Shown one piece after another: positions 1 through 64,000 of a stretch of 64,000 bases of DNA. Made by a program: the position numbers and the translations under genes. Source of the stretch: Escherichia coli (GTDB lineage: Bacteria > Pseudomonadota > Gammaproteobacteria > Enterobacterales > Enterobacteriaceae); NCBI RefSeq assembly GCF_048403405.1, contig NZ_CP183129.1; one strand, written 5' to 3'. How positions within the stretch are numbered: the stretch's first letter is position 1; the number at the start of each line of letters is the position of its first letter. The notes beneath the pieces are model-generated. The model did no database searches. It was not told the DNA's origin and saw only the letters and a program-made list of their open reading frames with translations.

Positions 1-595
1 GGCACTGGTTGCAGTGGCGTGCCATACGCTGGCCGATTTTGTCGGCTTCCTGATTCTTGGCGGGTTGTCGATCATTGCCGCTATCACCTACACCGTGGGC
101 AATCGTCCTTATGGTTATATCGGTCTGGGTGATATTTCCGTACTGGTTTTCTTTGGCTGGTTGAGCGTCATGGGGAGCTGGTATTTACAGGCTCATACAT
201 TGATTCCGGCACTGATCCTTCCGGCGACCGCATGCGGCCTGTTGGCAACGGCAGTACTGAACATTAATAACCTGCGTGATATCAATAGCGACCGCGAAAA
301 TGGCAAAAACACGCTGGTGGTGCGCTTAGGTGAAGTGAACGCGCGTCGTTATCATGCCTGCCTGCTGATGGGCTCTCTGGTGTGCCTGGCGCTGTTTAAT
401 CTCTTTTCGCTGCATAGCCTGTGGGGCTGGCTGTTCCTGCTGGCGGCACCATTACTGGTGAAGCAAGCCCGTTATGTGATGCGGGAAATGGACCCGGTGG
501 CGATGCGACCGATGCTGGAACGCACTGTCAAGGGAGCGTTACTGACTAACCTGCTGTTTGTTTTAGGGATATTCCTAAGCCAGTGGGCAGCATAA
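1..595 (+). CDS. menA: 1,4-dihydroxy-2-naphthoate octaprenyltransferase MenA, C-terminal part (5' end lies outside window)
   Basis: Open frame runs from window start; hydrophobic UbiA-type membrane protein ending LSQWAA; conserved position upstream of rraA. Confidence 0.85.
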   Translation, partial: ALVAVACHTLADFVGFLILGGLSIIAAITYTVGNRPYGYIGLGDISVLVFFGWLSVMGSWYLQAHTLIPALILPATACGLLATAVLNINNLRDINSDRENGKNTLVVRLGEVNARRYHACLLMGSLVCLALFNLFSLHSLWGWLFLLAAPLLVKQARYVMREMDPVAMRPMLERTVKGALLTNLLFVLGIFLSQWAA

Positions 596-687
596 CTGAC
601 AAATATCAATTAACAATTGATGATTTTGCCAACAGCCTACATAGCGCGATATACTGAAAATTCTCGCAGCAACTGAATGTTAAGCCT

Positions 688-1173
688 ATGAAATACGATA
701 CTTCCGAGCTTTGTGACATCTATCAAGAAGATGTTAACGTCGTGGAACCGCTGTTCTCCAACTTTGGCGGACGGGCGTCGTTTGGCGGACAAATAATCAC
801 GGTAAAATGTTTCGAGGACAACGGGTTGCTGTACGATCTGCTCGAACAGAATGGCCGTGGTCGTGTTCTTGTCGTCGATGGCGGTGGTTCTGTTCGTCGC
901 GCACTGGTCGATGCTGAACTGGCGCGTCTGGCAGTACAAAATGAATGGGAAGGTCTGGTCATTTACGGCGCGGTGCGTCAGGTAGATGACCTGGAAGAGT
1001 TGGATATCGGCATCCAGGCGATGGCGGCAATTCCGGTTGGTGCCGCTGGCGAAGGCATTGGCGAAAGCGATGTCCGCGTCAATTTTGGCGGTGTCACCTT
1101 CTTCTCCGGCGACCATCTTTATGCCGACAATACCGGGATTATTCTTTCTGAAGATCCGTTGGATATTGAATGA
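688..1173 (+). CDS. rraA: RNase E regulator RraA (161 aa)
   Basis: Full-length translation matches RraA/MenG family, ATG start, synteny menA-rraA-zapB. Confidence 0.95.
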
Positions 1174-1176
1174 TAG

Positions 1177-1203
1177 AAAAGGCACCGCAAGGTGCCTTTT
1201 TTC
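1177..1203. terminator. Bidirectional rho-independent terminator shared by convergent rraA and zapB
   Basis: GGCACC-GCAA-GGTGCC stem flanked by an A-run upstream and T-run downstream. Confidence 0.7.
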
Positions 1204-1257
1204 TGCGTTACCTGTTGGCCTACACAGTAAAGAAATTACGCGAAAGATGAAGCGTAA

Positions 1258-1551
<294 letters not shown>

Positions 1552-1784
1552 TTACCGGTGACGCCTTAATAAATACGAGCGCACTTTAGTTAGCTCCGAT
1601 TGTATGAAGCCGCGCCATCGCTGTCCAGCGGCACGCCTTGCAGATTACGGTTTGCCACACTTTTCATCCTTCTCCTGGAGACATAATCCACACCAATCGA
1701 AAATGTTAATAAATTTGTTGCGTGAATGATCTAACAAACATGCATCATGTACAATCAGATGGAATAAATGGCGCGATAACGCTC

Positions 1785-1855
1785 ATTTTATGACGAAGCA
1801 CACACATTTTAAGTTCGATATTTCTCGTTTTTGCTCGTTAACGATAAGTTTACAG
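1785..1855 (+). promoter_or_regulatory. glpFKX promoter region with candidate CRP site (TGACGAAGCACACACA) and tandem GlpR-operator-like repeats (TTCGATATTTCTCG / TGCTCGTTAACGATAAG)
   Basis: Position upstream of glpF; half-site patterns resemble CRP and GlpR operators; coordinates approximate. Confidence 0.45.
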
Positions 1856-1927
1856 CATGCCTACAAGCATCGTGGAGGTCCGTGACTTTCACGCATACAA
1901 CAAACATTAACTCTTCAGGATCCGATT

Positions 1928-4304
<2,377 letters not shown>

Positions 4305-4309
4305 TGTAA

Positions 4310-4375
4310 ATGCCGGATGAAGCGTTTATGCCGCATCCGGTAGTCCTGAATCGTGCGGGGGCAACCCCGCACACA
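4310..4375. repeat. REP-type palindromic element plus adjacent GC hairpin in glpK-glpX spacer
   Basis: GCCGGATG...CGCATCCGG palindrome followed by CGTGCGGGGGCAACCCCGCACAC stem-loop. Confidence 0.6.
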
Positions 4376-4438
4376 TCAATAATCCCGCCCTTCCCCTGTG
4401 CTACACTTCGCGCCATTCCTTACTGCTTAGAGTTTGCT

Positions 4439-5449
4439 ATGAGACGAGAACTTGCCATCGAATTTTCCCGCGTCACCGAATCTGCGGCGCTGGCTGGCTA
4501 CAAATGGTTAGGACGCGGCGATAAAAACACCGCGGACGGCGCAGCGGTAAACGCCATGCGTATTATGCTCAACCAGGTCAACATTGACGGCACCATCGTT
4601 ATTGGTGAAGGTGAAATCGACGAAGCACCGATGCTCTACATTGGTGAAAAAGTCGGTACTGGTCGCGGCGACGCGGTAGATATTGCTGTTGATCCGATTG
4701 AAGGCACGCGCATGACGGCGATGGGCCAGGCTAACGCGCTGGCGGTGCTGGCAGTAGGCGATAAAGGCTGTTTCCTCAACGCGCCAGATATGTATATGGA
4801 GAAGCTGATCGTCGGACCGGGAGCCAAAGGCACCATTGATCTGAACCTGCCGCTGGCGGATAACCTGCGCAATGTAGCGGCGGCGCTCGGCAAACCGTTG
4901 AGCGAACTGACGGTAACGATTCTGGCTAAACCACGCCACGATGCCGTTATCGCTGAAATGCAGCAACTCGGCGTACGCGTATTTGCTATTCCGGATGGCG
5001 ACGTTGCGGCCTCAATTCTCACCTGTATGCCAGACAGCGAAGTTGACGTGCTGTACGGTATTGGTGGCGCGCCGGAAGGCGTGGTTTCTGCGGCGGTGAT
5101 CCGCGCATTAGATGGTGACATGAACGGTCGTCTGCTGGCGCGTCATGACGTCAAAGGCGACAACGAAGAGAATCGTCGCATTGGCGAGCAGGAGCTGGCA
5201 CGCTGCAAAGCAATGGGCATCGAAGCCGGTAAAGTATTACGTCTGGGCGATATGGCACGCAGCGATAACGTCATCTTTTCTGCCACCGGTATTACCAAAG
5301 GCGATCTGCTGGAAGGCATTAGCCGCAAAGGCAATATCGCGACTACCGAAACGCTGCTGATCCGCGGCAAGTCACGCACCATTCGCCGCATTCAGTCCAT
5401 CCACTATCTGGATCGCAAAGACCCGGAAATGCAGGTGCACATTCTCTGA
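4439..5449 (+). CDS. glpX: Class II fructose-1,6-bisphosphatase GlpX (336 aa)
   Basis: Translation from MRRELAIEFSRVTESAALAGYKW matches GlpX; length and synteny. Confidence 0.95.
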   Translation: MRRELAIEFSRVTESAALAGYKWLGRGDKNTADGAAVNAMRIMLNQVNIDGTIVIGEGEIDEAPMLYIGEKVGTGRGDAVDIAVDPIEGTRMTAMGQANALAVLAVGDKGCFLNAPDMYMEKLIVGPGAKGTIDLNLPLADNLRNVAAALGKPLSELTVTILAKPRHDAVIAEMQQLGVRVFAIPDGDVAASILTCMPDSEVDVLYGIGGAPEGVVSAAVIRALDGDMNGRLLARHDVKGDNEENRRIGEQELARCKAMGIEAGKVLRLGDMARSDNVIFSATGITKGDLLEGISRKGNIATTETLLIRGKSRTIRRIQSIHYLDRKDPEMQVHIL

Positions 5450-5467
5450 GTGATTTGATCGATTGAG

Positions 5468-5497
5468 CCTTCCAGTCCTTCGGGACTGGAATTTTTT
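5468..5497 (+). terminator. Rho-independent terminator after glpX
   Basis: CCAGTCC-TTCG-GGACTGG stem followed by T7 run. Confidence 0.75.
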
Positions 5498-5545
5498 TGT
5501 TCGGAGAACGAAGATAAGGCAAGTCAATCAAAACAGGAGAAAAAC

Positions 5546-6292
5546 ATGGCTGATTGGGTAACAGGCAAAGTCACTAAAGTGCAGAACTGGACCGACGCCC
5601 TGTTTAGTCTCACCGTTCACGCCCCCGTGCTTCCGTTTACCGCCGGGCAATTCACCAAGCTTGGCCTTGAAATTGACGGCGAACGCGTCCAGCGCGCCTA
5701 CTCCTATGTTAACTCGCCCGATAATCCGGATCTGGAGTTTTACCTGGTCACCGTCCCCGATGGCAAATTAAGCCCGCGACTGGCGGCACTGAAACCGGGC
5801 GATGAAGTGCAGGTGGTTAGCGAAGCCGCTGGCTTCTTTGTTCTGGATGAAGTACCAGATTGCGAAACGCTATGGATGCTGGCAACCGGTACAGCGATTG
5901 GCCCTTATTTATCGATTCTGCAACTGGGCAAAGATTTAGATCGCTTCAAAAATCTGGTCCTGGTTCACGCCGCACGTTATGCCGCCGACTTAAGCTATTT
6001 GCCACTGATGCAAGAACTGGAAAAACGCTACGAAGGCAAACTGCGCATTCAGACGGTGGTCAGTCGGGAAACGTCGGCGGGATCGCTCACCGGGCGGATA
6101 CCGGCGTTAATTGAAAGTGGTGAACTGGAAAGCGCGGTTGGCCTGCCGATGAATAAAGAAACCAGCCATGTGATGCTGTGCGGCAATCCACAGATGGTGC
6201 GCGATACGCAACAGTTACTGAAAGAGACCCGGCAGATGACGAAACATTTACGTCGCCGACCGGGCCATATGACAGCGGAGCATTACTGGTAA
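5546..6292 (+). CDS. fpr: Ferredoxin/flavodoxin-NADP+ reductase Fpr (248 aa)
   Basis: Translation MADWVTGKVTKVQNWTDALFSL... matches Fpr; FAD/NAD-binding reductase. Confidence 0.95.
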   Translation: MADWVTGKVTKVQNWTDALFSLTVHAPVLPFTAGQFTKLGLEIDGERVQRAYSYVNSPDNPDLEFYLVTVPDGKLSPRLAALKPGDEVQVVSEAAGFFVLDEVPDCETLWMLATGTAIGPYLSILQLGKDLDRFKNLVLVHAARYAADLSYLPLMQELEKRYEGKLRIQTVVSRETSAGSLTGRIPALIESGELESAVGLPMNKETSHVMLCGNPQMVRDTQQLLKETRQMTKHLRRRPGHMTAEHYW

Positions 6293-6296
6293 GCGG

Positions 6297-6725
6297 TTAC
6301 TTATCGATAAACGGCACGATGAGCAAATCCGCACTCAACTTATTGATCATCCCGCGATATGCCGGCATCAAACGGTTGATAAATGAGTGGTGATGACCAC
6401 AGACAAGGAGGTCGCACTGCTCTTTTTGCATAATTTCCAGCAGTGTTTCCGGCATTTCTCCGCGTTCAATACGCAGTTTTGTCTTCGGCCATTGAATATT
6501 TTTCGTCAGTTTATACAGCTTGTTATCCGACTTATTCTTCAACAATTGAAGAATATCTTCTGTTGCAGGGAAGTAGATACCCGGATACAACTCGCTTAAG
6601 CCATCATCAATATGAATTAACGTCAGGTGAGCGTCATTATGTCTGGCGAGCTCCAGGGCTTTATTCACCAGTAAGGCATCTTCTTCATTCCCGGAAATTG
6701 CCACGCCAATGTGTTTATAAGCCAT
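6297..6725 (-). CDS. uspD: Universal stress protein D (142 aa)
   Basis: UspA-family translation [40 protein letters not shown]... Confidence 0.93.
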
Positions 6726-6751
6726 GTTTAACTCCTTCTAAAGCAACTCCA

Positions 6752-7051
6752 TCAAGCTAACGAACGCAGTGATAACTCAAAAATAATCATCTCGGCCTGG
6801 CATGAGAAGGTGAAGGCCGCATCAAGCTCAACTTGCCCTTCCAGATCCTTAATCTTATAGGCCACGCTGGCCCCTTCATCTGCAGAGGATGCAGCGGCGG
6901 CAAGCTCTTTCAGTTTGGTCATAAAGGACTCTGCTTCTTCGCGGGTGGCAAAAAAACGCGAAAACTTACTGGTACAGTTGTCGTTATCAATCACCGTACC
7001 GATATCAATCGCACATCCTTTAGTACTGCATTTATCTACGACATCTTTCAT
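6752..7051 (-). CDS. yiiS: Small conserved protein YiiS (DUF406 type, 99 aa)
   Basis: Length and synteny between uspD and yiiR; translation consistent with YiiS. Confidence 0.85.
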
Positions 7052-7262
7052 AGGGCACCTCTGTATATTCGCCTCTCTGTCGATTACGACTTAAGAATAA
7101 TGCGCCGTTAAGGGAAGAACAAACAAGTAATGATCTTATGGATTACCATTTTTTTTGATATTGCTTAAGGTGAAGAGTTCAGAAGGATTTTCCGGGCATT
7201 GTCATTTGCATCGTGGAAATAACAATCCCGGAAAAAAATAGCAGTAAGAGATATATTAAAGG

Positions 7263-7703
7263 TTAATTACTTGATTTATTGTCGGCTTTATACTTCACAT
7301 CCTGGGTATCTTTACCATATTTATTTTCGCCTTGTGTGCCAACAAACGCACCAAGATCGATAAGCATCATCACCAGAATCAACGTCGGGACAAAACGCCC
7401 TACCGCCCATTGCCAGACACCCGGTAAAATCGCCCAGTTACCCGCCAGTAGCATCCACGCCACAATCATCAGAAATGCCCATGCGCCGGAACGCCCGCGA
7501 TCATGCAAGCGCTTAACGGTTACTGCCGCTGTTGGCCAGAGCAAGCACACAAGGCAAAACGCCGCAGTCTGAATATCGAGTAAATTTTTACCCGCCAGTG
7601 AGAAAAGCACCAGCATGCCTGCGAACCACAGGCCTATCCAAATCCAGAAATCACGGCGTCCAATACGCCCTTTAAATGAGAATAACCATTGCTGTATGGT
7701 CAT
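7263..7703 (-). CDS. yiiR: Inner membrane protein YiiR (DUF805, 146 aa)
   Basis: Multi-pass hydrophobic protein; synteny. Confidence 0.85.
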   Translation of the reverse strand: MTIQQWLFSFKGRIGRRDFWIWIGLWFAGMLVLFSLAGKNLLDIQTAAFCLVCLLWPTAAVTVKRLHDRGRSGAWAFLMIVAWMLLAGNWAILPGVWQWAVGRFVPTLILVMMLIDLGAFVGTQGENKYGKDTQDVKYKADNKSSN

Positions 7704-7803
7704 GTAAGTTCCTTGATGGTTGTCTTTTCCAGGATTCTACCCTTTTGACAAGGGCGACAGATATCGTTTTAATCGGAGCCAGTCATAACAAAAGGTACTG
7801 TCA

Positions 7804-8403
7804 ATGAAGCCAGGGTGTACGCTGTTTTTTCTCTTATGTTCTGCATTAACCGTTACAACAACGGCGCATGCACAAACACCAGATACGGCAACGACCGCGC
7901 CTTATCTGCTGGCTGGAGCCCCTACTTTCGATCTCTCCATCAGCCAGTTTCGAGAAGACTTTAACAGCCAGAATCCCAGCCTGCCACTGAACGAATTTCG
8001 TGCCATCGACAGCAGTCCCGACAAAGCCAATCTCACTCGTGCTGCAAGTAAAATTAATGAGAACTTGTATGCTTCTACAGCGCTGGAGCGCGGTACCTTA
8101 AAAATCAAAAGCATTCAAATGACCTGGCTACCCATCCAGGGGCCAGAGCAAAAAGCCGCGAAAGCGAAAGCTCAGGAATACATGGCAGCGGTGATCCGCA
8201 CACTCACCCCATTAATGACCAAAACACAAAGCCAGAAAAAACTGCAGTCGCTACTAACGGCGGGGAAAAACAAACGTTATTACACCGAGACCGAAGGTGC
8301 ACTGCGTTATGTTGTCGCGGACAACGGCGAAAAGGGGCTGACCTTCGCTGTTGAACCGATTAAGCTGGCGCTATCTGAATCGCTTGAAGGTTTGAATAAA
8401 TGA
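7804..8403 (+). CDS. yiiQ: Secreted/periplasmic protein YiiQ (199 aa)
   Basis: N-terminal signal peptide (MKPGCTLFFLLCSALTVTTTAHA); synteny upstream of tpiA. Confidence 0.85.
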   Translation: MKPGCTLFFLLCSALTVTTTAHAQTPDTATTAPYLLAGAPTFDLSISQFREDFNSQNPSLPLNEFRAIDSSPDKANLTRAASKINENLYASTALERGTLKIKSIQMTWLPIQGPEQKAAKAKAQEYMAAVIRTLTPLMTKTQSQKKLQSLLTAGKNKRYYTETEGALRYVVADNGEKGLTFAVEPIKLALSESLEGLNK

Positions 8404-8510
8404 CAAAAAGCAAAGCCTTTGTGCCGATGAATCTCTATACTGTTTCACAGACCTGCTGCCCTGCGGGGCGGCCATCTTCCTTTATTCGCTTATAAGCGTG
8501 GAGAATTAAA

Positions 8511-9278
8511 ATGCGACATCCTTTAGTGATGGGTAACTGGAAACTGAACGGCAGCCGCCACATGGTTCACGAGCTGGTTTCTAACCTGCGTAAAGAGCTG
8601 GCAGGTGTTGCTGGCTGTGCGGTTGCAATCGCACCACCGGAAATGTACATCGATATGGCGAAGCGTGAAGCTGAAGGCAGCCACATCATGCTGGGTGCGC
8701 AAAACGTGGACCTGAACCTGTCCGGCGCATTCACCGGTGAAACCTCTGCTGCTATGCTGAAAGACATCGGCGCACAGTACATCATCATCGGCCACTCTGA
8801 ACGTCGTACTTACCACAAAGAGTCTGACGAACTGATCGCGAAAAAATTCGCGGTGCTGAAAGAGCAGGGTCTGACTCCGGTTCTGTGCATCGGTGAAACC
8901 GAAGCTGAAAACGAAGCGGGCAAAACTGAAGAAGTTTGTGCACGTCAGATCGACGCGGTACTGAAAACTCAGGGTGCTGCAGCATTCGAAGGTGCGGTAA
9001 TCGCTTACGAACCAGTATGGGCAATCGGTACTGGCAAATCTGCAACTCCGGCGCAGGCACAGGTTGTTCACAAATTCATCCGTGACCACATCGCTAAAGT
9101 TGACGCTAACATCGCTGAACAAGTGATCATCCAGTACGGCGGCTCTGTAAACGCGTCTAACGCTGCAGAACTGTTTGCTCAGCCAGACATCGACGGCGCG
9201 CTGGTTGGCGGTGCTTCTCTGAAAGCTGACGCTTTCGCAGTGATCGTTAAAGCTGCAGAAGCGGCTAAACAGGCTTAA
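8511..9278 (+). CDS. tpiA: Triosephosphate isomerase (255 aa)
   Basis: Classic TIM translation including [17 protein letters not shown] and GGASLK motifs. Confidence 0.98.
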
Positions 9279-9288
9279 GTCTGACAGG

Positions 9289-9312
9289 TGCCGGATTTCA
9301 TATCCGGCACTT
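9289..9312. terminator. Stem-loop between convergent tpiA and cdh (putative terminator)
   Basis: GTGCCGGAT-ttcat-ATCCGGCAC perfect inverted repeat; weak flanking T-run. Confidence 0.5.
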
Positions 9313-9332
9313 ACTTTCCTTAACTCCTCGCC

Positions 9333-10088
9333 TTAACGCAAAATCTCACACTGATGATCCTGAATTTCCTCGGCTGAAGCACGGTTAAGCGTCAGTAGAT
9401 TTCGTTGTGTCGCCAGCAATACAAATGAGTTATCACTCTGCCGTACCATCGCCAGCCCGTAGCTTCCCATATGTTCCCGCGCCTCAGGTACTTCTTCTGC
9501 CAGCATCATAAATGGACTGCGTTGTACCAGTTCGCTTTCCGTTACCCGACGCGCCAGGTATTCATGCCCGCGCAAACCACCTGGCAGTGGCAACCAGCGG
9601 CTGCTGATGTTCGCCAGATTGTTATCCAGCTGTTCGCGCACATCAGGACGAATACAAGAGATATGAATATGAAAATGGTTTTGCGTACGCCCGGTGCGGG
9701 AGTTGATCGCCAAAGAAACCGCGCGATCGGGAACCGGCTGGCCGTATTTTTTGCTCATAAAATCACGCGCCTGCCAGGCCAACCAAAAGAAGTTCGGCGT
9801 TGAAGGATCGGTCAACAAAGGACTTTCAGTACCGTTAATACGATACGTTGGCATCAACAGATATTGCAGTGGGCCATTAAGATCTTTTAAAACCACGTAT
9901 CCGGCATTGGGTTTGACTTCCGCACATGGCGAAGGATTTTGATTTTGCTGTTGATTGGGCAAACATTCCTCAAGGACAATCTTACGTAATGTATCCGACT
10001 CTTCACCGGTTAATTTCCAGTAACCAATACCGGCAGCCACAACGGCGATAACTATCATCACCAAAAAAAGAAGACCCGCTTTTTTCAT
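9333..10088 (-). CDS. cdh: CDP-diacylglycerol pyrophosphatase Cdh (251 aa)
   Basis: Translation from [29 protein letters not shown] at 10088 chosen within longer ORF; synteny. Confidence 0.9.
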
Positions 10089-10140
10089 CTTTTTTTCCCT
10101 GTACCTCAAAGAGATGCAAGGGTAACGCAAAATCGTGACA

Positions 10141-10176
10141 AATAAAAAACCCGGTCGCGAGAAACCACCGGGTTTG
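10141..10176 (-). terminator. Rho-independent terminator downstream of sbp
   Basis: On minus strand AAACCCGGTGG...CGACCGGGTTTTTT hairpin with T-run. Confidence 0.65.
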
Positions 10177-10194
10177 ATAATTATCCTGGGGAAA

Positions 10195-11184
10195 TCAGCG
10201 TTTGCTGATCTGATCGAACGTACCGCCGTTAGCAAAATGCTCTTTTTGCGCTTTCGTCCAGCCGCCGAACTCTTCATCAATGGTGAATAACTTCAATTTT
10301 GGAAACGCATTTTCGTACTTTTTCGCTACCTCAGCGTCGCGCGGACGGTAGTAGTTTTTCGCGGCAATTTCCTGACCTTCTGGCGAGTAGAGATATTTCA
10401 GATAGGCTTCCGCCACCTCTTTGGTGCCTTTTTTCTCGACCACTTTATCGACCACCGACACGGTTGGCTCTGCGAGGATAGACTCACTCGGCGTAACGAT
10501 TTCGAATTTATCTTTCCCCAGTTCATTCGCTGCCAGCAGAGCTTCGTTTTCCCAGGCGATCAGTACATCGCCAATTCCGCGCTCGACAAAAGTGTTAGTG
10601 GAGCCGCGCGCGCCAGAATCCAGAACTTCGACGTTTTTATACAGTGCCCGAACAAAATCCTGTGCTTTTGCCTGATCGTTGTTGTTGTGATGCAGCGCGT
10701 AGCCCCAGGCTGCCAGGTAGTTCCAGCGCGCGCCACCAGAGCTTTTCGGATTAGGCGTGATCACCGAAACACCCGGTTTAATCAGATCGTTCCAGTCATG
10801 GATCTGCTTCGGATTGCCCTTACGCACCAGGAAAACAATGGTGGAAGTGTACGGTGCGGAGTTATCCGGCAGACGTTTGATCCACTCTTTATCAATCCGC
10901 CCGCGTTCCGCAATCGCGTCCACGTCATAGGCCAGAGCCAGAGTGACAACATCAGCTTCAATACCATTGATTACCGACGTCGCTTGTTTGCCTGAACCAC
11001 CGTGTGACTGACGAATCACCACGTTATCGCCAGTTTGCTGTTTCCAGTGGGCGCTGAATGCCTTGTTGTACTGTTCGTACAATTCGCGCGTTGGATCATA
11101 TGAAACGTTAAGAAGCTGAATATCCTTTGCCATAACGCTGGTTGCCGCCAGCAAAAATGTTAACCCTACGCCCCACTTGTTCAT
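10195..11184 (-). CDS. sbp: Periplasmic sulfate-binding protein Sbp (329 aa)
   Basis: Signal peptide plus sulfate/thiosulfate-binding protein family translation. Confidence 0.95.
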
Positions 11185-11295
11185 CGCCCGACTCTCTTAT
11201 GTTGTGTTGTGATGAGCAAAGCGTGCCAGAAGGTTAACCAAACATTAAAGAATAAAAAAAGATTGGCTATAACTTGCGGGTATATGTTGAGGGAT

Positions 11296-11322
11296 TAAAA
11301 AGGCGGAAGAAATCCGCCTCAT
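11296..11322 (-). terminator. Hairpin with T-run distal to the pfkA REP cluster
   Basis: GGCGGAAGAAATCCGCC stem; on minus strand followed by TTTTT. Confidence 0.5.
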
Positions 11323-11346
11323 ATTGCTGACAAAGTGCGCTTTATC

Positions 11347-11448
11347 GATGCCGGATGCGGCGCGAACGCCTTATCAGGCCTACAAAAGTTTGCAAATTCA
11401 ATAAATTGCAGAATTCACGTAGGCCTGATAAGCGAAGCGCATCAGGCA
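11347..11448. repeat. BIME: two inverted REP elements downstream of pfkA
   Basis: GATGCCGGATGCGGCGCGAACGCCTTATCAGGCCTAC and inverted GTAGGCCTGATAAGCGAAGCGCATCAGGC. Confidence 0.85.
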
Positions 11449-11503
11449 TTTTTGCTTCTGTCATCGGTTTCAGGCTAAAGGAATCTGCCTTTTTCCGAAA
11501 TCA

Positions 11504-12466
11504 TTAATACAGTTTTTTCGCGCAGTCCAGCCAGTCGCCTTTGAACGGACGCTTCATGTTTTCGATAGCGTCGATGATGTCGTGGTGAACCAGCTGTTCG
11601 TTCTGGATACCTACGCAACGACCGCCGTAACCTGCCAGCAGCAGATCGATAGCGTAAGCGCCCATACGGGAAGCCAGAATACGGTCGTAAGGCACCGGAG
11701 AACCACCGCGCTGGATGTGGCCCAGCACAGTTGCGCGGGTTTCACGACCGGTTTCTTTCTCGATGAAATGCGCCAGTTCGTCAACATCACACATATGTTC
11801 GGTAATCGCCACGATCGCGTGTTTTTTACCTTTCGCGATACCCGCTTTGATTTCGTTTACCAGGTCTTCACGGCTGAATTCAACTTCCGGAACTACAACG
11901 AATTCACAGCCACCGGCAATGGCCGCAGCCAGGGTCAGATCGCCACAATAACGACCCATCACTTCCACCACGGAAATACGCTGGTGAGAAGAAGAGGTAT
12001 CACGCAGACGGTCGATCGCTTCTACAACGGTGCTCAGCGCAGTGAAGAAACCGATAGTGTAGTCAGTGCCTTTGATGTCGTTGTCGATAGTGCCAGGCAG
12101 ACCGATGCACGGGAAGCCCATTTCGGTCAGACGCATTGCACCCATGTAGGAACCGTCACCGCCGATAACCACCAGCGCGTCGATACCACGTTTTTTCAGG
12201 TTTTCGATAGCCACGGCGCGGATGTTCTCGTCGCGGAATTCCGGGAAACGCGCAGAACCGAGGAACGTACCACCACGGTTGATCATGTCAGACACGCTGT
12301 AACGGTCTAGCTGTACCATACGGTCTTCATACAGACCCAGATAGCCGTCATAAATGCCCATTACTTCCAGACCTTCTGTCAGCGCAGAACGAACAACCCC
12401 GCGAATTGCGGCGTTCATGCCTGGCGCATCACCGCCGCTTGTCAACACACCGATTTTCTTAATCAT
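11504..12466 (-). CDS. pfkA: 6-phosphofructokinase I (320 aa)
   Basis: Translation from [29 protein letters not shown] is canonical PfkA. Confidence 0.98.
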
Positions 12467-12646
12467 GACTACCTCTGAACTTTGGAATGCAAAATGAAAT
12501 CTGTTGCCGGAAGTCTTCTTGCACATCGAAGTGATCCAACGAATGTGCAAATAGTATAACAATCACTTCCTGCTGAATTGATTCAGGTCAGGCCAAATGG
12601 CGGTATTTTATACACAAAATGCGGGTCTGGCTCTCTTTTATACTGA

Positions 12647-13549
12647 TTATGAAAGCATAGACCGTTTACCCTCCCTGGGTACGACGGAACAGGGGTCCTG
12701 ATGGATAATCACATCCGATCCCGGAAAACGCCGTAAAATAGCCTGCTCTACCTGATCCGCCACCATATGTGCCTGAACCAAAGGCAGAGAGTCTTCCATT
12801 TCCAAATGAATCTGAATAAAGCGGGTCGGCCCTGACTGCCGCGTGCGAAGATCGTGAGCGCCGCTAACACCCGGCCAGGAAGTCACGATATCAATAATTT
12901 CTTGCCGTTCTTCATCAGGCAATGCGCGATCCAGTAATGACTGTACCGCCTCATATCCCATGCGTAACGCGCTATATAAAATATAGATGCCGATTCCCAA
13001 TGCAAACAGAGCATCGGCGCGATGCCAGCCATACCAGGACAACCCCAGCGCCAGCAGAATTGCGCCGTTCATCATAACATCAGACTGGTAATGTAGCATA
13101 TCAGCCCGCACCGCCTGGCTTTGCGTCCGGCGCACCACCCACCGCTGAAACGAGACAAGGATAATCGTACAAATTAGCGCCACAATTGTCACGATAACCC
13201 CGACGCCTGGATCTGTCATCGGTGTTGGAGATACCAGATGTTGAATACCCGTCAAAAAGAGGAATAGTGCCGAACCGGAGATAAACATACTTTGCGCCAG
13301 CGCCGCGAGGGACTCAGCTTTACCGTGACCAAACGAGTGATTATCGTCGGCAGGTTGCAGGGAATATCGCACCACCAGTAAATTCGTCAACGACGCGCCG
13401 ATATCCACCAGCGAATCCACCAGCGCGGCGAGAATACTCACCGACCCGGTATACCACCATGCAAAAATTTTAATCAGCAATAGCAGCGAAGCCATCGCCG
13501 TCGCAGCAATCGCCGCCCGACTGACCAGCCGTCCATAAGATTGATTCAT
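12647..13549 (-). CDS. fieF: Cation diffusion facilitator FieF/YiiP (300 aa)
   Basis: Translation from [49 protein letters not shown]... CDF family. Confidence 0.95.
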
Positions 13550-13630
13550 AAATACTCCCGCTATCAACTGACGCTAGTATAACGGAAGCAAATCATCTGC
13601 AATGCATTAAGCAGCAGGCAAATTGAGGAT

Positions 13631-13657
13631 AAAAAAAACCCCCACATCATGTGGGGG
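13631..13657 (-). terminator. Rho-independent terminator downstream of cpxP
   Basis: CCCCCACATCATGTGGGGG stem with 8-nt T-run on minus strand. Confidence 0.75.
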
Positions 13658-13697
13658 AAGACAGGGATGGTGTCTATGGCAAGGAAAACAGGGTTTA

Positions 13698-14198
13698 CTA
13701 CTGGGAACGTGAGTTGCTACTACTCAATAGCTTCAACGATGAACTTTTTTGCCATTGCGTCACGTCGCGCAACTGCTCCATTCGTTGTTGATGTTTCTCG
13801 TTTAAAACCGCTTGCTGCTCCGGCGTTAACAGGCGATACATTTGGTTGCGGACTTTTGCCATCTCAACCTGACGAGCAATTTGCTCATTCGCCATTTTTT
13901 CTGCCTGCGCGCGCACAGCGTTTTCATCAAAATTTTCTGCGGTGACAAGGCGATGCATTGTCTCCAGTTCGCTAACATTAACAGGAGGCTGTTCGTGCCG
14001 GGCCTGTTGCATAAGATCTCGCATCTGCTGACGCTGATGTTCGGTTAAACTTATGCCGTCGAACATATGGCTCTGCGTACTGCGCTGCGTAAGTTCTTCA
14101 CCCGGATGCCAGTTATCGCCTGAACCGACTTCAGCAGCGTGGCTTAATGAACTGACTGCCAGCGTTGAGGCCATGACGGCAGCGGTAACTATGCGCAT
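13698..14198 (-). CDS. cpxP: Periplasmic Cpx pathway inhibitor/adaptor CpxP (166 aa)
   Basis: Signal peptide; LTxxQ-type helical protein; divergent from cpxRA. Confidence 0.93.
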
Positions 14199-14277
14199 CA
14201 TTTGCTCCCAAAATCTTTCTGTCGCGATTCAACGATAGAGAGTTTACGATTCAGGCTGCAAACATGCGTCAGGGGGT

Positions 14278-14292
14278 GTAAAACAACGTAAA
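14278..14292. promoter_or_regulatory. CpxR-P binding box in divergent cpxP/cpxRA promoter region
   Basis: GTAAA-N5-GTAAA direct repeat (GTAAAACAACGTAAA) in the 149-bp cpxP-cpxR intergenic region. Confidence 0.7.
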
Positions 14293-14347
14293 GTCATGGA
14301 TTAGCGACGTCTGATGACGTAATTTCTGCCTCGGAGGTATTTAAACA

Positions 14348-15046
14348 ATGAATAAAATCCTGTTAGTTGATGATGACCGAGAGCTGACTTCCCTATTAAA
14401 GGAGCTGCTCGAGATGGAAGGCTTCAACGTGATTGTTGCCCACGATGGGGAACAGGCGCTTGATCTTCTGGACGACAGCATTGATTTACTTTTGCTTGAT
14501 GTAATGATGCCGAAGAAAAATGGTATCGACACATTAAAAGCACTTCGCCAGACACACCAGACGCCTGTCATTATGTTGACGGCGCGCGGCAGTGAACTTG
14601 ATCGCGTTCTCGGCCTTGAGCTGGGCGCAGATGACTATCTCCCGAAACCGTTTAATGATCGTGAGCTGGTGGCACGTATTCGCGCGATCCTGCGCCGTTC
14701 GCACTGGAGCGAGCAACAGCAAAACAACGACAACGGTTCACCGACACTGGAAGTTGATGCCTTAGTGCTGAATCCAGGCCGTCAGGAAGCCAGCTTCGAC
14801 GGGCAAACGCTGGAGTTAACCGGCACTGAGTTTACCCTGCTCTATTTGCTGGCACAGCATCTGGGTCAGGTAGTTTCCCGTGAACATTTAAGCCAGGAAG
14901 TGCTGGGCAAACGCCTGACGCCTTTCGACCGCGCTATTGATATGCACATTTCCAACCTGCGTCGTAAACTGCCGGATCGTAAAGATGGTCACCCGTGGTT
15001 TAAAACCTTGCGTGGTCGCGGCTATCTGATGGTTTCTGCTTCATGA
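14348..15046 (+). CDS. cpxR: Envelope stress response regulator CpxR (232 aa)
   Basis: OmpR-family receiver plus winged-helix translation; overlaps cpxA start by 4 nt (ATGA). Confidence 0.97.
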   Translation: MNKILLVDDDRELTSLLKELLEMEGFNVIVAHDGEQALDLLDDSIDLLLLDVMMPKKNGIDTLKALRQTHQTPVIMLTARGSELDRVLGLELGADDYLPKPFNDRELVARIRAILRRSHWSEQQQNNDNGSPTLEVDALVLNPGRQEASFDGQTLELTGTEFTLLYLLAQHLGQVVSREHLSQEVLGKRLTPFDRAIDMHISNLRRKLPDRKDGHPWFKTLRGRGYLMVSAS

Positions 15047-16416
15047 TAGGCAGCTTAACCGCGCGCATCTTCGCCATCTTCTGGCTGACGCTGGCGCTGG
15101 TGTTGATGTTGGTTTTGATGTTACCCAAGCTCGATTCACGCCAGATGACCGAGCTTCTGGATAGCGAACAGCGTCAGGGTCTGATGATTGAGCAGCATGT
15201 CGAAGCGGAGCTGGCGAACGATCCGCCCAATGATTTAATGTGGTGGCGGCGTCTGTTCCGGGCGATTGATAAGTGGGCACCGCCAGGACAGCGTTTGTTA
15301 TTGGTGACCACCGAAGGCCGCGTGATCGGCGCTGAACGCAGCGAAATGCAGATCATTCGTAACTTTATTGGTCAGGCCGATAACGCCGATCATCCGCAGA
15401 AGAAAAAGTATGGACGCGTGGAACTGGTCGGTCCGTTCTCCGTGCGTGATGGCGAAGATAATTACCAACTTTATCTGATTCGTCCGGCCAGCAGTTCTCA
15501 ATCCGATTTCATTAACTTACTGTTTGACCGCCCGCTATTACTGCTGATTGTCACCATGTTGGTCAGTACGCCGCTGCTGTTGTGGTTGGCCTGGAGTCTG
15601 GCAAAACCGGCGCGTAAGCTGAAAAACGCGGCCGATGAAGTTGCCCAGGGAAACTTACGTCAGCACCCGGAACTGGAAGCGGGGCCACAGGAATTCCTTG
15701 CCGCAGGTGCCAGTTTTAACCAGATGGTCACCGCGCTGGAGCGCATGATGACCTCTCAGCAGCGTCTACTTTCTGATATCTCTCACGAACTGCGCACCCC
15801 GCTGACGCGTCTGCAACTGGGTACGGCGTTACTGCGCCGTCGTAGCGGTGAAAGCAAGGAACTGGAGCGTATTGAAACCGAAGCGCAACGTCTGGACAGC
15901 ATGATCAACGATCTGTTGGTGATGTCACGTAATCAGCAGAAAAATGCGCTGGTTAGCGAGACCATCAAAGCCAACCAGTTGTGGAGTGAAGTGCTGGATA
16001 ACGCGGCGTTCGAAGCCGAGCAGATGGGCAAGTCGTTGACGGTTAACTTCCCGCCTGGGCCGTGGCCGCTGTACGGCAATCCGAACGCCCTGGAAAGTGC
16101 GCTGGAAAACATTGTTCGTAATGCTCTGCGTTATTCCCATACGAAGATTGAAGTGGGCTTTGCGGTAGATAAAGACGGTATCACCATTACGGTGGACGAC
16201 GATGGTCCTGGCGTTAGCCCGGAAGATCGCGAACAGATTTTCCGTCCGTTCTATCGGACCGATGAAGCACGCGATCGTGAATCTGGCGGTACAGGTTTGG
16301 GGCTGGCGATTGTTGAAACCGCCATTCAGCAGCATCGTGGCTGGGTTAAAGCGGAAGACAGCCCGCTGGGCGGTTTACGGCTGGTGATTTGGTTGCCGCT
16401 GTATAAGCGGAGTTAA
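15043..16416 (+). CDS. cpxA: Envelope stress sensor histidine kinase CpxA (457 aa)
   Basis: HAMP, HisKA (SHELRTPLT) and HATPase regions present. Confidence 0.97.
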   Translation: MIGSLTARIFAIFWLTLALVLMLVLMLPKLDSRQMTELLDSEQRQGLMIEQHVEAELANDPPNDLMWWRRLFRAIDKWAPPGQRLLLVTTEGRVIGAERSEMQIIRNFIGQADNADHPQKKKYGRVELVGPFSVRDGEDNYQLYLIRPASSSQSDFINLLFDRPLLLLIVTMLVSTPLLLWLAWSLAKPARKLKNAADEVAQGNLRQHPELEAGPQEFLAAGASFNQMVTALERMMTSQQRLLSDISHELRTPLTRLQLGTALLRRRSGESKELERIETEAQRLDSMINDLLVMSRNQQKNALVSETIKANQLWSEVLDNAAFEAEQMGKSLTVNFPPGPWPLYGNPNALESALENIVRNALRYSHTKIEVGFAVDKDGITITVDDDGPGVSPEDREQIFRPFYRTDEARDRESGGTGLGLAIVETAIQQHRGWVKAEDSPLGGLRLVIWLPLYKRS

Positions 16417-16439
16417 ACTCGGCGCAGAGCCGTCCCCTT

Positions 16440-16620
16440 CGGGGTGAAGACAACAGGTCAGCACTGTGCGAACTGATACCCTCACCCCGGCCCTCTCCCT
16501 GAAAGGGCGAGGGGGAAAAACGTAGCCCTGTTCAGCAACGGAGCTGAGCACCGCTCCGGACAGTCCCCTCGCCCCTCTGGGGAGAGGGTTAGGGTGAGGG
16601 GAAAAATTCAGCACAATGCA
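16440..16620. repeat. GC-rich compound imperfect palindrome between cpxA and yiiM
   Basis: CCCTCACCCCGGCCCTCTCCC...GGGCGAGGGGG mirrored by CCCCTCGCCCCTC...GGGAGAGGGTTAGGGTGAGGGG about 80 bp away. Confidence 0.6.
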
Positions 16621-16671
16621 AACGGCACTGCTCTCACCGGAAACCATGCCAGATTTCGTATTAAGGCAGAC

Positions 16672-17346
16672 TTATTTTCCCCACAACCGGCGGGAAAAAT
16701 CTTCGATCTTGCCGCTCAGTCGGCGCTTTTGCATCGTCCGCGTCCAGCTTTTCGATAACCCGGCGGCGGAGAGTAAACGGTGATACTGCTCGTCATCAAA
16801 CGGCATATGCCATGCGATGGCGGCAGCCTCCTGCACGGTCACATCACTGACACGGGAAACCAACTCCAGCGGCGCATCAGCAGATACCAACCCTGGCGCA
16901 ATCACGCTATACAACCACCCCACTTTACCCGTGTTTTGCATCAACTGCGCTATATCGCTGATATCAAAATGGTAATTGAGTTTATAGCAAGGTGAGCGTG
17001 GCTGGCTGACCTGAATTAATGCCTCTCCCCAGCGGAAAATATCGCCAATATAAACATTACTTTCCGTCAGACCGTCGGTTGAGAGATTTTCGCCAAACGC
17101 AGGCGCAACAAACAACTCCGCCTGTTCCGGAAATTCCCGCGCCCAGTAGAGATAGTGCTCACGAGGATAATGACACAGCGCTCTGTCTGGCCCGCCGTGA
17201 ACCTTTTTCTCCGCCTGCTCGTCACCTTCCAGCCCCAGCTCCGTCAGCATCAACTCACCATCAACCTGGATTTTAGCAATTGCGCTGGGTTTGCCTTCGG
17301 GATAAGCCTGAATCTTGCCTGTGTATACATCAACCGGATATCGCAT
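16672..17346 (-). CDS. yiiM: MOSC-domain protein YiiM (224 aa)
   Basis: Translation from MRYPVDVYTGKIQAYPEGKP...; MOSC family; synteny. Confidence 0.9.
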   Translation of the reverse strand: MRYPVDVYTGKIQAYPEGKPSAIAKIQVDGELMLTELGLEGDEQAEKKVHGGPDRALCHYPREHYLYWAREFPEQAELFVAPAFGENLSTDGLTESNVYIGDIFRWGEALIQVSQPRSPCYKLNYHFDISDIAQLMQNTGKVGWLYSVIAPGLVSADAPLELVSRVSDVTVQEAAAIAWHMPFDDEQYHRLLSAAGLSKSWTRTMQKRRLSGKIEDFSRRLWGK

Positions 17347-17494
17347 CTGTTCCCTCTCCACGAGAAATTTCCCCATTAGACCATATTTATTTTATGTCAG
17401 GCGTGCTGTTTTCGCGGTAAGTATCCAGGCAGGAACTCAATAGCAAACCGGACGAACGTTAGTTCATCCGGCTGTGGGGATTAAGGAAGCAGGT

Positions 17495-18439
17495 TTATTT
17501 CACCGTACCTAAAATTTCGATTTTCGCTGCTCTGGCTTTGACTTTACGTGACCAGATAGAGGTAAGAATTGGCACCAGAATCGAAGTCACAATGACCGCC
17601 GTCGCGACCAGCGAAGTTGCTGCCGGAGCCATCGGTTTAAACGCAGGCACCATTTCTGCAATCAGCACAGGTGTCGCTACCGCGGCCCCTGCGGAACTGG
17701 AAGCGGCAATTCCGGCAGTGCCATCGCCACCGCCAATCAATTTATCGGCGATAATCAACGGAATACCGGTCACGATAATTACTGCCACACCCAACAGGAT
17801 CCCCAGCAAACCTGTCTGGGCAATTACAGTCAAATCAATGGTATTGCCCAGCGCGAAGGCAAAGAATGGAATCAGCGTCTGCACCGCTTTGCTGAAAAAT
17901 TCTCGTAATTCAGGGTCAAGGTTCCCAAGGGCAAAGCCCACCAGGAACGGTAATACTGCGCCGACGAAAACATGCGGTTCAAACGAGGCAATCCCGGCAG
18001 TGCCCAGAATAATCATCGTCATGAGCGGCCCGGACTCCAATGACATCAACACAAATGCCCCAGCTTCTTCTTTTGTGCCGTACTGCTGCATGATGGAAGC
18101 GTAAAGTCCGCCGTTGGTCATATCCATCGCCGCCACCAGCGCCAGCGTTGAAAGTCCGGCAAAGAATCCAACTTCAACACCATGTTCCGGAATAATGCGC
18201 GAGGCAATTGCCGCAACCACCCACGCGACGGCAATTTTTGTTACCACCAGCGTACCGGATTTACGCAATACCGTTCCCGTCGCGCTTAATTGTATTGACG
18301 CCCCCATGCAAAAAAACCACACCGCCAGAATGGGCACCGTACCGGTAATCATCCCGTTGGTGAATGATCCAAAATATTTCCCCGCCTCCGGCGAGAAGGT
18401 GTGGCACAGTGCGCCAAGGAATAGCGGGACGAGCATCAT
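17495..18439 (-). CDS. kdgT: 2-keto-3-deoxygluconate permease KdgT, in-frame portion only (314 aa; the 13-codon N-terminal extension seen in K-12 is out of frame here)
   Basis: Translation [29 protein letters not shown]...; upstream codons for [13 protein letters not shown] are in the -1 frame and hit a stop. Confidence 0.85.
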
Positions 18440-18596
18440 CCCCCCGGGATTTTCTCAATCGAGCGTTTTATCTGCATTTCCATCACCTGTCGGCATATTT
18501 TTAAGGGCTGATGCGTAATTCCTCAATGGAGCATCAGTGTTGATGGAAACGAAGATAGACATTCATTTAATCAATAAAAGTGATCAAAACCACATC

Positions 18597-18618
18597 AATT
18601 GAAACACTGTTTTATTTT
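18597..18618. promoter_or_regulatory. Candidate KdgR operator in kdgT promoter region
   Basis: AATTGAAACACTGTTTTATTT resembles the KdgR palindromic operator (TGAAAC...GTTTCA type). Confidence 0.5.
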
Positions 18619-18654
18619 TATCGGATCATTGTTTTTATTTTGAAATTGATCACA

Positions 18655-19366
18655 AATAAATATCCTCCGGCATAGCCGGAGGTTTTTCAAATGCGCCTAT
18701 AAGGCTCTCTTACCAGCCGCGCCCTAACAGGCGCACACGATCTGACATTTGCATCCAACTTCGTTACTTACGGCCCGTAAACGGGCTGCCCGGATAGGGA
18801 ATCGATAACTGCTCTCCCATTTTATCCTCTTCAAGCTGGTGCTTTATGTAATCCTGTATCTTCGCCGTGTTCTTACCCACCGTATCGACGTAGTACCCTC
18901 TGCACCAGAACTCCCTGTTCCTGTATTTGAATTTCAAATCACCAAACTGCTCGTAAAGCATCAGACTGCTTTTCCCTTTCAGATATCCCATAAAGCCGGA
19001 TACGCTCATTTTGGGCGGGATCTCCACAAGCATATGGATATGATCTGCACAGCATTCAGCTTCCAGAATCCGTACACTTTTCCACTCACACAGCTTTCTC
19101 AAAATACTGCCTATTGCTCTACGCTTCTCTCTGTAGAACACCTGTCTTCGGTATTTTGGCGCAAAAACTATGTGATATTTACAGTTCCATCGGGTGTGCG
19201 CTAAGCTCTTTTCGTTCCCCATTGGGACCCCCTTTTGATTTCTTGTTTGACACTTGCAGTTGCCAGACCGCAAGGTGTTTTAACAAATCAAAAGGGGTTT
19301 TAATAACTGGCTTAAAGCTGAAAGCTTTCCGGAACCCCCAGCCTAGCTGGGGGTTTTCTGTGCACA
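18655..19366 (-). mobile_element. IS200 insertion sequence (about 0.71 kb, IS200/IS605 family); ends approximate (about +/-15 bp)
   Basis: Contains 152-aa Y1 (HUH) transposase ORF, left-end palindrome AACCCCCAGCCTAGCTGGGGGTT (19333-19355) and a right-end stem-loop CTCCGGC-ata-GCCGGAG (about 18663-18690). Confidence 0.8.
18764..19222 (-). CDS. tnpA: IS200 transposase TnpA (Y1/HUH type, 152 aa)
   Basis: Translation MGNEKSLAHTRWNCKYHIVFAPKYRRQVFY...HIHMLVEIPPK...YIKHQ; HxH motif and catalytic Tyr region; SD AAGGGGG upstream of ATG. Confidence 0.92.
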   Translation of the reverse strand: MGNEKSLAHTRWNCKYHIVFAPKYRRQVFYREKRRAIGSILRKLCEWKSVRILEAECCADHIHMLVEIPPKMSVSGFMGYLKGKSSLMLYEQFGDLKFKYRNREFWCRGYYVDTVGKNTAKIQDYIKHQLEEDKMGEQLSIPYPGSPFTGRK

Positions 19367-19368
19367 AC

Positions 19369-19394
19369 AAAAAAACCACCGCCGTTGGCGATGG
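19369..19394 (-). terminator. Rho-independent terminator of sodA
   Basis: On minus strand CCATCGCC-aac-GGCGGTGG stem followed by T7 run; lies just before the IS200 left end. Confidence 0.65.
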
Positions 19395-19451
19395 TTCATT
19401 TTTTAAGCTGATATGCGGCGTAAACGCCTCATTGCAGCAGGCGGCAAATGA

Positions 19452-20072
19452 TTATTTTTTCGCCGCGAAACGTGCCGCTGCTTCGTCCCAGTTCACCACG
19501 TTCCAGAACTCTTTGATGTAGTCAGGACGGCGGTTCTGGAATTTCAGGTAGTAAGCATGTTCCCACACATCCAGGCCCAGAATCGGGAAGCCGGAAGCGC
19601 CAGAAATAGCTTCACCCATCAGCGGGGAGTCCTGGTTAGCAGTAGAAACCACCGCCAGTTTATCGCCTTTCAGCACCAGCCATGCCCAGCCGGAACCAAA
19701 GCGGGAAGCTGCCGCTTTTTCAAATTCTGCTTTGAAGTTATCAACGGAGCCGAAGTCACGTTCGATAGCCGCTTTCAGGTCACCCTGCAGGGTGGTGCCT
19801 TTTTTCAGACCTTTCCAGAACAGGCTGTGGTTAGCGTGACCGCCAGCGTTGTTGCGCAGTACGGTTTTCTTGTCTGCTGGCAGCTGGTCCAGTTTGGTGA
19901 TCAGCTCTTCAACCGGCAGGTTGGCAAATTCTGGCAGGCTTTCCAGCGCCGCGTTGGCGTTGTTGACGTAGGTCTGATGGTGTTTGGTGTGGTGGATTTC
20001 CATGGTCTGCTTATCGAAGTGCGGTTCCAGGGCATCGTAAGCATACGGCAGGGATGGCAGGGTATAACTCAT
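19452..20072 (-). CDS. sodA: Manganese superoxide dismutase SodA (206 aa)
   Basis: Translation from [38 protein letters not shown] is canonical Mn-SOD. Confidence 0.98.
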
Positions 20073-20146
20073 ATTCATCTCCAGTGTTGTCGGGCGGCCG
20101 ATTGTTAATGCCGCGTAAGCAGTTGGTTCATTATAGTTAATTAAAT

Positions 20147-20165
20147 GATATTGAAAATGATTATC
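20147..20165 (-). promoter_or_regulatory. Fur box in sodA promoter
   Basis: Minus-strand reading GATAATCATTTTCAATATC, close to the Fur consensus GATAATGATAATCATTATC. Confidence 0.7.
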
Positions 20166-20356
20166 AATGCCGTACTTTTCGTAAGGGTATGGTTTTGCAG
20201 GAAAATGCCCGAGATGTGAAGCAAATCACCCACTTAATGCCGTGATTGCCAGTAAATCGACAACGGCGGCAACAGGCGAAAGGTTAATCGACAGCACGAT
20301 TTTTACACTCATCTCGTCGGAGATGTGACGCGACGAAAAATGATGAGGATAAGAAG

Positions 20357-21391
20357 ATGAGTAACGCGATTACGATGGGGATATTTTGGCATTTGATCGG
20401 CGCGGCCAGTGCAGCCTGTTTTTACGCTCCGTTCAAAAAAGTAAAAAAATGGTCATGGGAAACCATGTGGTCAGTTGGTGGGATTGTTTCGTGGATTATT
20501 CTGCCGTGGGCCATCAGCGCCCTGTTACTACCGAATTTCTGGGCGTATTACAGCTCGTTTAGTCTCTCTACGCTGCTGCCTGTTTTTCTGTTCGGCGCAA
20601 TGTGGGGGATTGGTAATATCAACTACGGCCTGACCATGCGTTATCTCGGCATGTCGATGGGGATTGGTATCGCCATTGGTATCACGTTGATTGTTGGTAC
20701 GCTGATGACGCCAATTATCAACGGCAATTTCGATGTGTTGATCAATACCGAAGGTGGACGCATGACATTGCTCGGCGTTCTGGTGGCGCTGATTGGTGTA
20801 GGGATTGTGACTCGCGCCGGGCAGTTGAAAGAGCGCAAGATGGGCATTAAAGCCGAAGAGTTCAACCTGAAAAAAGGGCTGGTGCTGGCGGTGATGTGCG
20901 GCATTTTCTCTGCCGGAATGTCCTTTGCGATGAACGCCGCAAAACCGATGCATGAAGCCGCTGCCGCACTGGGCGTCGATCCACTGTATGTCGCTCTGCC
21001 AAGCTATGTTGTCATCATGGGCGGCGGCGCGATCATTAACCTCGGTTTCTGCTTCATTCGTCTGGCAAAAGTGAAGGATTTGTCGCTAAAAGCCGACTTC
21101 TCGCTGGCAAAACCGCTGATCATTCACAATGTGTTACTCTCAGCACTGGGCGGGTTGATGTGGTATCTGCAATTCTTTTTCTATGCCTGGGGCCACGCGC
21201 GTATTCCGGCGCAGTATGACTACATCAGCTGGATGCTGCATATGAGCTTCTATGTATTGTGCGGCGGTATCGTCGGGCTGGTGCTCAAAGAGTGGAACAA
21301 TGCAGGTCGCCGTCCGGTAACGGTGTTGAGCCTCGGTTGTGTAGTGATTATTGTCGCCGCCAACATCGTCGGCATGGGCATGGCGAATTAA
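20357..21391 (+). CDS. rhaT: L-rhamnose-proton symporter RhaT (344 aa)
   Basis: 10-TM DMT-type permease; translation [29 protein letters not shown]... Confidence 0.95.
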
Positions 21392-22236
21392 TCTTTCTGC
21401 GAATTGAGATGACGCCACTGGCTGGGCGTCATCCCGGTTTCCCGGGTAAACACCACCGAAAAATAGTTACTATCTTCAAAGCCACATTCGGTTGAAATAT
21501 CACTGATTAACAGGCGGCTATGCTGGAGAAGATATTGCGCATGACACACTCTGACCTGCCGCAGATATTGATTGATGGTCATGCCAGTCTGCTGGCGAAA
21601 TTGCTGACGCAAAACGCGCTCACTGCACGATGCCTCATCACAAAATTTATCCAGCGCAAAGGGACTTTTCAGGCTGGCCGCCAGCCGGGTAATCAGCTTA
21701 TCCAGCAACGTTTCGCTGGATGTTGGCGGCAACGAATCGCTGGTGTAACGATGGCGATTCAGCAACATCACCAACTGCCCGAACAGCAACTCTGCCATTT
21801 CGTTAGCAAACGGCACATGCTGACTACTTTCATGCTCAAGTTGACCGATAACCTGCCGCGCCTGCGCCATCCCCACGCTACCTAAGCGCCAGTGTGGCTG
21901 CCCTGCGCTGGCACTAAATCCCGGAATCGCCCCCTGCCAGTCAAGATTCAGCTTCAGCCGCTCCGGGCAATAAATAATATTCTGCAAAACCAGATCGTTA
22001 ACGGAAGCGTAGGAGTGTTTATCGTCAGCATGAATGTAAAAGAGATCGCCACGGGTAATGCGATAAGGGCGATCGTTGAGTACATGCAGACCATTACCGC
22101 GCCAGACAATCACCAGCTCACAAAAATCATGTGTATGTTCGGCAAAGACATCTTGCGGATAACGGTCAGCCACAGCGACTGCCTGCTGGTCGCTGGCAAA
22201 AAAATCATCTTTGAGAAGTTTTAACTGATGCGCCAC
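21388..22236 (-). CDS. rhaR: AraC-family activator RhaR (282 aa, GTG start)
   Basis: Cupin plus AraC HTH; GTG at 22236 gives the 282-aa product starting [13 protein letters not shown]. Confidence 0.88.
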
Positions 22237-22309
22237 CGTGGCTACCTCGGCCAGAGAACGAAGTTGATTATTCGCAATATGGCGTACAAATACGTTGAGA
22301 AGATTCGCG

Positions 22310-23146
22310 TTATTGCAGAAAACCATCCCGTCCCTGACGAATATCACGCGGTGACCAGTTAAACTCTCGGCGAAAAAGCGTCGAAAAGTGGTTACTGTCG
22401 CTGAATCCGCAGCGATAGGCGATGTCAGTAACGCTGGCCTCGCTGTGGCGTAGCAGATGTCGGGCTTTCATCAGTCGCAGGCGGTTCAGGTAACGCTGAG
22501 GCGTCAGTCCCGTTTTCTGCTTAAGCTGCCGATGTAGCGTACGCAGCGAAAGAGAAAATTGATCCGCCACGGCATCCCAATTTACCTCATCGGCAAAATG
22601 GTCCTCCAGCCAGGCCAGAAGCAAGTTGAGACGTGACGCGCTGTTTTCCAGGTTCTCCTGCAAACTGCTTTTACGCAGCAAGAGCAGTAATTGCATAAAT
22701 AAGATCTCGCGACTGGCGGTCGAGGGTAAATCATTTTCCTCTTCCTGCTGTTCCATCTGTGCAACCAGCTGTCGCACCTGCTGCAACACGCTGTGGTTAA
22801 CGCGCCAGTGAGACGGATACTGCCCATCCAGCTCTTGTGGCAGCAACTGATTCAGCCCGGCGAGAAACTGAAATCGATCCGGCGAGCGATACAGCACATT
22901 GGTCAGACACAGATTATCGGTATGTTCATACAGATGCCGATCATGATCGCGTACGAAACAGACCGTGCCACCGGTGATGGTATAGGGCTGCCCATTAAAC
23001 ACATGAATACCCGTGCCATGTTCGACAATCACAATTTCATGAAAATCATGATGATGTTCAGGAAAATCCGCCTGCGGGAGCCGGGGTTCTATCGCCACGG
23101 ACGCGTTACCAGACGGAAAAAAATCCACACTATGTAATACGGTCAT
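22310..23146 (-). CDS. rhaS: AraC-family activator RhaS (278 aa)
   Basis: Translation [41 protein letters not shown]... matches RhaS. Confidence 0.95.
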
Positions 23147-26159
<3,013 letters not shown>

Positions 26160-26164
26160 ACACT

Positions 26165-26290
26165 GCCTGATGCGGCGCAAGCGCCTTATCCGGCCTACGG
26201 GTCGGCAATAGTTGTAGGCCTGATAAGACGCGACAGCGTCGCATCAGGCATTGATTGCCGGATGCGGCACGAGTGCCTTATCCGGCCTAC
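26165..26290. repeat. BIME: three REP elements between rhaA and rhaD
   Basis: GCCTGATGCGGCGCAAGCGCCTTATCCGGCCTAC, inverted GTAGGCCTGATAAGACGCGACAGCGTCGCATCAGGC, and GCCGGATGCGGCACGAGTGCCTTATCCGGCCTAC. Confidence 0.9.
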
Positions 26291-26343
26291 AGATCGTATA
26301 TCCGGCAACAGGCACGGACGTCCAATTAACAGGAACACAGAAC

Positions 26344-27168
26344 ATGCAAAACATTACCCAGTCCTGGTTTGTCCAGGGAATGATCAAAGCCACCACCGAC
26401 GCCTGGCTGAAAGGCTGGGACGAGCGCAATGGTGGTAACCTGACGCTGCGCCTGGATGACGCCGATATCGCGCCTTATCACGGCAACTTTCATGCACAAC
26501 CGCGCTATATCCCGCTCAGCCAGCCCATGCCTTTACTGGCAAATACACCGTTTATTGTCACCGGCTCCGGCAAATTCTTCCGCAACGTCCAGCTTGATCC
26601 TGCGGCTAACTTAGGCGTCGTAAAAGTCGACAGCGACGGCGCGGGCTACCACATTCTCTGGGGGCTAACTCACGAAGCCGTTCCAACCTCTGAACTTCCG
26701 GCGCACTTCCTCTCTCATTGCGAACGCATTAAAGCCACCAACGGTAAAGATCGGGTGATCATGCACTGCCATGCCACCAACCTGATCGCCCTTACCTACG
26801 TACTGGAAAACGACACCGCGGTCTTCACTCGCCAACTGTGGGAAGGCAGCACCGAATGTCTGGTAGTGTTCCCGGATGGCGTCGGCATTTTGCCGTGGAT
26901 GGTGCCCGGCACCGACGAAATCGGCCAGGCGACCGCACAGGAAATGCAAAAACATTCGCTGGTGTTGTGGCCCTTCCACGGCGTCTTCGGCAGCGGTCCG
27001 ACACTGGATGAAACATTCGGTTTAATCGACACCGCAGAAAAATCAGCACAAGTATTAGTGAAGGCTTATTCGATGGGCGGCATGAAACAGACCATCAGCC
27101 GTGAAGAGCTGATAGCGCTCGGCCAGCGTTTCGGCGTTACACCACTCGCCAGTGCGCTGGCGCTGTAA
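26344..27168 (+). CDS. rhaD: Rhamnulose-1-phosphate aldolase RhaD (274 aa)
   Basis: Class II aldolase translation from [32 protein letters not shown]. Confidence 0.96.
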
Positions 27169-27177
27169 GGAGCAAAC

Positions 27178-27492
27178 ATGATCCGCAAAGCCTTTGTCAT
27201 GCAGGTTAACCCCGACGCCCACGAAGAGTATCAGCGTCGGCATAATCCAATCTGGCCGGAACTGGAAGCAGTGTTGAAATCTCACGGTGCGCATAACTAC
27301 GCCATTTACCTCGACAAAGCGCGTAATCTGCTATTTGCCACAGTAGAGATTGAATCTGAAGAACGGTGGAATGCGGTAGCCAGTACTGATGTTTGCCAAC
27401 GTTGGTGGAAATATATGACCGACGTTATGCCAGCTAACCCGGATAACAGCCCAGTCAGTAGCGAGCTGCAAGACGTGTTTTACCTGCCTTAA
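27178..27492 (+). CDS. rhaM: L-rhamnose mutarotase RhaM (104 aa)
   Basis: Translation [46 protein letters not shown]... matches RhaM/YiiL. Confidence 0.95.
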
Positions 27493-27497
27493 TGAGT

Positions 27498-27532
27498 TGC
27501 GGTGCCGGAAAATATCCAGCACCGCGCCTTCA
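27498..27532. terminator. Hairpin between convergent rhaM and porin gene
   Basis: GCGGTGC-CGGAAAATATCCAG-CACCGC inverted repeat in the 40-bp gap. Confidence 0.5.
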
Positions 27533-47108: not shown

Positions 47109-47701
47109 AACACCTTCGCGAAATAGCCCGGGATGGTGGTTTTATCTTTCACCAGAATGCTGGTAATGCCTAGCTGATTAGCTCCTTCTATATTATCGGC
47201 GTTATCGTCGAAAAAGACCGTATCGCTGGGTGAAAAACCTTCCGCCTGCAAAACATGCTGGTAAATTCGTGCTTCAGGTTTGCGCATCCCCAGATCTTGC
47301 GACAGATAGATATGGTCAGCAGCATCACGAATTTCCGGGTATTCTTCCGGCCAGAAGGTGGTATGCAGGCGGTTGGTATTGGAAAGCACCACCACGCGAT
47401 GCCCCTGCTCACGCAGTTTATGCATGATGGCGATCACTTCCGGGCGCAGCGCAACAAACACCGCCTGCCAGCCGTGAGAGAACTGCTCATAGCTTAGCGG
47501 TAGAGCCATCTCATGACACAGCGCCTCTGCGAACGCTTCGTCGCTAATTTCCCCACGCTCATGCTGATGAAACGCCTCGCCCATGTGGAAACTCTTCTTA
47601 AGCGTAGCCAGTGGAACACGCGTTAAATCGCTCCAGGCTCCCAGCACACGGTTAAAGTCGATATCGACAATCACATTACCTAAATCAAAGATATAGAGCA
47701 T
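47102..47701 (-). CDS. yihX: HAD-family alpha-D-glucose-1-phosphate phosphatase YihX (199 aa)
   Basis: Translation from [16 protein letters not shown] (DxD HAD motif I); ATG at 47701. Confidence 0.92.
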
Positions 47702-47799
47702 TTTTGCCTCCTTTCGCGCCACAAGAAATTAACTGTAGCGGGAAAGGATAGGTTTGGCTATGTGGTCAGGTATGAAGCAAGGTCAACGGTCACAAAATT

Positions 47800-48585
47800 C
47801 TACGCGTCTTCCTGGGGAAGGATGATTTCAATTTGGCTGTCTTGTAAGCGTGATTTTAGCGCAGCGGGCGGCAGCTCGTCGGTAAAGAGCGCGGTAACCT
47901 GTGCCACGTTACCAATTTCAACCGCCGCCGAAGCATGATACTTAGTGTGATCGGCGACCAGCAGGATATTTCTCGCGTGCGCCATCATCGTTTTCACCAC
48001 GTTAGCTTCGTTAACATCAAACTCCATCAACGCGCCATCGCTCTCAATCGCCCCAACGCTTGTTACCAGATAATCAGCACGAAAATCAGCCACAAAGGAC
48101 GCCGCTGAAGGGCCAATGATCCCGCTATTATGAGAGCGCAACGTACCGCCGGGCACCATCACTTCAAAGCGCGGGTTGTGGTAAAGAATATGCGCCACAC
48201 GCAGGCTGTTGGTGATTATCCGCAAATGATTGTGGTTAAGTAACGCCCGGGCAACATGCTCAACGGTCGTACCAATGGTGATAAATATTGTTGAACCATC
48301 AGGAATATAATCTGCCACCGCTTCGGCAATCGCTTTTTTTTCTTCGGTTTGCGAAACCTCACGCTGCTCGAACGCCGTATTAACGACGCTGGAAGCCCGA
48401 CCCGCGCCACCGTGATGGCGCGTAATCAGTCCTTGCTCGCTTAATTTACGAATATCCCGGCGGACCGTCTGCGTGGAGACATCCAGCAGATTTGCCAGCT
48501 CATCAATATTCATATACCCACGCTCGGCGATCAGCATGAGGAGTTGGTCGTGCCGCGGGTTACCGGTTAGTTCGGTAAGGCTCAT
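47800..48585 (-). CDS. yihW: DeoR-family repressor of sulfoquinovose catabolism YihW/CsqR (261 aa)
   Basis: N-terminal HTH (MNIDELANLLDVSTQTVRRDIRKL) plus DeoR C-terminal sugar-binding domain. Confidence 0.93.
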   Translation of the reverse strand: MSLTELTGNPRHDQLLMLIAERGYMNIDELANLLDVSTQTVRRDIRKLSEQGLITRHHGGAGRASSVVNTAFEQREVSQTEEKKAIAEAVADYIPDGSTIFITIGTTVEHVARALLNHNHLRIITNSLRVAHILYHNPRFEVMVPGGTLRSHNSGIIGPSAASFVADFRADYLVTSVGAIESDGALMEFDVNEANVVKTMMAHARNILLVADHTKYHASAAVEIGNVAQVTALFTDELPPAALKSRLQDSQIEIILPQEDA

Positions 48586-48618
48586 GAAAATTCCTCGAAA
48601 AACCATCACCCGGGCATT

Positions 48619-49515
48619 TTATACAAAAAGTGACAAAAAAGATCGGGTTTGATCACAGTCAGGGATCCCGGCTCGTCCACCGGGACGCGTGCATTTTAAC
48701 GCCGCCACACCGCTGGCGAAGCGAACTGACTCCGCTAAATTCCCACCGGTTGCCAATGCCACCGCCAGCGCACCGTGAAAAACATCGCCCGCACCGGTGG
48801 TATCTACCACATCAACTTTGAAAGCCGGTTGATGTTGACGCCCGCCATTTTCCAGCCAGTCGCAGCCGGCACTCCCCTGGGTCACATAGACATGACCATT
48901 TGTGAGCGTTTGTGCCTGTTTTAGCGCACTGGCCATCTCTTTCACGCCCGTTAAGCGCGCCAGACCCGGTTCTGAAAAGGCCGCGTGATCGCTTAATGCC
49001 ACCAGCTCGCTGATATCCTGCGGCGTAATGTCCCCGTCCAGAACGGTCATCACGCCCGCCTGCCGGGCCAGGGTAAAGGCTTTTTTAGCGCCGTCGTGCC
49101 AGCGCACATCTGCCAGCACAACGTCCCACTGAGAGAAATCAATTTTCTCCAACCACTCTGCGTCAGGCAGCAGATCCGGGCTGGGGTAGTTAATGATTAT
49201 CCGCTCGCCTTTGGCATCCACCATGATGGCGGATTGCGAAGATTTCGCCTGGTTATACCGTTTGGTGTAACGGGTGTTAACGCCCCAGGATTCCAGCTCT
49301 GCCAGCAGGCTGTTGCCCGTGTCGTCATCACCGACGCGACCAATAAAATCGACCTGCGCCCCCAGCCTTGCCGCCGCAACCGCTGCCGTCGCCGCTGGCC
49401 CGCCACCAACTTCCGTATAATTTCTCGCCACGTATTTACCGCTCTCCGTCGGTAATCCTTCCACGTAATAAATACGATCCATCACGGTAATACCTACACA
49501 AGCAACACGAATCAT
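48619..49515 (-). CDS. yihV: 6-deoxy-6-sulfofructose kinase YihV (PfkB family, 298 aa)
   Basis: Ribokinase/PfkB family (GAGDVFHGAL motif); synteny. Confidence 0.93.
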   Translation of the reverse strand: MIRVACVGITVMDRIYYVEGLPTESGKYVARNYTEVGGGPAATAAVAAARLGAQVDFIGRVGDDDTGNSLLAELESWGVNTRYTKRYNQAKSSQSAIMVDAKGERIIINYPSPDLLPDAEWLEKIDFSQWDVVLADVRWHDGAKKAFTLARQAGVMTVLDGDITPQDISELVALSDHAAFSEPGLARLTGVKEMASALKQAQTLTNGHVYVTQGSAGCDWLENGGRQHQPAFKVDVVDTTGAGDVFHGALAVALATGGNLAESVRFASGVAALKCTRPGGRAGIPDCDQTRSFLSLFV

Positions 49516-49682
49516 GGTCATTCCTTAAGCATTTTGGGATGCGTTCATTTTAATTTCACCAATTGTTTAAAAAGTGACGGCTGTCAATTTTTTGACGATA
49601 AATTACAAATACGATCAAAAACAGACAAGCAAAGCATGTCATAAATGACAAAAAGTGACATCACTGTATTCAGGAGAGGGTT

Positions 49683-50579
49683 ATGGCAGCAATCGCGTTT
49701 ATCGGTTTAGGACAAATGGGTTCGCCAATGGCGAGCAATTTATTGCAGCAAGGGCATCAACTTCGCGTCTTTGATGTGAACGCCGAAGCTGTGCGGCATC
49801 TGGTAGACAAAGGTGCGACTCCCGCCGCCAACCCGGCGCAGGCCGCTAAAGATGCCGAATTTATCATTACCATGTTGCCGAATGGCGATCTGGTGCGCAG
49901 CGTGTTGTTCGGTGAAAACGGCGTTTGCGAAAGCTTATCTACCGATGCGCTGGTCATCGATATGTCGACCATCCACCCGCTGCAAACCGATAAATTGATT
50001 GCCGATATGCAAGCCAAAGGCTTCAGCATGATGGATGTTCCGGTAGGCCGTACTTCTGCAAATGCCATTACCGGTACTCTGTTACTGCTGGCTGGCGGCA
50101 CCGCTGAACAAGTTGAACGCGCCACACCGATCCTGATGGCGATGGGCAGTGAGTTGATCAACGCGGGCGGTCCGGGCATGGGGATCCGCGTTAAGCTCAT
50201 CAACAACTACATGAGCATCGCGCTCAATGCGCTTTCGGCAGAAGCCGCTGTTTTGTGCGAAGCCCTGAATCTTCCCTTCGATGTTGCCGTCAAGGTGATG
50301 AGCGGCACCGCCGCCGGTAAAGGCCACTTCACCACTTCCTGGCCAAACAAAGTCCTCAGCGGGGATCTTTCTCCCGCCTTCATGATCGATCTTGCCCATA
50401 AGGATCTTGGTATCGCCCTTGATGTCGCCAACCAGCTGCATGTGCCAATGCCGCTGGGGGCCGCCTCACGGGAGGTTTATAGCCAGGCGCGCGCAGCGGG
50501 TCGTGGTCGCCAGGACTGGTCCGCCATTCTGGAACAAGTCCGTGTCAGTGCCGGGATGACTGCCAAAGTAAAAATGTAA
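49683..50579 (+). CDS. yihU: 3-sulfolactaldehyde reductase YihU (298 aa)
   Basis: beta-hydroxyacid dehydrogenase family with N-terminal GxGxMG nucleotide fold ([14 protein letters not shown]). Confidence 0.93.
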
Positions 50580-50602
50580 CGACTGGATAAAGGAATAAAT
50601 GA

Positions 50603-51481
50603 ATGAATAAGTACACCATCAACGACATTACACGCGCATCGGGCGGTTTTGCCATGCTGGCGGTCGATCAACGCGAAGCCATGCGCATGATGTTTGCCGC
50701 GGCTGGGGCACCCGCTCCAGTAGCCGATAGCGTTTTAACTGATTTCAAAGTTAACGCTGCAAAGGCCCTCTCGCCTTATGCCTCGGCGATTCTGGTGGAT
50801 CAGCAATTCTGTTACCGCCAGGTGGTTGAGCAAAACGCGATTGCCAAAAGTTGCGCCATGATTGTCGCCGCCGATGAGTTCATTCCTGGCAACGGTATTC
50901 CGGTAGATAGCGTGGTCATTGACCGCAAAATCAATCCGCTACAAATCAAACAAGACGGTGGCAAAGCCTTAAAACTGCTGGTGCTGTGGCGTAGTGATGA
51001 AGATGCGCAGCAACGTCTGGATATGGTGAAAGAGTTTAACGAACTGTGCCACTCACACGGCCTGGTAAGCATTATTGAGCCAGTCGTCCGCCCACCACGT
51101 CGTGGCGATAAATTCGATCGCGAACAAGCGATCATCGATGCTGCCAAAGAGCTGGGCGACAGTGGCGCTGACCTCTACAAAGTTGAAATGCCGCTTTACG
51201 GTAAAGGTCCGCAACAAGAGCTTCTCAGTGCTTCACAACGTCTGAATGACCATATCAATATGCCGTGGGTGATCCTCTCATCCGGTGTCGACGAAAAACT
51301 GTTCCCGCGTGCCGTACGCGTGGCAATGACAGCGGGTGCATCGGGCTTCCTGGCTGGTCGTGCCGTCTGGGCATCGGTTGTCGGTTTACCAGACAACGAG
51401 CTGATGCTGCGTGACGTTTGCGCACCGAAATTACAACAACTTGGCGATATCGTCGACGAAATGATGGCTAAACGCCGTTAA
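50603..51481 (+). CDS. yihT: 6-deoxy-6-sulfofructose-1-phosphate aldolase YihT (292 aa)
   Basis: Class I aldolase (tagatose-bisphosphate aldolase-like) family; synteny. Confidence 0.93.
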
Positions 51482-51496
51482 GATGGGGATACAAAA

Positions 51497-52738
51497 ATGA
51501 AATGGTTTAACACCTTAAGTCACAACCGTTGGCTGGAACAGGAAACCGATCGCATCTTTGATTTTGGTAAAAATTCCGTAGTACCGACCGGATTTGGCTG
51601 GTTAGGCAATAAAGGGCAAATCAAAGAAGAGATGGGCACCCATCTGTGGATCACAGCCCGTATGCTGCACGTTTATTCTGTTGCTGCGGCGATGGGTCGA
51701 CCTGGCGCTTACTCGTTGGTTGATCACGGTATCAAAGCGATGAACGGCGCGCTGCGCGATAAAAAATATGGCGGTTGGTATGCCTGCGTGAATGACGAGG
51801 GCGTAGTGGATGCCTCCAAACAGGGCTATCAACACTTCTTTGCTCTGCTGGGTGCTGCCAGCGCCGTCACTACCGGTCATCCGGAAGCGCGCAAGCTGCT
51901 CGATTACACCATTGAAATTATCGAGAAATACTTCTGGAGCGAAGAAGAGCAGATGTGCCTGGAGTCCTGGGACGAAGCCTTCAGCAAAACCGAAGAGTAC
52001 CGCGGCGGCAATGCCAATATGCACGCAGTGGAAGCTTTCTTAATTGTTTATGACGTCACGCATGACAAAAAATGGCTGGATCGCGCCATTCGCGTGGCTT
52101 CCGTGATTATCCACGATGTCGCCAGAAATAATCATTATCGCGTTAACGAGCACTTCGATACCCAGTGGAATCCGCTGCCGGATTACAACAAAGATAACCC
52201 GGCGCACCGCTTCCGCGCGTTCGGAGGTACTCCGGGCCACTGGATCGAATGGGGCCGTTTAATGCTGCACATCCACGCTGCCCTGGAAGCCCGCTGCGAA
52301 CAGCCGCCTGCCTGGCTGCTAGAAGATGCCAAAGGTCTGTTTAACGCCACCGTGCGCGATGCCTGGGCACCCGATGGCGCGGACGGGATTGTTTATACCG
52401 TTGACTGGGAAGGAAAACCGGTGGTCCGCGAACGTGTACGTTGGCCTATCGTCGAAGCGATGGGTACGGCTTACGCGCTCTACACCGTCACCGGCGATCG
52501 CCAGTACGAAACCTGGTATCAGACATGGTGGGACTACTGCATTAAGTACCTGATGGACTATGAAAATGGTTCATGGTGGCAGGAGCTGGACGCGGATAAT
52601 AAAGTCACCACCAAAGTCTGGGACGGTAAACAGGATATTTATCACCTGCTGCATTGCCTGGTGATCCCGCGTATCCCGTTAGCCCCTGGTCTGGCTCCGG
52701 CTGTTGCCGCAGGCCTGCTGGACGTTAACGCGAAATAA
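51497..52738 (+). CDS. yihS: Sulfoquinovose isomerase YihS (413 aa)
   Basis: N-acylglucosamine 2-epimerase-like (alpha/alpha)6 family; synteny. Confidence 0.93.
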
Positions 52739-52796
52739 CTGAGCTGAAATAACGGCATATCAGGCTACATGCCGGGTATGTCGTTATTCAATATAG

Positions 52797-53708
52797 GTGC
52801 CTCGTATGCAAATCACCAACATGCATTGCAGTGGACAAACCGTTTCACTTGCCGCGGGGGATTATCACGCGACTATCGTGACGGTTGGTGCTGGTCTGGC
52901 TGAATTAACTTTTCAGGGTTGTCATTTAGTCATCCCACACAAACCCGAAGAGATGCCGCTGGCGCATCTGGGTAAAGTGCTTATTCCGTGGCCGAACCGG
53001 ATCGCCAACGGCTGTTATCGCTATCAGGGGCAGGACTATCAGTTACCCATTAATGAACATAGTTCAAAAGCCGCTATTCACGGGCTGCTTGCCTGGCGTG
53101 ACTGGCAAATTAGCGAATTAACCGCCACCAGCGTTACCCTGACAGCTTTTCTGCCGCCCAGTTACGGCTATCCGTTTATGCTGGCTTCACAAGTTGTTTA
53201 TTCGCTCAATGCACGCACGGGTCTTTCCGTTGAGATCGCAAGCCAGAATATTGGTACTGTGACCGCACCTTATGGTGTGGGTATTCATCCTTATTTAACC
53301 TGCAACTTAACATCTGTTGATGACTATCTTTTCCAGCTTCCGGCAGAACAGGTTTATGCCGTCGATGAGCACGCAAATCCGACAACGCTTCACCACGTTG
53401 ATGAGTTGGATTTAAATTTCACGCAGGCGAAAAAAATAGCCGCGACAAAAATCGACCACACCTTTAAAACCGCTAATGATCTGTGGGAAATGACCATTAC
53501 CCATCCACAGCATTTGCTTTCGGTGAGCCTCTGTTCCGATCAACCCTGGGTGCAGGTTTATAGCGGTGAAAAATTACAGCGTCAGGGACTGGCAGTTGAA
53601 CCTATGAGTTGCCCGCCTGATGCGTTTAATTCCGGCACCGATTTAATATTACTGCAACCCGGAAAAACACACCGCCTGTTTTTTAATATTTACGGACAGA
53701 GAAAATAA
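52797..53708 (+). CDS. yihR: Aldose-1-epimerase-family protein YihR (mutarotase-like; about 300-303 aa, start uncertain between GTG 52797 and ATG 52806)
   Basis: Galactose mutarotase-like family; an in-frame TAG immediately precedes 52797. Confidence 0.88.
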   Translation: MPRMQITNMHCSGQTVSLAAGDYHATIVTVGAGLAELTFQGCHLVIPHKPEEMPLAHLGKVLIPWPNRIANGCYRYQGQDYQLPINEHSSKAAIHGLLAWRDWQISELTATSVTLTAFLPPSYGYPFMLASQVVYSLNARTGLSVEIASQNIGTVTAPYGVGIHPYLTCNLTSVDDYLFQLPAEQVYAVDEHANPTTLHHVDELDLNFTQAKKIAATKIDHTFKTANDLWEMTITHPQHLLSVSLCSDQPWVQVYSGEKLQRQGLAVEPMSCPPDAFNSGTDLILLQPGKTHRLFFNIYGQRK

Positions 53709-53912
53709 CTTGTATTGATTAGCAGTCAAAATCATTGAAGAACATTTCACTCGCTAAAGGCAACGTTATGTATCATCAATTTATTAAGTTAAAAACAGCT
53801 CAGCTTCTTTAAAGTTTATATATATCAGTTTTATGAGAATCATTTTACATAAGCCTGTAATAACAATAACAGGAAGGAAACAACCTCGTTCTCAACTCTA
53901 TGGAGATTATTT

Positions 53913-55949
53913 ATGGATACGCCACGCCCACAGTTATTAGATTTTCAATTTCATCAGAATAACGACAGTCTTACCCTACGTTTTCAGGGCCGTCTTATTT
54001 TAACCCATAGTAAAGATAATCCTTGTTTATGGATTGGTTCAGGTATTGCGGATATCGATATGTTCCGCGGCAATTTCAGCATTAAAGATAAATTGCAGGA
54101 GAAGATTGCGCTCACCGACGCTACCGTCAGCCAGTCACCGGATGGCTGGTTAATCCATTTCAGCCGTGGTTCTGACATTAGCGCCACGCTGCGTATCTCT
54201 GCCGACGAACAGGGCCGTTTATTGCTGGAACTACAAAACGACAACCTTAACCACAACCGTATCTGGCTGCGCCTTGCCGCTCAACCAGAGGACCATATCT
54301 ACGGCTGCGGTGAACAATTCTCCTACTTTGATCTGCGCGGCAAACCGTTCCCGCTATGGACCAGTGAACAAGGCGTTGGTCGCAACAAGCAAACCTATGT
54401 CACCTGGCAGGCCGACTGCAAAGAGAACGCGGGCGGCGACTATTACTGGACTTTCTTCCCACAGCCTACGTTTGTCAGCACGCAGAAGTATTACTGCCAT
54501 GTTGATAACAGTTGCTACATGAACTTCGACTTTAGCGCCCCGGAATACCATGAACTGGCGCTGTGGGAAGACAAAGCAACGCTGCGTTTTGAATGTGCTG
54601 ATACATACATCTCCCTGCTGGAAAAATTAACTGCCCTGCTGGGACGCCAGCCAGAACTGCCCGACTGGATTTATGACGGGGTAACGCTCGGCATTCAGGG
54701 CGGGACGGAAGTGTGTCAGAAGAAACTGGACACCATGCGTAACGCGGGTGTGAAGGTTAACGGCATCTGGGCGCAGGACTGGTCCGGGATCCGTATGACC
54801 TCTTTTGGCAAACGCGTAATGTGGAACTGGAAGTGGAACAGCGAAAACTATCCGCAACTGGACTCACGTATTAAGCAGTGGAACAAAGAGGGCGTGCAGT
54901 TCCTGGCCTATATCAACCCGTATGTAGCCAGCGATAAAGATCTCTGCGAAGAGGCGGCAAAGCGCGGTTATCTGGCAAAAGATGCCTCTGGCGGCGACTA
55001 TCTGGTGGAGTTTGGCGAGTTCTATGGCGGCGTTGTCGATCTCACCAATCCAGAAGCCTACGCCTGGTTCAAGGAAGTGATCAAAAAGAACATGATTGAA
55101 CTTGGCTGCGGCGGCTGGATGGCTGACTTCGGCGAGTATCTGCCCACCGACACGTACCTGCATAACGGCGTCAGCGCGGAGATTATGCATAACGCCTGGC
55201 CTGCGCTGTGGGCGAAATGTAACTACGAAGCCCTTGAAGAAACGGGCAAGCTCGGCGAGATCCTTTTCTTTATGCGCGCCGGTTCTACCGGTAGCCAGAA
55301 ATACTCCACCATGATGTGGGCGGGTGACCAGAACGTCGACTGGAGTCTGGACGATGGCCTGGCGTCGGTTGTCCCGGCGGCGCTGTCGCTGGCAATGACC
55401 GGACATGGCCTGCATCACAGCGACATTGGCGGTTACACAACCCTGTTTGAGATGAAGCGCAGCAAAGAGCTGCTACTGCGCTGGTGTGATTTCAGCGCCT
55501 TCACGCCGATGATGCGCACCCACGAAGGCAACCGTCCGGGCGACAACTGGCAGTTTGACGGCGACGCGGAAACTATCGCCCATTTTGCCCGTATGACCAC
55601 CGTCTTCACCACCCTGAAACCTTACCTGAAAGAGGCCGTCGCGCTGAATGCGAAGTCCGGTCTGCCGGTCATGCGCCCGCTGTTCCTGCATTACGAAGAC
55701 GATGCGCACACTTACACCCTGAAATATCAGTACCTGTTAGGTCGCGACATTCTGGTCGCTCCGGTGCATGAAGAAGGCCGTAGCGACTGGACGCTCTATC
55801 TGCCGGAGGATAACTGGGTCCATGCCTGGACGGGTGAAGCATTCCGGGGCGGGGAAGTGACCGTTAATGCGCCCATCGGCAAGCCGCCGGTCTTTTATCG
55901 CGCCGATAGCGAATGGGCGGCACTGTTCGCGTCGTTAAAAAGCATCTAA
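53913..55949 (+). CDS. yihQ: Sulfoquinovosidase YihQ (GH31 family, 678 aa)
   Basis: GH31 alpha-glucosidase family signatures (WNDMNE-like GIWAQDWSG, catalytic Asp region); synteny. Confidence 0.94.
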   Translation: MDTPRPQLLDFQFHQNNDSLTLRFQGRLILTHSKDNPCLWIGSGIADIDMFRGNFSIKDKLQEKIALTDATVSQSPDGWLIHFSRGSDISATLRISADEQGRLLLELQNDNLNHNRIWLRLAAQPEDHIYGCGEQFSYFDLRGKPFPLWTSEQGVGRNKQTYVTWQADCKENAGGDYYWTFFPQPTFVSTQKYYCHVDNSCYMNFDFSAPEYHELALWEDKATLRFECADTYISLLEKLTALLGRQPELPDWIYDGVTLGIQGGTEVCQKKLDTMRNAGVKVNGIWAQDWSGIRMTSFGKRVMWNWKWNSENYPQLDSRIKQWNKEGVQFLAYINPYVASDKDLCEEAAKRGYLAKDASGGDYLVEFGEFYGGVVDLTNPEAYAWFKEVIKKNMIELGCGGWMADFGEYLPTDTYLHNGVSAEIMHNAWPALWAKCNYEALEETGKLGEILFFMRAGSTGSQKYSTMMWAGDQNVDWSLDDGLASVVPAALSLAMTGHGLHHSDIGGYTTLFEMKRSKELLLRWCDFSAFTPMMRTHEGNRPGDNWQFDGDAETIAHFARMTTVFTTLKPYLKEAVALNAKSGLPVMRPLFLHYEDDAHTYTLKYQYLLGRDILVAPVHEEGRSDWTLYLPEDNWVHAWTGEAFRGGEVTVNAPIGKPPVFYRADSEWAALFASLKSI

Positions 55950-55994
55950 TCACATCCGCCCGTGGGGAAACTCATGGGCAAAGGGAGAACATCG

Positions 55995-57380
55995 ATGAGT
56001 CACATCACAACGGAAGATCCAGCAACTTTACGCCTGCCCTTTAAAGAGAAACTCTCTTACGGTATCGGCGATCTGGCCTCTAACATCCTGCTGGATATTG
56101 GTACGCTTTATCTTTTGAAGTTTTATACCGACGTTCTGGGGCTGCCCGGCACCTATGGCGGCATTATCTTTTTGATCTCGAAATTCTTTACCGCCTTTAC
56201 CGATATGGGAACCGGCATCATGTTGGATTCCCGACGCAAGATCGGTCCAAAAGGTAAATTCCGTCCTTTTATTCTGTATGCGTCATTCCCGGTTACCTTA
56301 CTGGCGATCGCCAACTTTATCGGTACGCCGTTCGATGTCACCGGTAAAACGGTGATGGCAACTATCCTGTTTATGCTTTATGGACTGTTTTTCAGCATGA
56401 TGAACTGTTCCTACGGCGCAATGGTGCCTGCCATCACCAAAAACCCCAACGAGCGCGCCTCACTGGCGGCATGGCGTCAGGGCGGCGCTACGCTGGGCCT
56501 GCTGCTGTGTACGGTGGGATTCGTACCAGTGATGAATCTTATCGAGGGGAATCAGAAACTTGGCTATATCTTCGCCGCCACGCTGTTTTCACTGTTCGGC
56601 CTGCTGTTTATGTGGATCTGCTACTCGGGCGTGAAAGAGCGTTATGTCGAAACCCAACCTGCTAATCCGGCGCAAAAGCCTGGCCTGTTGCAATCTTTCC
56701 GCGCAATTGCCGGTAACCGCCCGCTGTTCATTCTGTGTATTGCTAACCTCTGCACCTTAGGGGCGTTTAACGTCAAGCTCGCCATTCAGGTTTATTACAC
56801 CCAGTACGTGCTTAACGATCCCATCCTGTTGTCATATATGGGATTTTTCAGCATGGGCTGTATTTTCATCGGCGTGTTCCTGATGCCCGGCGCAGTCAGA
56901 CGTTTTGGTAAGAAGAAGGTCTATATCGGCGGCCTGCTGATTTGGGTGCTTGGCGATCTGCTCAACTATTTCTTTGGCGGCGGTTCGGTCAGCTTCGTGG
57001 CGTTCTCCTGCCTGGCATTCTTCGGCTCAGCGTTTGTTAACAGCCTGAACTGGGCGCTGGTTTCCGACACCGTGGAATATGGCGAATGGCGCACCGGCGT
57101 GCGTTCGGAAGGGACGGTCTACACCGGTTTCACCTTCTTTCGCAAAGTTTCTCAGGCGCTGGCTGGTTTCTTCCCCGGCTGGATGCTGACGCAAATCGGC
57201 TATGTGCCGAACGTCGCACAGGCTGACCACACTATTGAAGGGTTGCGCCAGCTGATCTTCATCTACCCAAGCGCACTGGCAGTAGTCACCATTGTGGCGA
57301 TGGGTTGCTTCTACAGTCTGAACGAGAAGATGTACGTCCGCATTGTTGAAGAGATAGAAGCCCGTAAACGCACGGCGTAA
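55995..57380 (+). CDS. yihP: GPH-family transporter YihP (461 aa)
   Basis: 12-TM glycoside-pentoside-hexuronide:cation symporter family; ATG at 55995 with SD AAGGGAG. Confidence 0.9.
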   Translation: MSHITTEDPATLRLPFKEKLSYGIGDLASNILLDIGTLYLLKFYTDVLGLPGTYGGIIFLISKFFTAFTDMGTGIMLDSRRKIGPKGKFRPFILYASFPVTLLAIANFIGTPFDVTGKTVMATILFMLYGLFFSMMNCSYGAMVPAITKNPNERASLAAWRQGGATLGLLLCTVGFVPVMNLIEGNQKLGYIFAATLFSLFGLLFMWICYSGVKERYVETQPANPAQKPGLLQSFRAIAGNRPLFILCIANLCTLGAFNVKLAIQVYYTQYVLNDPILLSYMGFFSMGCIFIGVFLMPGAVRRFGKKKVYIGGLLIWVLGDLLNYFFGGGSVSFVAFSCLAFFGSAFVNSLNWALVSDTVEYGEWRTGVRSEGTVYTGFTFFRKVSQALAGFFPGWMLTQIGYVPNVAQADHTIEGLRQLIFIYPSALAVVTIVAMGCFYSLNEKMYVRIVEEIEARKRTA

Positions 57381-57391
57381 TTATAATAAAC

Positions 57392-57409
57392 AACGCCCTG
57401 CGGGGCGTT
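57392..57409 (+). other. Intercistronic stem-loop between yihP and yihO
   Basis: AACGCCC-TGCG-GGGCGTT hairpin directly before the yihO SD; no T-run. Confidence 0.35.
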
Positions 57410-57422
57410 ATAAGGAGTGATT

Positions 57423-58826
57423 ATGTCTGACCATAATCCACTGACATTAAGACTGAATCTGCGGGAAAAAATCGCCTATGGTATGGGCGACGTCGGTTCG
57501 AATTTAATGCTCTGCATCGGTACTCTGTATCTCCTCAAATTTTATACCGATGAATTAGGGATGCCTGCTTACTATGGCGGGATTATCTTTCTGGTGGCGA
57601 AGTTTTTTACCGCGTTTACCGATATGCTCACCGGATTTTTACTCGATTCGCGGAAAAATATTGGGCCTAAAGGAAAGTTCAGGCCGTTTATTTTATACGC
57701 AGCGGTTCCGGCGGCGTTAATTGCAACGCTCCAGTTTATCGCCACCACTTTTAGTTTGCCGGTTAAAACGACGATTGCCACCGCACTGTTTATGATGTTT
57801 GGGCTTTCATACAGTCTGATGAACTGCTCGTATGGCGCGATGATCCCGGCCATTACCAAAAACCCGAATGAGCGCGCGCAGCTCGCGGCTTACCGCCAGG
57901 GTGGTGCAACCATAGGGCTATTGATTTGTACCGTGGCGTTTATTCCGTTGCAGTCGCTTTTTTCTGACTCCACCGTCGGTTATGCCTGCGCGGCACTGAT
58001 GTTCTCCATTGGTGGCTTTATTTTTATGATGCTGTGCTACAGAGGCGTCAAAGAGCATTATGTGGACACAGCGCCAACCGGACATAAAGCCAATATTCTC
58101 AAATCTTTTTGCGCAATATTTCGAAATCCGCCATTGCTGGTTTTATGCATTGCTAACCTGTGTACTCTGGCGGCATTTAATATCAAACTGGCGATTCAGG
58201 TCTATTACACCCAGTATGTGCTGAATGATATTAATTTATTATCGTGGATGGGATTTTTCAGTATGGGATGTATCCTCGTCGGCGTATTACTGGTGCCATT
58301 AACTGTAAAATGTTTTGGTAAAAAACAGGTTTATTTAGCTGGCATGGTGCTATGGGCGGTTGGTGATATCCTGAATTATTTCTGGGGAAGTAACTCTTTC
58401 ACTTTCGTCATGTTCTCTTGTGTCGCCTTTTTTGGCACGGCCTTTGTGAACAGCCTGAACTGGGCACTGGTGCCAGATACCGTAGATTACGGTGAATGGA
58501 AAACCGGTATTCGTGCCGAAGGTTCTGTTTATACCGGTTATACCTTCTTTCGTAAAATTTCTGCCGCACTTGCTGGCTTCTTGCCAGGCATTATGCTGAC
58601 GCAAATCGGTTATGTTCCCAACATCGCGCAAAGTGATGCGACATTACAGGGTTTGCGTCAGCTCATTTTTATCTGGCCTTGTGCACTGGCAATTATTGCT
58701 GCATTGACGATGGGATTCTTTTACACACTCAATGAAAAACGGTTTGCATTGATTATTGAGGAAATCAACCAACGCAAAAATAAAGAGATGGCGACAGAAG
58801 AAAAAACGGCTTCCGTAACGTTATAA
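57423..58826 (+). CDS. yihO: Sulfoquinovose transporter YihO (GPH family, 467 aa)
   Basis: Paralog of YihP; ATG at 57423 with SD AAGGAG. Confidence 0.92.
   Translation: MSDHNPLTLRLNLREKIAYGMGDVGSNLMLCIGTLYLLKFYTDELGMPAYYGGIIFLVAKFFTAFTDMLTGFLLDSRKNIGPKGKFRPFILYAAVPAALIATLQFIATTFSLPVKTTIATALFMMFGLSYSLMNCSYGAMIPAITKNPNERAQLAAYRQGGATIGLLICTVAFIPLQSLFSDSTVGYACAALMFSIGGFIFMMLCYRGVKEHYVDTAPTGHKANILKSFCAIFRNPPLLVLCIANLCTLAAFNIKLAIQVYYTQYVLNDINLLSWMGFFSMGCILVGVLLVPLTVKCFGKKQVYLAGMVLWAVGDILNYFWGSNSFTFVMFSCVAFFGTAFVNSLNWALVPDTVDYGEWKTGIRAEGSVYTGYTFFRKISAALAGFLPGIMLTQIGYVPNIAQSDATLQGLRQLIFIWPCALAIIAALTMGFFYTLNEKRFALIIEEINQRKNKEMATEEKTASVTL

Positions 58827-64000: not shown

Follow-up and report, generated by a model that had tools for sequence, protein, structure and literature searches.

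The DNA analysed here, referred to as the window, is a 64-kb stretch from Escherichia coli. Between 11.5 and 17 kb it carries pfkA (- strand), fieF (-), cpxP (-), an intergenic spacer, cpxR (+), cpxA (+) and yiiM (-), which is the arrangement found at 4.103-4.108 Mb in K-12 MG1655, in reverse complement. The divergent pair cpxP and cpxR share one short control region, and the features of this region and of the genes on either side of it are as follows:

13631..13688, - strand: cpxQ small RNA, from the cpxP mRNA 3' UTR (placed by transfer of the annotated K-12 positions 4106330-4106387)
13698..14198, - strand: cpxP, periplasmic inhibitor/adaptor of the Cpx pathway (NCBIfam NF007687, 215 bits, cut-off 160)
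14199..14347, no strand assigned: cpxP-cpxR divergent intergenic control region, 149 bp, equivalent to K-12 NC_000913.3 4105671-4105819
14205..14209, - strand: cpxP ribosome-binding site GGGAG, read from the sequence; 14205-14208 at least 95% conserved
14333..14337, + strand: cpxR ribosome-binding site GGAGG, 10 nt upstream of the ATG at 14348; invariant
14348..15046, + strand: cpxR, response regulator of the OmpR/PhoB family, which binds the box (NCBIfam NF008199, 508.6 bits, cut-off 341)
15043..16416, + strand: cpxA, sensor histidine kinase (NCBIfam NF007007, 824.7 bits, cut-off 486)

The products of cpxP, cpxR and cpxA each score above the NCBIfam equivalog cut-off, and the identities agree with the K-12 annotation. 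The gene content is that of the Cpx feedback module, with cpxP and cpxRA diverging from one short spacer and with all of CpxP, CpxR and CpxA intact. The spacer length of 149 bp presumes that cpxP begins with the ATG at 14198-14196, as in the K-12 annotation. The sequence at this point reads ATGATG, with an in-frame ATG at 14201-14199 that lies one codon upstream of the annotated start, and the mechanically called open reading frame is therefore 167 amino acids long, compared with the annotated 166. At the other end of the transcript, CpxQ is described in PMC4817254 as a small RNA yielded by the cpxP 3' UTR, and it would be driven from the cpxP promoter. The cpxQ sequence has a clear terminator hairpin at 13657-13639 (-). 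An Rfam search over 12000-17000 at the gathering threshold matched zero families, CpxQ included.

The strain is not K-12, the cpxP-cpxA region being 99.1% identical, and 250 bp around the spacer are the same as in K-12 MG1655 at each base, with the 149-bp spacer 100% identical. CpxP, CpxR and CpxA show zero amino-acid differences from their K-12 counterparts. The K-12 MG1655 cpxP-cpxRA region (NC_000913.3 4105671-4105819) thus shares gene order, boxes and proteins with the window, and the element itself is without difference. A first-pass annotation of this DNA, made from the sequence, had proposed a CpxR box in the spacer and had staked the proposal on conservation of the motif at the corresponding K-12 position, where it proves to be conserved along with its surroundings. 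Among complete E. coli genomes, 5,425 of 5,426 carry the spacer at 99% identity or better. The search returned 5,427 matches, two of them on records labelled plasmids, and one of the 5,426 genomes gave no match. A local departure from K-12 is found further downstream, in the convergent spacer between cpxA and yiiM, which is 255 bp long here and 105 bp in K-12. The stretch at 16420-16671 does not align to K-12, is GC-rich and contains palindromic stretches (CCCTCACCCCG / CGGGGTGA and GGGTGAGGGG); it looks like an intergenic repeat element.

The CpxR sites within or overlapping the cpxP-cpxR spacer are as follows:

14278..14292, + strand: CpxR-P box 1, GTAAA-ACAAC-GTAAA, a perfect consensus; the published 'cpxR/cpxP1' site, reading towards cpxR
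14258..14272, + strand: CpxR-P box 2, GCAAA-CATGC-GTCAG, a degenerate match, published as 'cpxR/cpxP2', between -25 and -39 relative to the cpxP start
14258..14292, + strand: four direct pentamers in a 10-bp register, GCAAA at 14258, GTCAG at 14268, GTAAA at 14278 and GTAAA at 14288
14229..14247, - strand: reported third CpxR-P site, approximate, GTAAACTCTCTATCGTTGA, reaching +5 of cpxP (PMC9753035, after Yamamoto & Ishihama 2006)

Direct reading places GTAAAACAACGTAAA at exactly 14278-14292 (+), where two direct GTAAA pentamers stand 5 bp apart, as the definition of a CpxR box has it. In a pattern scan of both strands of the window, GTAAANNNNNGTAAA has a single exact match, which is this one. 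The canonical CpxR box that the first-pass annotation had placed at 14278-14292 of the 149-bp cpxP/cpxRA spacer is confirmed by both. Shuffles of the window give a chance expectation of 0.11 exact GTAAA-N5-GTAAA matches per window, with at least one match in 10 of 100 shuffles, and scaling from the shuffles gives a chance of about 2.6e-4 for an exact motif in the 149-bp spacer. When one mismatch is allowed, the window holds 4 matches and 3.5 are expected; this count is at chance level, so it is the exact match alone that stands out.

Table S1 of PMC9600279 gives 41 published CpxR sites, and those left after removal of the cpxP/cpxR pair were made into a 39-site log-odds matrix for scanning, a check that the first-pass annotation had suggested. 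With this leave-out matrix box 1 reaches 19.14 bits, the highest score among 127,972 positions on both strands. Such a rank is expected for a perfect consensus and is not independent proof, because many of the training sites were first picked for their resemblance to the consensus and the matrix is partly circular. The runner-up in the window scores 14.71 bits, and the top training site 19.17 bits. The next matches in the window are at 42891-42905 (-, 14.7 bits), 23219-23233 (+, 13.5 bits) and 12723-12737 (+, 12.6 bits). The first of these falls within an open reading frame of 617 amino acids and the last within fieF, and these two are probably not promoter sites.

Both boxes in the spacer have been published. 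Among the known sites in Table S1 of PMC9600279, GTAAAACAACGTAAA appears under the name 'cpxR/cpxP1' and GCAAACATGCGTCAG under 'cpxR/cpxP2', with De Wulf et al. 2002 credited for both. Box 2 scores 8.72 bits with the leave-out matrix (rank 49) and has a column conservation of 98%, and the in-register 15-mer between the two boxes, at 14268-14282, scores 9.33 bits (rank 32). Box 1 is thus the right half of a four-pentamer block that extends over 14258-14292. In the region of the reported third site (14229-14247, - strand), whose limits are approximate, no 15-mer scores above 3 bits by the weight matrix.

The position of these sites relative to cpxP depends on its transcription start, which can be placed from the literature:

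14233, - strand: cpxP transcription start (+1), derived from the published PcpxP(+5) construct; K-12 4105785
14246 to 14241, - strand: candidate cpxP -10 element TAAACT, at -13 to -8 from +1; T-A-x-A-C-T conserved

Table S10 of PMC9753035 gives a PcpxP sequence (-60 to -1), which stops at -1, and a PcpxP(+5) sequence, which runs on to +5; the latter, a 65-mer, has an exact match at 14229-14293 on the - strand. Relative to this start, box 1 extends from -45 to -59, with its centre at -52, and box 2 from -25 to -39. By a rule of Price & Raivio 2009, as it is related in PMC8831704, a CpxR box should be no further than about 100 bp from the start of a Cpx-regulated gene, and box 1 lies within that distance of the cpxP start. 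The promoter is described in PMC9753035, again citing Yamamoto & Ishihama 2006, as sigma-70 dependent and as carrying three sites for CpxR-P, of which one extends to +5.

No -35-like hexamer is present at the position of box 2. Downstream of it, TAAACT is likely to be the cpxP -10 element, judging from its spacing and from a per-column conservation of 1.0, 1.0, 0.40, 1.0, 1.0 and 1.0 over 58 distinct spacers. A different hexamer, TATCGT, was predicted as the cpxP -10 in PMC3946193; it was rejected here, as it runs into the published +1 and the A at its second position, the key base, is kept in only 19% of spacers. A consensus promoter scan over 13550-14450 detected no strong sigma-70-like promoter, and such a scan is uninformative for activator-dependent promoters. 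PMC4817254 describes the cpxP promoter as the most strongly Cpx-induced one, and Table 1 of PMC9600279 gives a 19- to 60-fold induction of cpxP in strains that carry cpxA24 or overproduce NlpE.

On the cpxR side, the elements that may constitute the promoter are as follows:

14297..14302, + strand: candidate cpxR -35 element TGGATT, 4 bp downstream of box 1; 93-100% conserved
14320..14325, + strand: candidate cpxR -10 element TAATTT, 17 bp after TGGATT; 100% conserved over 58 distinct spacers

The combination of TGGATT, 17 bp and TAATTT appears to be the best candidate for the cpxR promoter. Box 1 would end 4 bp upstream of its -35 element, which is a normal position for an activator of the OmpR/PhoB type and is consistent with the scoring of the site as an activator. 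A second -10-like hexamer on this strand arises from symmetry in the region. An inverted repeat CGTAAA[C/G]TC (GAGTTTACG / CGTAAAGTC) is present at 14240-14248 and 14287-14295, and it contains one -10-like hexamer per strand, TAAACT directed towards cpxP and TAAAGT directed towards cpxR. The latter (14289-14294) sits inside box 1 and mirrors the cpxP -10. With TAAAGT as the principal cpxR promoter, CpxR on the box should obstruct transcription and not assist it. Since the site behaves as an activator, TAAAGT is ranked below TAATTT as the main cpxR -10, and it is treated as a candidate for a minor or alternative cpxR promoter.

Conservation was assessed with a representative-genome scan using CpxP, from which the closest 80 loci in other Enterobacteriaceae species were taken; 79 of these cover both the spacer and the start of cpxR. 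In all 79 loci the spacer measures 147-155 bp, and each locus contains exactly one GTAAA-N5-GTAAA, which is found in the spacer, is identical over the 15-mer and lies 53-55 bp from the cpxR ATG. Over 58 distinct spacers, identity to the window stays at or above 95% for 32 bp at most, at 14266-14297, a run which contains box 1. Averaged over columns, conservation is 1.000 in box 1, 0.980 in box 2 and 0.991 in the four-pentamer block, with 0.905 for the spacer as a whole. Neutral change was gauged from the four-fold degenerate sites of the first 120 cpxR codons, which are 57.7% identical to the window; just 5% of these sites reach 95% conservation. This comparison indicates that box 1 is under strong purifying selection, like most of the spacer; as the spacer is highly conserved throughout, conservation alone cannot isolate box 1.

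The sole poorly conserved patch in the spacer is at 14306-14311 (mean 0.41, 16-78% per column, over 58 distinct spacers), and it falls between TGGATT and TAATTT, in the presumed promoter spacer. It reads as the palindrome GACGTC in this strain and is bounded by invariant blocks on both sides. Beside it, at 14313-14319, is an invariant GATGACG. Among the loci compared, that of Enterobacter sp. EA-1 (CP025776.1) has a normal spacer and box, and the first 120 residues of its CpxR are 74% identical to those of the window, while the other loci are at least 95% identical. This divergence may be an assembly error or a frameshift.

The extent of the invariant run bears on what the box encodes. The ACAAC spacer and the G-rich flank of the box are invariant in 79 species and are not common to CpxR sites elsewhere, so that the 32 bp at 14266-14297 (at least 95% invariant) include bases which vary among other CpxR sites. 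An extra constraint over the box besides CpxR binding, imposed by a second factor or by elements of both divergent core promoters, would account for these invariant bases, and the inverted repeat, which sets the -10-like hexamers symmetrically and has box 1 lying within the mirror-symmetric pair CGTAAACTC and CGTAAAGTC, is of the kind that such a constraint might involve. However, nothing retrieved points to a second factor, the entire spacer is strongly conserved at this phylogenetic depth, and two adjacent CpxR dimers together with two core promoters in 149 bp may suffice. An extra constraint is considered unlikely, though less so than the alternatives below. A specific version of it is slightly less probable again, namely that the block encodes more than CpxR pentamer recognition, through either an overlapping second cpxR promoter, which CpxR-P would silence while activating the downstream one, or a second factor.

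It is very improbable that the box serves cpxP only, with cpxRA transcribed independently of it, in which case the site would be silent on autoregulation. cpxP is the far stronger responder, and the -10-like TAAAGT inside the box is ill-suited to activation from that promoter. Nor did the literature searched yield a cpxR start: the available portions of the Cappable-seq and SMRT-Cappable-seq supplements hold no entries for cpxR, cpxP or positions 41056xx-41058xx, and a full-text literature search for the candidate cpxR start coordinates gave no match. Against these points, mutational footprints at K-12 cpxRp assign the site an activator role, and CpxR was the protein identified on the DNA by mass spectrometry (10.1101/2025.05.13.653802). 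Positive autoregulation of cpxRA is stated by several sources, the same work among them, and the distance from the box to the cpxR ATG is fixed at 53-55 bp in all of the species compared. The suggestion that a short AT-rich consensus has simply been matched by chance, with no regulatory role, can draw on the shortness of that consensus, on the one in ten shuffles with an exact match and on the chance rate of one-mismatch matches, but it is practically negligible given that the motif sits in the one spacer where it is expected, at the small probability calculated above, that 79 of 79 species carry the 15-mer unchanged against 58% identity at neutral sites, and that this is a published, experimentally supported site with footprint and mutagenesis data in the literature.

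The reading adopted here is that 14278-14292 is a high-affinity CpxR-P site common to the divergent cpxP and cpxRA promoters, in a circuit expected to be K-12-like, and this is held with close to full confidence, with no finding that speaks against it. The site and the three proteins are identical to those of K-12, and the circuit is therefore expected to work as it does in K-12. Intact Cpx autoregulation in this strain, which the first-pass annotation had deduced from the motif, is likewise supported by the K-12-identical site, CpxP, CpxR and CpxA, function being assigned through identity to strains where it has been demonstrated. The strongest output of box 1 is cpxP, the negative-feedback arm, and the second output is cpxRA autoactivation.

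By analogy with other regulators of the OmpR/PhoB family, two CpxR-P dimers would bind head to tail on the four pentamers, along one face of the helix. The perfect box 1 would be occupied first, and the weak box 2, standing in for the cpxP -35, would be filled cooperatively. As box 2 lies where the -35 is missing, CpxR-P is predicted to recruit RNA polymerase to an otherwise nearly silent cpxP promoter, and this recruitment would lead to the very strong Cpx-dependent induction of cpxP and CpxQ. In the direction of cpxRA, CpxR-P at box 1, about 4 bp upstream of the likely -35, would contact RNA polymerase and give positive autoregulation. Because CpxP inhibits CpxA, one site would drive both an amplifying loop, through cpxRA, and a damping loop, through cpxP, whose transcript also gives rise to CpxQ.

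The site is already known. It is a textbook regulatory site, identical to that of the reference strain, and represents no new biology. As a positive control, it indicates that a reading from sequence alone recovered an established regulatory site at the right coordinates. For the Cpx feedback loops, in which cpxRA amplifies and CpxP/CpxQ damp, neither the DNA site nor the proteins are altered compared with K-12, and expectations based on K-12, or a cpxP-promoter reporter, should transfer to this strain.

Tandem activator sites with a 10-bp phasing are also found for OmpR at ompF and ompC and for PhoB at the pho boxes. The block described here is like these in having direct-repeat half-sites at each helical turn, adjacent sites of graded affinity, and a proximal site that replaces a weak or absent -35. 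It is unlike them in its recognition sequence and regulator, and in that one block serves two divergent promoters.

Another parallel is the cpxR-cpxP spacer of Yersinia pseudotuberculosis, in which the CpxR~P DNase I footprint begins GTCAG...GTAAA, and a GTAAA-N5-GTAAA about 55 nt upstream of cpxR has been called a bona fide site (PMC3158067). Shuffling of this box reduced CpxR~P binding in gel shifts, and poor cpxR expression was also reported, as data not shown (PMC3158067). The box of the window is likewise 55 nt from the cpxR ATG, a figure that is exact here when measured from the end of the box, whereas bases in the spacer and flanks differ, the footprint being gtcagggcatgtaaagctga in Yersinia and GTCAGGGGGTGTAAAACAAC here. 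In Pseudomonas, CpxR sites were found at the cpxP and muxA promoters by comparative genomics, and CpxR relies on its phosphorylation site for activation (PMC5063474). As in the window, a GTAAA-N(4-8)-GTAAA is located upstream of a cpxP orthologue that adjoins cpxR (PMC5063474). However, these are distant orthologues, with CpxP 25% identical, and the likeness is one of consensus and gene position.

A natural rearrangement of the spacer was detected in one clinical E. coli isolate, 23AR0151 (NZ_CP195448.1; sputum, New Zealand), where an insertion of the IS903B family, at 1476-2444 of the locus compared, interrupts the cpxP-cpxR spacer. The insertion point is just to the left of the equivalent of window position 14255 and separates the cpxP core promoter from the CpxR boxes. 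In this isolate the box still adjoins cpxR, and cpxP is displaced from it by about 1 kb, an arrangement in which the induction of cpxP and CpxQ is probably uncoupled from CpxR.

Follow-up and report, generated by a model that had tools for sequence, protein, structure and literature searches.

In the 64,000-nucleotide stretch of the Escherichia coli chromosome analyzed here (hereafter the window), the gene for the 2-keto-3-deoxygluconate permease KdgT lacks one base in a homopolymer of guanines near its 5' end, and we consider it likely that this base was lost in the consensus sequence rather than in the organism, that is, that a run of seven G (G7) was called as six (G6). Among the evidence for this reading are the G7 tract of all four nearest relatives, the frequency with which a long G run in a tRNA-Leu gene is shortened by one base in complete E. 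coli genomes, and the scarcity of the G6 form on contigs of short-read scale. A real deletion is the alternative that has to be weighed most carefully.

The kdgT Gene of the Window

The window extends from menA through kdgT to typA, and kdgT lies between sodA and yiiM in a position orthologous to that in K-12; in K-12-type strains and others the gene measures 984 nt and is annotated as a 2-keto-3-deoxygluconate transporter. A preliminary description of the sequence had read an ATG that opens a stretch of 13 codons closed by a TGA in a frame other than that of the main ORF, with the two frames joined by six C on the plus strand (six G on the coding strand) and the main ORF opening at ATGATG and giving 314 aa. 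Each of these elements is present on the minus strand where it had been placed (Table 1), and the run counts exactly six. The description also gave a length of 327 aa for K-12 KdgT, which is correct, and proposed an alignment to K-12 kdgT, in which the K-12 run proves to have seven G and not six.

Read in frame, the tract encodes part of Pro11-Gly12-Gly13 (CCG GGG GGG, codons 11–13). The window has no uninterrupted kdgT frame: the break follows Gly13, the TGA overlaps the downstream ATG as ATGA, and the 314-aa ORF, which is identical to residues 14–327 of the relatives' KdgT (WP_001166047.1), is left without the conserved N-terminal segment ..IK.[TS][IL][ED][KR]IPGGMM... Insertion of a single G restores, as had been anticipated, a 327-aa product with the same sequence as KdgT in the nearest relatives, and this product matches Pfam PF03812 over the whole model (E = 4e-115; residues 3–312, model positions 1–305 of 305). 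A search by sequence found no solved structure for the KdgT family. The inferred N-terminal truncation stands, and the 13 lost residues sit inside the conserved KdgT domain, which argues that the truncation is probably not a harmless shortening of the protein; on the domain match we predict that the G6 form would have lost KdgT function or have it strongly reduced. RefSeq labels the same G6 allele as a "frameshifted" kdgT pseudogene in other genomes, and the kdgT of the window would be annotated in the same way.

Table 1. Coordinates of kdgT, of neighboring elements, and of the sites used for comparison (positions of the window unless another sequence is named).
Feature	Position	Strand	Remarks
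kdgT locus	17495..18477	-	983 nt, against 984 nt in relatives
Homopolymer tract	18440..18445	-	G6 on coding strand, C6 on plus strand; G7 in K-12 and the four nearest relatives
Native kdgT start and 12 codons	18436..18477	-	ATG 18477-18475; G6 frame ends at TGA 18438-18436
kdgT body, 314-aa ORF	17495..18439	-	Opens at ATGATG 18439-18434
Palindrome AAAACAGTGTTTCAAT	18613-18598	-	Between IS200C and kdgT start
Terminator-like hairpin	18664-18682		At IS200C end, facing kdgT
IS200C	~18656-19366		Between sodA terminator and kdgT
tnpA	18764-19222	-	
sodA terminator	19373-19397		
A8 run at glpK start	2803-2810		Control 1
T8 run	7149-7156		Between yiiS and yiiR
Private substitution	11376		A in window, C in relatives; REP-like element between sbp and pfkA
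YiiG-family pseudogene	~34176-34818		Frameshifted and truncated in relatives' annotation
Transposase beside truncated hypothetical gene	~42586-44400		In relatives' annotation
Private substitution in fabY	45235	-	Codon 175: GTG (Val) in window, ATG (Met) in all four relatives
TUM1226 substitution cluster	48868-48931		Five substitutions within 64 bp
G8 run in tRNA-Leu gene	5160786-5160793 of MS 69-1 (CP146675.1)		Control 2; ~92 kb past window end

Nearest Relatives and the Upstream Region

An IS200C element between sodA and kdgT is common to the window and four complete genomes, those of MS 69-1, 4621, TUM1226, and isolate 68. Aligned over the full 64 kb, these genomes are 99.988–99.994% identical to the window, and all four have G7 and a kdgT intact at 984 nt. 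Only three differences from the four relatives are private to the window: a substitution in a REP-like element, a non-synonymous substitution in fabY, and the missing base of kdgT. The two forms of the REP-like element, TTATCAGGCCTAC and TTATCCGGCCTAC, both look to us like ordinary REP variants. The window's FabY protein with Val175 has no exact match in a collection of 15 billion proteins. A change in kdgT that is private to the window lies at the very tip of the tree, a position compatible with a recent mutation and with an error alike; taken together, the G7 tract of all four relatives and the small number of private differences favor an under-call.

Other differences and lesions in the alignment concern the relatives. 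Of the four relatives, only MS 69-1 departs from the window at the run between yiiS and yiiR, with T7 in place of T8. A cluster of five substitutions sets TUM1226 apart from the window and the remaining relatives and probably reflects a short tract of recombination or gene conversion. The YiiG-family pseudogene and the transposase with its adjoining truncated gene are common to all four relatives and are thus older lesions of the lineage.

IS200C lies 184 nt upstream of the kdgT start, an insertion site that it also occupies in two other backgrounds. A terminator-like hairpin at its end faces kdgT. Between the element and the kdgT start lies the palindrome AAAACAGTGTTTCAAT, by its resemblance a candidate KdgR operator; if it is one, the regulatory region of kdgT would be intact downstream of IS200C. 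The IS200C sequence matches 13–20 places in the genome of each relative, and the fact that the window continues unbroken through such a multi-copy element suggests that it stems from a long-read assembly.

Tract Length in Complete E. coli Genomes

We counted tract lengths by exact 69–73-nt context in 5,424 complete RefSeq E. coli genomes. G7 is by far the most frequent form (4,655 genomes, ~86%, K-12 included), followed by G6 (168 genomes, 3.1%) and G8 (154 genomes, 2.8%), with G9 in five genomes and G5 in four; the remaining genomes have substitutions in the flanks of the exact context. The haplotype of the window in combination with G6 has no match among the complete RefSeq genomes, and its 314-aa product has no record in the protein look-up. 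A programmed ribosomal frameshift was considered and rejected, given that the normal state is in frame in 4,655 of the 5,424 genomes and that the orthologues are in frame too. The "frameshifted" kdgT pseudogenes of strain 97-3250 (C7A06_RS31380) and strain A1.S1.126 (V8958_RS06400) share with the window the gene, the tract, the G6 length, and an identical surrounding sequence, but they belong to other backgrounds and lack the upstream IS200C. What is seen in the window is thus an ordinary homopolymer frameshift, and other genomes with the identical allele already have their kdgT annotated as a pseudogene. Two further observations were made among these records: CP178311.1 has a 314-aa ORF without the usual upstream sequence, and the kdgT region is present in two records labeled as plasmids.

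Controls for Homopolymer Error

The tract of kdgT is the sole G/C run in the 64-kb window that reaches seven or more (as G7 in the relatives). All 26 A/T runs of at least seven, as well as both other G/C 6-mers, agree between the window and the relatives. We had thought to judge the quality of the assembly from the rest of the window, and this proved uninformative: with no second long G/C run, a clean sequence elsewhere is no argument against an error that is specific to such runs. The absence of any other indel relative to the relatives does indicate that the assembly is not generally poor, and to that extent counts against an under-call.

Two runs served as controls. The first is the A8 run at the glpK start, with 5,150 exact matches and 26 non-exact ones, so that at most 0.5% of complete genomes vary. 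An artefact in kdgT would therefore have to be specific to G/C runs, which also counts against an under-call. We had taken the near-invariance of this run as a sign that the kdgT variants are real; for the −1 direction that reading was overturned by the second control. No G/C run of seven or more in an essential gene was found in 50 kb around rpoBC, and a scan of a further 150 kb for such runs returned only a G8 run in a tRNA-Leu gene. In ~5,425 complete genomes this run is G8 in 5,123, G7 in 200 (3.7%), and G9 in 18 (0.33%). Laboratory strains are among those called G7 (DH5alpha, K-12 DHB4, and B C3029), and these calls look like a systematic database artefact that hits a structural RNA gene.

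The rate of one-base loss in kdgT (3.1%, 168 genomes) is close to that in the tRNA-Leu gene (3.7%, 200 genomes), and the two sets of genomes overlap strongly. With 60 genomes listed for kdgT G6 and 60 for the tRNA-Leu loss, 15 appear in both lists; chance would give ~0.7, or ~2 on the assumption that the lists were drawn from one and the same third of the database. The same accession batches dominate both, and CP027xxx accounts for 17 of the 60 genomes in either list. The loss of one base at long G/C runs is thus a systematic calling artefact in ~3–4% of public "complete" E. coli genomes. The tRNA-Leu control and the overlap of the lists argue that it explains most of the kdgT G6 calls in complete genomes, and many of the "frameshifted" kdgT G6 records are likely to be artefacts of this kind. 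Residual homopolymer indels that give frameshifted gene calls are documented in long-read-only assemblies (PMC9262707). The kdgT case resembles such under-calls in the loss of a single base at a G/C run of at least seven and in the resulting frameshifted gene call; the batch clustering and the co-occurring loss at the tRNA G8 run were seen in the public collection.

We therefore posit that the sequencing or assembly consensus of the window under-called the G/C homopolymer of kdgT by one base. The organism would in this case carry G7 and an intact 327-aa KdgT, and the window would come from an error-prone assembly of the kind just described. In weighing this explanation we assumed that ~1/10 of such assemblies are error-prone, that an error-prone assembly has a chance of ~1/4 of under-calling the run, and that real G6 is present in <1%, all of which are estimates derived from the counts given here and not measurements. 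The preliminary description had offered a homopolymer sequencing error and a real slipped-strand variant as the two possible causes. That was the right pair, and we judge the error to be the probable one and the variant a credible but rather unlikely one.

A Possible Real G6 Allele

The second explanation is that the strain of the window has undergone a recent slipped-strand deletion from G7 to G6 and has lost KdgT or makes it at a low level. We hold this to be tentative but well worth setting out: the G6 form also occurs on 50–250 kb draft contigs of independent NCBI assemblies and on one Logan contig that shares the protein haplotype of the window. These occurrences speak against an under-call and leave room for a real allele. 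The tract is moreover unstable in nature, with G8 recurrent and G9 in five mouse isolates; the two private SNPs mark the window as a distinct isolate that has had time to mutate; and kdgT is dispensable and repressed by KdgR (PMC6892915, PMC4784465), the repression suggesting that loss of the gene is probably cheap.

Against this stands the frequency of the allele. The frequency of G6 on drafts was taken from an exact-protein look-up, in which the counts are approximate, index blocks not being genomes and genes flagged as pseudogenes having no protein. On contigs of 50–200 kb, the 314-aa form is recorded in 134 blocks against 15,602 for the full-length form in the K-12 haplotype and in 26 against 8,298 in the E31/K63 haplotype. 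Of 16 inspected loci with a 314-aa product, draft assemblies among them, 15 are G6 and one is G8. Counts of a 313-aa product were discarded as a proxy for the frameshift; they probably mix in choices of start site made in the annotation of genomes that may be intact. The frequency of real G6 is thus roughly 0.3–0.9%, several-fold below that of artefactual G6 in contiguous assemblies of long-read type, and this rarity on contigs of short-read scale favors an under-call in the window. The four nearest relatives, all G7, likewise disfavor a real deletion. In the protein haplotype of the window, 952 index blocks hold the full-length form against two with the frameshifted one; the two frameshifted contigs are one G6 and one G8, and neither has IS200C.

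If the deletion is nevertheless real, translation from the native ATG would stop after 13 codons, and uptake of external 2-keto-3-deoxygluconate would be expected to be reduced. Termination and reinitiation at the ATGA overlap could yield a low level of the 314-aa protein, and an occasional −1 slip of the ribosome on G_GGG_GGA, ahead of the stop codon, might recreate the wild-type sequence. In that case the tract would have two null alleles that recur in nature, of which the window has one, G6.

The G8 Allele

The other of these alleles behaves differently from the one-base loss. G8 in kdgT (2.8%) is eight times as frequent as the +1 artefact at the tRNA-Leu control (0.33%), and the listed G8 genomes are hardly clustered by batch and hardly overlap with the list of −1 artefacts, CP027103 alone being common to both. 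In the G8 allele a TTG start puts a 321-aa ORF (MRKSRGG-MMLVP...) in frame. This ORF is on record in 401 blocks, of which 279 have contigs of 50–200 kb, 112 contigs of 20–50 kb, and seven contigs of >1 Mb, and G8 was found in all ten of the examples inspected, in several backgrounds. Among drafts of the K-12 haplotype the share of G8 is ~2% (279/15,602 and 112/5,580 blocks). Five mouse isolates that stem from several deposits have G9 (RSHH22, DEF10, DEF2, FEA3, and SK6988), and the mouse strain M8 has G8. G8 thus looks like a real, recurrent polymorphism, and the kdgT tract is prone to slippage in nature, chiefly by expansion.

Comparison with Known Homopolymer Switches

A broader claim would be that the G7 of kdgT is a natural hotspot of reversible slipped-strand inactivation under selection, with G8 (~2–3%) and G6 (<1%) as recurrent alleles and the window as a real G6 "off" variant. 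We regard this combination as improbable. There is a precedent in the seven-G tract of Mycobacterium tuberculosis glpK, where a one-base expansion is a common and reversible loss-of-function allele linked to drug tolerance (PMC6667613, 10.1101/717272, PMC10334774). Both are seven-G homopolymers in the coding sequence of genes for carbon uptake or catabolism, and in kdgT, too, the +1 form is the commoner real variant. In M. tuberculosis, however, the expansion is reversible, whereas kdgT is known here by its allele counts, and the window has −1 and not +1.

That the run is a selected contingency switch, by which E. coli would turn KdgT on and off at high frequency, with the window caught in the off phase, we consider very improbable. 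Alleles of −1 and +1 do occur in natural isolates on several backgrounds, with G9 and G5 as rare additions; the tract lies at the 5' end of the gene (codons 11–13), as in classical contingency loci; and the seven-G tract of M. tuberculosis glpK acts as such a switch (PMC6667613, 10.1101/717272). Like the contingency loci of Neisseria, Haemophilus, Campylobacter, and Bordetella, kdgT has a homopolymer early in its coding sequence and length variants that are out of frame, but its tract is short and not conserved outside E. coli, and the off alleles are rare, summing to a few percent. Seven G is a short run for an organism with working mismatch repair, which E. coli has and M. tuberculosis lacks. 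A survey of homopolymer tracts in Bordetella lists a gene annotated as kdgT with an A/T tract (PMC1891110); our literature search for frameshift, pseudogene, or homopolymer in connection with the tract of E. coli kdgT found no report.

Conservation of the Start Region

We searched bacterial genomes, one for each species, with a degenerate pattern for the motif I-P-G-G-M-M-x-V-P that left the residues upstream of this peptide free, and obtained at least 120 loci, from Firmicutes to Proteobacteria. In the 118 KdgT loci compared among the matches listed, position −7 is Ile in 112 and position −6 is Lys in 112, position −1 is Arg or Lys in 116, and a Met stands at −9 or −11 in 106; none of the 118 has a stop codon in the nine codons upstream. 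The upstream codons vary synonymously among orthologues. This conservation, together with a Pfam model that aligns from residue 3, argues that the 13 codons before ATGATG are translated and selectively constrained; initiation at Met14 would leave the protein without a conserved N-terminal segment that carries positive charge.

The run itself has no such history. G7 is found at this site in none of the 120 KdgT loci from other species among the matches listed, a set outside which E. albertii and E. fergusonii lie; the run measures three or less in 107, five in ten, and six in three. The closest orthologues among these matches (93–96% identical, from Citrobacter and relatives) use CCT GGC GGG or CCA GGC GGT for Pro-Gly-Gly. 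Judged from these comparisons, the G7 run is specific to E. coli and would be an accident of synonymous codon choice in that lineage, and the lack of conservation across species argues against a switch that has been maintained for long.

To the last alternative, in which translation truly starts at ATGATG (Met14), the G run is 5' untranslated sequence, the 314-aa protein is normal, and the length of the tract is irrelevant, we give next to no credence: some entries do annotate a 313-aa KdgT (e.g., ABF05617.1), and base-pairing of the G run with the anti-Shine-Dalgarno sequence is favorable (about −9 kcal/mol), but only 0–2 nt separate the run from the internal AUGs, which is too little for normal initiation, the Pfam alignment begins well before Met14, RefSeq handles G6 alleles as frameshifted, and the conservation of the upstream peptide in the 118 listed loci, on which we reject this start, extends from Firmicutes to Proteobacteria.

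Implications

For the strain of the window, little is at stake: the missing base is either a correctable consensus error, as we think probable, or a further allele by which a dispensable and normally repressed transporter loses its function. Pseudogene calls at long G/C runs should not be read as biology without support from reads. Only two points seem to us worth keeping, the tRNA-Leu artefact and the recurrent G8 polymorphism of kdgT, the latter of which makes the tract a candidate site in E. coli for on/off control by a homopolymer.

Follow-up and report, generated by a model that had tools for sequence, protein, structure and literature searches.

The DNA analysed here, referred to as the window, is a 64,000-nt stretch of contig NZ_CP183129.1 from Escherichia coli (assembly GCF_048403405.1). 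Three genes of the window, sodA, the transposase gene tnpA and kdgT, are all carried on the minus strand, and the insertion sequence that contains tnpA lies downstream of sodA and upstream of kdgT (Table 1). The boundaries of the insert were set by an exact-anchor comparison of the window with the empty site of K-12, which reads GGCGGTGG-TTTTTTT/GTGATC; there, the sodA terminator runs directly into GTGATCAATTTC, in the region upstream of kdgT. The occupied site of the window reads TTTTTTT-(GTT GTGCACAG...ATATTTA TTT)-GTGATC, with the insert in parentheses. The hairpin and the T7 tract of the sodA terminator are untouched by the insertion and identical in the empty K-12 sequence, while the other junction, GTGATC, is placed 176 bp upstream of the kdgT start, and these 176 bp are the same as in K-12 apart from SNPs. 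A first-pass annotation of the window, made from the sequence alone, had described a complete-looking IS200 of about 0.71 kb at 18655-19366. Its identity, completeness, size, orientation and position are all borne out, and the ends differ from those of the 715-bp insert only within the TT/T ambiguity of the junctions.

Table 1. Positions of the genes, structural elements and junction segments of the sodA-kdgT region, and of related left ends at other loci.
Feature	Positions	Strand	Remarks
sodA, Mn superoxide dismutase	19452..20072	-	upstream gene, same orientation as tnpA
sodA intrinsic terminator, ACCATCGCC-AAC-GGCGGTGGT plus T7 (19369-19375)	19369..19397	-	insertion target
Whole insert	18654..19368	-	715 bp, relative to the empty K-12 site
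5' GTT of the insert	19366-19368	-	3 nt
Core of the insert, GTGCACAG...ATATTTA	18657-19365	-	709 bp
3' TTT of the insert	18654-18656	-	3 nt
Canonical IS200C unit, core plus TT	18655-19365	-	711 bp, fits K-12 empty sites
Left-end subterminal hairpin, palindrome AACCCCCAGCCTAGCTGGGGGTT	19333..19355	-	10-bp stem, 3-nt loop; 0 chance matches expected
tnpA 5' UTR RNA, Rfam STnc490 (RF01405)	19232..19355	-	146.1 bits, gathering score 56, full length
Long stem-loop, CCCCUUUUGAUUU paired with AAAUCAAAAGGGG	19229..19297	-	Shine-Dalgarno inside the stem
tnpA, 152-aa Y1 HUH transposase (ATG 19222, stop 18764)	18764..19222	-	intact; H61-I-H63, Tyr125
Right-end subterminal hairpin CCTCCGGCTATGCCGGAGG, then ATATTTATT (right end of the element)	18664..18682	-	terminator-like on both strands
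KdgR-box match AATAAAACAGTGTTTCAAT	18598..18616	-	0 mismatches, 0.04 expected by chance
kdgT	17495..18477	-	downstream gene, same orientation; 1-bp deletion in G run
Left-end-only loci, outside the window	L020 12640-12730; L021 400-490; L039 near 13664	- (L039)	directly behind a terminator hairpin and T run

The insert is an ordinary, complete IS200C, a transposase-only element of the IS200 group in the IS200/IS605 family. A single ORF of meaningful size is contained in its 715 bp, and neither tnpB nor iscB is present. Over 709-715 nt it shows 100% identity to copies for which RefSeq lists tnpA as 'IS200C family transposase', and its 709-bp core is 100% identical to the ompX and pqqU copies of other strains. 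The 152-aa HUH Y1 transposase recognized in the first-pass annotation is confirmed by Pfam (Y1_Tnp, 4.4e-38, model positions 2-121 of 121), by the NCBIfam equivalog NF033573 (transpos_IS200; 147.7 bits, cut-off 55), by the HUH motif and by the catalytic tyrosine. The nearest solved structures are the TnpA proteins of Sulfolobus, IS608 and ISDra2, with E-values from 4e-23 to 1e-14 (among the PDB relatives, about 4e-19 for 2a6m and 2vjv, and 1.9e-16 for 2xm3). The H61-I-H63 motif is aligned to the HIH of 2ec2 and 2f4f, and Tyr125, within YIKHQ, to the YIEEQ of the same two structures. A search for disabling mutations in tnpA found none, the gene being identical at the DNA level to the tnpA of strain 4621, annotated as WP_000526135.1. 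A weak NCBIfam match to REP_Tyr_transpos, at 32 bits, stays below the cut-off of 80.

The element carries a hairpin near each end and, as read from the sequence, no terminal inverted repeats (GTGCACAG... on one side, ...ATATTTATT on the other). The palindrome that had been proposed as characteristic of the left end is found at the expected place, and both hairpins are stable when folded as single-stranded DNA (z = -4.0 for the left end and -3.5 for the right end). The left-end hairpin of IS200 is a bidirectional terminator that stops incoming transcription (PMC4513863; PMC5435999), and by analogy with IS608 it is predicted to be a binding site of TnpA as well. The 5' region of tnpA folds with a minimum free energy of -61.5 kcal/mol (z = -5.0 against shuffled sequences) into the left-end hairpin and a long stem, in which the Shine-Dalgarno sequence of the gene, 5-11 nt upstream of the AUG, is buried. 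The stretch matched by STnc490 is the region of the 5' tnpA sRNA and of the antisense RNA art200 (PMC4513863; PMC5435999). The stem-loop that sequesters the ribosome binding site, the left-end hairpin and art200 keep IS200 nearly silent (Ellis et al.; PMC4513863; PMC5435999). Three weak Rfam matches, all far below their gathering scores, are attributed to chance: PsrR1 on the right-end hairpin (23.6 bits), STnc490 on the plus strand (22.4 bits) and EAV_LTH (19.8 bits).

The left end had been placed within about 15 bp of the sodA terminator. The two do adjoin, but the distance is 0 bp, because the 13 nt that precede the left hairpin belong to the element. The comparison of the kdgT-sodA spacer with K-12 that had been proposed confirms that the site is empty in that strain, as are six other IS200C sites; IS200 is not known to occur anywhere in the K-12 genome. 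In all 11 E. coli copies fetched, the core is exactly 709 bp and is flanked by TT on both sides. The right end, ATATTTATT, is common to E. coli, Mangrovibacter and Citrobacter, and since the base after it is not T in three copies, the right end is fixed at this point. Set against the empty sites of K-12, the 711-bp unit formed by the core and TT gives an exact fit at ompX, cysH and sodA (the last in strain 21F61); at pqqU the fit is broken by a single SNP in the flank, and at uhpT and carB it is off by no more than one T of a homopolymer. TT flanks every core, and a 2-bp duplication is indistinguishable from an element that ends in TT; the IS200/IS605 family is not known to make target-site duplications.

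Relative to the canonical 711 bp, the window copy has four additional nucleotides, GTT at the 5' end and one T at the 3' end. A lineage-specific empty allele was rejected as the source of these bases: the sequence T7-GTTT-GTGATC was found in 0 of 5426 complete genomes, the best match reaching 98.3%. Since no matching empty allele turned up, these nucleotides were either brought in by the element or created as it inserted. The identical 715-nt string is found behind ompX, where the GTT is native flank (K-12: T5-G-T5), and the four bases are probably flanking sequence brought along from a previous site. Cleavage one T-rich motif farther out, at a donor of the ompX type (T5/GTT-core-TTT), would carry such bases with the element. 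The four sister genomes of the window are not among the 60 matches listed of the 80 genomes with an occupied ompX site. An alternative source of the 4 nt is a TTTG duplication flanking a 711-bp element. It is very probable that a complete IS200C integrated just 3' of the T7 tract of the sodA terminator, in the orientation of sodA and kdgT.

Judged from the junction sequences, proximity to terminators is a systematic property of IS200C and not an accident. The seven distinct sites in E. coli (sodA, ompX, pqqU, uhpT, cysH, plaP and carB) all lie 40-80 bp behind a gene of the same orientation, and at each of them the left end abuts the T run of the terminator of the preceding gene. A cross-species set was obtained by an exact-pattern scan of one genome per species, which gave 38 loci from Citrobacter, Kluyvera, Brenneria, Mangrovibacter, Pluralibacter, Kosakonia, Yersinia, Entomohabitans and several MAGs. 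The scan loci and the E. coli sites together provide 34 unique junctions with a genuine IS200 left end, from about 15 species of Enterobacterales; these are not fully independent by lineage, as many of the cross-species loci belong to a small number of genomes (seven loci to Citrobacter braakii and four to Entomohabitans), although the sites differ. A strict detector was applied, which demanded a stem of 6 or more uninterrupted pairs, 4 or more of which are G-C, together with a 3-8 nt loop and a T-rich tail 4-11 nt long. A terminator-like structure of this kind ends at the junction in 32 of the 34 cases, compared with a background rate of 0.22%, taken over about 878,000 positions of the loci themselves, and the two exceptions have imperfect hairpins. 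Five chance matches to the scan pattern lack the IS hairpin, and none of them has a terminator. Upstream of the junction, T occupies each of the positions -7 to -4 in 29-33 of the junctions, any base is found at -3, T is present at -2 and -1 in 34/34, and a G or C precedes the T stretch. The tail between stem and junction measures 4-8 nt with the strict detector, or approximately 6-10 nt when counted by eye from the last G/C pair.

The right end of IS200C, a GC hairpin followed by ATTTATT, resembles the target, a hairpin followed by TTTTNTT. We cautiously favor the reading that the IS200-group elements of Enterobacterales are structure-directed and target terminators that mimic their own right end. 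The competing explanation is that the association is a survival filter: IS200 would insert at any T-rich pentamer or heptamer of single-stranded DNA, and insertions would persist only just behind terminators, where they do little harm. All the data are standing insertions, selection would remove insertions in genes and promoters, and the target of IS608 comprises only 4 nt (PMC5934647). However, of the non-coding TTTTNTT sites in the window only 8/33 follow a strict hairpin, while 25/33 do not, against 32/34 at the junctions; the motif and non-coding survival alone therefore do not predict the observed 94%. The narrow distance between stem and insertion, and the use of the same phosphodiester behind sodA by two IS variants, also speak against a filter acting on indiscriminate insertion, which we consider rather unlikely. 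Purifying selection nonetheless contributes to the pattern to some extent, since the 34 junctions are surviving insertions. If terminator targeting is true, it would provide the element with a safe, transcriptionally insulated niche, and would explain the probable double hit at sodA and the slippage of T-rich cleavage with carry-over of flanking bases.

No explicit description of host terminators as a target of IS200 was found in the literature searched, a search whose scope did not extend to the classical IS200/IS1541 papers, and novelty is not claimed for the pattern. Terminator-like sequences just ahead of insertion sequences, above all those of IS200/IS605, are described in a recent preprint, which interprets them as limiting transposase expression and ties them to the known internal terminator (10.1101/2025.07.22.666184). 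IS200 insertion sites were not mapped in the earlier study of Ellis (2015).

The arrival of the element may be pictured, by analogy with IS608 and ISDra2, as a single-strand 'peel and paste' event, in which a circular top-strand intermediate would be joined 3' of a short target. At nearly all junctions of this IS200 clade, a host intrinsic terminator, made up of a GC-rich hairpin and TTTTNTT, immediately precedes the left end. The tetranucleotides AGAA (left) and AAAA (right), located 5' of the IS hairpins, are candidate guides for T-N-T-T and T-A-T-T, respectively. Such guides are known from IS608, in which each hairpin is directly preceded by 4 nt that base-pair with the cleavage sites (PMC5934647; PMC3597680). 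The guide pairing proposed here and the idea of a target that mimics the right end are likewise borrowed from these two relatives. The GC skew is negative on the plus strand of the window, the minus strand being G-rich, and the top strand of the IS is thus on the lagging-strand template. In K-12, sodA lies on the clockwise replichore. A top strand on the lagging-strand template is the rule in the IS200/IS605 family (PMC5027513). Cores that are identical at separate loci of different strains, together with the two variants of the element at the sodA site, are indirect evidence of transposition activity.

IS200C sequence of some extent is present in 3100 of 5426 complete E. coli genomes, and the number of places per genome reaches 35, out of roughly 10,700 in the whole set. 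The suggestion that the element marks a natural-isolate background is correct in that the background is not K-12, but such a marker is not rare, as 2063/5426 genomes have a copy that spans at least 80% of the element. The sodA site is occupied by IS200C in 6 of the 5426, and PGAP gives the protein at this site the name 'IS200C family transposase' in six genomes. The terminator of ompX, for its part, is occupied in 80/5426 genomes of distant lineages, including EPEC E2348/69, as against six for sodA, which suggests that there are hot and cold terminators for IS200C.

Four of the sodA-site carriers (4621, MS 69-1, TUM1226 and OX030728) share 99.9% identity with the window across the query, strain 4621 being equal to it over 6.7 kb except for one base in the kdgT G run. 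In the other two, 21F61 and OZ501671, the flanks differ from the window by 1.3-1.9%, as much as those of K-12. The copy of the 21F61 lineage shows 6/709 core differences from that of the window and has neither the GTT nor the additional T; two of its variants, 53G and 290C, also occur in another IS200C sublineage. The sodA insertion is therefore already known, with RefSeq annotating the same insertion in four close genomes and a second one in two distant genomes. The same position behind sodA has probably been hit twice independently. A single ancient insertion would account for the equal position and orientation in both lineages and for cores that differ less (6/709) than their flanks do (1.3-1.9%). 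Nevertheless, the two lineages are as distant from each other as the window is from K-12 and the carriers amount to 6/5426, so that very many precise losses would be needed; the junctions differ, with GTT and the extra T in the window lineage alone; the window core equals copies at other loci, while the 21F61 copy carries 53G and 290C; and the divergence of the flanks reaches up to the element, the KdgR box differing about 50 bp from the right end. Two insertions are by far the more parsimonious account, because one ancient insertion requires near-universal loss, and we regard a common origin of the two copies as improbable.

With respect to the neighboring genes, it had been stated that the insertion separates the kdgT promoter and KdgR operator from sequences farther upstream and that a terminator hairpin of the IS is placed between sodA and kdgT. 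The second statement holds, the left-end hairpin being located there. The first applies to the sodA terminator and to nothing else: the 176-bp region and the KdgR box are whole, the latter, which matches the consensus of the KdgR regulon, being separated from the insert's right end by 38 bp and unchanged by the insertion. As this region and the box are intact, no regulatory effect is indicated. Three hairpins now follow sodA in series, namely its own terminator, the left-end hairpin and the right-end hairpin with a T-rich tail. The effect of the insertion is expected to be close to nil, and it is probably neutral for sodA and kdgT. A scan of positions 18400-19500 yielded no canonical promoter under the criteria of the scan. 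A plausible -35 of kdgT, TTCAAA (18644-18639), can be read from the sequence; the IS ends about 10 bp before it, and a small effect on kdgT may come from this closeness to a candidate promoter.

A CRP-like motif, TGTGA-N6-TCAAA (18639-18654, minus strand), lies directly upstream of the plausible -35. The T with which it begins closes the insert in the window and the sodA T7 tract in K-12; the motif is preserved in the window, given that T stands at the same position in both, and one base would then belong both to the sodA terminator and to a possible kdgT activator site. The G run at 18440-18445 of kdgT (minus strand) has six G in the window and seven in K-12 and four sister genomes. With G6, the frame is shifted after codon 12 and the longest ORF restarts at Met13/14, with 314 aa. 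The same 80-mer with G6 is present in 168/5426 genomes, nearly all without IS200C at the sodA site, and the allele may reflect real slippage or an error in sequencing a homopolymer. It is very improbable that the insertion alters kdgT regulation by replacing the DNA upstream of about -46 or changing the CRP-like site, or that the frameshift might be linked to it: the right end does lie about 10 bp from TTCAAA, the first T of the TGTGA does come from the IS and the window does have G6 instead of G7, yet the terminal T of the IS keeps the half-site, only SNPs separate the KdgR box and all that lies downstream from the K-12 sequence, kdgT is intact in the four sister genomes with the same insertion, the G6 allele is found almost entirely in genomes lacking the sodA-site IS, and the scan showed no canonical promoter to disrupt.

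Two further observations concern other loci. IS200C is found between the plaP terminator and the sbcB stop codon (positions 1430-2216; strains Z22-2 and CUVET17-1136, loci L009 and L011), an interval that in K-12 (L015) contains tsuA and tsuB over about 1.5 kb; the difference may reflect either polymorphism between lineages or a deletion next to the IS. In a soil MAG and a Citrobacter genome, the left end only of IS200 (about 24 nt, GTGCACAGAAAACCCCCAGCTAGGCTG) is joined to unrelated sequence (Table 1), and these loci may be remnants or belong to another element with the same end.

Compared with known systems, the element is alike to IS200 of Salmonella enterica and IS200C of E. coli in its size of about 0.71 kb and its single 152-aa Y1 HUH TnpA, as well as in the left-end terminator hairpin, the RBS-sequestering stem-loop, the STnc490/art200 region and the right-end hairpin. 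The window copy has 715 bp instead of the canonical 711 bp of IS200C, with the 4 extra junction bases, and otherwise shows no substantial difference; the Salmonella IS200 measures 707 bp (PMC4513863). IS608 of Helicobacter pylori and ISDra2 of Deinococcus have homologous TnpA proteins, subterminal hairpins and no terminal inverted repeats, and they share with IS200C the top strand on the lagging-strand template and, apparently, insertion 3' of a short specific sequence. Unlike IS200C, they possess tnpB, and their targets are the bare sequences TTAC and TTGAT, whereas in IS200C a GC hairpin almost always precedes the T-rich target and the target motif TTTNTT is nearly the right-end cleavage motif TTTATT. 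RAYT/TnpA-REP proteins and REP-targeting insertion sequences involve TnpA-related Y1 HUH enzymes that act on extragenic GC-rich hairpins (PMC3333891); the hairpins next to IS200C, in contrast, are unrelated native terminators of different genes and form no repeated REP family. A parallel in terms of niche is provided by bacterial class C group II introns, which, according to PMC3522654 (citing Robart et al. 2007), insert just downstream of Rho-independent terminators in the orientation of the terminator, a niche interpreted there as safe and transcriptionally quiet. The likeness is confined to the niche, as these introns are retroelements that rely on RNA-DNA pairing (EBS/IBS) and reverse splicing, while IS200 is a DNA transposon with a Y1 HUH enzyme.

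The IS200C copy at sodA is mainly useful as a lineage marker, being carried by 6/5426 complete E. coli genomes. If terminator targeting is true, it would have wider consequences. It would supply a rule for the annotation of IS200 ends, as the core plus TT located directly after a terminator T tract. It would also give the class C group II introns, which are directed to terminators, a counterpart among DNA transposons, and it would explain how 10-35 copies of the element can be present per genome with almost no damage.

Follow-up and report, generated by a model that had tools for sequence, protein, structure and literature searches.

The tandem regulator genes rhaS and rhaR of Escherichia coli raise the question of where the second gene begins. 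In the stretch of DNA analysed here (64,000 nucleotides in length; hereafter the window) they are found on the minus strand, within the gene order sodA, rhaT (20357..21391, plus strand), rhaR and rhaS (minus strand), and rhaB and rhaA (plus strand). According to both the list of open reading frames (ORFs) and RefSeq, rhaS occupies positions 22310..23146; it encodes 278 aa from an ATG codon, ends with a TAA at 22312-22310, and its product matches the NCBIfam equivalog NF010028 over its full length (546.6 bits). For rhaR, three in-frame start codons come into consideration: the longest ORF, 21388..22347, begins with a GTG at 22345..22347 and would yield 319 aa, an ATG at 22324..22326 would yield 312 aa, and a GTG at 22234..22236 yields 282 aa (21388..22236 with the stop codon). 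The first two are located inside the 3' end of rhaS (an overlap that the initial annotation had correctly pointed out for the longest ORF), in a frame that differs from that of rhaS, and the third leaves a spacer of 73 nt between the two genes (22237..22309, minus strand). The start call determines if RhaR is treated as a protein of 282, 312 or 319 aa in modelling, residue numbering and cloning. It also bears on the coupling of the two genes, a point of the initial annotation that holds: with GTG 22236, no stop/start overlap exists through which translation of rhaR could be coupled to that of rhaS.

We conclude with high confidence that rhaR starts at GUG 22236 by means of its own Shine-Dalgarno (SD) sequence, that the 73-nt spacer is non-coding, and that rhaR is not coupled to rhaS by overlap. 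Several complete E. coli genomes match the 2-kb query region at 100% identity, and this region is found at a coverage of at least 80% in 5408 of 5426 genomes. RefSeq places the same 73-nt gap on a 100%-identical genome, confirming the coordinates, and its records for the six E. coli genomes inspected all show an 849-nt rhaR together with this gap. The locus does not differ from the reference annotation of E. coli rhaSR, which has the same genes, the 282-aa RhaR, the GTG start and the 73-nt gap; a GTG start 73 nt after rhaS is already known from that annotation, and the finding is correct but ordinary.

Comparison with related loci supports this start. Loci encoding 39 relatives of RhaR were fetched from one-genome-per-species contigs, of which the 34 enterobacterial ones were used, and four loci were added from Salmonella enterica, Enterobacter hormaechei, Citrobacter freundii and Superficieibacter, for a total of 38. 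At the position aligned to 22236, 27 of the 34 one-genome-per-species loci have GTG and four have TTG, the latter being of the Atlantibacter type (L022-L024 and L029); the three Budviciaceae loci carry an ATG one codon downstream of the aligned start. GTG is also found in Salmonella, E. hormaechei and Superficieibacter, bringing the count over all 38 loci to 30 GTG and 4 TTG codons, and C. freundii has a GTG-ATG tandem at this place (L048:1298-1303).

Upstream of the aligned start, an in-frame stop codon is found within 6-51 nt in 29 of 33 one-genome-per-species loci. Very often this stop is the TGA inside the motif tGAGGt at position -12, in which the T precedes the GAGG of the SD sequence. 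An in-frame stop is likewise present at -12 in Salmonella and C. freundii, at -33 in E. hormaechei and Superficieibacter, and at -12 (TGA) in a genome labelled E. coli E69, whose RhaR is 94% identical. Among the comparison loci, the frame is open back to 22347 only in the window and in a 99%-identical Escherichia sp.; in E. coli proper a C replaces the T of the TGA, and the distance between the SD and the start is longer by one base. The spacer itself measures 71, 72, 73, 74, 75 or 77 nt in the relatives, and 88-158 nt where it contains palindromic insertions. Since these length differences are not multiples of three, no frame crosses the spacer across the family.

Judging from these comparisons, the 37 extra codons that precede GTG 22236 (with starts at 22326 and 22347) encode no conserved N-terminal extension. 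By themselves, 37 additional open codons are unremarkable, as we roughly estimate that such a stretch would occur with a probability of about 0.17 by chance in random sequence. The upstream frame is open in every E. coli genome sampled; with an identity of at least 99% across the rhaS-rhaR junction in 4968 of 5417 genomes, E. coli population data vary too little to test the extension.

The initial annotation had proposed scoring of the SD sequence upstream of 22236, and such scoring favours the same codon. The motif GAGGU (22244..22248, minus strand), 7 nt 5' of the GTG, pairs with the 3' end of the 16S rRNA at -7.2 kcal/mol with a spacing of 6-7 nt. In all Enterobacteriaceae loci the aligned start is preceded by an SD-like motif of -5.4 to -10.8 kcal/mol, which in most of them is 5-9 nt away. 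The ATG of rhaS is preceded by an AGGAGG that reaches -10.3 kcal/mol. Because rhaR combines a GUG or UUG codon with a moderate SD, as opposed to the AUG and AGGAGG of rhaS, we infer that translation is less efficient for RhaR than for RhaS, with a lower rate per mRNA.

Protein families and structures point to the same residue. [quoted passage not shown] The protein matches the NCBIfam models NF010025 (573.7 bits, cut-off 525) and NF010027 (565.3 bits, cut-off 384), each 282 positions long, which align to residues 39-318 and 39-319 of the longest ORF, respectively. Position 2 of the models corresponds to ORF residue 39, so that position 1 falls on residue 38, which is GTG 22236; nothing in the NCBIfam RhaR models corresponds to the 37-aa extension. 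The constructs used for the RhaR N-terminal domain in PDB 5U93 and 5U9E begin at ORF residues 38 (MAHQLKLL) and 40. Conservation of the start and its SD, the upstream stops, the family models, the crystal constructs and RefSeq thus agree on the 282-aa RhaR that the initial annotation had preferred.

The ambiguity of the start is real in automatic annotation and resolved in curated sources. By exact look-up, versions of 282, 288, 312 and 319 aa of the same E. coli RhaR coexist in public collections, where the 312-aa form is found on at least 1000 contigs and the 319-aa form in one named entry only (GenBank). The representative of the 90%-identity cluster of RhaR is the 312-aa form, and cluster representatives outside E. 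coli are nearly all of 282 aa. The original K-12 entries used the 312-aa RhaR and were later corrected. As public databases still mix the forms, a clear comparative argument is useful housekeeping, although it changes no biology.

It is very unlikely that ATG 22326 serves in E. coli as the main start or as an additional one, producing a 312-aa RhaR whose first codons overlap the end of rhaS, stop codon included, and whose translation is coupled to rhaS. The open frame in all sampled E. coli and the many contigs with a 312-aa RhaR would fit such a start, as would the purine-rich AGGGACGGG before the ATG, which pairs with the 16S rRNA at -7.8 kcal/mol. This pairing, however, reaches right to the ATG, which is a poor spacing, and the extension is not conserved, being interrupted by stops or by frameshifting spacers in other genera and in 'E. 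coli' E69; it was moreover left out of the crystallised constructs, is unused by RefSeq and falls outside the RhaR family models. GTG 22347 can hardly be the start of a 319-aa RhaR: although it opens the longest ORF and is used by the one GenBank entry, it is without an SD (the best pairing is -3.0 kcal/mol at a spacing of 17 nt), it is situated within the coding sequence of rhaS, and its extension fails by the same comparative arguments as that of ATG 22326.

A further reading accepts GTG 22236 as the start, with its use depending substantially on ribosomes that terminate at rhaS, through long-range coupling or re-initiation that is possibly aided by a conserved block in the spacer (described below). 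We consider this improbable. All species with the block have it 0-1 nt past the rhaS stop, and a predicted spacer hairpin pairs the rhaR SD in Kluyvera (z -3.9), Silvania (z -1.3) and Leclercia (z -1.9; L006, L010 and L011), so that initiation could depend there on upstream translation. Against this, predictions for E. coli (z -0.1), Buttiauxella and RIT693 (z about 0) show no fold that sequesters the SD, none of the loci lacks a normal SD, and a distance of 73 nt, which grows to as much as 158 nt in other genera, far exceeds those typical of termination-reinitiation.

With the start at GUG 22236, expression of the pair would proceed as follows. rhaS and rhaR are transcribed together from the rhaSR promoter, as is established in the literature summarised in PMC9429829, and RNA-seq shows both to be induced by rhamnose. 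On the rhaSR mRNA, initiation at GUG 22236 would be driven by the GAGGU of rhaR itself, and the product would be the 282-aa AraC-family activator RhaR, translated independently of rhaS. Since the conserved start is placed 73 nt past the rhaS stop and has its own SD, the two genes are expected to lack overlap coupling; and because rhaR has an independent ribosome-binding site and a weak start codon, the RhaS:RhaR ratio would be set by two separate initiation regions instead.

This arrangement can be compared with two known classes of genes. Overlap-coupled pairs of the ATGA or TAATG type would resemble rhaSR only if the 312- or the 319-aa start were used, with overlaps of about 15-17 and 38 nt, respectively; the overlap that defines such pairs is absent when rhaR begins at its conserved start. 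Regulator genes with a non-AUG start, of which lacI with its GUG is an example, offer a closer likeness, as rhaR likewise uses GUG or UUG in nearly all sampled Enterobacteriaceae, together with an SD weaker than that of rhaS. This combination is consistent with low-level synthesis of the regulator. C. freundii and the Budviciaceae differ from this class in having an ATG, and since ATG is tolerated at the rhaR start of C. freundii, a weak start codon is not strictly selected for.

Strong purifying selection acts on the first ~50 nt of the 73-nt spacer, which is therefore more than neutral filler. Among 12 genus-level representatives, the first ~56 nt of the spacer show a mean identity of 74% with 28% invariant columns, as compared with 64% and 3% at the third-codon positions of rhaS. 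The conserved block, as delimited by alignment and by an nhmmer profile, spans 22260..22309 on the minus strand. Its consensus is CGCGRR-N5-TCAMCGTWTT, followed by T- and then A-tracts and by a RATAMT hexamer; in the window these parts are represented by CGCGAA (22304-22309), TCAAC (22294-22298), T-rich and A-rich tracts, and AATAAT (22267-22272). The centre of the half-sites is separated from the hexamer by 30 nt in 26 loci, by 31 nt in 4 and, as counted by hand, by 29 nt in Salmonella. The distance between the block and the rhaR start varies from 28 to 114 nt, as palindromic insertions are tolerated between the block and the SD.

These insertions are REP-like palindromes of 60-85 nt, of the GCCGGATG...CATCCGGC type, and are found in the spacers of Citrobacter, Salmonella, Atlantibacter and some Buttiauxella, always between the conserved block and the rhaR SD (L004:2405-2477, L022:2425-2458, L046 and L048).

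The nhmmer profile of the block recovers 30 of the 34 one-genome-per-species loci, the copy in the window and the four added genera, with E values of 1e-7 to 1e-16; by this profile neither Citrobacter sp. R56 nor the Budviciaceae have the block, and no significant second copy is present in any locus or in the window. An origin of the block as a paralogue of the rhaSR/rhaBAD promoters was accordingly rejected, there being no second copy and the matches to the Buttiauxella rhaT leader being weak (E>3). The only other CGCGRR-N5-TCAMC pattern in the window, at 40327-40342 on the minus strand, is a chance occurrence within a 211-aa ORF of the opposite strand (39896..40531).

The block is the only part of this analysis that could lead somewhere new, as it is a selected element within a sugar regulon that ranks among the best studied, and it is also contained in rhamnose expression cassettes that are in wide use. 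Tentatively, and going by its sequence conservation, it might be an undescribed cis-regulatory element of the Enterobacteriaceae that sets the expression of RhaR independently of RhaS, for instance as a weak activator-dependent internal promoter or as a site of mRNA processing or translational control. Induction by rhamnose requires some basal RhaR before any RhaS has been made, and such an element would provide it. None of the specific forms considered, a CRP-type internal promoter, a RhaS half-site or a conserved RNA fold, is well supported for the block.

We regard it as unlikely that the block is an internal activator-dependent promoter with a rhaR transcript of its own, a reading compatible with the GTG start. 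The best fit of this kind would be a class II CRP promoter, with CGCGA-N6-TCAC centred ~41.5 bp upstream of the transcription start site and RATAMT as the -10 element. Its likeness to the class II CRP promoters galP1, sbmC and srlA (RegulonDB sites listed by Shimada 2011) consists of CRP-like half-sites, a -10-like hexamer and a fitting distance. The G and C that Shimada et al. name as key to the CRP box are among the invariant positions, left halves of the TGCGA form are found in listed -41.5 sites such as those of sbmC and srlA, the 29-31 nt from centre to hexamer fit the -41.5 geometry, the hexamer retains A2 and T6, and the spacing from the rhaR start is unconstrained, with the insertions placed downstream of the hexamer. 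The block differs from these promoters, however, in its low matrix score: with a CRP matrix built from 130 RegulonDB sites it reaches only 1.2-6.7 bits (3.8 in E. coli), corresponding to the 18-35th percentile of the listed sites and to ranks 6-68 of about 5800 positions per locus, and the top matches of the same matrix are the known rhaBAD -92.5, rhaSR -111.5 and rhaT -93.5 sites. Compared with TGTGA-N6-TCACA, the block matches 6-7 of 10 core positions, and each locus contains many equal chance matches. The invariant non-consensus positions C4 and C6 and the CGT after TCAC are unexplained by CRP, and the CRP peaks of genomic SELEX are found only at rhaBAD/rhaSR and rhaT/sodA, with none inside rhaSR.

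In a rhamnose RNA-seq table rhaS and rhaR are induced together, which weighs against such a promoter without discriminating between the readings; the supplements of Kim 2012 and of SMRT-Cappable-seq contain no rha entries. A scan for consensus sigma-70 promoters and terminators found nothing in the spacer, and the only terminator-like match (22341-22327) is inside the rhaS 3' end and at chance level.

Somewhat less unlikely, but still doubtful, is that the block acts at the RNA level, as a determinant of the processing or stability of the rhaS 3' end or as an AU-rich single-stranded platform for rhaR translation; this, too, is compatible with the GTG start. Its anchoring to the rhaS stop in all species while the distance to rhaR varies, the U-tracts, A-tracts and AAUAAU that it contains, and a conservation far above that of synonymous sites would all be in keeping with such a role. 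On the other hand, RNAalifold predicts no pairs over 17 spacers, no Rfam match is found at E<=1 over 21000-23600, and the invariant GC-rich CGCG and TCACCG are unexplained by an AU-rich platform. Single-sequence folds of the spacer are unexceptional in E. coli, Buttiauxella and RIT693, being significant only in Kluyvera and marginal in Leclercia.

A RhaS half-site of the rhaI2 type, conserved in the rhaBAD promoter as CTGTCAGT-N4-GAAGGT, was rejected as a general feature of the rhaS stop. With a half-site matrix from 12 genera, the site at the rhaS stop ranks third in only 3 genera, with 6-9 bits as compared with about 30 for true sites, and it scores negatively in the other nine, including E. 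coli. The sequence CAGTAACGCGAAGG resembles rhaI2 in three genera only, and its register is off by 1 nt in Buttiauxella.

Consensus sites for sigma-54, sigma-28, IHF, H-NS, marbox and FNR were compared with the block by eye, and none of them fits across genera. Small ORFs within the spacer, on whichever strand, were rejected as well, since the invariant columns are without three-base periodicity. An antisense ORF of 44 aa (22228..22362, plus strand), which covers the spacer and the rhaS 3' end, shows no coding conservation and is probably spurious.

Two minor features of the surrounding DNA were noted. In E. coli NCTC9064 (L045, 788-1540), an IS1 with an adjacent deletion has removed the interval from fdhD to the spacer, including rhaS; the deletion junction is just upstream of GAATAAT, and rhaR is intact. 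At the other end of rhaR, this gene (minus strand) and rhaT (plus strand) are convergent, and their stop codons share 4 nt (TTAA, 21388-21391); the rhaR/rhaT pair is a candidate convergent 'excludon' according to PMC12288877.

Follow-up and report, generated by a model that had tools for sequence, protein, structure and literature searches.

A cluster of three canonical E. coli REP units, in the order Y, inverted Z2, and Y, was read at 26165–26290 of the window, the whole 64-kb stretch of DNA analyzed here. The cluster occupied most of the 184-nt spacer between rhaA and rhaD in the rhaBADM operon, and by its sequence it is a BIME-2-type REP cluster. The element is already catalogued: its K-12 counterpart is REP299a-i of EcoCyc, which has nine units. 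The cluster at 26165–26290 is probably a local three-unit allele of REP299 that would act as a transcribed hairpin barrier in rhaBADM and tune expression.

The window corresponded to the E. coli chromosome from menA to typA/bipA, reversed relative to the K-12 orientation. Its nearest relative, GN02461 (NZ_CP095533.1), was almost identical to it except for one IS200 position. REP units were searched with a covariance model. Ten distinct REPs lying between rhaA and rhaD in other E. coli strains were aligned (alignment A1), with the window copies left out, and the model R1 was built from A1 and the hairpin structure. The whole window was scanned with R1 on both strands, unfiltered. The RefSeq annotation of K-12 carries no REP features; therefore, K-12 was compared by R1 scan.

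The genes rhaB (23434–24903), rhaA (24900–26159), rhaD (26344–27168), and rhaM (27178–27492) were all co-directional on the plus strand. The translation of rhaA ended in LSQRG at the stop codon TAA (26157–26159), and the first REP stem began 5 nt 3' of it. Unit 1 (26165–26198, plus strand) was a Y-type REP of 34 nt, GCCTGATGCGGCGCAAGCGCCTTATCCGGCCTAC, scored by R1 at 52.6 bits (E = 7e-10). A T at position 4 makes it a variant with one additional stem mismatch, and its hairpin energy was −15.1 kcal/mol. Unit 2 (26214–26249, minus strand) was an inverted Z2-type REP of 36 nt, GCCTGATGCGACGCTGTCGCGTCTTATCAGGCCTAC on its own strand, with 48.4 bits (E = 6e-9) and a hairpin of −20.5 kcal/mol (z = −6.0). 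Its sequence showed no differences from the Z2 units of K-12 and other strains. Unit 3 (26257–26290, plus strand) was again a Y-type REP of 34 nt, GCCGGATGCGGCACGAGTGCCTTATCCGGCCTAC, with 62.1 bits (E = 5e-12) and a hairpin of −20.0 kcal/mol (z = −4.8). Units 1 and 2 were separated by a 15-nt linker (26199–26213) between their CTAC/GTAG ends, a spacing common to all strains, and units 2 and 3 by 7 nt (26250–26256) between their head ends. The remaining stretch, 26291–26346, comprised a 53-nt unstructured leader, mostly open in the fold, with the rhaD ribosome-binding site CAGGAAC, and then the rhaD start codon ATG (26344–26346). The rhaD translation started with MQNITQSW.

Three types of E. 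coli unit have been published, y, z1, and z2, with lengths of 35, 29, and 37 nt when one flanking base is included, and they form y-z1 or y-z2 mosaics (PMC8266576). The unit lengths of 34, 36, and 34 nt found here correspond to the y and z2 types. The layout Y(+), 15 nt, Z2(−), 7 nt, Y(+), with alternating opposite orientation and short linkers, was that of a BIME-2. The variable number of tandem Y+Z2 found among 12 strains, with a period of 92 bp, was also that of a BIME-2. Since the linkers are short, Z2 stands in place of Z1, and there is no IHF-like site, the rhaA-rhaD cluster is BIME-2-like and not BIME-1.

The R1 scan gave exactly six strong matches in the 64-kb window, with E from 5e-12 to 1e-5: three in rhaA-rhaD, two in pfkA/sbp, and one in ompL/yihN. 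Two borderline matches (E about 0.006) were found on the minus strand, at 4313–4340 in glpK/glpX and at 59645–59669 in ompL/yihN. No further R1 sites were found in the window at E < 0.05, except opposite-strand echoes of the same palindromes. The six strong units were recovered both by a regular expression for the REP palindrome (about 29–37 nt, head GCC(G/T)GATGCG, internal mismatch) and by R1 at E ≤ 1e-5. This search with the REP consensus, which a sequence-only reading of the DNA had proposed, upheld its view that the palindromes are REPs. The predicted hairpin folds showed the expected internal mismatch, and single units had energies of −15 to −21 kcal/mol. Of the tetranucleotide pair GTAG/CTAC, the CTAC form was found within the CCTAC that terminated all six strong units. 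The REP head 13-mer occurred 25 times in the window with at most two mismatches, compared with 7.6 ± 2.9 times in shuffles, and none of the 100 shuffles reached 25. All eight units, strong and borderline, were extragenic, lying between annotated coding sequences and 3' of a stop codon. Copies were dispersed over four independent loci in 64 kb, with more in the K-12 counterpart region, and in a single E. coli genome the rhaA-rhaD query matched at 4 places in the median and at 16 at most.

REP palindromes had been listed in the sequence-only reading at four operon junctions, after glpK, pfkA, rhaA, and ompL. The R1 scan showed that these sites were real and the list complete, except that the glpK site held only a degenerate relative of the REP. 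The comparison with K-12 positions also agreed: the rhaA-rhaD, pfkA/sbp, ompL/yihN, and glpK/glpX loci were all occupied there, and by R1 the K-12 counterpart region shared the pfkA/sbp pair, the ompL/yihN REP with its truncated unit, and the weak glpK/glpX element. The term operon junctions was imprecise. The spacers glpK-glpX (in glpFKX) and rhaA-rhaD are within operons; the pfkA REPs lie in the 3' UTR of pfkA, upstream of its own intrinsic terminator and before sbp, and the ompL REP is flanked by ompL and yihN, which are convergent.

The genes sbp (10195–11184) and pfkA (11504–12466) were both on the minus strand. The spacer contained a Y-type REP at 11350–11383 (plus strand; R1 49.6 bits, E = 3.5e-9), a 35-nt linker at 11384–11418, and a Z1-type REP of 29 nt at 11419–11447 (minus strand, sense of the pfkA mRNA; R1 34.2 bits, E = 1e-5). 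The length of the latter equals that of z1 (PMC8266576), and it began 56 nt past the pfkA stop codon (11504–11506). The linker carried an IHF-consensus-like site, ATTCAATAAATTG, at 11396–11408, with one mismatch to WATCAANNNNTTR. With a 34-nt Y, a 35-nt linker holding a predicted IHF site, and a 29-nt Z1, the pfkA/sbp element at 11350–11447 appeared from its sequence to match exactly the BIME-1/RIP layout of Y, long IHF-site linker, and Z1. An Rfam ES036 match at 11385–11426 merely spanned the linker of this BIME. Downstream of the BIME, an intrinsic-terminator-like hairpin of pfkA followed by a T-run, GAGGCGGATTTCTTCCGCCTTTTTAAT on the minus strand, was read by eye at 11295–11320.

The ompL gene (58893–59585, plus strand) was followed by a canonical Y-type REP at 59595–59628 (plus strand), 9 nt past its stop codon (59583–59585), with an R1 score of 54.4 bits (E = 3e-10) and a hairpin of −21.3 kcal/mol. 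The second unit of this spacer, 59645–59669 (minus strand; R1 21.7 bits, E = 0.006), was an internally deleted REP 6 nt past the stop codon of yihN (59676–59678), whose gene occupied 59676–60941 on the minus strand. It retained the stem base and a CCAAC tail (altered CTAC) and had lost the stem tip, and the same form was found in K-12. Between glpK (2796–4304) and glpX (4439–5449), both on the plus strand, a degenerate REP-like palindrome was found at 4312–4341 (minus strand; R1 21.9 bits, E = 0.006), 7–8 nt past the glpK stop codon (4302–4304). Its CCGGAT...ATCCGG stem was kept, the loop had diverged, and the CTAC tail was lost; the hairpin energy was −17.2 kcal/mol. The K-12 orthologue was weaker, with an R1 score of 18.5 bits. 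A GC-rich hairpin in the same spacer, GTGCGGGGGCAACCCCGCAC at 4353–4372 (plus strand, −18.4 kcal/mol), had no T-run after it. It had been counted within the glpK site, and it was rejected as a REP with an R1 score below 0. Separately, a REP-like remnant, GATATGCGGCGTAAACGCCTCATTGC, was observed just 3' of sodA at 19411–19436, where the REP model gave 14.8 bits (E = 0.23).

A consensus scan of 25900–26600 returned no promoter-like and no terminator-like sites. A T-run was absent 3' of every rhaA-rhaD unit, and the combination of GC hairpin and U-run that marks an intrinsic (Rho-independent) terminator was not found there. Since the genes have no promoter or terminator signal between them, the REP cluster should be transcribed within the operon mRNA. 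The earlier placement of a BIME inside rhaBAD(M) was thus correct: rhaA ends at 26159, rhaD starts at 26344, and no such signal separates them.

The RNA of a 216-nt stretch covering the spacer had a predicted folding energy of −95.7 kcal/mol, compared with −66.2 ± 4.6 kcal/mol in shuffles (z = −6.5). In the predicted fold, units 1 and 2 formed one long stem starting 5 nt past the stop codon, and unit 3 formed a separate hairpin; the rhaD ribosome-binding region was left open. Stem pairing was kept between strains by compensatory changes from G:C to A:U, such as GGCGC/GCGCC to GGCAC/GTGCC. Paired cells amounted to 97.7%, compared with 27–44% when the 3' partners were slid by 1–3 columns. The Rfam family naRNA4 (RF02564), with a gathering threshold of 59.5 bits, matched at 26217–26287; the minus strand scored 74.4 bits and the plus strand, which has the sense of the operon, 53.9 bits. 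This match was read as confirming the unit types, not as evidence for a separate RNA gene. The naRNA4 gene reading was set aside, the match being generic to any Y+Z2 pair and above the threshold only on the antisense strand.

The rhaA-rhaD spacer was compared among 12 E. coli strains. The strains carried 1, 3, 5, 7, or 9 units, and the period of the array was 92 bp (Y + Z2). One unit was found in EFF60, FDAARGOS_1283, and EC71, the last with an inserted BoxC-like element in addition. Three units were found in the window strain, B, and O157:H7 FRIK2069; five in LWY24 and ST131 S65EC; seven in APEC37 and 200164; and nine in K-12 and AREA_504. In all 12 strains, the number was odd, both end units were Y, and the first unit lay 5 nt past the rhaA TAA, so that every strain kept at least one REP. 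The span lengths in 60 evenly stepped genomes matched the same allele classes; by these lengths, calibrated on the 12 spacers, the three-unit class would make up about one fifth of the 60-genome sample. Between strains, the cluster expands and contracts in 92-bp steps of Y+Z2, probably by recombination or slippage between direct repeats.

The window allele and REP299 of K-12 share the orthologous locus, the Y/Z2 unit sequences, the distance of 5 nt between the rhaA stop codon and the first unit, and the 92-bp period. They differ in size, REP299 having nine units in a 450-nt spacer and the window allele three units in a spacer of 184 nt. Unit 1 of the window has a G-to-T change at position 4, unlike K-12 REP299, and the window has 10–11 additional nt between the last unit and rhaD relative to K-12 and B. 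REP299a-i in K-12 has been noted as lying within the operon rhaBAD, and its DNA showed elevated exonuclease protection under stress (bioRxiv 10.1101/2024.07.17.603846). Beyond the mention of REP299 in that preprint, no literature specific to the function of the rhaBAD REPs was found, and neither the RepRanger supplements nor those accompanying the 2026 REP preprint contained anything specific to rhaA-rhaD.

To compare species, species-representative genomes were searched in a single pattern scan with the conserved N-terminus of rhaD. This gave 120 loci, and rhaA was directly upstream in 114. Genera were assigned to families by their usual classification. Outside Enterobacteriaceae, the rhaA-rhaD spacer was 4–25 nt (median 10) without repeats in 32 species, which belonged to Pectobacterium, Dickeya, Brenneria, Samsonia, Serratia, Hafnia, Budvicia, Gilliamella, and several Pasteurellaceae. 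In the 82 Enterobacteriaceae, the spacer was 15–466 nt (median 108) and usually strongly structured, and its occupant depended on the lineage. Salmonella and Citrobacter had E. coli-type REP pairs; Pseudescherichia, Pluralibacter, and Silvania had GTAGGCCGGGTAAGCGCAGCGCCACCCGGCA-type units; and Enterobacter, Lelliottia, and Pseudocitrobacter had BoxC-like CCCTCTCCC...GGGAGAGGG elements. A few Enterobacteriaceae had short unstructured spacers of 15–50 nt with a folding energy near 0. The tight spacers outside Enterobacteriaceae suggest that a tight rhaA-rhaD junction is ancestral and that the gap is a landing pad for small palindromic repeats in one family. The repeat-free junctions of the 32 species, together with the short unstructured spacers in Enterobacteriaceae, indicate that the operon can do without the repeat.

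The spacer of Superficieibacter electus, at 466 nt, began its repeats with a single REP of the E. coli type, after which came about nine REP-like units. These units all had the same orientation and recurred roughly every 52 nt; such a direct tandem arrangement is unusual for a BIME.

The cluster could also be a neutral passenger, that is, selfish or hitch-hiking repeat DNA in a permissive gap, with a drifting copy number and no meaningful effect on rha. This explanation is possible, though doubtful. The copy number of 1 to 9 among E. coli strains agrees with it, and this ninefold variation argues against tight selection for any particular dose. The gap in Enterobacteriaceae is filled by unrelated families (E. 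coli-type REPs, GTAGGCCGGGTAAGCG-type REPs, and BoxC-like elements), it is short and unstructured in some members, and the junction is free of repeats in the 32 species of neighbouring families. REP effects are also reported to be variable. However, none of the 12 E. coli strains lacks a REP at the constant 5-nt offset from the stop codon, and the hairpin pairing is kept by compensatory changes. In addition, the measured effects of REP325 and the genome-wide bias toward upstream genes, both described below, make it unlikely that a transcribed set of hairpins of −96 kcal/mol has no effect within an mRNA.

It is improbable that the cluster acts chiefly as DNA, whether as a BIME-2 site of DNA-gyrase binding and cleavage or as a nucleoid-organising site, including an HU-binding RNA like naRNA4. 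Alternating Y and Z2 units are the architecture of a BIME-2, and gyrase cleavage of such elements in vivo was reported (Espeli & Boccard 1997, as referenced in PMC8266576). The protection of REP299 DNA in stressed K-12 and the naRNA4 match above the gathering score also point in this direction, but the match that exceeds the threshold is antisense to the operon, the sense strand stays below it, and the naRNA4 model describes a generic Y+Z2 pair. It is still less probable that a terminator or internal promoter in the spacer separates rhaBA and rhaDM into distinct transcription units. Stable GC-rich hairpins do lie between rhaA and rhaD, but none has a T-run, and the scan of the junction found neither terminator-like nor promoter-like sites. 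Moralejo et al. (1993) reportedly observed promoter activity only upstream of rhaB, which also counts against this explanation.

The reading as a transcribed hairpin barrier can be compared with known intra-operon REP arrays. The intercistronic REP hairpins of malE-malF are said to be the classical example of hairpins that stabilise the upstream mRNA against 3'-5' exonucleases (Newbury et al. 1987, cited in PMC12306157). The malE-malF REPs resemble the rhaA-rhaD cluster in lying within a sugar-utilisation operon, and they differ in the number and arrangement of units. REP325 (yjdM-yjdN), the source of naRNA4, is likewise an intra-operon array of alternating Y/Z2 hairpins; it differs in having 12 hairpins, compared with three units in the window allele, and in its locus and flanking genes. 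In yjdMN, REP325 stabilised the upstream mRNA and acted as a partial terminator dependent on Rho, and for fragments of 2–4 hairpins Rho dependence was undetectable (bioRxiv 10.64898/2026.03.23.713779). According to the same preprint, tandem gene pairs with a REP have a higher ratio of upstream to downstream expression, and REP effects are variable and context-dependent, as is the balance among them.

The hairpins at rhaA-rhaD would block 3'-to-5' exonucleases, and the rhaB-rhaA segment of the mRNA would then outlive the rhaD-rhaM segment. The differential mRNA stability suggested in the sequence-only reading is a reasonable proposal for this locus; such a role is the classical one for REP arrays inside operons, and it has recently been tested again (bioRxiv 10.64898/2026.03.23.713779). 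Partly Rho-dependent attenuation before rhaD may be added, probably weak with three units and stronger in the alleles of seven to nine units. Because the REP325 fragments of 2–4 hairpins had no detectable Rho dependence, the allele of three units may for the most part be a barrier to decay. The third possible effect is on translation. According to the summary of Liang et al. (2015) in PMC12306157, ribosomes stall at REPs that lie no more than 15 nt from a stop codon, and the upstream gene is translated less. Since the first stem lies only 5 nt past the rhaA UAA, it might hinder the terminating ribosome and lower RhaA by stalling and trans-translation. The same rule of proximity to the stop codon would also cover glpK (7–8 nt), ompL (9 nt), and yihN (6 nt), and not pfkA (56 nt). 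Taken together, the three-unit allele would be mainly a decay barrier favouring rhaBA over rhaDM, with a small attenuation and some damping of RhaA. The stem mismatch of unit 1 speaks against a functional reading, its hairpin having −15.1 kcal/mol compared with about −20 kcal/mol.

A further-reaching reading is that the rhaA-rhaD junction is a recurrently colonised and selectively retained uncoupling site, at which 1–9 REP units form a heritable, strain-specific rheostat of RhaD/RhaM relative to RhaB/RhaA. This reading is rather unlikely. It is drawn from the ancestral tight joining (4–25 nt in Pectobacteriaceae, Serratia, Hafnia, Pasteurellaceae, and Gilliamella) and the repeated filling of the gap by different structured repeats in Enterobacteriaceae. 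The comparative picture fits the general view of BIMEs as a source of intergenic polymorphism and is not new in kind. The element is a textbook REP/BIME with a catalogued K-12 counterpart, and beyond correct annotation it is of little import. Its alleles nevertheless form a natural series of 1, 3, 5, 7, and 9 hairpins at an identical position in an inducible operon. This series could be used to measure the dose of REP units against mRNA stabilisation, Rho-dependent attenuation, and stop-proximal translational damping.

The units may also be substrates of the REP-associated transposase TnpA_REP. TnpA_REP (RAYT) is a REP-processing enzyme related to the IS200/IS605 transposases (PMC8266576), and its gene was absent from the window. 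The sequence-only reading had further described REPs as preferred targets of IS200/IS605-family elements, a claim that found no support. An IS200 copy was found at about 18650–19366 in the kdgT/sodA spacer (tnpA 18764–19222, minus strand, Pfam Y1_Tnp), adjoining the sodA terminator hairpin. In GN02461, the same element was located in the cpxP/fieF spacer (at about window position 13637), adjoining the cpxP/CpxQ terminator. Neither the copy of the window nor that of GN02461 was inside any of the eight REP units. The survey of Tobes & Pareja (PMC1525189) is also contrary to the claim: the insertion sequences that target REPs belong to the IS3, IS110, IS4, IS256, and IS5 families, and only 1 of 25 IS200 copies, in Salmonella LT2, was in a REP. 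The link between IS200/IS605 and REPs is the kinship of TnpA_REP, not a target preference (PMC8266576). An Rfam STnc490 match at 19232–19355 fell within the IS200 copy of the window.

Other features were observed in the window. Two BIMEs of K-12, in yiiM/cpxA and yiiF/fdhE, were missing from the window strain. The K-12 yiiF/fdhE spacer (L135, 24021–24118) has a Y+Z1 REP pair and yiiF, both absent at about 41458–41671 of the window, which is another case of strain-variable BIME content. In the convergent spacer of cpxA and yiiM, at 16472–16603, the window strain has a composite palindrome, rich in GC and about 130 bp long (CCCTCACCCC..CCCTCTCCC..GGGAGAGGG..GGGTGAGGGG), where K-12 has a REP pair (L136, 5007–5090). 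We take this palindrome to be BoxC-like; its family was also found in the rhaA-rhaD spacer of EC71 and of many species in the genera Enterobacter, Lelliottia, and Pseudocitrobacter. Between fabY and yiiE, a transposase gene and a truncated hypothetical gene were located at 42586–44400 by the annotation of GN02461 (L005, 19601–21415), and both are missing from the K-12 map of the region. A carbohydrate porin gene of 464 aa was found at 27533–28927 (minus strand) between rhaM and frvA, which are adjacent in K-12, where the gene is absent. An Rfam SECIS_3 match (84 bits) was located at 36516–36574 (plus strand) inside the gene for the formate dehydrogenase-O alpha subunit, as expected for its selenocysteine codon.

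Follow-up and report, generated by a model that had tools for sequence, protein, structure and literature searches.

The yihR-yihQ junction in the window

The window analysed here is a 64,000-nucleotide stretch of Escherichia coli DNA (contig NZ_CP183129.1 of assembly GCF_048403405.1) that carries a sulfoquinovose cassette, whose minus strand encodes csqR (yihW) and yihV and whose plus strand encodes yihU-T-S-R-Q-P-O-ompL. The gene for sulfoquinovose mutarotase (aldose-1-epimerase), yihR, is a plus-strand open reading frame at 52806-53708 with its ATG at 52806, and the sulfoquinovosidase gene yihQ follows on the same strand at 53913-55949 with its ATG at 53913. Gene starts were taken from the RefSeq record of E. 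coli TUM1886, which matches the 801-bp junction query at 100%. Between the two genes lies a spacer of 204 bp (53709-53912) with a GC content of 29.9%, compared with 50.4% for the whole window. Across the 64 kb, no more than 0.13% of 204-bp windows equal it in AT-richness, and the GC minimum of the window (27.5%) falls inside the spacer. The remaining plus-strand gaps from yihU to ompL measure 23, 15, 67, 45, 42 and 66 bp, which makes the spacer three times as long as the next largest gap of the block.

A first-pass annotation of this DNA had described an AT-rich 204-bp gap in an otherwise tightly packed and wholly intact cluster, and had taken the gap as a sign of an internal promoter before yihQ. 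The gap was borne out with ends at 53708 and 53913, and tight packing is a fair description of the other gaps (15-67 bp). Intactness holds for ten genes (csqR/yihW, yihV, yihU, T, S, R, Q, P, O and ompL), all intact coding sequences in the TUM1886 record, but not for an eleventh, tauE, which is missing here and which related cassettes have in exactly the yihR-yihQ gap. Beyond the cassette, the stretch just between ompL and the convergent yihN gave sub-threshold matches to the REP-derived family naRNA4 on both strands (59589-59661), probably a REP element.

The gap corresponds to the intergenic region between b3879 and b3878 of K-12 MG1655, with the same position and the same flanking genes; as such, it is an ordinary and already known K-12 intergenic region, for which yihQ promoter candidates had been predicted before. 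The window spacer equals the 198-bp K-12 spacer plus a 6-bp duplication and seven substitutions, and the alignment of the spacer with short flanks is 97% identical over 324 columns. The duplicated hexamer, AATAAC, is present twice (53859-53870) inside a CCTGT...ACAGG inverted repeat at 53854-53873 and widens its loop from 4 nt in MG1655 to 10 nt in the window strain. The repeat is kept as CCTGTAA(T/C)AACAGG in K-12, O157 and H10407, and only for the minus strand of O157 did it register as a weak terminator-like hairpin. Of the flanking proteins, YihR of the window is 95% identical in amino acids to YihR of K-12 and likewise to YihR of O157, and YihQ is 99% identical to that of K-12.

The permease gene tauE at the same junction

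The junction query found matches in 3973 E. coli genomes, about a third of which showed a split match. The cause of the split in O157:H7 is an 876-bp gene annotated as 'sulfite exporter TauE/SafE family protein', and the junction reads yihR, 60 bp, tauE, 107 bp, yihQ; enterotoxigenic E. coli H10407 has the same arrangement. Other genomes of the species thus hold an additional gene between the two genes that flank the spacer here. The tauE junction occurs in 1297 of the 5426 complete E. coli genomes (about a quarter) and the K-12-type spacer in 2633, which together account for nearly all of the 3973 genomes with a junction. The haplotype of the window, at 99% identity or more, was present in only 159 of the 2633 genomes with a K-12-type spacer. 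Since the encoded protein matches Pfam PF01925 (E = 8e-35) and dN/dS between two E. coli alleles is 0.05, tauE is a real, functional gene under purifying selection. In O157:H7, H10407 and Salmonella enterica, the genes flanking tauE are those of the window and the last 68 bp before yihQ are homologous; these genomes differ from the window in their intact 876-bp TauE/SafE permease gene, which is absent here.

A few rare junction variants were also found, all of which are secondary damage. Some carry IS1 or IS5 insertions. In BL21-AI and in the yak isolate QML220614, the yihQ-proximal spacer and the 5' end of yihQ are deleted and yihQ is annotated as a pseudogene, so BL21-type strains would be expected to be without sulfoquinovosidase. 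In strain MLI104K2, the tauE position is taken by 1004 bp (L084 2117-3120) made up of 50% T and 11% A, for which the annotation gives a hypothetical protein on the minus strand. This was considered as a third junction gene and rejected, given its T-richness and the fact that only its ends match tauE; probably it is a tauE corrupted by sequencing or assembly.

The polarity of the difference was assessed in 25 enterobacterial cassettes, obtained by a YihQ scan with one genome per species and typed for gene order by tblastn, with outgroups from genera other than Escherichia. This typing placed tauE between yihR and yihQ in Citrobacter sp. wls619 and Superficieibacter electus. The same yihR-tauE-yihQ order was read for S. 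enterica from the genomic context of its TauE orthologue (87% identical). These three have the cassettes closest to that of E. coli, with 96-97% identity in YihS and 68-71% in YihR, compared with 54-61% for YihR in the other enterobacterial cassettes that have yihR. Outgroup identity to E. coli is 86-88% for TauE, on par with YihQ (85-87%) and YihP (84-86%), which indicates that tauE co-diverged with the cassette. Within E. coli, the K-12-type and O157-type YihR proteins are each 95% identical to that of the window, and the two forms are therefore sister alleles. Since the closest outgroup cassettes have tauE at the same position, parsimony makes the K-12-type gap a derived loss.

Lengths of the gaps point in the same direction. 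A yihQ immediately behind yihR or yihS in other Enterobacterales is preceded by a gap of 12-62 bp, and a yihQ behind tauE, O157 included, by one of 107-123 bp. The spacer is thus 3-15 times longer than the corresponding gaps of cassettes with no tauE at the junction. Taken together, the leaders on either side of tauE measure 167 bp in O157 and 211 bp in Salmonella, against 198-204 bp for the K-12-type spacer.

Gene content varies further across the 25 cassettes: some lineages have no tauE and some no yihR. In strain RIT691, Kluyvera genomosp. 1 and Pantoea stewartii, tauE was located after yihQ, between yihQ and yihP; the permease gene has therefore used two slots in enterobacterial sulfo-EMP clusters.

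Residual homology and origin of the spacer

Alignment with the tauE alleles divides the spacer into three segments. The yihQ-proximal leader (53845-53912, plus strand), which includes the Shine-Dalgarno motif TGGAGA of yihQ at 53901-53906, is common to the tauE alleles: its 68 bp align to the O157 junction with a score of 27 (z = 13), reached by none of 300 shuffles. The last 26 bp are recognisable in Salmonella too (z = 4.0), and the remaining Salmonella leader sequence is too diverged to be aligned to the window spacer. The middle segment (53777-53844) resembles the yihR-tauE leader of O157-type alleles. Its best local alignment, 53780-53822 against positions 1977-2019 of the O157-type locus L002, scores 18.5 (z = 4.6), a value reached by 0 of 300 dinucleotide shuffles, and blastn gives E = 0.003. 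The left third (53709-53776) has no statistically detectable homologue in the tauE alleles; local alignment scores of these 68 bp were no better than those of shuffles (z = -0.5 and 0.4), and against the 60-bp yihR-tauE leader only a weak collinear alignment was obtained.

When the spacer was aligned to the tauE alleles with one large deletion, 846-851 bp were missing, essentially the tauE open reading frame, and the best such alignment left a tauE coding overlap of no more than 20 nt on the 5' side and 10 nt on the 3' side. The lead of this alignment over shuffled controls was only about 2 SD, with one O157 control ahead of it, so the end points of the proposed deletion are tentative. A plus-strand mini-ORF of 14 codons, MYHQFIKLKTAQLL (53768-53812), has its ATG (53768) and an AAGG Shine-Dalgarno-like motif opposite the tauE start in the one-deletion alignment, and may be a vestigial tauE start. 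Neither blastn nor Smith-Waterman comparison with shuffles revealed a tauE coding remnant in the spacer. With a left third that has no homologue, a weak one-deletion alignment and no tauE remnant, the nucleotide-level case for a deletion is weak.

The absence of a coding remnant would also fit the opposite polarity, namely that the empty site is ancestral in E. coli and that tauE was inserted or recombined into O157-type strains. The locus is a strong recombination mosaic, as also reported in PMC12608037; the gene can evidently move, as its position after yihQ in Kluyvera, P. stewartii and RIT691 indicates; and divergence between the allele classes is highest next to the junction, where scar and tauE alleles are 78-85% identical over the final 100 bp of yihR. 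Such a peak would be expected for an old insertion/deletion polymorphism, and it would also fit introgression rather than a simple in-place deletion. An insertion is nonetheless unlikely. In the three outgroup genera whose cassettes are closest, tauE occupies exactly the same position, the divergence of TauE tracks that of YihQ and YihP, the spacer far exceeds tauE-less gaps in length and matches the summed tauE leaders, and its middle segment resembles the tauE leader. An old polymorphism, or import of either allele, may still stand in place of loss in situ.

Recombination is evident in the immediate surroundings of the spacer. Between the window and K-12, a block of low divergence at 53670-53975 is centred on the spacer. 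Strain 118UI is 100% identical to the window over this block, yet only 92-97% identical in parts of yihS and yihQ, a pattern that points to a recombination mosaic. Judged from these alignments, the yih locus is a fine-scale recombination mosaic, in line with the conclusion of Kaznadzey et al. 2025 for the whole yih cassette (PMC12608037).

Taken together, the K-12-type gap is most likely a deletion scar. The ancestral order in the lineage of Escherichia, Salmonella, some Citrobacter and Superficieibacter would have been yihU-T-S-R-tauE-yihQ-P-O, and the 876-bp tauE open reading frame would have been lost in an ancestor of the K-12-type E. coli cassettes. The two AT-rich leaders around tauE would thereby have been fused into one untranslated stretch of about 200 bp, which would now serve as the yihQ leader. 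The AT-rich gap had been read as a sign of a promoter, and the main reason for its length, the position of tauE in other cassettes, had been overlooked. More generally, where an AT-rich gap within an operon is unusually long, it can be the trace of a lost gene and not a purpose-built promoter.

Signals in the spacer and transcription of yihQ

In another reading, the spacer itself would encode something, be it a small protein, a small RNA or a repeat element. Two small open reading frames are present, one at 53735-53812 (25 codons, containing the 14-codon frame) and one at 53833-53940 (35 codons). As read from the alignment, the 14-codon frame persists in K-12, where it differs by one replacement and one synonymous substitution, and the 6-bp indel does not shift the 35-codon frame. 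However, open reading frames of these sizes (14, 25 or 35 codons) are expected by chance in AT-rich DNA, and Pfam gave no matches for the small frames of the spacer, including the enclosing 25-residue one. Rfam gave no match in the spacer even at E <= 1 (49000-60000 scanned), the predicted RNA fold was no more stable than shuffles (z = +1.05, with 173 of 200 shuffles folding at least as well), and a repeat search of the spacer returned only short matches, probably due to chance. A product encoded by the gap is therefore highly improbable.

Promoter signals were sought in 53400-54200. The consensus scan gave no sigma-70-like site at threshold on the yihQ (plus) strand. With our own sigma-70 matrix, the best plus-strand candidate, TTCACT-19-TATCAT, scored 8.6, within the background of best scores per 280 bp (7.4 ± 1.5), although weak promoters may still be present at such scores. 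The only promoter-like consensus match of the region, TTGACT-16-TATTTT at 53702-53729, is on the minus strand and directed antisense into the 3' end of yihR; its score of 10.3 is above the 90th percentile of the background. No terminator-like site was found on either strand of 53400-54200, so there is no intrinsic terminator after yihR. A CRP-like site was predicted at 53831-53852, TTATGAGAATCATTTTACATAA, with 8 of 10 core positions of TGTGA-N6-TCACA. Its score with an approximate CRP matrix was 8.7, rank 19 among about 64,000 positions and similar to that of the best CRP-like site in the yihV/yihU spacer (9.0), a region where CRP binding has been demonstrated in K-12 (PMC5816610).

The yihV/yihU spacer (49516-49682) was also the reference for the regulator CsqR. 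It has a core of about 90 bp that hardly varies among Escherichia, Pectobacterium, Rahnella and Buttiauxella and that contains repeated A5-N-TGAC words and a TGAC-N4-GTCA palindrome; one word of the core, CAAAAAGTGACAA, recurs upstream of csqR at 48624. The A5-N-TGAC words are candidate CsqR boxes, and a matrix was built from the conserved yihV/yihU words, representing a motif derived in this analysis and not a published operator. No A5-N-TGAC box is present in the yihR-yihQ spacer, where the best matrix score is 7.0 (rank 254 in the window), and words of 10-14 nt common to the spacer and the yihV/yihU control region were not above the shuffled expectation. The suggestion that CsqR operator repeats might be found in 53709-53912 was thus answered negatively in two ways.

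A secondary CsqR operator in the gap, which would place yihQ under direct sulfoquinovose control, would account for an induction of yihQ as strong as that of the genes adjoining the known operator, and CsqR is described as binding cooperatively and polymerising along DNA. Published CsqR binding is limited to yihU/V and yihV/W, and CsqR is classed as a single-target factor (PMC8249747, PMC8006165, PMC12608037). Genomic SELEX, as cited in later work, gave one strong peak at yihU/yihV with minor peaks elsewhere and none of these at the yihR/yihQ gap, and the EMSA targets reported are yihU/V and yihV/W only. With the conserved words missing as well, an operator in the gap is very unlikely.

Published K-12 expression data bear on how yihQ is transcribed. 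Raw reads on sulfoquinovose were 152/193 for yihU, 234/356 for yihT, 547/612 for yihS, 142/148 for yihR, 676/699 for yihQ, 204/212 for yihP, 149/169 for yihO and 25/13 for ompL, compared with 0-7 reads for the plus-strand cassette genes on glucose (PMC12608037 Table S3). All cassette genes named in that paper have a stated log2 fold change of at least 5 (PMC12608037), and the values retrieved, for ompL, yihO, yihS, yihQ and yihU, are 7.3-8.8. In addition, yihQ was described as 'barely dependent' on lactose, glycerol and galactose (PMC5816610). The similar fold changes, the near-nil basal expression and the weak response of yihQ to these sugars speak against a separate regulated promoter and fit a single CsqR-controlled input by read-through from the yihU promoter. 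Uniform induction of the genes, taken by itself, would fit such read-through and a promoter in the gap equally well.

Normalised to gene length, the counts in Table S3 of PMC12608037 correspond to about 467 reads/kb for yihS, 161 for yihR and 338 for yihQ on sulfoquinovose. Read density thus falls 2.9-fold from yihS to yihR and then rises 2.1-fold from yihR to yihQ. The rise fits either initiation within the gap or greater stability of the yihQ segment of the mRNA, and it counts against pure read-through. In K-12, the yihS/yihR spacer is longer by a GC-rich, repeat-like insert of about 70 bp, …CCCTCTCCCTAACCCTCTCCCCAAAGGGGCGAGGGGAC… (L001 5270-5406 compared with window 52739-52805), which is absent from the window strain and from O157. 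This insert may contribute to the drop from yihS to yihR in K-12, and read-through in the window strain may differ.

A dedicated, regulated promoter in the gap that starts a separate yihQ-yihP-yihO-ompL transcript is the main alternative to read-through, and we rate it as a real possibility, somewhat short of probable. Kaznadzey et al. 2018 predicted candidate yihQ promoters in silico and read qRT-PCR patterns as independent transcription of yihR and yihQ (PMC5816610), and a yihQPO-ompL operon has been named by other authors. Kaznadzey et al. 2018 also suggested that the long K-12 cassette, the same cluster as that of the window, is not one simple operon; the internal promoters mapped or inferred for the K-12 cassette are yihT P1-P3 and, from RNA polymerase binding, the yihS/yihR region. 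The higher read density of yihQ relative to yihR and the CRP-like site also speak for a start in the gap. So does sequence conservation: the spacer differs by 3.5% between the window and K-12, whereas synonymous sites in yihS, yihR and yihQ differ by 15-22%, making the spacer 4-6 times less diverged. This may mean functional constraint on the spacer, or else a younger common ancestor of the scar allele.

Against such a promoter stand the plus-strand sigma-70 score within background, the lack of CsqR-like words and of any reported CsqR binding at the gap, the lack of a terminator after yihR that would insulate a separate unit, and the loss of tauE, which explains the length of the gap with no need for a promoter. 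Furthermore, yihQ is nearly silent on glucose and barely responds to lactose, glycerol or galactose, so a promoter governed by CRP only does not explain an induction of about 250-fold (log2 fold change of 8). The literature searched reports no RNA polymerase binding, primer extension or 5' ends for the yihR/yihQ gap, and the supplements of Kim 2012 and Kaznadzey 2018 contain no yihQ entries. An internal promoter before yihQ, as proposed in the first-pass annotation, remains plausible from the earlier in silico candidates and the rise in K-12 read density, while the promoter prediction it called for returned no convincing sigma-70 match on the yihQ strand.

On balance, the spacer is likely to be the K-12-type allele of a variable junction, a scar of tauE loss, with yihQ transcribed mostly by read-through. 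Since the spacer contains neither a terminator nor a CsqR-like operator, most of the sulfoquinovose-induced yihQ-P-O-ompL mRNA would probably come from the CsqR-controlled yihU promoter. A weak start inside the gap, possibly assisted by CRP, might add to this read-through, a contribution to which we give a little less than an even chance; much the same degree of belief applies to a functionally significant promoter in the gap generally.

The exporter and the known forms of the cassette

The sulfo-EMP pathway has E. coli K-12 as its reference organism, in which the sulfonate exporter is still assigned by guesswork. Export of the end product in K-12 has been credited to some unspecified permease of the cluster, whose two MFS permeases are YihO and YihP. 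The product of tauE is a TauE/SafE (TSUP-family) permease and probably an exporter of the sulfonate end product. TSUP permeases in sulfoglycolysis clusters have been proposed as exporters of sulfonate products (PMC8873060). TauE of Cupriavidus necator H16, from another sulfonate pathway, belongs to the same Pfam family, PF01925. A conserved permease of this family, situated just at the place of the K-12 gap in Salmonella, in many other Enterobacterales and in about a quarter of E. coli, is hence an export candidate, which natural pairs of strains with and without tauE would allow to be tested.

In a more far-reaching and rather speculative reading, the ten-gene cluster of K-12 would be a reduced form whose ancestral eleventh gene exported DHPS; export would then have shifted to YihP or YihO, and the fused leader would have been kept as a sulfoquinovose-responsive start region for yihQ-P-O-ompL.

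The tauE gene is annotated in RefSeq, and no description of a tauE form of the E. coli or Salmonella cassette was found in the literature searched; other papers call the Salmonella cluster simply syntenic. Kaznadzey et al. 2025 distinguish a long form of ten genes and a short form of four, and tauE is mentioned nowhere in that paper (PMC12608037). Their long/short polymorphism resembles the present one in being a presence/absence difference of cassette genes at a single locus; it is dispersed across the species tree, which the authors explain by recombination (PMC12608037). Set against this long/short scheme, the 11-gene form with tauE would be a third structural variant of the yih cassette, and the K-12 form a reduced one.
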